From Chlorokybus atmophyticus (lineage: Eukaryota > Plantae > Mesostigma and Chlorokybus algae), in contig RHPI01003116.1 of the NCBI GenBank assembly GCA_009103225.1, positions 1 through 64,000 on the forward strand: a stretch of DNA of 64,000 nucleotides. Reading direction: 5' to 3'. Of the stretch, positions 1-64,000 are shown piece after piece. The first letter of the stretch is position 1. The number at the start of each line of letters is the position of its first letter. The position numbers and the translations under genes were made by a program. The notes beneath the pieces are model-generated. The model searched no databases. It was not told the DNA's origin and was given only the letters and a program-made list of their open reading frames with translations.

Positions 1-493
1 GATGTTACGCCTTCAAAGCATTACGCATGACTACAGACGCAGCATTGGCCATAACAAGCCAGCGAGTTGGACGGCTGGAAGATGTTTTGCCCTTGCAGCC
101 AGGTTGTCGCTGTGTCAACATGCATCAGTTGCGGATTCTTTTCCATGACCGACGACGGATTAGCAGGCAACTCGGGCAGACTTATTGATCGGTTTGAAAT
201 GTGCTTGCTAGACTTCTGGGCTCGAGAGACGATCCAACAGGCGCGCTTAACCGTACGTAGTACCACTGGTGGACACATCTGTGCTGAGCTGTCAGAGCTA
301 TCCGGCAGTGCGCGGCCTGTTCGTGCATGTACAGTTACCACTTTGTCAGATGTTGCTAAGCCAGCCTCAGGCCGCGTAACAGGCCACGTCGCGATGGAAT
401 ATTGTATATAAACCAACATGTTTGGGAAGGAGCCGTGGCATTGTCTATTCAGTGGTTGCTTCGTGCCAGAGTGAATCGGTCAGCGTCATAACC

Positions 494-2557
494 ATGGCGT
501 CGACCACTGCAGCCTCCATGAGCTGCCTCATCTTTCTGCTGCTGGTTGGGACGCAGATTATGTCCCAATGCACTGCCGCTGAAGACCTGCCAGGTTGGTG
601 TGTGCTGCACTTTGCAACGAATGTCCACATGTGCCTGTGACAATCTGTTTGCCGCTCTGCCACTGACTGGTTTGTGTGTTGGTCAGATATGGTTGAGCTC
701 GTTGGTCTGCAGTACATCAGCGCTGAGGAGGTGCACCAGGCAACAGCGGCTGCCAGCGCCAGCGACAGCGACATCCCTCCTCTCCGCATTCATCCCATCA
801 ACAACATCGACCGTGACAATGTTGCAGCTCAGAACACCAACGCCTCCACTGCTAGTGAGTGGCAGACATGCGTGATGGAACTGTCGGTGTTGCAGCAACT
901 GACAAAAGTGTTGTGTGCTGTGCAGAAGCGCCGAGTGGTGCAATCGACCCAGATGCTCAGACACACGCGGGTGGAGAGGGGCCCGTATCCGCCTATGCAG
1001 GTACACGACCGCCCCGCACAGTTACGCAACTCTGCGCACACACGTGTCTGTTTGCATGCGCGTGTATGCGAGTGCCACACAGCGCGCGTACATCCTTGCA
1101 CAAACGCGCACACATGCTTGTGCTGAACTCGCACAAAGGCCAGTTCTCTGCCGATCCCCGACATGCTTACTGAAATTGCTATCTGCCTGCACAGGTATCA
1201 ACTCCCCCATCCAGTACTTTCACGGTCCCGTGATGGGCCAGGGCAGGCCCGTGCACGTGTACTATGCCTATTATGGCAAATGGGACAGACTTCGCTACTC
1301 CAACAGCAAAACGCGTTTAACGCTCTTGACTCTTGCACAGGTGAGTCAAGTGCATCTGTTGAGCACATGCACACGTGACGTTGCAGACAACACTCTCACC
1401 ACATGTGGCAAGTAGGGTATCGGTAACACCGGGTGGTGGAAGAACATCGAGTCGCGTTACACTTCAAACAAAAAGCTCGGCCACTCCCCCGTCTTGTATA
1501 AGGGAAGCGTGATCTACAACGGCTACCATTTTGGGCACACGTGAGTGATCATCAACATGTTGGACTTGAGTGAACTTGCAGTTGCAACTGCTCTGCATCT
1601 GGACACAACTCTCAACTCTATGAACTTATGGTTGTGTGTGCGTGTGCAGTATCACCTCCAGCCAAGTGCAGCACCTCGCCCGCAACGCTGCGTTGAGTCC
1701 ACACTTTGGCAAGAAGGTTGATCCGAATGGCGTGTACTTCGTCATCACCGACAACACGGTCACCATATCTGGCTTGTGCACGTAAGCTTGACTCTGAAAG
1801 GGTGAAGAGAGGTACAGTCTACCACAAGATCATCGTCGGGTCATTGTGTTGCAGGAAGTTCTGCGGTTGGCACACGTACGACAAGCACAACATGAAGTAC
1901 GCGTTCATCGGCAACGCCGCAACGCGCTGCCCCAAAAATTGTGGAGGCCCGCTGTCAATCAAGAAGTCTAGCGCTCCCAATGACTGGGCGGGTGATATGA
2001 TGGCCAGCGTTCTGGCACATGAGGTACGTGCGCGTGCTCGCGTCTGTCTCTTATGTATGTGCGTGAGTACGCGCACCTGTGCGCGTACACGATGAGGGAG
2101 ATCAGGCGTGACCTTGGCACACATGCACGCACGCACGCATAGGCTGTTGTGTGGGGGTGTGTTCGGGTGGGTGGGTGGGGAAGAGGGGGATGGGTCGGCG
2201 CACGTGCTGTCATCTTGTTGTTGAATCTTGCTCCTGATTGCGGTCCCCACAGCTGATGGAGGCCCACTCGGACCCGAGACTCAACGCATGGCATGATCAG
2301 AAGGGCAACGAGAATGCCGACAAGTGCGCTTGGACGTAAGTGTCCCCCAATGCATGTCATCACTTGGCCGCAGCAAGATTCGTCTCAACCAACAACACTT
2401 GAGATTGGGGTGCAGGTATGGCAAGCAGCACTTCCATGCTGGCAAGCGTTACAACACGCACATCAAAGGCAAGCGCTTCCTCATTCAGCAGAACTGGGAC
2501 TGGTTCCATGGCGACAACAAGAACGCTGCCTCCTCGTGCCGCATCACTCTCACTTGA
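494..2557 (+). CDS. Phi-1/EXORDIUM-like secreted protein (9 exons)
   Basis: GT-AG exons joined in frame by hand: 494-593, 687-854, 953-1000, 1195-1340, 1416-1540, 1650-1781, 1855-2023, 2253-2335, 2416-2557. Hydrophobic N-terminus (SCLIFLLLVG). Motifs QYFHGPVM..VYYAYYGKW, WWKNIE, NGVYFVITD, FCGWH, YAFIGNA..CP..C, AHELMEAHSDP..NAW, ENADKCAWTYG and FLIQQNW resemble the phosphate-induced protein 1 family. Confidence 0.85.
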
Positions 2558-3329
2558 GCGAAGACACCAACCGGAAGCGATTGGCTTTCCGTAACTGTTG
2601 TTTCGGACTTGAGTAGGCAAATGTCTAGAAGCACTGAGTGATAATCCTTCTCCAACGGATAGTGTTGGAGACCTTGAGCTATTGATCCTGTAGCTCACTA
2701 GGCCATCTCGTTGTGAGCAATAAAAGCTGCGCAATCCGTTGTGCAGCAATCTTGGAGACACATGCAGTGGTATGAGGCTTGTCGTGCACAGGTTGCATGG
2801 CTTGTTGCATGGCTTGTTGCATAGCAGACCGTGCCCCGCATTCTCTTGCATCATCCGCCAGGAACCAGCAGATAAGCATGTGGTCCATGAATACGGGCCT
2901 TTCGAGGTGATGTTGGTCAAGCTTTTACAACTCGGTTTGTCGCACTTTGGAACACTCAGTGCCTGCAGTGCTTCAATGTACTTGCACAGAAGCACGTCCT
3001 CTTGAGTCGAAGTTACGACTTGTTATGGAGGCGTCGACAAGCCAGGCCACCAATATGTCATGGGCCAGGTAAAGCCCAACGTTCTGTTACAAACACTTGT
3101 CGCATATACTATATCTACTGAACACAGGAGACAAATCGCCAATATACTACATCAACACGGCTCATGTCACAAACTGTAGTGGTTGATACCAGCACCCCCG
3201 TCAATGCTGATGACCTGTGACAGACTTGAACAGCCTGTCATCAACGAGCATTGCAACCACAGCAGCAATGTCTTCACTGTCCGCCAACCTTCCTGCTCAG
3301 AACGAGTTTGAGAACAAAGTCCAGCGACT

Positions 3330-3960
3330 AGGAAGGGCCGTTCACCATTGCCGAGATTATCTCTGACGGGAGAGTGAAACCAGGCGCGATCACGTTTCAC
3401 GCGCACGCCTCTTTGCGCAACCTTCACAACAACATGTTGCACATGACGCTGACATGCGTGCCTGCGTGCGTGTTCATGGCTTGTTGGTCAACTTGTGGCT
3501 GACCTCGACGGCTGCAGAGATAGTAAAGCTGTTAGGAGCGGCCTTGCTGGCGCAGTAGCTGCTGCTGAGCGGCGTGTACACATGGCCAGAGATGCTTGTG
3601 TTGTTCACAACCGAGCCATGACCTTGCGCGAGCATCCGTCGCAGCTCTGCCTACGCTTGGACACATTGATGAGAATGAGTGATACAGAGTCCAGAGCCAT
3701 GTGAACCAGACCGAGTAAGCGCACAACGGTGGAAAATCCAACAATTACTGAAGGCTTCGTCAAGCTTCCCACGCGCTGTCAGAATGTCCGCTACCACCCA
3801 ACTTTAACATTTCACACAATCAACAGTCAGCGCTGGCTGCAATGCACCACACCAAGTGACACACCCAGAAATATACACCTAGCTTGACCTGCTCAATTTG
3901 CGCTGTGTCTGTCACGTCCAACACAGCGGCAGTTGCTGTCGCATGGGAGAGAAAGACATG
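3330..3960 (-). pseudogene. Short-chain dehydrogenase/reductase (SDR, FabG-like) pseudogene
   Basis: Minus-strand fragments VLDVTDTAQIEQ (~3890-3930), GKLDEAFSN (~3750-3780), MLAQGHGSVVNNTS..YCASKAA (YxxxK, ~3535-3640) and GVRVN-VIAPGFT with a 1-nt insertion (~3365-3410). In-frame TAG before AELRRM. No GxxxGxG N-terminus located. Confidence 0.65.
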
Positions 3961-6900
3961 GTTTGTGTCGTGAGAAAGGAGAAGCCAGTTTGAAAAGGAG
4001 GAGTTGCAACACTTGATGCCGTCAACTTGAAACTGCAAAAAGTGTCAAACGCATGCTGAAGGTGCACGCAAGAAGGGGTCACAGAAGCAACCGGCAAGCA
4101 AGCTTTTGGTTGTACACTATATTCTCTACATGAACATGCTTGGTGAATCAACAATTATCATTAACATGGTGTATTCTGTTGTACGTGCCTGTACTAAAAC
4201 GCTCTAAGGTATTAAAACGCTCAAAGTTCTCGCACTGTGTGTTGAGAGGGGCGTTGTAATGCTGCTTGCAAGCACATTGCTGACCACTCTTTAGCCTCAA
4301 GCCATTGACAATAGGCTCGCAAAAGGGGGTTGCATCAAGCGGAAATAGGCGTGCGGCTGTTGTGCGATACGTGTTGTGTAAGACGGGGTCGATTGAACGG
4401 CATGTGGTACACACGGTTATATTGCTCGACGTGCAGGGACTGCCACTTTGTCATCTACCAGGAGGTTTGACCATTTACCGACAGCGTCTGACGTGCGCGC
4501 TCCAGCGAGCGCAAGGACTGACGATCCTCGCAAGCGCGGCTGTGCCTGGGCGGGGCCCTGTGCTGATGTTGACGGTGACGATAGAGGAGGACGCCAGACT
4601 CGCCGCAGCTGCGCCGACACTTGTTATAGGCATGGTTAGCAATATGTCCGCATGAACACGTTGTGAGCTATATACTAGAGTGTTTGTGGTATGTGGCTGC
4701 GGATGTGGCATGCTGTGGCACGTTAAATGTAGTCGGTTTTCTATAACATGTTGTGCCATGGTTTTAACGTTCATGCACTAGCGCTGATGATACATAAACC
4801 TTACTTTGAAAGGATAGAGATGCTGGTGTTGACAAGACATACGCAATGCACACAACCATTGTGCAAGCCGTGCCTGTGTGTGCTTGGCAAGCACACACAA
4901 GAACTCGTGGGCCATTCATCAAGCATACCACATGATCTGGCCTTTGATTCAAAGACCGAAGAATGATGCGTATGCCACACCGTGGAGATGAAATAGCTTG
5001 CATTGTTGAATAAAGTGCATAAGTAGCATCATGTGATAATTATCAATTTGTCAATTATACCGTATTGCTATGTTAAACAACCATGATCATTGTTATTGCC
5101 GAGCATTGAATAAGAGTGCAACAAACATGCAACTACATTGTGAAGTATACTGATAAAGATTGCAAATTGCGAGAAATGATATGTTGTGTGTGGATGCATG
5201 CTATGTGTAATATCGCATTGTGTTTTGAAGTTAAACCGCAATTACTCTCAAATGTAAAGACGGACAGCTGTGTTGTGAATTCGTACATCAACACAAACTT
5301 AACTTAGCATGCTCAATTTTCAACACATTATATGTTTCAATGATTTTATCAATAACAAATACAAGATGTGAGTTCGAGAACAAAGGCACAATCTGTGGAT
5401 ATTCCGTTGCCAACATGCATTTATTGTGTGTTCATTAAGTGCAACCCAGCAATGTTGCAAGTGATATCCAATGTTGTTTTCTATGTGTGATGTACAACGT
5501 TGTAATGTGGCAAGTGTTTAATAAAATATTGCTATTCACTACGTAACAACCTGCCGTGCCTTTCGAACTCGTGCCATAGGTGTAAGGACTTTATTACCTT
5601 AAACATGCTGTGCGTTGCAAGAGTGTAACTGAGGATGTAACTGCCACCCTGAACCTTGAGCCTTATGCATTCGCACTTGAAAATGGCAAAGCAATAATAA
5701 AATAATACAACTTTACCATTTCCAAGTCAGACTATATGTCTTTTTAATCTATAAATATCATATCATTGGAAATATCATTTCATTGGTATTTCACGGCGGT
5801 GTTAGACGAGCCAAGCAAATTTTCTCGTTGTGGGCAAGTGCGGCGAGTACGTCTAGTCTGGTACAATCTTCTGTAGTCGGTTTTTTATACGCAGTTGATT
5901 AGCAGCACTTTGATACGCAGTTGATATAGCAGCAATGCAATGCTTCACTGACAGATTCAACTTGTTGGTTCACTTCATTCACTTAGTGAACAATCACTTG
6001 AAACTTGAGAAAGGGTTACGCCCTCAACATTCATAAGTGCGGGGAGGCGCGTCGCCACCAGAGAGTGCCGGCGGCAAGGGAGATAAAGAACCCTGCTCAA
6101 CTTCCAATTCTCTCCCCAACCTCGCTTAGGTTAAATCCGACTTTTAGGCGTGTATTTGCGTATCCACGAATCCGCATATCTTTTCAAATGGCTAAATCCT
6201 CTTGCGGCTATGGGACGCGCGCCAAGTAGGTGCTAGCATACGCCGCTAAAAAGCTAGTCCATGCCTTTGAGATTTTCGCGACTGTTTGCTCGGCCGGGGT
6301 ACTTATGATTATAGCGCCTTCGCTTAATCCTACCCGCATAAAGTCTTAGGGGTTTTCTTTCTCCAAATAGATTCAGCTATAAGTAATTGTTATGTTCTGA
6401 GCTAATTGACTTGTCGTACGCTAACCGTCCTTCGCGGCTTCCCATCACCGCATGAGGAGTCGGAACCCCTAAACCCTCGGTACTTAGGTAGTGATAAATG
6501 TTTATACCTTTTTCGCTACCTTTCGAATCCCAACTTAGGCCTAGGCCTAATTCGATGTAACTTTGCGGAAGGAGCACCTACCTCACCGCATTGATTTCCA
6601 CGAACATAGTTGGCACACGGAAGGTTGCTCCCCAAATGCAGATGCCACAAGCATTCACACACACTGAGAATCAACCATGCACGCTAAGTACTACTTAACG
6701 TAAGGATTAGCTGCATCTGCAGAAGGACTTCTGAAGTTTGTCCTTTAAAAGCCTGTCCTTGCTCACCTCTGACCTCAAGTATAGTATCATGCGGCAGTCG
6801 TCACATTTGCGCGACCTTTATGCTAGGCGATGAAAGCCCCGTAATTTCTAATGATGTTATTGGTCTGCCAATCTCATCATATCTTTTAACGGGCTTGCCA

Positions 6901-9900
6901 GAGGAAGAAGTTGATTCTTTGGTCTGTCATTTTCAATGAGCTAACCGGAGGATTAGGGACATAACCAACATGTGGCCTGTATCACCACATGACAACTCTC
7001 CCATCCGCAAACATGTAAATGTGAACTCGCAAATACAAGTTGGTGCTTCTCATTGTAGTCTCACTTGATACCTAGCGTGGTCCAACCCCTAAGTGGAGGA
7101 CGACATCACGGGCAAGTTACCAAGTAATCATCGCGATAGTACTATCTTGGGTTCATACTATTCGCCATAGAACTCACCATAGACCTGCTGCACTAGCTCG
7201 AAGTCTCAAGCTGTTCCGGGGTAGCTGGCAAACGGGTGGCTTGCAGGCGCTGATGGGGCGCTCGGTGTGTACAGAGATGAGTGTGGGGTGATTGCGCGCG
7301 TGGAGGGCATGGTCCATCATCATGATGCTACCACAAGCCTCATCCTTGTGCGCACGCTGCCCATCAATTAACCACTGCATGTTTCACCTCCAGGCTAAAT
7401 AGAGGCCTTATATCATATCAAGCTGCCCTCCCCCCCCCCCCNATCGTCGCTGACATTGCCGCCGACCCCTTCAGCATCTCGCCTGGCTTGCCTTCATAAC
7501 CCTAGCAGCTAATGGCGTGCATGTCACCCACTTCACGTGTACATTGCACCTTGTGCGCGTTCGCAAGAACATTGTCGAATGCTTCATGAGAGATGCAGCA
7601 CATAAAGAGCTGCTACAACAACTATTTAAGTCGAAGATAGTCACCAACATGCATACAGTTTGTCGCTCATGGTAGCGTACGTGCATGTGCTGCTTGTGAT
7701 ATGTTTGCACAAAGCCTTGACGTCTCTAAGCTCGGAGCTGAGGGACGTCCATGCCTCAAGCAACGAGTCTCTCTACTTTTAGAGGATTGCGTAGGGGCCC
7801 TTGTGGCAGGCAAGTTGAAGTTGTCCATTGACTACATTGAGGCGCCGTTCATCGCCGATGTACGGCGATTGCAGGCTGCTGCTGACTGCCATTATACGTG
7901 AGTCACATGCTGCCACTGATGGGTGTCAATGACAGCCATCACATTTGCAGCTGTGTAACGTCCCGAAAGTTGAACAACTTAGGGTTACGGCGGCTGTGGC
8001 GGCGCGATAGCCGCCTTAACCCAAAGTCCTTACGAGGCGTGCAAGGTTGTTACAATAATTGACGGCGACGGCGGTAGCATCGTCGCGCTAGTGTGCAACA
8101 CAGGCGGATCCGTGCATCTATGCATGTGCGTGCGTGCGTGCATGTGGTGTTGAGTCATTGCATAGGGGCAGCTGACAACCAAAAGACCTGTGTGAGACGC
8201 ACAGCCCAAGGCGTGAGTCTGAATCATTGCTAAGTGCCATTTATAACCCAACAAGGCAAGGACTCAACTACAATGTGCATGCTAGTTAGCATGCACACTA
8301 TAATCGAGTCCTTGCCTTGCTCTTATCCTTGACCCTGCCGTTAAGCGAGCGAACTAGTTCAATCGCAGACAGTAGCCACGGTCTGCGATCGAGACATAAG
8401 AAGCTATACTGCAACACGATCAATGCTCCATCTGCTGTGTAGGCACCGCCGATATCTTATTGCAAAGTTGATAAGGTTGTAGGTGCAAACAGTTTGTTTT
8501 ACGTCTTCTCACCGCAGATTGCAGGCCCCTTTGTGTTGCATCTTGTTCAGATATTGATCTGAACGCATATGGTTGTTGTGCATTTTCATCGAGTTTGCAA
8601 ACTGTGAAACTGTCATGTCTTGTTTTCTCTACTTGCATGCATATGATTGTGACACGTGCAAGTAGGAAGGCGGGCTGCCCGCCAATGAGGCGGCCAGCCC
8701 GCGAAACGCACTGTAGGTGCGCCTCATTAGAAGCAGTTAAAGTCCAAATCGTTGGAATTGTCTTCATGCGTAAGTTGCCAATATGTCAACTCATTGACTA
8801 CCAACGGTGACAAGACCGATCGACTGTGTTGGCATTGCAAATTGAGAAATGGGTTGGTGGCGTCGGACTGCGCCGACACCTTTCTTAAACAAATTGCAAA
8901 GCAGCAAGTCGCAGTGAGTTGCAAGTACGCGGATTCAACCCAAGTTGGCGCAGAAGCGGCGGTGGCACACCCGAGATTGCCAAGCAACACTTGCGCCGAC
9001 ATGAATGTATGCATGCATGTCGGCTGAGTGAGAGCTAGCCTTCGTGTGTTGGCTACCCAAACCCTTGTGTTGCATACTTTAATACGTTGCTTTTTCTCAA
9101 TTTAGTGCTCGGGCGCACGTGCTTGTGCTATTCACGCGGGTGCGACCACTGCGCCCGTTGTCTGCAACCAGCATCACCTCTACAAAAAGACGCAAGTGCT
9201 GCAAATTGTCATTCACTGCTTAAATGCAAGTTGGTTTGGTATTTGCTTGCATGTTGCGGATTTGGTTCTTGCAATGCGTAATCTCGCTGTGCTTGACTTG
9301 AAAGAACAATCGCACGATAACACGTGTGTAGCAGCTGTGTGCATTTGTTTAAGCATTCCTGTTCAAGAGCTTATTAACTTGCAACTCACTACACAGCAAT
9401 TAGTCATCACTGCAGATGCGTGTGTGCTGAGATTGCCTCGATTGTGCTCTTTTGCGTGCAGGCTTGCATGCGTCTCATTAAGTAAGGCCAGGCTGACTAG
9501 GTCAGCCGGAGGCTTGAGGCGACCGGACTTTGCAAATCTCCAGCGGACTTTCCTCCGGTTTCTTCCTCTTCACGAATGAGTTGGTCAATGGCAACCATCT
9601 TCTTGCTGTAAACTATTGTCTTCCACCTTACAGCAACCGCAGCTGCAATAGCGAAGGAGATATAGCCACCACTTTTAACAGTCACAGCGGCAATAGCAGC
9701 AGCAGCGGCAGCACCAGGCAGCTGGTCTTCACCGGCGCAGCAGACTTCATCCATGTGGGGAATTAAGAGGTTCCGTGCCATTATCCTCCCCGTTTAGCTT
9801 CGAGCTGGCGTGTCGTTTCTCGGGGTGGAGGGTCACATTGTCTTGATGAGCTGCAATGGCAGCTCACGACATGAAGACACGGTACAAGCATAGAGTCCCC

Positions 9901-10461
9901 CCTTGCTTTTATGAAGTTGCAAGTGTGTTAACGTATGTTAGAAAAGGGTGTTCCACTAGGTCACATTAGCAAAAGACGCTAATTGTGGAGGACAATATGG
10001 ACTTATGCTACATTCGTCACAATGTACCAACACCTGTACCATCGTGAAAAGGCATAGTGTGCTATTGTACATGCACTGCCAGTGTGAAGGAAGAGATTAC
10101 TGGCATTTACGAATCTTTGTATTGCAGCAAGGTTACAAAATCACAACATGCACACGTAGCATCATTGTTAAGAATAATTGCTGAGTATAAACGAGCAAGA
10201 CTACCTATGTTAAATGCTACTATAGCTGAACAGTTCCTTAACCGCGTCATGAGCGGCATTTCATCGGGGATTTATCTTGATCATGCTTTACGTCAGTGAT
10301 CAGTTTTGTGCATCTCTTAGAGTCGTTTTTGCAGCACTTGATACCGTAGTGCCGCGGACTATCCGTCATTTAACAATTACAGATAAAGAGGTAATAAAAA
10401 TAAAACCCCCATGGCCGATCGGGGGCACAATGTAACCCATTGATAACAGGTGAAACCTTAA

Positions 10462-11786
10462 CACTAGGGATGTAGATAAATGTACACTTTAGTGAACATT
10501 TATCTCTTCTGCTGGGCATTGCTATAACAATTGCAAACCCTCACATTTCAAGCTAAAACTTTGTACACTTACTGCTAACTTTGTAAGCAACTTGTGTGCA
10601 AACTTTCAGCTTGAGTGGCCACTTGTGTTATAGATAACACCTTGGTAAGCGACCAAAACTGCAAAAGTCACTGTACACTTTTATGTACAGTTATGCAAGG
10701 GCCTTCAAAGTGTCCTTACGGCTGCATTTGTAGGAATTCCGCGGCATAAGGAACTCGTTGGATAGCTCTCATTGCGTAGAACAACTTTCATTGGTATTGG
10801 GGTTTGTCACAAGATTCCTTCGCTATACGATCGTTATTCCTATTTGAGTGAACCCGACGGGTCCTTCGACGGGTCCAATCAACAAACCCTAATCACAGTG
10901 TCAGACATCAGAATGCATAACTTGCAAACCACGCGGATTGCGACGCGGTTATTTTTCCTCGACACATCACGTCGAGAGCTATCCAACGATATATCACATG
11001 CAGAGTTGCTGCTTGATGTAGCCATCTGGCAATAGACGTTGACAACATTGTTGTTGCATGCTTTGCATTGGGTGTATCGACGTTGCTCAGCTCATACAAA
11101 CTTGGCAGTAGAGAGCACCCGTTGAGCTGCTCATCCTTAGAGGGATAACACAGCACGGTGAGCCCCGTCACTATTTAACGGGATTGATCAAACGGTTGCA
11201 CCCAGACAAGTGTCGCGCGCGCACAGCCGTCCGTTTATGGTCATACATGGACGGCTGATGGGCGACCATGTCGGTTCGCGCAAGCCCTCCAGGCCCTTAG
11301 GGTTTGGTGGGTGGGTCAAACATCGCTCAGAGCAACATATGTTAACGCCAGGGGCGATGTGCACAACAACAACAACAACGACGACGGCGGGGAGGTCGCC
11401 CTGCTGGAGGTTATTGAGAGGGAGGTCGTACAAGGCTGGCCTTTGGCTGCCATGAAGCAGCCAGAGCCAGCTCAGCGCTGGCTCTTCAGCGGCGGCGGAG
11501 GCAGCTGTCACATCGCCGTTGAGCCAGCCCTGGGCGGCAGGGAGGTGAGCTCTTGTGCGGTCTTTTAATACGCCGCACTTCTAGTGCTGCATGTGCACGT
11601 GCTCATCTCCTCAAAGGCTATTGTTGATGAGGAGCTGAGCGGTAGGCCCATTGCGCTGCTCAGGCAATGGGCAGGCTGTTCAGCATGCTTGAACATGTTG
11701 CATTGTCACATCACCACCGGCCAAGAAGGCCGTGCCAAGGAGGGACATCGAAATGTACACTTAAGTGTACATTTACATCCCTAATG
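10462..11786. mobile_element. Non-autonomous piggyBac-like TIR element (TTAA target site)
   Basis: TTAA at 10458-10461 and 11787-11790. The left end CACTAGGGATGTAGATAAATGTACAC and the reverse complement of the right end CATTAGGGATGTAAATGTACAC form an imperfect TIR. No transposase seen. Confidence 0.6.
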
Positions 11787-13946
11787 TTAACCCGGCTACA
11801 ATACAGTCTACAAGTGTGCTGAGATTATAACAAAACCCAAATTATATGTATAAAAAGAAACTGTCAGATAGTCTCCGACAGTACGGTAGTAACGCTGTTA
11901 TAGAGAGCATACATGCAGCACACTATGTAAGTTACTGGGAGTCCGTAAAGCACCATGTAAGTAAGGTATTTTGATTTAGTTTTTGTATATAGACATTCAA
12001 TTGGTACACTATGTGTATGCAGGCGTATAGCTATTTATATTAAAGGCAGCGGCAACTTGACTAACTACCGCAATTCTACAATCTCGGTCGAACGTGAATT
12101 CATGAAACTTGTTGAATTTATGTTCATTTATGTTCAAGCGCTATATACAAGACGTTGTAAAAGCTCCCTTATATCAACCCATGGCTGCAGTCACATTGTT
12201 AGAATCTCTTCAACTATAGCACGACCTGGTTGAACAACAGAGCTCAACGCATGTGCTCGCAGCTTTCACTAACAGTGTGCATACTCTGCGAAAAGGTATA
12301 AAGGTTTAGCATTGTGCTGCATTAAATGCCTCCGTTGCTGCCATCTTGTCCTTGCTAAGATAGTTTTACTCCACAAAATGTAAATAAGGCTATTGCCATC
12401 ACCATCGTCTACACTAATTTTTAACGGGTACCACAATCATAGTGAGACGTTACCATTAATGTCATTACCCTTATGATGGGCACAATAATATGCAATAGCA
12501 AGGGACGGTAGTTAGTGCAAGTGCAAAATACGTAAATGGACTATGACTGGTACGACAATGTTGTTGCTAGTGCGGAGACAATATTGTTGTTGCGAGCTGT
12601 ACCATAATATTTGTATGTACACTAGCTGACCAACATGGTAGACGCCAAGCACACATAAAAGCACACAAGCACACACGCTAATAAACAAGAGGCAAATATA
12701 TTACATGTGCTTAAAATAATCAGCTTGAAGGCAGGGGCAGCAAACTTTCCTATGTGCACTAGCTATGTCCGTGCAAAGACGGGGGAGCGGGCAGGCAAGC
12801 AGGTAGGCAAGCACTCTTACACAGGGCATGCAATAGCAAGGCCTAGCGGACTTGAGCAAGCAGGCGTACATGTACTGTTTCTTGCATCGTATCATGATAG
12901 TTCATTGATATGCAAAGTTCAACCCAGCTTTACTTGTTGCACTCTTGTGCATGTTATCTTGCTTGTACTTTGGTTAGATGCTTACAATGTAGATGTCTGG
13001 CATGTGCATCTAACTAAATTATCATGAGGACATGTCCAGCAGGATATGGCATTAGACATGTCAGTATTGGGATGGTTGAAAGTTATATCCATAATGCAAT
13101 ACTTATCGCTCATGCACACGTCAATGATGGTACACACAGTGTCCACACCTACACTCAGTCAGACAAGTACTTCCATATATGAATTCTGCTAGGATCCAGT
13201 GGTTACCTACTCGAAATGTCAGTTTTCAAAAATGAGTCATGTTGCACAAGCTACTTGCATCCGGTATTCCAAAAACAGTGCGATACGTACATATGCACGT
13301 ATCGCATTGATTCCATGTGTACGAATTATTTGCTGCTCAGCCCACATTCCTGCGAGGTAGTGCACACATATCCATCTACCAATCATAGCATAGTATGAAA
13401 TGCTATACTATGCCTTAACATGTACAATGTTTGTGCTCATTCATTGTGGCTTAAGCTCGAGCCTTTAATATCTTGAGGTTGCATATCCATGCGCACACAC
13501 TGTCATTTACTCGTGCTTGCAATAGTGCAGGCAGTAGTGCTTGGTTGGTGCAATTGTTAAGCTTGCATGAAGCATGACGATAACACATGACAAAATTTGA
13601 GATCTGTATGCAATACCTGAGCAATTGTTAAGCTTGCACTATCCTTGCACTAATGCAGTTCCGCCCTTCAACATCTGTACTTAATTGCGTTGCTTATTGA
13701 GTGGCTAAAGCTTCATCCTCTCTCATACCGTGTTGCATGATTTGTGTATAAATGATGCCCGGCATGCTAAAGGAGTAACCGAGAAACAGATATATAACAA
13801 TTTCTTGAAAGCATGGTGCCGAAAACATCGAAAACAACACAGTTGATTAGCACGCTGTACAGTGAACTCCAAGCCAGAGCAGATTAATCAATTAAACGTG
13901 CCTTGTAAACACTACACTGCCAAGGCACTAACGCCCACTCTTGGAA

Positions 13947-19971
<6,025 letters not shown>

Positions 19972-20145
19972 TCTTGCCGTCGACGCCAACGCCTACGCCG
20001 CCAGCAACGAGTGGGAGCTGACGCCGGTTTACGAACCGCGGTCGGCGCACTCGGTTAGCAGGAAGCCAGTTAGCTGGACTGTACTGAACCGGCACAGGCA
20101 TTCAAAAGTTTGGCCTTAATAGAGACCCTCTGAAGAGGCCCTGTA

Positions 20146-23100
20146 CCGTATTTACCCCATTGGAGTTGCCCCCTTTTTATAGTTCCCCCCCAAATTTTGC
20201 CAGGGGGAACTCTATTCGAGGGGAACTCTATTTTTATAGGGAAACTTTACGTTGTAGCAGGATGCCGCTGCTATCGCCGTCCCGCAATATCTGATTATGC
20301 GCACGACTGGTAAGCATGCACATGTGTCAATGAAAGTGCTGTGTTGTGTTGGAAATGCTAAACGCGAGTCTGCACATTGGCAGGAAGTGAGAAGAAGACT
20401 GTGACGGTGGTGCTAGCATGCTTTGGACGGCACAAAGCTACCACTCATTGTTATTCTTAAGCGCAAGACTATCCCCAACAACTTGGTGGTGCCGCAGGGG
20501 ATAGTTGTATGGGGTAACGAGAAGAGATGGATGGAGGAGGCCCACATGGTGGAATGGGTGCGTCGCAAATTTTACACGGTGACTAACTAAGGACTGAGGG
20601 ACTGACGGGTGCCTGAGCCTGCCTGCCGCTGCCTAAAATGTTACTTTTGGACTGTTGGGTTTACCATTGGCTTATGTGGACTGACGCAGACGACCGCGGG
20701 CCGAAAGTAGTTGTCAGTGGCTCTAACCGACCGAGAGTTATAAACAAGTTACCCTTTGGACAGACGGCCGTTAATCGGTAGTCACGGACAGCTGACAGCA
20801 ATAGCCGGCAGTTTCCTTGCCGTTACACTGCTGCTAATATGTGACCCTTATCGTTTGACAAAAGTTGGCAATTCTTGCCGTAAGCCAACACTAACATGCC
20901 ATGCAGCTTGTACAAACCTTGAACTGATCGTTTGGTCTTGCAAATAGTAAGCCCACAATATATACAACGTACCGGCAGTGGTGAGAGTATGTCCCCTTGC
21001 AACTGAGCAGCCGATTTGCGCATGAAACTACGTACAACATTGAGTGTAGCTGTCGCACTCATGCGCAGCTTGTCAACTCGTGGTGCCTGCCCCAGACTTC
21101 CTCCTCCACCCCCTCCTCCTGTTCCTCCTTCGACAAGTCTTCTGCTTCAACATCGGAGTCATCTTCATCTACTGCCTCGCTCGCTGACTCGCTGTATACA
21201 ACGGTTACTTCGTCCTTTAGCTTGAATGTCAGCACCTTGCCGTGCACGCGCATGCGCTTGATGGTCGCTTTAAGTGACCACTTGCATTTGGTAATGCTGT
21301 AAGAGTGGCGTGCTGCCAGAGGACTAGCCCATCAGCATACACATGCTTACCTTGTCTTCCGCTTTATTGCACTCCGCCAGGCAGACAGCCAGCCTGCCGT
21401 GCTGCTCTTAGTTCATTTCAACCAACATGGCAATCTGCAAGCATATTGCTTAATTATAGCTAGAAACATCAAATAACGTCATGGAGTACCCGTTTCGTGG
21501 TACTCCGCAGGTTTTTTTTTTGCGACTTGTGAGCTCCCGCAAGTAGAAATAGGATGTGCATTTGCGAGATTGGTCATGCTGTTCATATGCATGACACCGG
21601 AGGATGTGCATGAGGGTGTGCATGTGGTATTGATAATAAATGTCATGTGCAAGATACTTGAGGCTATGCATGTGCAAGATAAAAGAACCCTAGCATGTGG
21701 CATTGACAGTGCATCGTAACCCACCTTAGTTATGCCAGTCTTGTTTGGTCCCTTTAATCATGTCGCCGTGGTCGCAGCTGCTGGTGGGTCGGATGTTCTT
21801 AAAGGCAGTATTGTGGTGTGCCGTTGCCCACTTGGAGGGGGAGCTTCATAAGATATCGCCCAAGTCACTGTTGTCATTGGCTGTGCCCTTGGTAGGCATG
21901 GTGGGGTTTGACACCAAGGACACCCCACCGGCACCTTGCCCGCTCTGTGCAAACATGGGCTTCCTCTCGGACCTCGACCACAACGCCCACTACGCCCTTG
22001 GCAGCGCCGCCAACGATCCACTAAATGCCACATACCCTCGGCATCGCCGCCCTGTAAGGGCATAGCTTGGCGGAGCTATCAGTGGTGTTTTCATGCGCAG
22101 GGATTGGCATTGCTAGCACTTGTCAACGGTACGAACTGCCATTGCCATTATATAAAGGTACCGTTTCCATGGTACCTTTTGGCAAAGGCATCTTTGAACC
22201 ATTGAAACGGTTCAATTAGAATATTTATGCAAACTCACTTCACCGTGGACATGCAATGGCTCAATCGTACCATAGTAATGATACGACGGAACCGTCACGC
22301 CAGTGCATGGCGGCCAAGTTTCCCGCCTCTGGCATGCAAGGGTAGCGGCGGCGGCGCGTGTTGCTGGATATAATGATGCAGGTGACACTTGTGTCGACGT
22401 CAGTGGTGAGCTATGGGAGTCCTTTGTGCGTATTGCCACATGCACCAGTAGAAATGGGTTTCGGCAAATCGGGTTGGATCCGCAACTTTGTAATGGACGA
22501 AGCCGGACATAGGTTTCGGATTTTGTAAATTTTACAACGGAACCGTATATATGTTGTAGCTGCAGCCGGAATTTTATTGCGACCTGTCACAAACGGCAAG
22601 CCGCCGGTGACGATCGTAAGTACCGGATCCCCAACAACGTTAAGGATTTGGTGTTTATGTAATCAAGGGTTTAGGCCGTGAGAAAGACTTGTGTAAGTCG
22701 CAATTACAATTGTAACCAATCCAAACAATGCGTCTTTACTCCCTAACGCAATTGAGGACTCGTCGATAGCATTATAATGCATTTAGGTTGCATGCTAAAG
22801 CTGTACACATCATCATTGTGACCGGTTCCATCAAGAATACGCAACTTCATACTTAACAAACTCGGAACACTAGGATCGATCTTTCCATCAATACAAACCA
22901 CAATAATTTTACGACCTCATCATTGCCAAATTGCCGGTTCACCCCCGCGGCTTATTCATGGCTTGCCCCGCGGCCTGCTAGTAGCAGGTCGCGGGGCAAG
23001 CAAGTAGAAGGCTGCGACTTGCATGTATAATCATTGGTAAACCGTGGTAGCACATGAGGTAAACATGTAAAGAGACTTTACCCCAACTCCGCAAACAACC

Positions 23101-26100
23101 TTGCGCCAGCAGGTGACGCAGGGCGCATAATGCAAACATATGCCGGTGATCTCGCGCTGTGATTGGACAGAACGGCAAGTCGAACAAAGTCTCCCTCTCC
23201 AAGTCACCTTTATAGTGGTAAACTCCACCTTCACCTTTATCTCTTTTATACAAGTGGTATATATTAATTTCGCGGTATATACATATATATATACAAGTAT
23301 ATAAATATAAATATATATATATATATAAATGTATGCATATGTATATATATATGTATATATATATATACCGATAGTGCCGTTGTATGCAGCTGTTGGTGCA
23401 TGCGTGATGCATGCATTACAACAGGAGACAATTGAAGCAGCCACTGTAAACAATATATTATCTACAAACTCATTGCAGGGTGTCTTGTATTGTCGTAATC
23501 TAGGTCAATGCGTAGGTCGTATGATGTTGCTTGCTAAAAACCAATAGGTACTTCCGCGCAGATTCGAAACTCGGCGATGGACATCCGAAAACCCCTGTGC
23601 TGCGGCTCTTTTGATTTTTCGCGAACTGCGACCATAACATTTCTGGTAAAATCACGCATTAAGACCCTTGATACATAATCCAATCAAAAATTAATATATG
23701 AAGTGGCCATTATTAAGTTCAAGAAAAGACGGATATCGAACTTAATGCACACCAGCTAGTTGACCTTAACGGCAGCTCGATACGAAACAAAATTGTGGCT
23801 GCAGCAGCAAAAAATGCAAAAATGGATATGTTGCTTGCATATGGATCGCTAATTAAGTTATAGCTGGCTTTCTATTTAAATTGTGGGCAAGGCCGAACTA
23901 TTGGGGCCATTTCTTCCGGTGATGCGCTTCGCCTCATGCAGCTCGGTCTACATGCACATTGTTAGCAGCAGGGTGTGCAAGCAAATCAAGCTGTATGTCG
24001 GCCAGCGTCCATTACAATACGATGCAGGTCATGTTGAACCGAGGAGTTCGATCTATGATGCGCACATGCTTGATGCTGAAGGACCCCTCCAGGAAACACA
24101 CGCACATCAGCAACATGAGGAGGAGGAAGTGCACGAGGGCTTTCAATGTGTGCGTGTGCTTGAGAAACCTGTGGCACCAACATGGAAGTGGAGGCGTCCC
24201 TTCGCATGCGTTCAGATGATATGGCTCGGAGCATGCTCTTGCAGTACCATTCGTGCAGTGCAACAACAGCCAAGGCATGTCGCCCTCCGACATGGGGCGG
24301 ATCATCATGATGATCAAGTGCAACCAAAATGCACACTTCCTGACGGAAGAGCTCCAATGGGAGATCGGTGTGCATGTAGCCAGCTACCCCCGGACCGCAA
24401 TTGCTTTCTCTCAGTAAAAAGGTGTGTTCGATGTGCGGTGGATGTGCTTCAACCATCACAGCCATGTCACATATGCACATGTGAGTGTGCTGCCGTATCA
24501 GAACTACGTGATGGCTAACCTGCGCAAGCCTGGAGATCCTGAGGATCAGGACATCTGCGTCACATATATGCCGGCCAAGGTCTGTGATATGCAGTATCTG
24601 ATCTGAGGCCAGCATGGCTGTTAATGCTCTTGTTCGGAGCAGAAATGGCTCGCGCGGTTGTATGGCAATCCACATGCCGCTAATGGCTTCAATCTCCAGT
24701 ACAGTGGTGACGAGCACAGCTTTGGCCATCCTTTCACGGGCGATGGGTGGAAGGGTGTTTAGGTGGATTGGAGGAGAGCGGTGGGGGAAGCGTCATACTT
24801 GGCGCCTGCCATTCTGTACAGTGACAAGACCACGCTGGACCGCGCGGGCAAGCGCTCTGGCTACCCTCTGATGGCATTGCTTGCCAACTACAGTTGGGAC
24901 ATGTATGCTAGCAATATGGGGGTTGTTATGATAACGCTTTTGCCGGTGGTTTACGCATTAGCCGGGCATCCCACCTAGGCGCAGGGCAAGGAATCGTTCT
25001 CAATTCGGAAACGTGAGATTTTTTATAAGGCTTTAAATGTATTGTTAGGGGATGTGATGCGTGCGAGCTGAGAAGGTCTGCAGCTTCGACCCGAATGGCA
25101 TCGAGCGTCTTATTTTTTCCGCACTTGTCAACTACATCAGCGACTTGCAGGTAGTGGGCATGCATGGTTGTAACCGGATGCAGCCTGCCGGTAAACAGTG
25201 CATGGAGAATGTTGTTAGTGGAGCATCTGAGTTTGTCATGTGGCAGGAGACTGCCACACTCGCACGCACTGTGTCGGGCAACCAAACATGACATCCTTGC
25301 GATGTTTGTCTCGTCACTAAATCAGATCTGTTGAAGATGGATGAGGACGCGAAATTGAGAATCGAGGCCTTCTACACACCAGCAATACGACAGCTGCGAG
25401 CGGACCTGCATAGTGGTGTTAGGTGTGAATGCACGCCAGACAGCCAAGGCTTTCAAAGAGCAGCACTCCATGCATGTCGAGGAGGTAATGGTCAGATTAC
25501 TGGCATTCGTGAAGATGAATGGCCCTCCGTGTAACCAGGCAATGTGGTTCGGCAACAGATTGCATTGTGGGGTTGGCGACAGTTGCGGGTGCCGGGAGCT
25601 GACTGCTACTCTCGCCTTGCCCCTGATGCAATGCATGTGCTAAGAGGCATCAGTGACCATCTGCTTGCTATTGTGTACAACGCTACGAAAAAACGCATGC
25701 GTCCATGCACGAGACAGATTCTGCAGGCCAGGGTCGTCTTTGGTGTTGCTTTTATGTTCAACACAAAAGCCAATGTCACGTGCTCACAAGTAGATGTGCA
25801 CAGCCTGACTGCATGCAAGGCGACTCTACGGGTTTCGCACTTCAAGGCTCCCATAAGCACAGTAGATTTCTTCATGTCTGACCACTCCTTTCAGGTGGTG
25901 GAGAAAGTGGCGGTGCTGCAGTTGCTGCCAGTCCTTGCAGACGGTTTGCTGCTCGATAGTGAGTCACCGTTGCTGCCGTATCACTTGCCCAGTGGAACAA
26001 AAATTTGCTCAAGGCGCATGAACACATAAGAGAGACCCTGACCACAGCCGACAACGAGCTAGCTGCCTTTACATCTGCAGTGTTGCATCCGCTACTGTCG

Positions 26101-28153
26101 TCATATTTTGCACAAAAGTCAGGTTGGAAGATCGACAAGATGCATCAGCTCACTCATTCTGGGTCGGCAATTGTCAGCAGTGGACACCCAAAGTGGTTCA
26201 GCGCCAACCGCATGGAGCAGACGCACGCCCAAAATATCAAACAATGGGCGCATGGTGGCAACAACCGGGACTAACAGGCGCGTATCCTGAAGGCATGAAG
26301 CTGTGCGAAATATGTGAGAGAGGATTGCATGGTCGTGGATCCCGAGATGCGCTCGGTCATGGCGCAGGCGCGACAGCAGCGCTGTAATGTAATGGAGAAG
26401 ACGGACAAGTTGCTACGGATGGTTGTGCTGACAATGAGGGAGTCCAGCCCGTACTAAAGCGGTTCTACGCGAAGCCGCCAAATCGCCCTGAAGACTCCAT
26501 TCGCCGACAAGCTGCCTGCCACCTTAAACAGCTTGTTAAGGAGGGAACAATTGGAGTTGGCCGACGTGTGGCATGCTGTTCGCGTGGTGAACGGAGGCGC
26601 AGCAGTGTACATGACATCAGGAGTCAGCATAGCGCGCGCAACTGGGATATTCTATGGGCGGCCTTGGTTCTCTACACTTAAGTTGGAAGGTGATGAGGAC
26701 GGTGTGAACGTGACGTAGTGGGCTCAGGCACTCCTTTTGCTGCGCGTGGTGGTGTGGGTGGTAGCGGTGAGCGCGTGTGAAAGGAGGAGGTCGTATTTGT
26801 CCGCTAGTACACGAAGCTGGTCGTGACGAGGGACACAAAGAGCATCGCTTAAGAGTCGAGGTGGTCCACATCTCGATGTCGTGATTCTAGAGCAAGTAAA
26901 AGACCATGTCCAGCTGCTCCCCATGTATGACAGCGCCCGTGTAGAAGAGGACAAGTATTGGGTGAATGTTCACTGCACCGCCACGTGACACATGTACTTG
27001 TCTCACTACTCTGAGTTTGGAGCATATCAGTCAGTTAGGCATTGCTGATTGTTTGTTAGGAGTTTTGCATGTGGACGTGTACAATACTGGGTCCAATGGA
27101 TGCGGTGATGCGGAAGAGGCCAAAGCGAGTATTTGGTAGACAAGCACTGCTGATGTGGGACTCGTTTTTAGCACACAGGATCGAATTAACAGCTTCATGC
27201 ACGCCATGTGCATGCCACGCACATGCACATCAGTTCTGTTGCTGCCATTGCATGTATGTGTTGATGTTGCAATCATGCAGGTGTGACTTTGTGAAGGAAC
27301 GCCTCAGCGTCATCTCTGTTGATCAAGTAGTCATCCCTGGTGAGTGCACTCCCATTCCGCAACCGCTTTATGTTTGCGTTAACAAACCTTTAAAGGATAT
27401 GCTGCGTGCGAAGGTGAGCATTGTTAACAATGTGCAGTAGCAACAACTATCCTGCTTACTGATGATGCTGACTCTGATTGCGTATGTGCTCAGTGGGCTC
27501 TGTGGATGGCTGACCCAGCCAACCACTCATATACGGTGGGTGGCCACATGCGTCACGTTGACTGGTCAACGTTGTGCACATGGGTGCAGCAGTATTGGGA
27601 GAAGTTGTCTATTCACACTACTGTCAATGCTTTTCGAAAGGCAGGTGTGTGCGAGAGGCAGATTGGGCGCCATAGGATATGAAGCGCGATGATGTCGATG
27701 ACATCGATGAGCTACCCCTTGAAGAGCAGGAGGAGCGCATGCGCTAGGAGCTAGCTGAGCTGCACACACGATGAGCGCAACGCTCGCGCTGCCGCTGAGC
27801 GCATTAACCTTGTAACAGATAGCGACATCAGCAATGCTAGTGATGCTAGTGACAGTGATGCGCAAGTCTCTTATGCATAAGCCTTATAAGACTTGATGCA
27901 TGAGTCTGTTATCGCAACCATTGTGCAGCACGCACACACCACGCACAAATGGAAGGCAGTTATGCAAATACTCACGCATGGTAGGCAGGCATACATGCAA
28001 TACAGTTCCCTTAAAGGAGAACATTAAATGGGGGGGAACTCTATTACACAAATACAGTTCTCCCCTTCATTTTGCAGGGGGGAACTGTATGTGTGTGTGT
28101 GTTAGGAGGGGGGCTGGGGGGGGGGGGGGGGGCCCCCAATGGGGTAAATACGG
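20146..28153 (+). mobile_element. pogo-family (Tc1/mariner superfamily, DDE_1) DNA transposon, decayed and interrupted by a ~6.5 kb insertion
   Basis: 18-bp perfect TIR CCGTATTTACCCCATTGG at 20146, with its complement ending at 28153. Left end preceded by TA. Subterminal GGGGGAACTCTATT repeats at both ends. Transposase pieces: TTG-SEKKTVTVVLAC..DGTKLP..ILKRKT..WM..HMVEW (20300-20570) and LLMWDSFLAH..VIPG..QPL.V.VNKPLKD..WVQQYW..NAFRKAGV (27070-27660). Confidence 0.9.
24400..26980 (+). pseudogene. Plavaka-type (CMC/CACTA-related) transposase remnant nested in the pogo element
   Basis: Motifs HPFTGDGW, AILYSDKTTL..G..SGYPL..LLAN, FDPNGIERLIFSALVNYISD, PDAMH-LRGI..H, WKIDKMHQLTH..I..G....S....EQTH, and DVVILEQV..HVQLLP..YWVN. 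Stops and frameshifts present. Element termini not confidently located. Confidence 0.7.
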
Positions 28154-28166
28154 CAGGCTTTCTTTG

Positions 28167-28329
28167 NNNNNNNNNNNNNNNNNNNNNNNNNNNNNNNNNN
28201 NNNNNNNNNNNNNNNNNNNNNNNNNNNNNNNNNNNNNNNNNNNNNNNNNNNNNNNNNNNNNNNNNNNNNNNNNNNNNNNNNNNNNNNNNNNNNNNNNNNN
28301 NNNNNNNNNNNNNNNNNNNNNNNNNNNNN
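28167..28329. other. Assembly gap (N)
   Basis: Run of n characters. Confidence 0.99.
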
Positions 28330-30018
28330 CCCCCCTTGTTATCAAAGTGTTGAAGTGGCCCATTCTAAAAACTATGTGACATAGCTAATGTGGCAGAATC
28401 TCGCGTGCGAGTTAGGATTATGACGCATCATGTCAACTTCATATGCATATACATTCACATGAATGCACACGGTGCGTTATCATGTTATGTAGCACATTGA
28501 ATGTTAATTTAGTATATACGCACAATTCAACACATGGCTTGTAACACCCACACACATCTGTGGTTAACACATGGGTACATTCTCAATTGCAACATAAAAC
28601 GGCTAATGAGTATACACAAATGATAATTTATTTATTGAGCCTATGAGTAACTGTTATATATATAATCAGAGCCGCTAAATCAAGTGTATGTGTAAGCAGC
28701 ATATTATGCATGCAATGATTGAATGGAAGGTGTCAGCTTTGTTATGGTATGCACTGATAATTACATAATGCGACGCAATAAATGAAAGCTTAACTCGGTG
28801 AGACGTTGGCGTCTTCATCACTAGGCTATGGCAGCAAAAGTTGCTGCTATAGGAGGAGCCATTGATACATGTCGCGGACACGTGTATGGGCTGAAGGATG
28901 CAAAAGATGAAATAGTAAGCATTGCACAATATGCCATGCTTAACAAGCAAGGTACAACTCATGAACTTGCCGGAGGGTGTGGTTACCAAACTCACAACCT
29001 AACTAGCCTAGCTCAGTGCACAGCTCAGCTGTCAGCTCAGCATACCTTAATGTAGAGTCCACATAACACAAGGTATGCGCTTGCGTACTTGCAGATGCGG
29101 CAGTGGGAGCAAGCATGGAGACGAGGAGGGTAGTGTGCACAACCTGCAGCCGAGGGGAAAGGGAGAGGAAGAAGGCTATTGAATGCATGGGTGTGTAGAG
29201 TGTGACAGTGCTGTGAGATGCGTGCGTAGCGTGCTATGTATGTATGGGGCATGGATCAGTCGGCGCATTATGCACAAACGTGTACAGCTCATATCATATA
29301 TAAGTAACAAACGCAAGCAACGCCAAGAAGACGCAATGCATAGCATTACACACCCTCACGCATGGTTATGGCATAGCCATGTACATGCCATGCGTGAAGT
29401 TGGATGGAAGTAAGTTCTTTGCATAAAATAAGCACATAAATTTGAGTGCCTTATATATGATGTATTACTGTAACACTAACATGACTGATGCTTTCAATGC
29501 ACTTACTCGTGTATGATATGATGCATAATGAATTACCGACTCATAACATATGGCTTACTTTTACTGAGTCTTAAACCCTTCAATAATTCGTTGACACTAC
29601 TTCAAATTTTGACGACCAACAAGCTGCTACCCCATGACACATGCATACCTGTATGTATCAGCCCACAAGTCACTTCTTGCGCATCGCAATGCAAAAGCTC
29701 CCACCATAGAACCCTGGATATCAACCCACCTCCTGGCAGAAATCTCTCACTCTTGCGCACTTGTGACGCCGATATCGATTTTCCAACAGGGTTGTCAATG
29801 CTCCATCGTGCTACCGTTTGCGCCGTGTCTTGCTGTCGCTTTGGTTGCTGCCTCGCTCGGCGCCAGCATGCTCGCCCTCCTCGCCCTCGCCGCCGCCGCC
29901 GCCGCCGCTGGCGGGGGCGCGGTGTCTCTCAGGAGGCGTGCGAGGAGGTAAGGGAAGTGGGCGTGGAGACGAGGAGGATCTAGGGGCTTAGGGGGGGTCA
30001 GGGGAAGGGTCGGCAAGG

Positions 30019-32626
30019 ATGGGGTCGGAGCTGGACAGGCAGATAGAGCAGCTGAGGCGGTGCGAGCCGCTGAGGGAGAGCGAGGTGAAGGCGCTGTGCC
30101 AAAAGGCTATGGAGATACTGGTTGAGGAGTCAAACGTTCAGCGCGTTGACGCCCCTGTCACGGTACATCAAACAATCTCGCCCATACTCAAACGCACTCG
30201 CACTTCAGTTGGCGAGTCGGTCGATCAGTCAGTCAGTTGTGTTTAGGGTCATGGCGGGTTTGAATTTCGGTGGGCCAAGGGCTGATTGAGCAAGCTATGG
30301 AGCCAAGGAACAAAAGTAGTTTTTGGTTGTATTGCTGCTGGATTTGTTGGGGATTTGTGAGCGTGCAGCTTGTCGGGGTTGTCACAATTTGTATTTGCTA
30401 CTTTGAGGAGGGATGGCTATTTGTCCACATCTGATGACGGCAAGCAGAGGTTGTTATCGATGCTCAGGCAGCAGCTGTTGTACATCTTAAGTCCTTGATG
30501 TCACTTGATTAGGTCCAATACTTAGGCATACAAGTTTTGCCCGTAGTTATTGAGTTGCTTTCTTATTTGTGCCAACCCACCGGTTTCTAAGCAACAATTG
30601 TTCAGGTTCTGTTGATGTCTTATGCACCCCCCCCTGCTGCCTTAGTATGCACTTAACTGTCCTGGCCCGGTAGTGAGTACTCTTTAAAAAGTCCCTGTAG
30701 TGTTTCTTGGAGGTTGGCGCCACATGTGAAGCTTCGGCTCTTTTGCCTTTCTCGCTATACAAACGTGTAACGCGTAAGATGAGACATCGAGACACAACGG
30801 CGCTTGTGATATCTGTTGCTCAAACACGTGCATACGTTTGTCGTTTATCAACACGCTTTGCGAGGCACATTCTATTGCGAAAGTTTGGATATAGCTGCAT
30901 TGCAACTGCGTATGATTGATGTGCAATGTCGTCGTTCAAGTGTTACAAGCATGTCTCTTGACGTAATCTTGCGGCAGATATGCGGGGACATTCATGGGCA
31001 GTTTTATGATCTCAAAGAGCTGTTCAGGGTGGGAGGGGACTGCCCGCAGACAAATTACTTGTTTATGGGCGACTTTGTCGACCGCGGCTTCTACTCCGTT
31101 GAAACCTTTCTTCTATTGCTCGCACTGAAGGTGAGAGACTTTGCAAAAAAACTTTGCTGATATTCTGCTGAAACACTTTGTTCTTGCATGAACTTTTGAC
31201 AATGACAATGATGCTGTAGACATGTGCATCGTGCATAACTGAACTGGTTATTAATATGATGTGTTTGCGTCCAGGTGCGGTACCCGGATCGAATAACACT
31301 CATTCGCGGCAATCATGAAAGTCGGCAGATTACTCAGGTACAGTACGTGTGATGGGAAGGCTGTTCACCAAGTGTCCCGCTAACACAATTCATGTAGCTC
31401 TGTGCACGCCCAATCGTTGGTGTATGAGATGTTTATTGCTGCACAGACATATTCACTTTCAGACATTACAGCAGTATTTCAGACATTACAGCAGTATAAC
31501 AATCAGTATGATCCTCACACAGGTTTACGGTTTTTATGATGAGTGTTTAAGGAAGTACGGCTCCGTCAATGTCTGGCGATACTGCACAGACATATTTGAC
31601 TACCTCAGGTGGGTTGTATATATAACTGTTGCTATTGCTCGCAGATCAAAATGCATTGCAGTGCACCCATAATTGCTTCTCTTCCCTGTGTGGCAGCTTG
31701 TCCGCGCTCATTGATGGGCGCATATTCTGCGTGCACGGAGGGCTTTCCCCTTCCATCAACACGCTCGATCAGGTCTCATCATCATATGGCATTGCTGATG
31801 CTATTGCGAGTGTGAGTGTGTGCTCATCTGTGACCATGTGGTTGTTAGATACGCGCCATCGATCGCAAGCAGGAGGTCCCTCATGATGGCGCCATGTGCG
31901 ATCTTCTATGGTCAGGTGAGGGTTTTTATTACTGAGGGTGGTTGTACTTGTCTCATACTTATGGCTTGGACTGTTGCTGAGCATTGTGATCTTTAGATCC
32001 CGAAGATATTGACGGCTGGGGCTTGTCACCGCGCGGCGCTGGTTATCTGTTTGGGGCGGATGTCGTGCACGCTTTCAATCAGGTGGGCATGAGTCAAATG
32101 TGCATGGTGTATGCTTGTGTTTGGTGTGGCTGCTTCATTACTGTAAACTGCTGCTCGCTAGCTATGATGTGTTGTATGCGCAGGCCAATAAGATAGAGAT
32201 CATCGCGCGGGCGCATCAGCTGGTGATGGAAGGGTACAAGTGGATGTTCAACAACCAGCTGGTGACTGTCTGGTCCGCACCCAACTATTGCTACCGGTAG
32301 GTGCTTGTGCGTGTGTTTGCTTGCTACCGTCACGTGCTTTTGCGTGCGCGCGAGTGTCTCTGCCAACTATTCTTGATAAGATTATATCTCACAGTTGGCG
32401 GTAAATGTGTCACAGGTGTGGGAATGTCGCTGCGATTCTAGAGCTCGATGAGCACCTGAATCAGAATTTCCAAGTTTTTGAAGCAGCCCCTCAGGTTCAT
32501 GTCACAACGTTGGATATGAACTGTTTCATGTTGGCTTTCGGCTCAAAGTGCATGACAGTGTTCGATTATGTTCAGGAAATGCGAGGCGTTCCTGCAAAGA
32601 AGGCAGCTCCCGATTATTTTTTGTAG
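30019..32626 (+). CDS. PPP4C: Serine/threonine protein phosphatase PP4 catalytic subunit (PPX), 10 exons
   Basis: Exons 30019-30162, 30978-31130, 31275-31337, 31523-31608, 31697-31772, 31849-31915, 31997-32082, 32184-32296, 32416-32494, 32576-32626. Motifs [43 protein letters not shown] and C-terminal DYFL. The N-terminus [35 protein letters not shown] is PP4-type. Confidence 0.96.
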
Positions 32627-34864
32627 GAGGCTTATTGCCACCGGCAGCAGCAGCAGCAGCAGCAGTCACCATTCTGTTAATACATGTGTATGCGTGTTGT
32701 CCATAGCTGTGTACTACGAGTTTGCCTGCAGCTTTTTGTATTATGAACAGCCTCCTGCGTGTACCATACGAATTGACATTGTTTCCAGCCCATCTGGCAT
32801 TGGGACTTCTTCAAGTACACTAGTATACAAGCAGCATGGTGTATACAGTAGTCGCTTTGCTGCAGCTTGACGACAGCATTGCGCTTGGTGAATGATACCA
32901 AGAACGACAGTGTACCATGTTTCCATGGTGCAAGTCGCGTCTGGCGTGGTTGTAGTCACTCGCAGCATGTGATTGGGAAAACTGGATGTTACAAGCATGG
33001 TGGTTACTCACTGGTACTGATTGTCGAGTGCTTGTGTAAGCAGGGTTGTTACAAGCACGACAGCTGCACTGTATGGCATAGTCTGGTGTAGTCCTCTTCA
33101 CAATGCAAGCCAACGACATGTAGCATTATTAACTGTAGCTAGATGATCACAATAGTGCGCTATCAGCATACATGTTGAAGGTGACCACAATGCTCAATAA
33201 CACCTGCATGATTTGTTAAGCGGTAGTCTGTACTTTGCAGGAACGCATGAAGGCTACATGTCAACTTTGATGTGTGCTTTTGCACATGTGTACATCACAC
33301 TAAGTAAAGCTCAAGCTGTGATTGTGGTCAATGCATGGTTGTCCAGGAGTGGTTGTATAAACAATGCGGACTATATATGCGCGTGCATAATCAACCCATG
33401 ACATCATGATGTCACAAAACATGCATGACACTCACATCACTCTATGCAAAACCACCGGGCTACACCATGCGCTTGTGCGCCTCATGCACAACTACTTACT
33501 CTACATTTATCCATCGCCCCCTTCGTAGTCATGCATGTATAGAGCTGCAAGCTTTAGTACCTGCGCATGCGACTTGGTCAGCGGTCTTGCGGCAGCAGCA
33601 GCGACCACACTAGCAGGACACAGACTCCCCTTCTCTCCCTATCCCCCTCGCCTACACCCTGGCCGCCTTCCGCACTGTCGTTTGCTTTGCAGCTGGCAAC
33701 TGGGGTTAGGGTTAGCACCACCCGTTGACGTTGTAGCGGCCGGGGCCAGAAGCTTCCCGCGACCCTGACACGAATCTTACCAGGGCCCTATTAGGATTAG
33801 TTAGCGAGACTATATAAGAAAACTGTATAGTCAGTTAGACTTCAATTGTAATCTAACTGCTCTTGTTACGTCAGCTGTGCTCTACCGCTATGTATGCACC
33901 GTTCATGTGTGTGTCATCATCCCCACGGTCGTCTCAACGTGCCGCAAAAGTTTAGGGTTCAGTTCATGCGCGGTATAGGCCGCCTGTACCGCGTGCTGCC
34001 CTGTACCGGAACATCGTACAGCGTCGCAGCTCCATGCATTGACCAATTTTGCAACTGCTGTCAAAGCAGTGTTGTTGCATGCGGCGTGATTGCTTTAACT
34101 GTCCAGCCAGCTTGGGTTCCCTCTGCTGGGGCGGCGGCGGCGGCGGCGGCATGGCTGAACCTAAGCAGGCGACAATGTGGCTTGCGCAGCTGGCGGCGGT
34201 GCAGTGGAGGGCTCGATGATAGCGACAGGTGAGGTAGACAGTGGTGGGAGAGCAATGGGTGAGGAGCTGGTGTCAGGCAGCGGTGATGTCAGTAAAAATG
34301 CGCAAAGGTTGTGTTGGCAGAGAGGGTGGTGGCGCAGGTAGCGCAGATCCACATACGTATATCACTGACCTCACCACTTGCGCCACCATGCCCCACGTCC
34401 ACGTAAGCGGCAGTGGCCACGACATCTGCATGAGCTACTACGGAGCCAACGGTGTGCAGACCCTGGATGACACCGCTGTGACGGCAGCGGCGGCGGCGGC
34501 GACGGCAGCAGCGGCAGTAGCGGTATCAGCAGCAGCACCTGCACCATTTTTAGCAGCGGCGGCGAAGCGGCGCCCTCAACATGTAGCTCCTCCCACCCAC
34601 CCTCAGGTGCTGATTTGGGAGCCACCAGTGCGACAGCTGAGCCAGTTGCGCATCTTGGTTGTCCAGCCCAGTAAACGATGATCGGCATTGACTGTTCGGC
34701 AGCATCAGCGGCGGCCATGTCTATTCATCGATTTGTTCAGCATTGCGCACAGCGTGGCTCAGCTGACCGCCCGACTGTGTTGCTCGCCATCTGCGTCCGC
34801 GCGTGACAGAGCTAACACCTATGGCCTCCGCCGACCAGACCGATCACGCCGACCAAGCCGGCCC

Positions 34865-37603
34865 TGTTGAATATATACTTGTATACGGTCAGCTTGCCCT
34901 ATGGATAAGAATAGCCGCGAGAAGATTCAGGCGCGAGAAGGTGCCAGGCAAGGACTTCAGTCGAGAAGGTTCCAGGCGCGGAGTCGAGTCCGGAGTCTGG
35001 AGACTTTCAGGCGCTGTAGAAGAAACGCTGTAGCTCGGTGATTACGTTATTGTATGGCGCGTGTCATAGCTTGTTGGAAAGCTCTTGAAAGTAGCTACAT
35101 GGTGCAACTTGGAGCACAGGACTCGGTTGAGTGTAGAAGTCGTGGTGACTTCTAAAGTAGACAGGTGCAAAACGAGCGGGTATAAAAGCCCGCGGTGTGA
35201 CTTTGTTGTAATCCTTAGAATCCCTTTTTGGACCAGCCTTGTGTGTATGTTCTGGTAGAGTGTGTGCTTGTGCTTGCACCAACTCTATGCATGATCAGTA
35301 GTGTCCAAATCTCAATAGGTTATGGGCCCACGCTACGCTGGTCTAGCAAGTGCCTAGAGGCGTGATAACGGCAGTAGGCTAGGCAAGGAGTTCTAACTGA
35401 GTCTTGTGAGGTTGGGTTGAGTCCTGGAAGATGGCAACCGACTACGACAAGGTGACCGTGGAGCCTTTGGACGTGGACAACTACAACACATGTAGCGTGC
35501 GCATGAAGATGTTGCTGGTGCACAAAGACCTATGGGAGTACGTGGAGACGGAGGAAGCGGATCCCGTGAGGCAGAGCATGGTGTGGAAGCAACAAAGTGG
35601 GAGAGCGCTTGCCCTGATCGGCCTCAACGTGAAGGACCATCACTTGGTGTTGGTGGACGGCTGCAAGACGGCACGGGAAGCTTGGGAAAAGTTGGCATCG
35701 CACTTCAAGACGAAGAATAGCGCAAGGAAGGTGCAGCTGAAGAGAGAGCTTGCTGGGTTGAAGAAGCAAGGAGCAGCGGAGCTTGTTACCAAGTATGTGC
35801 CGCGTGCACGAGAGTTGCAGAAGGACCTCCAAGGCGTTGGCTATGAGGTGAAAGAGTCCGAGTTGGTGCGGTAAGTACTGTCTGGGTTGCGTGAAGGCTA
35901 TGACACGGTGATCACGGTCTTGGAGGGCTCGGAGGCAGAACCCACGGTGGACGAGGTGGTTTTAAGATTGCTGCAGGTGGAGTCAAGGCTAGCGAAGAAG
36001 CTTGAGGAAAGCCCGGAAGCAACGGCTTTCGCAGCGACTTTAGGAAGAGATGCTGATCGTTTTCAGCATGGGTCTCAGCATTTCAGTGGTGATGGTGGCG
36101 GTGGTAGTGGTGGTGGAGCGTCAAAAAGTGACAGGGTCTGCTACTATTGCGGGAAGAAGGGCCACATTATGGTGCATTGCTCGATGAGGAAGCAGCACGA
36201 AGAGGAGCGTGGTGGAGAGAAGCATCATGCCATGACGGGACATGTTCAAGAGACGCATATTGCCTTTCATGCAACAACGGATGGTGAGGCCGCTGGTTGG
36301 GTGCTGGACTCGGGTTGCATGAGGCATATGAAGGGTGATCGTGAGAAGCTGGCGAAGTACAAGGTCTTAGAGAAGCCAATCAAGGTGAAGTTTGGCAAGA
36401 CGGAGGTGCTCGCAGTTGGTGTAGGAGAAGTGAAGATCCTATCTTAGGTTGGAGGAAGGACGAGGCAAGTGTTGTTGAGAGAGGTGCTGTATGTCCCAGG
36501 GCTAGAGGCAAGCCTATTCTCTGTGCGCATCGCGGCGAGAGTTGGTGCTGTGACAGTGTTTAGTGGGGACATAAGAAGGGTTGCGCTGCGTGGTGTCACA
36601 GAGTTGGTTGGCATCAATGTTGGAGGGCTCTATATCAACAAGGAGGTCAAGGGTGCGGAGATGCACGAGAAGACCAAGGTGGAGGTGTCCAAGTCAGCAC
36701 CGGATGTGAAGAAGATGAAGAAGAAGGCGCATGTTGTGCCTGTTGCTGAAAAGGGAGCGGGAGCTCAAGTGATGGTGACTAAGAGCGCGTCACATGCAAG
36801 TAGTGGAGTGATTCCACGTGTGGAGGTTGCTGATGGTGTCAAGAAGGCTGAAGATGCAATCCCCGGAGCCCGTGGGAGCTGAAGCAGGCGTTAGCATCAG
36901 CAAGGACAAGAAGGAGGAGCATGGTGGTGGTGTTGTGCAGGACGTTGCCAAGAGTGAGCACGTGGGAGCACATGCAAATGACTATGAGAGTTGCAACAAT
37001 GGTGTGCAAGTGAAGAGCTTCAAGGAGGCGCTCATGAGACGTGCGGTGTCTTCATGATGATTGGAAGAGCAAAGGATGGCATGGGAGTTCGTCGCGCATA
37101 AGTACGCAAGGAGTTGGCATTGGAGGTGTTAAAGGCCAAGCTGCCCACATGGGAGTGTTGAGGATATTCTTGTATGCGGTCAGCTTGCCATGTGGATAAG
37201 AATAGCCGCGAGAAGATTCAGGCGCGAGAAGGTGCCAGTCGAAAAGGTGCCAGGCGAGGACTTCAATCGAGATGGTTCTAAGCGCGGAGTCGAGTCCAGA
37301 GTTTGGAGACTTGCAGGCGCTGTAGAAGAAACGTTGTAGCTTGGTGGTTACATTATTGTGTGGCGCTTGTTGGAAAGCTCTTAAAAGTAGCTGCATGGTG
37401 CAACTTAAAGCGCAGGAATTGGTTGAGTGTAGAAGTCGTGGTGACTTTTTGAGTAGACAGGGGCAGAACTGGCGGGTATAAAAGCCTGCGCTGTGACTTT
37501 GTCGTAATCCTTTTTGGATCAGCCTTGTGTGTATGCTCTGGTAGGATGTGTGCTTGTGCTTGCACCAACTCCATGCATGATCAGTAGTGTCCAAATCTCA
37601 ACA
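34865..37603 (+). mobile_element. Ty1/Copia LTR retrotransposon, internally deleted (Gag + protease; integrase/RT largely missing)
   Basis: LTRs 34865-35317 and 37156-37603 (TGTTGA...TCAA(T/C)A), GGCCC TSD on both sides, PBS GGTTATGGGCCC at 35318. Gag from 35431 with zinc knuckle CYYCGKKGHIMVHC. Protease WVLDSGCMRH. In-frame stops at ~35874 and ~36447. Confidence 0.93.
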
Positions 37604-39734
37604 GGCCCAGCCGGCTAAGCTGGCAAAGCTGCGCTGGCAGTTTCGGCGGCGGCGCTAGAGGCGTCAGCACCGACCTGGCTGCATCTCGCTGTCCCGCCAC
37701 GCCTGGCATTAAAACACAAGAGCCCGCGCCAGCATCACTCCCGGTCACAGGCGTTACGAGCGTCTACTACGACACACAGCACCAGTTGGCGGCGCCGGCG
37801 GCGCCCGCAGCTAGCGAAGAGGCGACGGCGGGCGCATACACGGCAGCAGCAGCACGGGCAACAGCAGCCCGGACGCGGCCGCTTGCCAGGCGAAGATGTC
37901 GTAGAGGCATAAGTACAGAGATTACCCATCAACTGACACCTGTCATTCACTAATCGCGGAGACTCGTGGCACTTTGGGTGCGGCGTTTGACGAGGTGTAA
38001 ACGCTCTGCGCTGCTCGCACAATGGCCGCACGTGATGACTTGCAGGCGAAACGGCTTGCGGCATTCCTGATGTTCTGTAAGCAGCGTGTCACAGCCCACT
38101 CGACCACAAAAGACTTGGTGCTTTTATGGTCGATTTGTGGTAATTTAATGTACCTTCCCGTTACACAGCGAGTGGCGTGCACATTTCAGCGCGCACAAGG
38201 TCCGACGGTGCTGAGCAGTAGTGCGGCAATTGCAGCAGCTGTGCGGGGGTGGACGGGCGCTCACAATATCGCACCCATCTGCCGAGGAGGACGCCCTCCT
38301 CGCAACGGCGGCGTAATCATGTTGCTGTGTGCCTACAAATGTTGGGGCATGACCCTTGGTACATAATTGTATGCTACCTGTCACTTTTTTAATACAAAAA
38401 GAATTTGAGGCATCCATTTGGATGCATCTTGTATTATGTTACTTACATCAAGGATAGATGCATCTAGTCTTTGTTAAGTGCATCTACCTGTTACTCAAAT
38501 ATTTGTCACGCGTAAAAGGCAAGGCATAATCACTCTTAGTCTGCTATGTTGACAGCATGATTGCATGAGAGTTACAACGGCTTGGGTGGGTGCAATACCC
38601 AAATGGTTCGCTCATACAGTAAGTCTTTTAGCTCGTGAGCCTTGGGCATGATAAACCATACAATGCATTGATAAGCAGTCTGTAAAGAGCTGGTCAGTGT
38701 GCAATGCTGACGCATCTGTTCAGGACTTGTCGCAGACTGATGCTCAACCAATTGAGAAGGTGTTGGACAGTCAAGAAGGCATGGTTATCAAAGGGCCTAA
38801 CCCTGATGAAGGGAACCATACTAACCGGTCAACGAGCACAACTATGGAAGTTGATGCACCTGATATGCTGGAGCGATTGTCTCAAGCATACTCAAGAGAT
38901 CCCTGGTTCTTTAGCTTGCTGAAACAAGCAAATGCGGACTCAGTGTGCCGCAATGGTTTATGGTATATACCACTGAAAACCGGTTGTGCCTGACATGCTG
39001 AACCTACAAGAAGACTGCATGTATAAAGCACACAATGCTGTGTACAGCGGGCTCATGGGCATGAAGAAGACCATCAACTCGCTGGAGTGCTTGTACTGGT
39101 GGCCCAGCGGGGCAGCTGATGGAGCAAGGTATATTCGTGACATTTATTAGCGCAACAAGGCCTCGCGCATTAAGCCCGTAAGTCTGCTGAAGCCACTTAA
39201 AATACAAAAGTAGTGGCAAAGTGTGAGTATGGGTCTGATTATTGACTTGCTTGTAACAACGAAAAGACGCAGCGCTGTCATTTTCTTTGTTGTGACCGCT
39301 TAACCAAGAAGGTAAGGTTAGAACATTGCTGCGCTGACATTGATGCACGTGACTTTGCGTTCTGTTTGTTGATACCGTGTTCAAGTTTCACGGGGTGCCA
39401 CAAGCGTTGGTGTAAAATATAGACCTGAAGTTTGTTAGTAAGTTTGGGCAAGCTGCGTGCGAGTACATGGGCACGAAGCAGAGCCTAAGTACCTACCATC
39501 CTCAATCTGATGGTCAAATGGAGAGGGTGAACCAAGTGTTGGAAGATGTGCTGCGCAACTACACTTCTCTAAGGTATGACAGCTGGGATGAGTACTTGCC
39601 TTTAGCAGAGCTTGCTTTCAACAATGCCTGGCATGAGATCCACACAATTACGTTCATTTCTTGGCAACGCCTCTTCCGTTGGACCCGCAATGGCTTTGAA
39701 AGTCCAAGCACTTAAGAGGGTTACTCAGTTTACC

Positions 39735-42700
39735 CACACGACTTGACGTTCAAGGACCATGTATGGTCCTTCCACAGACCCGCGGCCACACATGGTCCGT
39801 GCCCCGCGGACCATGAGTGCTTGGCCCGCGGGGGACGGACCAAGAGCTATGGTCCTTTCGGAGCCCCGAATCCTGGCGCGCAGTTTCGCACCAGATGGTC
39901 CTGTTGGTGCAACGTGCCGCGTGACTCCGAACCATACACGCTCCGCGGCCAGACCAATCTTGTCCCTGGTTCGACTGTCAATAAGGGAAACCGCGACGGA
40001 CAAAACTTGTATGGACCATGCCCGGTGCGTTGCGCCGTGGAGGCACCGTGCATGCTTGTGTTAGGGTTTGTACCTATATATCCGCTGACTCAGCAGATGA
40101 GTACAAGCAGGCCGTACACGTCAGCAGAATTTAGCACGAAGACTTGTCACCTCTCTGAGCCCTGCACAAGCTCGGCAGCTCCAGAGCAATGCAGGACTGT
40201 TGTTGCTCATGGCGGCGGCGTTGGTTCTGTGGTTACTTATCTGAGCATCAACTTCATCTTCTCTTCGCTAGTACAGCCAGCGGTCATTGTTTGTGCAAGC
40301 ACAAGTACATGCAGCAGCGCTGCAGAACGCACCAGCGCGTATACGGCAGCAGCTGCCACCGTTGTTTTGCTAATTGTCATTTTAATCCTTGGCTTTTGGT
40401 TGTCTTTGACGGACTCGTTTACCCGATATTAGCATTGTTATGATTTTTATGGAGTATGTTGTTAACTTGGCACTTGTGCTTATGACTGCAGCTGATTCTG
40501 TTGCACAACAGCAGGATCAACACTAGAAGCTGCGGCAACATACGCACCAGCTAAAAACGTCGTTGCAGCAGGTATAGCTGCACTGTGAACAAGCTTTGAC
40601 TGCCTATTGAGATTAACCAACAGTCCTCGACTATCGGCCAACCCTCAGAGGTTACCTGACAGTCGAGGACTGTCGGTTTACAGCCAGTTACATACATAGG
40701 TCAAAGCACAATTGCATGCACGCACGCATACTCATACAAGAGCTCAAATGTGCAGGTGTTTACACATGATTGTTGATGATATTGATGGGGAACAAGTAGC
40801 AGACATGCACCACCCTACGCGGATTGCAAGTGAGCACTATTTTCTGAGGTGGGTGTGTGTGGGTGTGTGTGCGCGTGTGCGCGCGTGTATGTGTGTGGCA
40901 CACTCAGGCACGCACGCATGCATGTTTCACACATGAAGGCACATGAGCATACAAGCGCATGCTCAAGCAAGCACATGCCTACAGATATGAATGCATTTGC
41001 ATACACGTGCATGCGAAAGCCGCGCAGACTACCCAATGCTGAGCTGCAAGCAAAGCAACGTCCCATCATCACTTGTGATGACCCTTTGGCCGAACAAGCA
41101 ACCAAGTAAGCTGTCTTGCAGCCATGTGTCGACAGCCCCCCCNNNNNNNNNNNNNNNNNNNNNNNNNNNNNNNNNNNNNNNNNNNNNNNNNNNNNNNNNN
41201 NNNNNNNNNNNNNNNNNNNNNNNNNNNNNNNNNNNNNNNNNNNNNNNNNNNNNNNNNNNNNNNNNNNNNNNNNNNNNNNNNNNNNNNNNNNNNNNNNNNN
41301 NNNNNNNNNNNNNNNNNNNNNNNNNNNNNNNNNNNNNNNNNNNNNNNNNNNNNNNNNNNNNNNNNNNNNNNNNNNNNNNNNNNNNNNNNNNNNNNNNNNN
41401 NNNNNNNNNNNNNNNNNNNNNNNNNNNNNNNNNNNNNNNNNNNNNNNNNNNNNNNNNNNNNNNNNNNNNNNNNNNNNNNNNNNNNNNNNNNNNNNNNNNN
41501 NNNNNNNNNNCCCCCCCCCCCCCCCCCCCCCCCCCCCTGCGCACCCAAAATGCACAAATGCAACATATGCACAGTGCTGCTCATTGAAGTGAACAGTGTT
41601 GCTGATCCGCAAGCACACATACCCACACATGCACAACTGCTTTATGCAGCAGTCTCGCATCCACAAGCACACATACTCTTACGCACAATAACGCGCGTGC
41701 ATACAGACAACGTCAGTCGCACCTTGCGCACACACGCATATGCACTCACTTTGTCAGTTGCACATGCGGAATGGCATGTACACACGCGTGCAGGCCTTGC
41801 AATACTACATCTATGACTGCCGCTTCTGCCCTTTATGGACAGTCGGGCTCTTGTAGGGCACACAAACCCGCACCGGTGGGGGGGCGGTCTCTCTCTCGCT
41901 CTGCTAGACTTCACGATCAGCTGCAACAACATCAACAGGTGCATATATACATGTGTGGTTTGCGTGCGCGTGTGTTCGTGTGTTACGCGAATGCCTATCA
42001 TTAATTAGCTTGCGTAGTGACAACCGAGGGCTGTGGGAAGGGCTATCCTGCCGATAGCCCTCTGCTGTGCTGTGATAATGCGCGACTGTCAGCTAGCCGC
42101 CAACAGTCCTTTTGAGCCCTCCGCCAAGGGCGGTCAAAAAGACTGTTGGCTGCTGACAGCCGAGGACTGTCAATTGGCCAACCATCCAACATTCCATAAA
42201 AAGTCAAACAACTGCCAGGTGCACCCACACACTTACTTGCTAACACCCATATGCAAGCTTTGCACACGTGTATGTGAGGGTCAACTTGACTGTTCAGTAG
42301 CCCATGTAGTTGGTCAAACACATGCCAGATCACGCGGACAGATACTCAATTGCGCGCGTGCAGGATGTGCATCTCTGCAGCACCGCTGCAAACAGTTTGT
42401 AGCAGCTCAAGTGGTATTTGTGGCTTGCTCGCCGGTCAGCTGTGGAGTTGGGCCACATTTCTCTCACCGCCAGCAAAGTGCAATGGTCTGCTCTCTATCT
42501 TTCATGCATAGTCGCAATGCACAGCTCTACAGATGCATGCATGCACATGCACACGAACAAGCATGCACAGTCGCACATCAATGCACGGCTCTGCAGGCGC
42601 ATGCGCGTGCGCACGCATGCATACACATGCATATACTCCTGCATTGTAACACTGACATGTGCGCAGATCCAGCAAGTTGAATGATGACACAAGCTTGGAG

Positions 42701-44298
42701 TTTAGAGGATGGGGTTGTAGTGTAGATAGCCTTAATAGGCATAGCGCGTTGTGTCTTCTATAGCTGGTTGTATACAATCAAATGCAGATGCATTTCCGAT
42801 CATGGTCTCGCATATGCAATGGTTGGTGCGGACCAGACCTAATCTGATCCGCATGCATATTTTCACATGCATGGACCAGCCTTGGTCCATGTCACAAGTA
42901 CAATTCGGACCATACATGGTCCACACATGTTGACTCACATGCATGCACCAACTTAATGCATGCATGGACCCAGGCTTGGTCCATGTTTGCATAAAATATT
43001 GGACCACACATGGTCCCGACAACTTCATGAAGTCATGCACCATGCCTGGTGTGTCCCAGCGGACATGGGTGTCATGTGCGTGCGTGTCGGTGGCGAAACG
43101 CGTTGGTTATGAAGGCTTTCATGGTCATGTTTCATGAGTTGGAGCTGAGTTACGGTCAGCACATCGAGGTGTAACTCAATTACGCTGGTAGGACTCACAT
43201 GTCACCGAAAATCGCTAGTTGTGACTGAGTTGGAAGTTGTAAGATGGTTATGGCAGCGAAAGTGGTTAAAACGGTTGTAAAGACATGGTAGGAGAATATG
43301 TAAGTGTCCGTGACTTGTGTTGCAGCTAGTTGAGCGCAAGTCCCTTGTTCTATTGGGAGCATACAGCTACTTGGAGAGGCTTCAAAACTTGGTTGTGTGC
43401 TTGCCTTGAGTGTGCACGTGCTTGGATATGCTTGTGCGAAGTGTATGAGCGTGTGTCACACGTTGGGAATGGACTTAGCCTCATCTCCCCGTGCATCACA
43501 TGCCAATTGCAAGTATAGAAGCCCGTGCTTGAGTCTAGGTTGGCTAAGACACGCGCTTGTTACTTGCGCTCAACTTCTCGCGCCGACAGTTGGAGGAGGG
43601 GTTGAGGCCGTGTTTGCAGTGACATTGAGCCCGTACAGATTTAGTTGTCTGCACATGGTGGAGCGCAAACCACTCTTGGTGTGCATTGCCTTATCACCGA
43701 GGGGGGGGAGCTGCGATGTATTACTAGGGCAGGAGTTCTTGTATCCAGTGGGAGAGTGGACAACTGGTTGGAGCAGGGCTTTTTCAGACCGGGATGGGAG
43801 CATGGTAATGGTGAGAAGGCGTTCTTCCCGTTGCAAGTGAAAGAGGTTGAGAAGGCTCGCGAGGGGGTGGACGGATGCAATGATGCGTGTGGGTAAAGGC
43901 GAGTGAGGGGGTCAGCTGGCATTCTCGGAATGTGAACACCAGCTGAAGGGGGTGTGATGCGCGCTTGTTGTGAGTGTCGTATCATGTGTGTGAGTATGTA
44001 CACTAGTGGGGCATCTTGAGGAGGATTCCAAGCTAGCATACATGCATGGAGGAACCTATAACATGTGAAGATGAAGAAGGTGCAGCATCATGAGGCTATG
44101 ACGAGCTGGTGGACGACGTCATTAAGCAACAACGGGATATGGCATGACATGGGCTTCTTTGCCGTGATATTTGGACCATGCATGGTCCATCTGTCCATGA
44201 AAGCTGGACCATGCATGGTCCTGCTATTTCGCTTGGCAAGGGGAAATCCTGATCCTGCGTCACTGACCATTTATGGTCCTTGAACGTCAAGTGGTGTG
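39735..44298. mobile_element. Non-autonomous CACTA/CMC-like TIR element with palindromic subterminal repeats
   Basis: TIR CACAC(G/C)ACTTGACGTTCAAGGACCAT at both ends, flanked by ACC / ACT (3-bp TSD with one mismatch). Many GGACCAT..ATGGTCC palindromes at 39758-40020, 42870-43020 and 44170-44280. Removing it rejoins the Gypsy integrase (TQF-TAAKNTAD..YADKHR). Confidence 0.8.
41143..41510. other. Assembly gap (N)
   Basis: Run of n characters flanked by poly-C. Confidence 0.99.
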
Positions 44299-45964
44299 AC
44301 TGCTGCTAAGAACACTGCTGACATGCATTCATGTTTAAAGCATGCTAAGCTGTGCATGAGGGCTGCATAAGTCAGGGCTAAGATGTATGCTGATAAGCAT
44401 CGAAAGCCTGGTAAGGGTCTTAGGGTTGGGGACTACGTGCTTTCGAGTTCAAAGAATGTGATGCTTAAGACAGCAGCCCCTCGCAAGTTGTTGCCGAGAT
44501 GGTTGGACCATGCGAGGTAACCACAGCTATTGGCAACAGAGCCGTTTGCATGAAACTGCCTGCATTCATCAGAATATTTGATGTGTTCCATGTGTTACTG
44601 CTAAGATACAGAGGTGATGGTGCAGTGAATCCTCCTCCTCCAATTGAGGTTGAAGGTGAAAAAGAGTATGAGGTTGAGGCCATGCTTGGCAAGCGGTTCA
44701 GAAAGTACAAAAACACCTATTGAACAGAGTACTTGATCAAGTGCCACTTAGTATATGTAACCATAACCATGCGGCATGGTTATGGTGGGTAGCTTAACCT
44801 CTGGGAGCCCAAAGCTAACATGTCCAACTGTGGACATGATAGCAGGGTTTGAACTTAAATTCCCAGGGGCCGCTTAAAGGAGCAACACGCAGTGCTCTGC
44901 TCAATACTGTCATACACGTGCACATGTTGACGATGAACTCTTCTGTGACTTCCATCAACACGAGCTCAGTGTACAATGGTTGGTTGCTCCCATGATGTGT
45001 GAATTCTCACACGTGGAGCATAGAGGCTACAGTAGGATTGGCCATCCCGGTTTAGCAGGCGCTGTCACAGCGCCTGCTAAACCGGGATGGCCAATCCTGC
45101 GCACGGTGCGGGTCATGACCCAACCTATTGCAACGGGATGTTGCAAATCAAATGGGGAGGAATGTCACACCTAACATGCAAGGCATGATTACTCTCAGGC
45201 TGCTATGTTGACAGCATGAACGTGTGGGAGTTCAACTGCTTGGGTAGGTGCAGTACCCAAATGGTCCGCTCATACAGTAAATCCTTGAGCTCATGAGCCT
45301 TATGCATGGTAACTTGTACAATGCATTGATAAGCAGCTTGCACAGAGCTGGTCAATGTGCATATGCATGCATAAGCATGCATGCCATCAGTTAGTCAGGG
45401 TTGGCTTTCAAAGGTCCTGTGTGGCCCGTTTTGCCAAGAGACTCTTATTTGTCAGCACAGGATGGGCAAAAAGGCTTTTCAGCTCACATGTGGCCAAGTT
45501 GGAAGGCAACAAGGAGCAGTATTAACGTCTAGACTAGCATGGTGTTGGGGGTTTAGTTGGACTCAACCTTGTGCTTACTTGTTGTGTGTATGGGGTGCTT
45601 GGCTAGCCTATTCAAGGGGCCTTCCTTATACTCCCGTGTGGGGCGTTTCCGAGCGGTTTAACTAGAGTTATTGTGCTGTAATTCGGGGTTAACGCCTCGT
45701 ACTAAAGAAGAGGCGCCTACCTAGGGATATAGGGGTGGTTTTACCTGGTAGTTGGCGTTTGCATTACAAGAGAGGCGCCTAGCTACAGTTTTGGGTTGTA
45801 TTTTGTAGTTGGTGCCTGTGTTAAAGAAGAGGCGCCTCCCACTTCCTGCTACCAATGGTGGTGTTGTTGGTGGTTTTCTTCGATTGCCCGTTCAACCCCT
45901 GCCTAGCTGGTTCTGCCCTTGTGCATTGCTTAGTGTGCATCAATGTGCACGCCGTAGCTTTACA

Positions 45965-46268
<304 letters not shown>

Positions 46269-48375
46269 CATGGCCTGTGTGCATATAGCCTTGCACTCTG
46301 TGCATGTGTGGCTGAATCCTCCAGGGCATACTGAATGCTCACGCGAGAGTGTGCATGCCACTTGCAGGCTGTGCTAGTACTGCCTAGTGTTCTGGGTGAA
46401 ACCGGTTATGGTGCTGGCATAAGCGACGGCGCTGCGGTGTGCATTAATGCATAGACTGGCACTGAGTGGTTGACATCACACTGAGGTGGTGGTTGTAACA
46501 GTAGAATCAACGCTTGCTTGTATAGTGGGCCTTCTGTTTTTGTGTGCACTCTGAATGATAGTGTACTTATTGCTGTTTCTTGCTAAGCAGACATGAAAGG
46601 CAATGCTGGGTTGACTTTTAGGGCAAGCATATGACCTTGCCAAGTTGTGTGGTGACATGGAGGTGATGAAGCAACGCCATGCAGAGAAGCTGTTCAAGAT
46701 GGCAGCTGTGCTTGCCAACAAATCCAAATGTTGCCCCGCCTTTAGTTTTTCATAGGCAACTCAAATGGGAAGGGTAAGGACATTGGCACGCTGTTGCATT
46801 ACTGATTGTCCGACGGTAAACGTGCATTGAAAGCCAGTGGCATGCTGCCAACTGACAAGGCAAGAGCGGTGGCCCTAATGGCATCGGTTTCGAGAGGGAA
46901 TGCTGCACGCTTGTGAGAAGGGGCTGAACCTCGTCTCAATTCGAAGGGCATGGACACGGAGACATTGAATGTCTTCCAAGGTGCCCTTCTTCAAGCATTT
47001 CGAGGTATCAATCCTTCCCTCGAGGCACGTAACAAGTTGGCAACATGATGCATGCGCTCCAACCAGATGGTTGAAGAGTTTCATTTGTACTTCATGGCGT
47101 TGGTTGCTAAGATTTGCACGGACAAGGCTGATAAAATGGATAAGTTCAAGCGTTAGCTGCCCGCACATGTGCAAGAGCAATTGATCTTTAAGCCGATGTA
47201 CATGGGCTTGCATCATATACAGATCAGGACTTTGACTCCATGGTCAAGACGGCTATTAAGTATGACAATCAGCAACGCATAATTGCTCAGACCAACAAGC
47301 TGTCTGTGAGTAAACGCCCTACCACTTGTGCCAAAGCTGGGAAGCGCTCCTTTACGCATGTGGCCAAAGGCACGTACAAGGGTAAAGGCAAGAAGCCTTA
47401 TGAGGTCAATGGCAACGGCAAAAGGCCTCGCACTGCTGCTAAGGTCGTGAATATCCCCATTGATGTCAAGAGGTTCAAGCTAGGGAAGTGCCTCATGTGT
47501 GCACAGAACGAGCACCGAATGGTGGCGTGTCCAGACTCAGCAAAGACAAGCGACACCGCATAAGGGTGCAGGGTAGAGAGCTGTGAAGACTTGGCCGTGA
47601 CACCTACAGCTAGTGCTGCTACTTCCGGTATTGTGCTTGCTTCTGTACATAAGTTTGATAACAAGACACTTGTCATGTTTGGTCATGGAAGTATGTTGCT
47701 TACCTGCCATACTGCAGTGCATAATGATAATATGGGTGTGCCTGTTGACAGTGATTTCTTGTTACATGATTGTTTTGGAAAACAATCAGCTGGTAAGCTG
47801 TCTCAAGCACTATATAAGGTGCAAGAGTGAAAGTGAGTACTTGGATGACATTTTTGTGATCGGTAAGGACGAGGCTTTGCATGTCTCACATGTGCGCGAG
47901 GTGTTGCAAACATCACGAGAGCTCAAATTCTACATGGTTATGGAAAAGTGTGAGTTTGGGAAGGCCGAGTTGAATCCTGGGTCACATGCTCAGCAAGGAT
48001 GGCATTCGTGTCGATCTTTTAAAGGTAAGTGCAATCAAGAACTGGCCAGAGCCTGTGAATGTACATGAGTTACGTACTTTGGCTGTGCAACTACTTTCAT
48101 AAGTTCATTTTAGGGTACTCTGGTAGAGTGGCCCCTCTCACCGATCTGACCAAGGAAAGAATGAGGTGGGAGTGGACACAAAGGTAGCATGAGGCCTTAA
48201 AGTCAGTACAAAGAGGTTTGATGCAAGCTTGTACTTAAGTTGCCCAGCTTCAGCCAGCCCCTTGGGAAGTTGTGTGTATTGCATCTGTAACTGGCACAGG
48301 TGCCGTGTTGATACAGGACGGTCACCCTCTTGCATACTTGAGCCTGAAGTTTTCTCCAGATGAGAAGAACTATAC

Positions 48376-48703
48376 TAAGGAGAGGGGGTGCTACCTTCTC
48401 TCTTTTATCCCCTACCCCAACACCGCCATTAGCCACGCCGACCACACCGCCAGGGGCAGCTGCCGGAGTAGAAGCTCCCTTGGCTATGGCGGCCGCTGCG
48501 TTAGCAATGCCGCTATACATCTGATATCGACATGAGGCTCATGTCTCATATGGATATCAATTATAGAGAAGTAACACTATATTAGGGCCTTAACATCAAG
48601 TCAACAGCCTCAATACGGCCTTTATTGCCTGTATATACCCGTTGGGACCCTGATTTAAGCCTAAATAAGGGCGGGGACCCTCTATAGGTAGCACTCCGTT
48701 ACA
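48376..48703. mobile_element. Small insertion (solo-LTR- or MITE-like) with 5-bp TSD
   Basis: TATAC at 48371-48375 and 48704-48708. Inverted GTGCTACC / GGTAGCAC near the ends, right end ..TTACA. Excision restores the RNase H reading KNYT-TTKQELL. Confidence 0.7.
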
Positions 48704-50085
48704 TATACGACCACAAAGCAAGAGCTCTTAAAAGTAGTGCATGCGCGCAGGAAGTGGCGCTGTTACTTAAAGGGGGTGGAAGGCGGCTTCACGGTGATAA
48801 CCAACTATAACCCACTCACTTTCTTATAAACCCAACCAACTTTGTCACGAAGACAAGCAGGGTGGGCAGAGTGTTTGTCTCGCTTTAACTTTACCTGGGT
48901 TTATAGGCTTGGAAGAGTGAACATGGTTGATCCCTTCAGCCGCTCGCCACTGTTGCTGGCAGCAATAATGCGGGCGCGTGGGGTGTCTGCTGTAAACCCC
49001 AAATAAGAGAGCAAACCCAACAATTGGAGCAACGACTAGGTCTCAAGTATGGAGACAGTTTCAGTTACAGCTACCTGACACATTTGTACGTGACTTGTCG
49101 CAGACTGATGCTCAACTCAGCGGGGAGGTGTTGGTCAGCCAAGAAGGCGTTATTACTGAGAGGCCAAACACTAATGAGGAGGACCTTATTAACCAATGGA
49201 CGGGCACAAGTGTGGAAGTTGATGCACTTGATATGCTAGAGCGATGGTCTCAAGCATACTCAACAGATCCCTGGTTCCTCAGCTTGCTCAGATAAGCAGA
49301 TGCGGACTCAGTGTGCCGCAATGGTTGTTGGTACTACAAAGGGAGACTGATTGTGCCTGACATGCTGAACCTATAAAACTGCATGTATGAAGCACACAAT
49401 GCTGCGTACAGCGAGCACATGGGCATGGAGAAGACCATCAACTCGCTGGAGTGCTTGTACTGGTGGCCCATCGTGGCAGCTGATGCAGCAAGGTATTTGC
49501 ATACCTGTGACATGTGTCAGCGCAACAAGGCGTCGCGCAAAAAGCTGTGTAGGTCTGTTGAAGCCACTTTTGATACCGAAGTATCAGTGGCAAAGTGTCA
49601 GTATGGATTCGATTAATAACTTGCCGGCCTGGGTAACAAGGAAAAGACACAGCGTTGTTATTGTTTTTATTGACCGCTTGACCAAGACGATGAGGTTAGA
49701 ACCTAGCCGCACCGATATTGATGCACGTGAGTTTGCATCATGTTCTGTCAATGCAGTGTTCAAGTCTCACGGGGTGTCACAAGAGTTGGTGTCAGATAAA
49801 GACTCAAAGTTTGTTAGCAAGTTTTGGCAAGCTGTGTGTGACTACATGGGCACCAAAAAGAGCCTAAATACAGCATACCATCCTCAATCTGATGGACAGT
49901 CATAAAGAGAGGGTGAACCATGTATTGGAAGACGTGCTGCGCAACTACACTTTGCTAAGGTATGACACCTGGGATGAGTATTTGCCTTTAGCAGAGCTTG
50001 CATTCAACAATGCCTAACATGAGTCCACACAGAGCACGCTGTTCTTCCTAAACTATGGGCGGCAGCTGTTAACCCCCATGGCTTT

Positions 50086-50324
50086 TGTCGTGCCTGCCAT
50101 GGTCGAGGGCAACCTTGTCTCGGACAGGCTGCGGAGGAGTGCTAGTGCTGCACGCATGCTAGTGCCGTGCACTGCATTGGAGTCATGCAAGCAAAAGACA
50201 ACCCCCCAATCGTGGGCATAAGCTTGAAGATGAGCCTACGCGGTGTTTAGTGCGGTGGACGAGCCGATGCCGCTCGCCACCTTTGTGTACAGACTGTGTC
50301 GTAGTGCACACAGTCAACAAGCCA
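50086..50324 (-). repeat. Terminal repeat B2 (239 bp) of the DNMT retroelement
   Basis: 232/239 identical to 50977-51215 by manual alignment (7 transitions). In sense orientation it ends ..GGCACGACA. Confidence 0.92.
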
Positions 50325-50618
50325 CTACGATAGGTAGTGCTGTAGACACAGTTCTTTGCATGAGCGGATAGAATGATACACTGTTAAGTGAGGTGAATGA
50401 GTGTGCAACACGTGGATACAACACCCTGACTACTGAAACAACACACCATCGACAAGCTCACAGCAATGACAGGCACAGCGCACAAGAGCATGCACCGTGT
50501 CTCACGCAGTAAGGGAATTCTTGGCAACTGGGGCAGCGTGCTTCCAGTTCAAGTCGCTTCACAAGCTCTTTAGAAACAGAGTCTTTACTTCTTAGTACTC
50601 CTAGTACTCACAGTACTC

Positions 50619-50666
50619 ACTTACAGTGTCACCAGCCAGTCTGGTGACGTGACTTCCTACTTATAC
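50619..50666 (-). promoter_or_regulatory. Putative LTR promoter (TATA-like TATAAG) and transcription start / self-primer segment in repeat A
   Basis: Sense-strand GTATAAGTAGG at ~50657-50667 lies ~25-30 nt upstream of GGTGACACTGTAAGT (50633-50619). That 15-mer is the exact complement of the PBS-position sequence at 60873-60887. Confidence 0.5.
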
Positions 50667-50976
50667 ATGTCAAATCATGACTGTGCAGTGCCACGCGGGC
50701 ACTAGGCCAACGGTCACATCGAGGCCTCATGCTATTTCGGAAATCTCCTAAGACTCGATATAGCACATGCGTGATTAACAGACTTGCAACTGATCAGCTA
50801 TGCGCGGTCCCTACAGACAGGTCTATAAAGTAGCCCTAGCTACATGCTACATGAGTGGTAAAGTAGCTAGCAGTAGGCTGGGGCTCGCGCGGTCTTCATG
50901 CTGGTAGTCCGGGCGTGGGGCTGGGTGTAGGCATGCTTGAGAAGAACTGGCATGCGAGGGTAGATGGCATGACAGC

Positions 50977-51215
50977 TGTCGTGCCTGCCATGGTCGAGGG
51001 CAACCTTGTCTTGGACAGGTTGCGGAGGAGTGCTAGTGCTGCACGCATGCTGGTGCCGTGCACTGCATTGGAGTCATGCAAGCAAAAGACAACCCCCCAA
51101 TCGTGGGCATAGGTTTGAAGATGAGCCTACGCGGTGTTTGGTGCGGTGGACGAGCCGATGCCGCTCGCCACCTTTGTGTACAAACTGTGTCGTAGTGCAC
51201 ACAGTCAACAAGCCA
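50977..51215 (-). repeat. Internal repeat B1 (239 bp), directly after the polypurine tract
   Basis: Paralog of 50086-50324. In sense orientation it starts TGGCTTG immediately after GGGGGGG. Confidence 0.92.
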
Positions 51216-51289
51216 CCCCCCCTGAGATTCTGGGGTAGCCCTCTGCTCCAGAACTCAGTTCCTACCGACTGTGTGGGGGACCGTTGATG

Positions 51290-51430
51290 CGGCAGTCATC
51301 GCACCAGTACTCCCACAAGGGTACTGCGTCCAGTGGAGGGTCAAGGCAGTAGCAGTGCATGCCTTGATTACAGCCGTCGCATAACATCATCAATGGGTCG
51401 TCGTCAGCGCTGCCACACTTCTCGCATCGG
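51290..51430 (-). CDS. PHD finger (C4HC3) at the integrase C-terminus
   Basis: CEKCGSADDDPLMMLCDGCNQGMHCYCLDPPLDAVPLWEYWCDDC has the full C4HC3 pattern. It lies one frameshift/deletion (~51500) from the integrase frame. Confidence 0.88.
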
Positions 51431-54400
51431 GTGCTGCGCAGCGGACGCGGATGCTGGATCTTGGTGAAGCCAGCAATGTAGGGGAGATGACAGGTTGTCC
51501 CAACAGGTCCAGTACCCCTGTGGGGTGCACCTTCAATACCTTGTAGACAGCACGCCCGACGGAGGTATCGAGGGTGTCGCGTGTAGACGCCATACGGTAG
51601 ACGAAGTCTCCTGACTCGAAGCGGCGCTCCCGCTCCTTGTAGAAACCACTGCGCACACGCTCGTAACGCAGCGTGTCGCGGTGCTGCGCGATGCGCAGGT
51701 TGTTGAAGGCCATGGGGACTGTGTGTTCGAACAGCGCACTGCGCACTGTCAGACCGAACAGTAGATAGTATGGGCTGTACTCTCGCAGGGCTGCCTGCTT
51801 GGACAGCCGGTAGCCCATTGCTACCCATGAGAGGTGATCATCCCAGGTATTCTTCTCGTAGGCAAGGACGTACTTGCGCAGTGCCTTCTTGATGGTCTGC
51901 ACGGTACGCTCGGCGAGGCCGTCGGCCTGTGGGTGGTCGCGTGAGGTGCGACGGTGGTCGATGAAGCATCTGTCGATAAGCTTGTCGAAGGCTCCTCTGA
52001 ACTCCGTACCCTGGTCGGTGATGACTTCAGCGCAGCTGCCGAAGCGTCCGAGTACATGGGAGAGGAAAGCCTGGGCTACTCCCTCACTGCTCTTGTCGGG
52101 CAGGGGCACCAGCTCCACCCACTTGGAGAAGTGCTCGATCATGACGAGGATGTAGCGGTTGCCTCGCGCTGAGGGCGCTAGGTCTCCGAGGATGTCCAGT
52201 CCCCAGCGGTAGAACAACCCGGAAATGGGAAGGGGATGCAAGGTGGCATTGCGCGTGTTGAGGCTGGCGCGAACCATGTCACACTGCTGACAGTTGCTGA
52301 CGAACTCCCGCACCTGTCTGTGCACCCCATACCACCAGTACTGGGTCCTGACCAGGCTGACCGTGCGCTTGACGCCGAAGTGCCCGAGCTCGGTGTGAAG
52401 GGAGGAGATGATGCCTTCACGTGCAGCTGGTGTGGGGACCTCCTGATCTTTTGTATCCGTCGATACAGCCTGTCGTTGGCCCAGCGGTAACGCTGAGTGC
52501 GTTGCCGAACGCGGTCCTTCTCGCGTGCGCTCATGCCTGCTGGAAGTTGTCCAGTCTGAAGCAGTGCGAGGGATGGCTCGTCCAGCTAGATGTCTTGTCG
52601 TGTGTCGGTGGGTGCCAACTCCTCATCATCTACCTTAGGGTCGGCCGCGATTGCTTCTTCTGATAAAGGATCGGTGGTGGTGATGGCGGGCTCGAGAGCG
52701 GGCATGTCCCCGTCTGCTGCTGCCTCAGCGGTCTGAGTCCTGCGTCCCGAGCGTAGCGTAGCGACAGTGAACATGGTGGCCACACCTGAAGGTGCAGCTG
52801 TAGGACCCAACTCATGTCGGGCGCCTGTGGCGTCGTTGGTGCTGAGGTGGGGGTTACGGCTGAGGCCATCCGCATCCTGGTTGGCAAGGCCTGCGCGGTG
52901 TTCCACCTCGAAGTCGTACTCCTGGAGCAGCAGCGCTTATCGTGCTAACTTTCCTGTCAAGTGCTGGTTGTTCATTAGCCACTTGAGGGGTTGATGGTCG
53001 GACCAGTTGGAACTGCCGTCCAAACAGGAAGGGTCGGAAGAAGGAGATGGCCCACACTGCGGCGAGACACTCCCCTTCGTAGCTGCTGTAGTTGGCCTCA
53101 GCACTGTTGTTGCTGCGGCTGGCGTACGACACTATGCGCTCCTTCTTGTTGTTGTCATGCTGTACGAGCACGGCCCCCATGCCGAGCTTGCTCCAGTCTG
53201 TGTGCAGGATGAACGACCTGGTGTAGTCAGGGCGTTGCAAAATGGGAGCTGTGGTGAGGCGGAGCTTCAGCTCCAAAAAGGCCTCATGTTGTGCCTCCTT
53301 CCACAAGAACTCGGTGTCCTTCTTCAGTAGTTCGTTGAGAGGCCTTGCGATCTTGGCAAAGTTTTTGACAAATTGGCGGTAATAGTTGGCAAGGCCGAGA
53401 AAGGCCCGCAGCCGCGTGAGGTCTGTGGGGGCAGGGATAGCCACCAGGGCCTCCACTTTGGCCTGCTGTACGTATACACCATGGGGCACAATCATGTGTC
53501 CTAGGTAAGGTACCTTGCGGGTGAAGAAGGTGCACTGGTCAGGGTGCACCGTCATCCCGACTTCCTTCAGCCTCTGTAGCACCTCTTCGATGTGCTGGAG
53601 ATGCTCCTCATTGCTGTGACTGAAGATGAGGATGTCGTTGATGTAGCAGCGCGCGAGGTCCAACCCCTTAAGGGTTTTGTCCATGACGCGCTGGAACTTG
53701 GCCGGAGCGTTCTTCAGTCCGAAGGGCATGACCTTCCACTGGTACAGCTGCCGGTTTCCCCAGAAGGAAGTCTTGTGCTTGTCCTCCTCCTTGATGGCGA
53801 TCTGGTTGTACCCTTGGCGCATATTCAGGATACTAAAGACCGTGCAGTCTCCTACATCGTCAAAGATGCCTTCCGCGGTAGGCATTTGATACCTGTCCTG
53901 CTTGGTCTTATTGTTGACGGGGCGATAGTCGCCACACATGCGCCGGTCTGTCCAGTTGCCTGCTGAATCTTTCTTCAAGGGCATGACGGTCGCCGCCGCA
54001 AAGTCCGATGTGGACTCCTCGATCAGGCCTGCATCTAGCAGCGCTTTGCACCTCTGTTCCACCAAGTCTTCTTCTAGCTTGGAGAGGCGGTACTGTCTTC
54101 TGAACACCGGTTCGGTGTCCACTAGTTCAATGTCCATCTGGTATGCTGAGCATATGCCCAGCTCCTTCACACTGAAGTTGAATTGGCTCCTCCACTTGTT
54201 GAGGAGAGCCTCGAGTTGCTCTCGAGTCTGGCCTGTGGCCAGCGGTCGAATGGCGTGGGACCACGAGGTAGCGTTGACGACCACTGGAATGTCTTCCACA
54301 GTGACTGCTGCCTGCTCCTCCATGTGGGCGGTCTCGAGGGCGGTGTGTGCTGCTTTGGTCTCTGAAAAGCGATCAATCCACCCCCCAGCCAGGTGTTCGA

Positions 54401-54439
54401 GCTCTTGGAAGGACACATGGCGGTCCTGGAGAGCAAAGC

Positions 54440-55400
54440 ACATTTCCAAGTACCACACCATGCTGTTCTGATCCATGGCGCGCCCTAACAACTGACACTG
54501 TTGACTGGTTGTCAGCGTGGAGCCTGTGATGCTGCCTGGAAAGAATCCCATAGCACGCTCGCGCTCGCGGGCATTGGGTTCTTCCAGCTGTCCAGTGTTG
54601 GAGTCCAACACCATGCCGTCGCCTCCATTGCGGAACGCGTAGGAGCCTGGATAGGATACAAGCGTGGGTAGTGCGCGGCGCGGCTGACCAGGCTGGTTGC
54701 ACTGGTAGAAGTGGTGGCGGTCACGGCGTGTGACCGGTTGCGCTGTGCGTCCAGGGTCCAGGATGTCATCGTCGACGAGATTTCGTGGCCGATTGCTGTA
54801 TAGGTATTCTGCCAGAAACAGGTCCTCCACAATGGCCAGGTTGGTCCACTTGGCGCGGACGCGGTGTGCGCGAGATCCATGACGCGCGGCGTTGATTTTG
54901 AGAGGATGCCCCAGCAAGGAGCATACTTGTCGATAGGCCTTGGCGACGTGATGCCGCTTGTCATCCTCGGAGTGCACATTCTCGATGATGTACCCCAAGG
55001 GCCTAGCGATCTGACTGGTCTGTAGGAGTTTGATGACTCTCATTAGCTCCCAGAACAGCTGTGAGCGAGGATCAGAGAGCCCTTGGCCTCTGCCTGCCCT
55101 GGAGTGCCCTTGACACTCCCATCCTGCTATCAGCAGGTCAATGTTGCCGACTGCCTGCAGGTGATCCTTGGTAATCCAGCGGATGTCCTGCGGTAGAGCC
55201 TTCTGGCTCCCTTGCAGTGCCGACAGTGGTAGCTGCTGCGGGTAGCGCTGGTGCAGCTGTCGTAAATGATGGCTCAGAGCCTCCTGTGCATGAGGGTCAG
55301 GGTCACAGTAGAGGTACTTGGTGACTGTTGTTCCTGTGTTGAGGACAGCCGCAAGCCCACTGCCTATGCCTCCGAACAGCTCCAGCACGGTGATGCCTTG
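54440..55400 (-). CDS. C5 cytosine DNA methyltransferase domain (DNMT3-like) in frame within the 1626-aa retrotransposon ORF 52854-57734
   Basis: Motif I VLELFGGIGSG; IV IDLLIAGWECQGHSRAG; VI YIIENV; VIII SRAHRVRAKWTNL; IX/X ERERAMGF..QQCQLLGRAM. All are in catalytic order and in the same frame as the flanking protease and RT. Confidence 0.9.
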
Positions 55401-58400
55401 TTGTCGGCGGAACATGTGGAACTCCACAACTCCCGTAGCTATGTGGTACTGCTCCTGCACTGTAGCCTGGTCTTTGTAGACAGGGAAGTGTGCAGTGAGC
55501 TGAGGCCTGGTCAGCAGCATGTGTGCTGCTACTTGTGCGCTCCAGCGACGCTCGGATGGCTCCTGAAAGGCCACTTCTTTGGTGACAGTCTCCTGAGACT
55601 CATCGTACGGTGTAAGAGAGTCCTCTTTAGCGTTTAGGCTCGGGCTCGAGCTCGTTGCAGTTGTCCTCGGCTGCGTTCGGGCACGAAGCACACATGAGCT
55701 TTTTGTAAGACTGTAGGTGGCTGCTGCAGCCGATCTTCGTTGCGAGCGGTCCTTGGCCACCAGTTCGAGAGGTAGGAATCCCTGCTCCTCTCCATCGTCC
55801 TCATCCCAATGCGGTCGAAACCATGCCTGCTCAGTCCAGCAGTCCATCCCCATGCCGACAGGGAAGTTGCAGTCCTGTCCCAGCAGTAGGTCAAAGGACT
55901 CGGCATCGGTGACGACACACCGTTGTACAATCTCGGTGCTGTGGGAAGGGTTTAGTCCTGTGAGGCGAATGCTCACAGCCTGCTTGGTAAGGCCAAGCAC
56001 CTTGTCGCGGTTGCCGGTTGCGGTGTCTAGCTGGTAGGGACAGGGAAGCAGCTCAGCGCTGGTGATGCCGAGATCTCGTGCGAGATAGCGCCCAATGATG
56101 ACAGGCTGTGCACCAGTGTCCAGCATCACGCGTTTGGGTGCCCGCCCATTGATGGTCACGTGCTTGCCTTGGTTGGCGATCATGGCTGCATTGGCGTTGA
56201 TGCGCAGCCTCTTGCAGCGACGGAACCTCTTGCGTGGAGAGACTGTTGCTTTACTCTCATCTGCGGGGCCTGACCGTAGGGCAGCCAGGGCTCCTCTGCC
56301 TGATGGATCTTGTGGGCCTTCTTGTTCTCGGCTTTGTCCAAACCGTCCTTGTCGCGGTTGCTGGTACACGCGTGGTGGCCTAGGCACTGGAGGTGCTGCT
56401 GCAACCTGTCCAAGTGGAGGTGCAGGAGGGTTGACCCTCTGTGCAGCTGTTGTCATGCCAAGAGGAGTGGCCAGTGGCTGTGGCGGGAACCCTGGAGGAC
56501 CTGGTGTTTGCGGGACTGCCTCTCGTGCAGCCTGCTCCTCTGCATAGGTCCATCGCACAGTATGGGCTGCCTCTCTGACTAGTGTACCTTCCCATGTAGC
56601 CGCCGCATTGTTGTCCACATCTATATAGCGATGGTTCTGAGGCATGGGCTGCAGGTACACTGCGCGTAGGAGCCGAGCTGTCATGTCGTGGGTGATGGTG
56701 GGCACCCTGAGGATCCCTGCCATGCAAGCGTCCCATCTGCCGTTGACCACTCCCACTTCCAGCACTGTTATTGCTCGTGTGCGTACAGTGAGGCGGGTCT
56801 CTGGCTGCTGGACATGCTGCTCGTAAGCAGCGATGCGCCTGCGCTGACGTCCTGCCTCCACTCCTGGCAAACTCAGTATAGCCTCCAGAGCTCCCTCCAG
56901 AGTGTCAGTGGCGGCGGAAGCCACTTCATCATAGGCTTGTCGTATGGAGCGAAAGAACGCGTCCACCCACGCTATTCTGGTGCCGAATGCGAACAACGGG
57001 ACTGCGGGATGGTTGGTGACCAGCCACGTCACTAACCGTGCGCGTGCCGCGTTGCCATTGTCTCGCATCCCAAGCATCTGCCGAAGTCCGATGCCTTCTT
57101 GCCGATGCAGCATGGTTGCTTGTCGCAACAGAGCAGTGCGTAGTTGTTGCTCTCCAACCAGTCCTGCTCCATCTCTTTGTGTACACCCTTGTGGTGTAAG
57201 GTAGCCCCTCCCTGGCTCCCTTTCGTCCTCAGGTAGATCCTCCACCAGCGCAGGCAGCAACGGGGCGATCACCCCCCTGGTTTGTTGAGCCAACGCCCTC
57301 GCTTGGTCAGAGTTGGTCTCGACGAAGAGCGGAGTGGTGCTGGAGGATGGACCAGCAGTTGGTGACTGAGGTATTGGTGCACGTGTAGCTTCAAGAGCTT
57401 GTTCACGTGCAGCAATGGCGGCAGCTTGATCCTGTCGCCAATGATATGCTTGTTCCAGTGCGTGGTAGCGCTGATGAAGACGAGCGGTTGTAGGAGGTCC
57501 GAGTGCTTCATCAGTGCCCAAAGGCAGGTCGGCTGCGTCGGCGATGCGCTGCTGGACGGCGTCTCGGCGGTCCCGATACGTGTCCAACGGGCTGGGTTCA
57601 AAGGTGGTGGTTGGCATGCGTGCAGGCTGGCGCGGGGCGATCTGCATGTTGTTGTGCAACGCCCAAAAAAGCTGCAGAGCCAACTCCAACACTACAGGTG
57701 GGCTGTAGCTGATCAAAAACACCCTGTCACGCATCGGAGGTGCAGTGCCAGCAATGATCTCATCTTCTAATTGGTGTTAAGTGAGTGCTGGAAGGGTGTA
57801 AACCTCTGGTAGCGGGAAGACGCGATCATCGCGGGCGACACGCGTGGTGCGCTCCCCCCCCCCGACTGAAGGCGATGGTAGTGGGGTCTGCTCCGCGCAG
57901 GATGGTTTCCCATGCTCGCTCAGCTTGCTGACCAGTTGGGACAGCCTGAGTGACGTCGAGAGCGGGCAGAGTGGCTACGCGCGTCGCTGCAGAGACAGCG
58001 GGCTCGACGATGGCCATTGTGGCAGTTGCGACGGTATCGGTCGGTGGTGCGAGAGTTGTCTCAACGTTTATGGACAGAGGCACTGCTGCAGTGGGAAGTG
58101 CACCGCCCACTGGTGCAGATTCGGTAGAGATGGCGGCTGCCGCTAGTGTGCTCACCAGCGTCGGCGTCACGGTGCCCACCGGTGTACCAGGTTGTGGTGC
58201 AACTGGAGTGGGTACTGCTGACGTTGGTGGAGTCGACGTTGTAGCCGGTGTGGCTGTTGCTGCGGAGGCAGCACCACTGGTGGCTTCGGAGGAGGTGCCT
58301 GCTGATGTTGTTGCAGCTTCCCCTCGTGCTCGTCGTGATGGTTGCACGCGGGACGGAGTGTTCCCGTCTCTTTCGCGTTTTGCAGCCATCAGCGCCCATC

Positions 58401-59753
58401 GGGCAGTGTAGCAGGCGCGGTAGTCCTGCTCCTTGTCTTCCTCCAAGCGTGCCATACGCGCCATGAGGGCTGCCATATGGTCATCAGCTGGTGCGTTGGC
58501 TGAAGCCTTGGCGGCAACAGCAGCAGCGCGCGGACGTGTCTCTGGTCCCTTCGCTGAGGAGGTCTGTTCTTCCCCATGTAGCCTTGCTCTTCCTTGCGAA
58601 CACTGGCATTGTTGTTGTTGTTACTGCCACCAGCGTTGTTGCTGTTGTGGGCTCCAGTGTTGTTGCTATTGTAGCCACTGAAGTGGTTGCCAGTGTGGCC
58701 CCCAGTGTTGTTGCTGTTGTAGCCACTGAAGTTGTTGCCAGTGTGGGCTCCAGTGTTGTTGCTGTTGTAGCCACCGAGGTAGTTGTGGTTGTAGGTGTTG
58801 GCGGGCCTCAACTCTGAGAACTTGAGCCAGCAGACTGACTCCAAATGACCAATCTTGTGACATTGGTCGCAAACCAAAGTTGAGTGTTCTTCGGTGCACT
58901 CCTTTTGGTAGTGCCCATGCCGTCCACAGCGATGACACAGCACAGGGGCAGCAAGTGCAGCATGAGCTGACCGTTTCCCTTTGTCGCGTGCTGGTGGAGC
59001 GTCCCGGCCACGGTCGCGGCCAGGAGGCTCAGTTGTCGTGCTGACTACAGGCCGTACGGCGCTGCGGTTGGTGTCTAGCACTGCCTTCTCAAACACCAAG
59101 CGCTTGTGGATGGCTTGTGCAGTCTCGAAGGCTTCTTTGAGGGTGTAGCCAAGGGGCCTGCTGTAGTTCAGAGTCAGGCGTGTCGACTCGCTCAGAGCAG
59201 CATCCAACTCATCGACGTATATCACTGCAGCAGCCTCCTCACTGACAATCTTGTAGTCAGTGTCCTTCAGCAGACCTTCCAGTCTGGAGTACAAGCGGAG
59301 GGGATCCTCATTGGGCTTGCGTCGGAAGCGTCTCAGCTCCTCAACCTTGCTGGTGGTCTGAGGAGGGAAGGTACGGCGCAGGGCAGCGTACAGGTCCTTG
59401 AGTGGAGAATTAAAGATGGCAGCACCTACGGTGATGGCTGGTGCGCGCAGTGCTACTGACCCGAGGGTGAAAGCGCTGCCTCCTGCACGAGAGCCATGTG
59501 TTGCTGGAGGTAGAGGAGTACCCCACTCTGCGGCTGCCGCTTGCTGTACAGCTCTTTGTTCCTCAATAATGATGGCAGAACGGTCAAGGATGCGGACTCG
59601 ACGTGTGGCCTCCTTGGACTCAACTTCTGCAGGGGTCAAGTTGACAAGTACCAACTCTGGTTCCTCCTCCTCTGCCTGCTTGAGAGCTGCAGCTATGGTC
59701 AAGCCTGTTACTGCAACTGAAGTGGCAGGTGGAACGACACCTGCTGGACGGTG

Positions 59754-60210
59754 TGTTGAAGGTATTACATGGGTGATGCTTGTATCCGGTCAGCTTGCCC
59801 TTCATACAGGAGTCGAGGGTCGAAGGTACCAGGAAGAAGCGCATGGGCTCCAGACTTAGCAAGACGGTCGAGTCATGACGGACTCAGGACCAGGCTGCTT
59901 GGTAGAGCCTTGGGAGAAATCGCGTAGCTTTGTAAATACGTAAGCTTAGCAGGCGTGGCTTAGCTTGTTGGAAAGCTCTGGTTGTGAGCTAGACAGCGTA
60001 GCTTACAGAACAGCAATCGGCTGAGTATAGCGCACGCGGTGCTTGCCAATGTAGACGTGTGTAGAGACTGGCGGGGTATAAAGCCCTGACTTGTTGCAAT
60101 GAAGAAAAGAGGTCACGATGTAGCATGTGTGCGGATGCTATGGCGGCAGTAGCAGTCATGCTCTTGTGTTGATGTTGTTGGCGTGTCACTTGCACGTGTG
60201 TATGTCAACA
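59754..60210 (+). mobile_element. Solo Copia-family LTR inserted in the gag of the DNMT element
   Basis: TGTTGA...TCAACA ends, CGGTG TSD on both sides. Shares CTTGTAT.CGGTCAGCTTGCCC, TAGCTTGTTGGAAAGCTCT and GTATAAA(A)GCCC with the LTRs at 34865 and 37156. Excision fuses ORF 60186-60683 in frame to ORF 58389-59702 (..SASLHRPAGVVPP..GLTIAAALK). Confidence 0.92.
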
Positions 60211-60917
60211 CGGTGCAGGGATGCAGATGCTATGGTGCTGGCAAGCTCGCCATAGCCGTCTACTCGATGCAGTTCAGCAACGGACTTCCAGACATCGTGT
60301 GCTTCATGATCAAGATACTGAGCAGCAATGTGGAAAGAGATCTCATCTGACCAGTCTTTGTTCTTCAGTGCTTGCTGCCGCATCTTGGAGTGGAACTTGA
60401 TGATGAACTCATCCAGCGAGGTGGTGCCGGTACGTCCGGAGAAGCGCAGGGATGTGGTTGAACTGGAAGATTCCATCTCGTTGTCGTCGCTGTCCGATGA
60501 TAGTGGAGAAGCTAGATGACGAGGAGTAGAGTGGAGCGGGGTGAAGCTGGAGATGGAGCGCGAGCCTCTGCTGCTGCGGTCGATGCTTCCGTCACTGGTC
60601 CGCTCGTAGGTGAGGTTGGTGGTTGGGCTCCAACTGCTGAGGTCACCCTCGTCTATTGGGGAGAACGGGGTGGGCCTGCTCATACAGCTGGTCCAGAGGT
60701 GAAAGGGTAGAGTGCTTGTGCTCTACCGTCTATCCTGATGCTGTTACCACCCAACACACTAGTGCTTGTGCGCACTATGTGATGACATTGATAATGAATG
60801 CCCAGCGATGTATCCCTGGGTGCAGACTGCACTATCTGATGCAGATTGCAACACACTCACTTGTGCAAAGAGGGTGACACTGTAAGTCAACAAGCCACTA
60901 CGATAGGTAGTGCTGTG

Positions 60918-61420
60918 NNNNNNNNNNNNNNNNNNNNNNNNNNNNNNNNNNNNNNNNNNNNNNNNNNNNNNNNNNNNNNNNNNNNNNNNNNNNNNNNNNN
61001 NNNNNNNNNNNNNNNNNNNNNNNNNNNNNNNNNNNNNNNNNNNNNNNNNNNNNNNNNNNNNNNNNNNNNNNNNNNNNNNNNNNNNNNNNNNNNNNNNNNN
61101 NNNNNNNNNNNNNNNNNNNNNNNNNNNNNNNNNNNNNNNNNNNNNNNNNNNNNNNNNNNNNNNNNNNNNNNNNNNNNNNNNNNNNNNNNNNNNNNNNNNN
61201 NNNNNNNNNNNNNNNNNNNNNNNNNNNNNNNNNNNNNNNNNNNNNNNNNNNNNNNNNNNNNNNNNNNNNNNNNNNNNNNNNNNNNNNNNNNNNNNNNNNN
61301 NNNNNNNNNNNNNNNNNNNNNNNNNNNNNNNNNNNNNNNNNNNNNNNNNNNNNNNNNNNNNNNNNNNNNNNNNNNNNNNNNNNNNNNNNNNNNNNNNNNN
61401 NNNNNNNNNNNNNNNNNNNN
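60918..61420. other. Assembly gap (N) covering the predicted 5' repeat A1
   Basis: Run of n characters. Confidence 0.99.
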
Positions 61421-63943
61421 GGGGGCTTTGTTTGGCACCCACCGTTACCGGGCAAATTGGTCCCCTAACACAACACCCCCCATTGATTTTGGGGGGTGGG
61501 GTGGGGGGGTCTTAATAAAGGGGGGTTGTATTCGACAAAATACAGTAAGTTCAAGCTAGCTTGTGTGTTGGTTGATTGAATGCAAATTGGCTCATGGAAA
61601 GCAAGCCGCTTGAAGCCAACTTTAGCACCATGTAAGAAAGGTTGGCCAAAGGCCTATCCGACAGTTAGTCATTAAGTGGAGGTCAATTTTACAGGTTGTG
61701 TGTATGTGTGGGCACATGCACGCGTGTGTGTGCGCGTGTGCGTAACAGATGGTTGTACAACGATTTGTATGGCAATGTTGCACCTCTGTTATACCGTACG
61801 AGCTGCCTTACGATGTACTTTGAGTGAGGATGAAAGCTAACAAGTAAATCAATTACCTGCAAGTGTAGTCATGGTCATTTTTATGTGCTACACGCGTCAT
61901 ATTGCAAATGTTTTGCAACGCGACGCTTTGTTCGTAAAAATGAAGTTCATATGCGTGAGTCTATCGTATTTACCATAATATAGCCCCATTTAAATCACAG
62001 CACCCCAACCTTTTTTGCCAAGGGCTGTGTGTGAGGGAGGGCTATTCGCTGGACCATGTAACTCACACAAGTTTGGCGGTATTTCGCGATGCAAATTTGC
62101 CGCACGCGCAATCTTACGGCATGCACTGCCTCTGCCATGGCTATGCAGGCGAGTGTTGATGGCAATATCTTCTTATAAGTCATGAAAAGGCCTAGAGTTG
62201 GCTCGTGTAAGCAGCATAACGCACAAAGCTGACCAAAGACATTTGATGAAAGGGAGGGGGGGGGAGGGGGTATACTTTGCATTAAAGGCGAGTAGAGCCC
62301 CTCACCCTTTCCTTGAGGGGCCATGTAATACGAATGTAGCTTTATCACTGAATATACGACACGATATGAGACAAGGGGTGCTGCAAGCAATAATGCCACT
62401 GTCTTGGTTGGCACGTGCAGATTAGCACACTTATGTACATCAAGAAGACTCTACGGCGAGTTCAAGCCACAAGGAGGGAACGTGGCTGCAATTTGCGTTC
62501 TTTATGCATATGCAACGTGTATAGCAGCATGCCATGCAAGGCCATGAACAACTTATATTTGGCAACTTTGCCTACCCTCAACATACCCTGAATGTTATGT
62601 TCAATTAAGCACTCGCAAGCAATGGGGCAAAGCATGTAAGCATGAATACCGTTAGATGCAGTGTTAATGACGCTGTTGTGTCACCCCATCACCAACGCTG
62701 CACATCACGCGTCACGCGATCATCACGACGCCACCACTGCGTTGACAACTCACATCAGCCTAACATGCGGTACATCAGGCTGATGTAAGGTACGTGCCGG
62801 ACGACGCTGAGCCTCACGGGGTTGGGAAACGGTCACCGCTGGCTCACCATTTCATGCATTGACAGTGACAGTTTGTCACTGTCAATGCATGAAATGCGGG
62901 ACATGTACTGATACCATCTAAAACGGGCAGTTCAAAATCTGCGCGCCGAGCAAAATCGATTGCGGCGTGAGTCAGCGTGAGTCTAGCTCAGCGCGCATGC
63001 CGACAAGGCACTGCCCGTTGTTCACACAACCTCTTGCTAGGAAAGTAGTAACTTCGATCGGGCACATCATGAATATCTAACTACTAGCTTGGCATTATGC
63101 ATTTTAACGATGGAGCACCTGAACGTATATTGCGCGGGGGTTTGACGAATTTGAAAGCATACCTTTGGGACGGCGCAAGGTCCGCCGCGCAGCATACGAA
63201 GAATTCACGGCACTACGCGACATGCACGCAAACAAAGGTGTACTGTGCGAAAGTATTGTGTAACAGAAGTTGAACTTTTGTTACAAAACAATTCACTTGG
63301 GTGAATTACCGTCCGTCGCATTTATGCATTGAGCGACGCGCCTTCAGGCGGTAATACATTATTACTAATACTTGACGGCGGTAATACCGGACCCTACAAG
63401 AGTGGATTGAAGATAGAGTATGATTACGACGCAATGTTTTCTCACCGAGGGCCTTAACAAGGTAGCTGTTAGGCCTATGGTCCTTTCTTGGGCGTGGGCC
63501 GGTCGCAGGCAGGCTGCGGGGCTATATAATAAACACAACACCCGCTGCGACAACTAGTGGTGAATGCTGTGTTCCGTTGCATTGTGAGAGAGCCAAGCGA
63601 ACTGAAGCTGACTGAAGCTGACTGAAGGCGTGCTACCCCAGAGTTGGTTGCTTGAACCGGCCGGCTCAGCCTCCCGCTAGCAAAGGTGCGCTTACTTGTG
63701 TCGCCGCCGGCAATGCTTTGCCCCCTCCCCTACTTCTTCTCCCAACAGAAACTTGTGGATGCCTCCTGCTGAGATGACTGCGTTCTAAGTGTACTTATCG
63801 TGCCTTGCTGTCTGAGTGGGTCAGCTCAGCCATGATGCATGCATGGCGCCACTGTCTAACCATCAATTGCATGCTTATGTCGTGGGAGGCATGCGCGCGC
63901 ACCTATACCTAACATGCACTCTCTCTATGGTGTGCAGGACAGG

Positions 63944-64000
63944 ATGATGCCCAAGGCGCAGCGGCCGCTTGGCTCACTTCTCCTGTTGGCGTTGTTCATC
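63944..64000 (+). CDS. Possible start of a secreted or membrane protein running off the window
   Basis: ATG..MMPKAQRPLGSLLLLALFI after a cag acceptor-like site. Signal-peptide-like but only 19 codons visible. Confidence 0.3.
   Translation, partial: MMPKAQRPLGSLLLLALFI

What the first reader, a model, noticed from the sequence alone, without database searches (positions are those of the whole stretch)
50086..60917. DDE-integrase retroelement with split direct repeats (A1-ORF-B1-A2-B2) and an internal circle-junction site
Seen, in sense orientation: PPT (G7) -> B1 (51215-50977) -> GC -> A2 (50974-50325) -> B2 (50324-50086). The 5' side shows the end of A (32-bp identity 60885-60916 = 50312-50343) followed directly by the leader, with only 13 nt of B. 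The B1/A2 junction reads GGCACGACA-GC-TGTCATGCC, i.e. CA..TG with 9-bp imperfect inverted repeats like integrase att sites of a circle junction. The outer terminus at 50086 ends in the same GGCACGACA. Known: this layout typifies tyrosine-recombinase retroelements (PAT, Ngaro, TOC1), but this element encodes a Gypsy DDE integrase and no recombinase. I recall a Repbase Gypsy group (Troyka) with an analogous layout; this needs checking. Inference: RT makes BA-ORF-BA, the 13-nt terminal redundancy allows circularisation, and integrase cuts the B|A junction, so integration would be from a circle.
Basis: partly seen in the sequence, partly recalled or inferred. Interest (0 to 1): 0.95.

Follow-up and report, generated by a model that had tools for sequence, protein, structure and literature searches.

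The report
Gypsy retrotransposon with split, permuted repeats
This is an old, broken copy of a green-algal Ty3/Gypsy retrotransposon carrying a DNA methyltransferase, whose repeats are laid out A...B-A-B instead of as two LTRs. That layout was noted in print in 2018, but the sequence signals here and in over 20 relatives suggest its integrase cuts a conserved palindrome inside the repeat, which would need a circular or end-joined DNA intermediate.

Summary
B1 (50977-51215) and B2 (50086-50324) are 97% identical, A2 lies between them, and the end of A plus 13 nt of B reappears at 60885-60916 next to the leader. A1 itself is lost in a 503-N gap.

It is not a one-off or a misassembly:
- Contigs from two independent studies carry both the B-GC-A junction and the A/leader junction at multicopy depth.
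- At least 9 complete and 9 partial relatives (metagenome contigs, Marchantia) have the same A..B-A-B layout.

The element is a Ty3/Gypsy type (PR-DNMT-RT-RNaseH-IN-PHD) with no tyrosine recombinase.

- The only sequence shared between lineages in the repeats is a palindrome, CACGACA-GC-TGTCATG, at the B|A junction.
- Its two halves are the integrated ends, flanked by 4-bp target duplications (5 of 11 exact; 0 of 110 in controls).
- A G-run PPT precedes B, and a Tf1-like self-priming site follows A, with a TATA box about 31 nt upstream of the primer segment.

So the LTR as reverse transcription defines it is B-GC-A, a permutation of the integrated ends.

Circle-based integration is the best reading but is unproven, and the mirror permutation it predicts was not seen. 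The Troyka recollection is wrong. The layout was published for Klebsormidium in 2018, and this scan has noted it repeatedly in this genome.

The parts
50082..50085 (-). candidate 4-bp target-site duplication next to the B2 end (CTTT on the + strand, AAAG in sense)
   Evidence: Relatives have 4-bp TSDs at this position. In this copy it is inferred only.
50086..50324 (-). B2, the outermost repeat. Its sense 3' end ..GGCACGACA is the integrated right terminus.
   Evidence: 97% identical to B1.
50325..50974 (-). A2 (650 nt). It starts in sense with TGTCATGCC. It holds the inferred promoter, R and U5.
50660..50665 (-). TATA box (TATAAG in sense), 32 nt upstream of the self-primer segment
   Evidence: A TATA box sits 31-34 nt upstream in every lineage checked.
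50619..50633 (-). 15-nt segment GGTGACACTGTAAGT (sense), the inferred 5' end of the transcript and self-primer, complementary to the PBS
   Evidence: No shuffle out of 2000 exceeded 11 nt.
50966..50985 (.). internal att-like palindrome at the B1|A2 junction: GGCACGACA-GC-TGTCATGCC, with perfect core GACAGCTGTC at 50971-50980
   Evidence: It is the only part of the repeats conserved in relatives.
50977..51215 (-). B1, the internal copy of B, starting right after the PPT
   Evidence: Contigs of two studies bridge B1-GC-A2.
51216..51222 (-). polypurine tract (seven G in sense)
   Evidence: A G-run abuts the start of B1 in all relatives.
51262..53002 (-). integrase (rve) and C-terminal PHD finger, split over at least three frame changes near 52990-53002, 52440-52460 and 51495
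   Evidence: rve 9e-9, PHD 4e-8. (tblastn with the intact relative P0002).
52854..57734 (-). 1626-aa ORF: aspartic protease, DNMT (C5 methylase), RT, RNase H
58389..59702 (-). gag-like ORF with a weak CCHC zinc knuckle and a 24-nt periodic stretch at 58583-58785
60873..60887 (-). primer-binding site for self-priming (ACTTACAGTGTCACC in sense)
60888..60897 (-).
   Evidence: The junction at 50312 recurs in 5 contigs of other copies.
60898..60916 (-). last 19 nt of A1. The rest of A1 lies in the gap.
60918..61420 (.). assembly gap (503 N), expected to hold about 631 nt of A1
   Evidence: Inference from relatives.
61426..61429 (-). CTTT just right of the gap, a possible second copy of the TSD, preceded by GGGGG that fits neither A nor B
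   Evidence: Weak: about a 4% chance match.

Best explanation
The stretch is a dead copy (frame changes in the integrase) of a streptophyte Ty3/Gypsy retrotransposon of the DNMT3-carrying clade, on the minus strand.

Shown:
- Its repeats are A1 ... PPT-B1-GC-A2-B2.
- The same layout recurs in relatives.
- In relatives the integrated ends (TG at the A start, CA at the B end) carry 4-bp target duplications.
- The two ends are the two halves of a palindrome that also sits intact at the B1|A2 junction. That palindrome is the only non-coding sequence conserved across lineages.

Inferred from sequence signals:
- Transcription starts in mid-A, about 31 nt after a TATA box.
- The first 12-16 nt of the RNA fold back onto the PBS just after A, giving Tf1-type self-priming.
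- Plus-strand synthesis starts at the G-run just before B.
- Reverse transcription therefore yields B-GC-A-internal-B-GC-A, in which the integrase sites are internal.

Inferred mechanism:
- The two reverse-transcription ends are joined (A end to B start), as in a 2-LTR circle or an equivalent end-joined form.
- The DDE integrase cuts after CA on both strands of one palindrome. This gives a linear, 3'-processed A-internal-B-GC-A-B that is inserted with a 4-bp duplication.
- A one-LTR circle, or use of both sites, would give the A-internal-B copies that are also seen.
For: - Domains: PR, DNMT, RT, RNase H, rve and PHD, with no recombinase.
- Family-wide junctions in this genome: contigs of two studies bridge B1-GC-A2 at depth 60-92, against 45-74 for internal sequence. 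Five contigs show the A+13 nt/leader junction.
- Layout in relatives: 9 complete and 9 partial A..B-A-B copies, plus Marchantia.
- Palindrome: CACGACA-NN-TGTCATG at 24 B|A junctions. The variants differ only by transitions.
- It is the only match between this element's 891-nt B-GC-A and 1.1 Mb of relatives' loci.
- TSDs: 4/4 identical in 5 of 11 copies and 3/4 in 3 more. The cross-copy control gave 0 of 110 with 4/4.
- PPT: a G-run abuts the B start in every lineage.
- Self-priming: perfect leader/mid-A complementarity in all lineages. It is 15 nt here, 15 nt in L001, 12 nt in L020, L024 and Marchantia (with compensatory changes), and 11-16 nt in L009, L076 and L023. A TATA box lies 31-34 nt upstream in each.
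- Precedent: retroviral integrases cleave palindromic LTR-LTR junctions (PMC1180852, PMC1905944, PMC4372172).
Against: - No circle, RNA end or new insertion was observed. Every mechanistic step rests on sequence signals.
- A symmetric 2-LTR circle has two equivalent palindromes, so it should give A-B-A-internal-B as often as A-internal-B-A-B. None was found among 14 complete relatives. The one unresolved candidate is in Haematococcus.
- The A-internal-B copies could equally arise after integration by B1 x B2 recombination.
- A1 of this copy is in a gap, and the bases right of the gap (GGGGG before CTTT) do not read as the A start.
- Three A1 copies in relatives are preceded by AGC, which is unexplained.
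Confidence: 0.6

Rival explanations
1. No free circle is involved. The integrase acts on the linear B-GC-A-internal-B-GC-A DNA at its internal sites. Using the left A-start and the right B-end gives A-internal-B. Cutting one palindrome and inserting its two halves leaves two free reverse-transcription ends. Host end-joining or template switching by RT (helped here by the 10-nt redundancy) then closes these to give A2|B2.
For: - It uses the same sequence signals.
- A-internal-B copies with clean CA ends and TSDs are common, e.g. L028 and L070.
- The A2|B2 joint varies slightly between relatives (L038 lacks 2 nt, L015 lacks 3 nt), as end-joining would give.
- Both observed forms use the left A-start. 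A directional, linear pathway could explain this better than a symmetric circle.
Against: - It is also unobserved.
- Cutting the right palindrome alone would again give the missing mirror permutation.
- It requires a transient chromosome break.
Confidence: 0.25
2. It is a DIRS/PAT/Ngaro-like element that moves by a tyrosine recombinase supplied in trans or lost from these copies. The split repeats would serve the DIRS-type circle-closing scheme.
For: The A1-internal-B1-A2-B2 order is the hallmark of PAT and Ngaro elements. The 2018 paper describes the Klebsormidium repeats as DIRS-like (PMC5890265).
Against: - No recombinase in 19 ORFs here.
- Intact relatives encode a single gag-PR-DNMT-RT-RH-IN-PHD protein with rve and the H2C2 zinc finger.
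- TG..CA ends and 4-bp TSDs are signatures of DDE integration, not of tyrosine recombination.
- The RT and RNase H match Gypsy-type Pfam families.
Confidence: 0.05
3. B1 is a one-off duplication, a misassembly, or a later rearrangement of an element with conventional A-B (or B-A) LTRs.
For: - The 5' repeat lies in an assembly gap.
- The Marchantia copy also has a 6-kb gap between A2 and B2.
- Short-read assemblies break at such repeats.
Against: - The B-GC-A and A/leader junctions occur at multicopy depth in contigs from two independent studies.
- The same layout appears in many independently assembled contigs with different flanks.
- More distant Gypsy relatives in the same search have ordinary LTRs (L042, L074), so the method can detect them.
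Confidence: 0.03

Closest known systems
KnitGypsy-Dnmt3 of Klebsormidium nitens (de Mendoza et al. 2018, PMC5890265)
   Same: A Gypsy-type Pol with a Dnmt3-like methyltransferase inside it, in a streptophyte alga. The Fig. 4c legend states that the repeat structure is that of a DIRS element while the domains are Gypsy.
   Different: The paper gives no termini, TSD, att site, PBS/PPT or mechanism. No Klebsormidium sequence was on hand for direct comparison. This copy also carries a C-terminal PHD finger, which the paper does not mention.
PAT / Ngaro / DIRS tyrosine-recombinase retroelements (including TOC1)
   Same: Split direct repeats in the order A1-internal-B1-A2-B2, with the internal B1|A2 junction carrying the two termini side by side.
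   Different: Those encode a tyrosine recombinase and make no target duplications. This clade encodes a DDE integrase, has TG..CA ends and 4-bp TSDs, and has Gypsy RT and RNase H.
Tf1/sushi (and plant Tcn1) self-priming Ty3/Gypsy elements
   Same: The PBS is complementary to the first 11-16 nt of the element's own transcript instead of to a tRNA (PMC6317226 summarises the group).
   Different: Tf1-type elements have ordinary paired LTRs whose ends are the integrase sites. Phylogenetic relation to them was not tested.
Integrase cleavage of the palindromic LTR-LTR junction of retroviral 2-LTR circles (foamy virus and HIV-1; PMC1180852, PMC1905944, PMC4372172)
   Same: A CA-NN(NN)-TG palindrome made of the two viral ends is cut by integrase to regenerate integration-competent ends.
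   Different: In retroviruses the palindrome forms only when the DNA ends are ligated, and this route is a side pathway. Here the palindrome is built into every LTR and the joined reverse-transcription ends are not palindromic, so the route would be obligatory.
Troyka (Kojima 2025, PMC12440569)
   Same: A Gypsy-like group with unusual termini.
   Different: Ordinary LTRs, CG..CG termini, 3-bp TSDs, animals only.

Membership tests
Ty3/Gypsy (Metaviridae) LTR retrotransposons | Pol order PR-RT-RNase H-IN with a DDE (rve) integrase | tested here: met
   Pfam hits in that order on the minus strand. Colinear with the intact relative P0002.
Ty3/Gypsy (Metaviridae) LTR retrotransposons | Two identical LTRs flanking the internal region | tested here: not met
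   The repeats are split as A..B-A-B. The 5' side has the A end plus 10-13 nt of B only.
Ty3/Gypsy (Metaviridae) LTR retrotransposons | TG..CA termini with short inverted repeats and 4-6 bp TSD | tested here: met
   Relatives: TGTCATG...CACGACA with 4-bp TSDs. This copy: the CA end is seen at 50086; the TG end is in the gap.
Gypsy-DNMT3 elements of streptophytes (KnitGypsy-Dnmt3) | C5 cytosine methyltransferase domain inside Pol | tested here: met
   PF00145 at residues 849-928 of the 1626-aa ORF, between PR and RT. Relatives carry it too.
Gypsy-DNMT3 elements of streptophytes (KnitGypsy-Dnmt3) | DIRS-like repeat arrangement A-coding-B-A-B | tested here: met
   B1-A2-B2 and the A1 end are seen here. 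The full layout is seen in relatives.
Gypsy-DNMT3 elements of streptophytes (KnitGypsy-Dnmt3) | Sequence relatedness to the Klebsormidium elements | not tested
   No Klebsormidium sequence was retrieved. The best database relatives are 48% identical proteins from metagenomes and Marchantia.
DIRS/PAT/Ngaro | Tyrosine recombinase ORF | tested here: not met
   No PF00589 hit in 19 ORFs on both strands.
DIRS/PAT/Ngaro | No target-site duplication | tested here: not met
   4-bp TSDs in relatives.
Troyka | CG..CG termini and 3-bp TSD | tested here: not met
   The termini are TG..CA and the TSDs are 4 bp. The definition is from PMC12440569.
Tf1/sushi-type self-priming elements | PBS complementary to the 5' end of the element's own RNA | tested here: met
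   11-16 nt perfect complementarity in all lineages, compensatory changes, and a TATA box about 31 nt upstream. The RNA 5' end itself was not observed.
Tf1/sushi-type self-priming elements | Phylogenetic placement within the Tf1/sushi clade | not tested
   No reference set was available and no tree was built.

The most novel reading that the evidence does not exclude
A whole clade of streptophyte Ty3/Gypsy elements (Chlorokybus, Marchantia, moss-associated contigs, probably Klebsormidium) has permuted its LTR so that the integrase recognition sites lie together as a palindrome in the middle of the reverse-transcribed LTR. Integration then depends on joining the cDNA ends (a 2-LTR circle or equivalent) and on the retroviral-type integrase opening that palindrome. 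This would be a natural, obligatory version of the circle pathway long considered and abandoned for retroviruses.
Probability: 0.5. Interest if true: 0.85.

Novelty: new member of a known kind. Interest (0 to 1): 0.6.

Why it matters
Textbook LTR retrotransposons and retroviruses integrate a linear DNA whose ends are made by reverse transcription. Circles are treated as dead ends. In this clade the primer sites (PPT, PBS) and the integrase sites disagree by a fixed permutation, in lineages as far apart as Chlorokybus and a liverwort. The linear product therefore cannot be the direct substrate.

If confirmed, this would show:
- that a DDE integrase can use an internal palindromic site as a matter of course;
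- how DIRS-like split repeats can arise without a tyrosine recombinase;
- why LTR-finding software and short-read assemblies mishandle these elements (gaps at A1 here and at A2|B2 in Marchantia).

It also gives simple, testable predictions: circles with an A|B joint, a transcript start at 50633, and cleavage after CA on both strands.

Tried and rejected
- Closing the gap. These show the family junctions but not the flank of A1. No RNA run holds the element, so transcript ends could not be mapped.
- Using a paralog of the host element (38707-39646, 82%) to rebuild the empty site. The homology fades about 50 nt before the insertion point, so this was uninformative.
- Depth ratios as copy-number evidence for two A and two B per element. 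They are inconsistent (1.1-2.0x), and the tool warns against this use.
- Marchantia TSD. The scaffold has a 6-kb N run between A2 and B2, so the flanks may not belong together.
- Haematococcus L003 as an example of the mirror permutation. The outer 5-bp match CTTGA is suggestive, but the 5.4 kb between B and the second A holds another element, and the structure was not resolved.
- A tRNA-type PBS. TGGCTTGTTGACT begins with TGG, but the same 13 nt begin B, and the adjacent 15-nt self-complementarity explains priming better.
- Literature searches for a described mechanism or for further Gypsy elements with split repeats. They found only the 2018 figure-legend remark.
Full report
**1. The observation**

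On the minus strand, read in sense, the stretch runs: leader, gag, pol, a run of seven G (51222-51216), B1 (51215-50977), GC (50976-50975), A2 (50974-50325), B2 (50324-50086).
- B1 and B2 are 97.1% identical over 239 nt. All seven differences are transitions.
- 60885-60916 is identical to 50312-50343. The last 19 nt of A and the first 13 nt of B are therefore followed by the leader instead of by the rest of B.
- The B1|A2 junction reads GGCACGACA-GC-TGTCATGCC, with a perfect 10-bp palindrome GACAGCTGTC at 50971-50980. B2 ends in the same GGCACGACA at 50086.
- A1 itself is hidden by a 503-N gap at 60918-61420.

**2. What the element encodes**

- The 1626-aa ORF at 57734-52854 holds an aspartic protease, a C5 DNA methyltransferase domain, RT and RNase H.
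- Downstream pieces hold an rve integrase core and a PHD finger.
- An upstream ORF has a weak CCHC knuckle.
- Against an intact 2358-aa relative (P0002), the copy is colinear but changes frame at about 52990-53002, 52440-52460 and 51495. The integrase of this copy is therefore broken.
- None of 19 ORFs on either strand matches a tyrosine recombinase.
- The element sits inside the integrase gene of another, plus-strand retroelement (49387-50085; paralog at 38707-39646).

**3. Not a one-off or a misassembly**

The element is multicopy in Logan contigs of runs from two separate studies.
- Contigs bridge B1-GC-A2: 50946-51160 at depth 59.6, and 50946-51152 at depth 91.8. Internal sequence has depth 45-74.
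- Five contigs match A up to 50312 and then continue into leader sequence. The junction of A plus 13 nt with the leader therefore recurs in other copies.

Earlier notes of this scan report the same layout at many other places in this genome (s1-078763, followed up; s1-192524, s1-190507, s1-078792, s1-179369, s1-078796, s1-183730, s1-177140, s1-078805). I treat those as leads. They also name the organism as Chlorokybus, which I did not verify.

**4. Relatives**

A protein search found a large family with DNMT, RT, RNase H, IN and PHD in green algae, Marchantia and metagenomes. The best match is 48% identical.

I fetched 83 loci. Self-comparison and cross-annotation with A and B probes gave:
- 9 complete A..B-A-B copies: L009, L015/16, L020, L023, L024, L025, L038, L059, L076.
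- 9 partial copies with B-A-B after pol.
- The same order in Marchantia: A1 4374-4617, B1 15727-15792, GC, A2 15795-16047, then a 6-kb N run, then B2.
- 5 complete and about 6 partial copies with A..B only. In these B ends exactly at ..CACGACA before unrelated flank.
- One contig (L001) with 2.2 tandem units of 8262 bp, each carrying a single PPT-B-GC-A.

More distant Gypsy relatives found in the same search have ordinary LTRs (L042, L074).

**5. The palindrome**

- At 24 B|A junctions the sequence is CACGACA-GC-TGTCATG or a variant differing from it only by transitions. Decay of methylated CG and CHG sites could account for such changes.
- A sensitive blastn of this element's 891-nt B-GC-A against all loci finds similarity only at positions 232-252. 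Those matches fall exactly on the B|A junctions of L062, L007, L002, L076, L030, L012, L011, L009 and L008.
- A non-coding island conserved between elements whose proteins are below 50% identical is strong evidence of function.

**6. Integrated ends**

- In 11 relatives with both ends defined, the element starts at TGTCATG (the A start) and ends at CACGACA (the B end).
- The 4 bp on either side are identical in 5 copies (CATA, ATAA, CCAA, TTTT, TACA) and differ at one position in 3.
- Pairing flanks across different copies gives no 4/4 match in 110 comparisons.
- TG..CA ends with 4-bp duplications are the mark of a DDE integrase and argue against a tyrosine recombinase.
- For this copy, the 4 bp before 50086 are CTTT. 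CTTT also occurs at 61426-61429, five bases after the gap, but it is preceded by GGGGG rather than by the A terminus. I count this as weak support only.

**7. Reverse-transcription signals**

- A G-run abuts the first base of B1 in every lineage.
- The sequence right after A1 is perfectly complementary to a segment in the middle of A:

| Copy | Complementarity |
|---|---|
| This element | 15 nt (60873-60887 with 50619-50633; no shuffle of 2000 above 11 nt) |
| L001 | 15 nt |
| L020 | 12 nt, ACTCAAAGAACT / AGTTCTTTGAGT |
| L024 | 12 nt, ATTCGAAGAACT / AGTTCTTCGAAT (two compensatory changes relative to L020) |
| Marchantia | 12 nt |
| L009, L076, L023 | 11, 13 and 16 nt |

- A TATA box lies 31-34 nt upstream of the mid-A segment in each lineage. 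Here it is TATAAG at 50665-50660.
- This is the signature of Tf1-type self-priming, in which the first bases of the transcript prime minus-strand synthesis. It confirms the separate first-reader note s1-177229.
- It follows that U3 is B-GC plus the first half of A, and R-U5 is the second half of A. The LTR as made by reverse transcription is therefore B-GC-A.

**8. Mechanism**

The linear product B-GC-A-internal-B-GC-A has ends that are not inverted repeats and are not the integrated ends.
- The integrated form A-internal-B-GC-A-B contains the A end joined to the B start. This is the two reverse-transcription ends joined together.
- It is bounded by the two halves of one palindrome.
- The simplest route is joining of the ends (a 2-LTR circle or equivalent), followed by integrase cutting after CA on both strands of one palindrome. 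That leaves the usual recessed CA-3'OH ends with 2-nt GC overhangs.
- Retroviral integrases can do this on LTR-LTR junctions (PMC1180852, PMC1905944, PMC4372172).
- A one-LTR circle, or use of both sites on the linear DNA, would give A-internal-B. Such a copy lacks the terminal redundancy needed for another round of replication.
- None of these intermediates was observed. This section is inference.

**9. Points that do not fit, or are open**

- (a) A symmetric circle should give A-B-A-internal-B as often as the observed form. None appears among 14 complete relatives. A Haematococcus locus may be one, with CTTGA on both outer sides, but it is unresolved. Both observed forms use the A start next to the PBS, which hints at a directional process.
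- (b) The 13-nt overlap is really 10 nt of U5 identical to the B start, plus 3 chance bases. It is family-wide in this genome but absent from relatives, which have 0-3 nt. It may ease precise end-joining or template switching in this lineage, but it is not the general mechanism.
- (c) The A2|B2 joint is 2-3 nt shorter in two relatives. This is compatible with end-joining at each cycle, but also with later mutation.
- (d) A-internal-B copies could also arise by B x B recombination after insertion.
- (e) Three A1 copies are preceded by AGC.

**10. Comparison with what is known**

- The layout is in print. The Fig. 4c legend of de Mendoza et al. 2018 says the repeats of Klebsormidium Gypsy-Dnmt3 elements are arranged as in DIRS while the domains are Gypsy. 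It gives no analysis of termini, TSDs, priming or mechanism.
- My searches found no later treatment.
- Troyka is unrelated to this question: it has ordinary LTRs, CG..CG termini, 3-bp TSDs, and occurs in animals.
- Self-priming is known in Tf1/sushi and plant Tcn1 elements, but those have ordinary LTRs.

**11. Verdict**

- It is a new member (Chlorokybus, per earlier notes) of a kind already recorded, and this scan has met it repeatedly in this genome.
Together these make the offset between reverse-transcription ends and integrase ends hard to escape, and turn circle-type integration into a testable hypothesis.
- It also adds a caveat that any model must explain: the missing mirror permutation.

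Noticed in passing
window 54440-55400 (within ORF 52854-57734, minus strand): A C5 cytosine DNA methyltransferase domain (PF00145, E 2.6e-10) sits between the protease and RT of Pol. It is covered by a separate note of the scan.
   Followed up: partly
window 51274-51492 (minus strand): A PHD finger sits at the C-terminus of the integrase, where chromoviruses carry a chromodomain. It is shared by most relatives.
   Followed up: partly
window 49387-50085 and 38707-39646 (plus strand): The element is inserted into the integrase gene of another retroelement. That retroelement has an 82% identical paralog 10 kb upstream in the window.
   Followed up: partly
L001:1-18357 (ENA metagenome contig): 2.2 head-to-tail units of 8262 bp at 99.8% identity. 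Each unit is pol plus a single PPT-B-GC-A-PBS, with no second repeat. This could be a tandem array, a concatemer, or a one-LTR circle assembled round and round.
   Followed up: partly
L003:2950-19445 (Haematococcus lacustris): A PHD-bearing Gypsy without DNMT shows the order A-B, 5.4 kb containing another element on the opposite strand, then A-internal-B. The 5-bp sequence CTTGA lies on both outer sides. This is possibly the mirror permutation of the split layout.
   Followed up: partly
L005:15031-15620: This copy has B1-GT-A2 and then runs into unrelated sequence exactly at the reverse-transcription-defined end of A, with no B2.
   Followed up: no
window 58583-58785 (minus-strand gag region): Six copies of a 24-nt period (GTTGTTG-rich on the + strand) lie inside the gag-like ORF. 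They give a low-complexity repeated peptide.
   Followed up: no
window 50570-50616: In other genomic copies (runs X1, X3) these 45 nt of A are replaced by AGCTTT. Several A positions carry family-wide substitutions relative to this copy.
   Followed up: no
L002:16048-22037 (Marchantia) and window 60918-61420: Independent assemblies have gaps exactly at the repeat joints of these elements (A2|B2 in Marchantia, A1 here). This suggests that the split repeats systematically break short-read assemblies.
   Followed up: no
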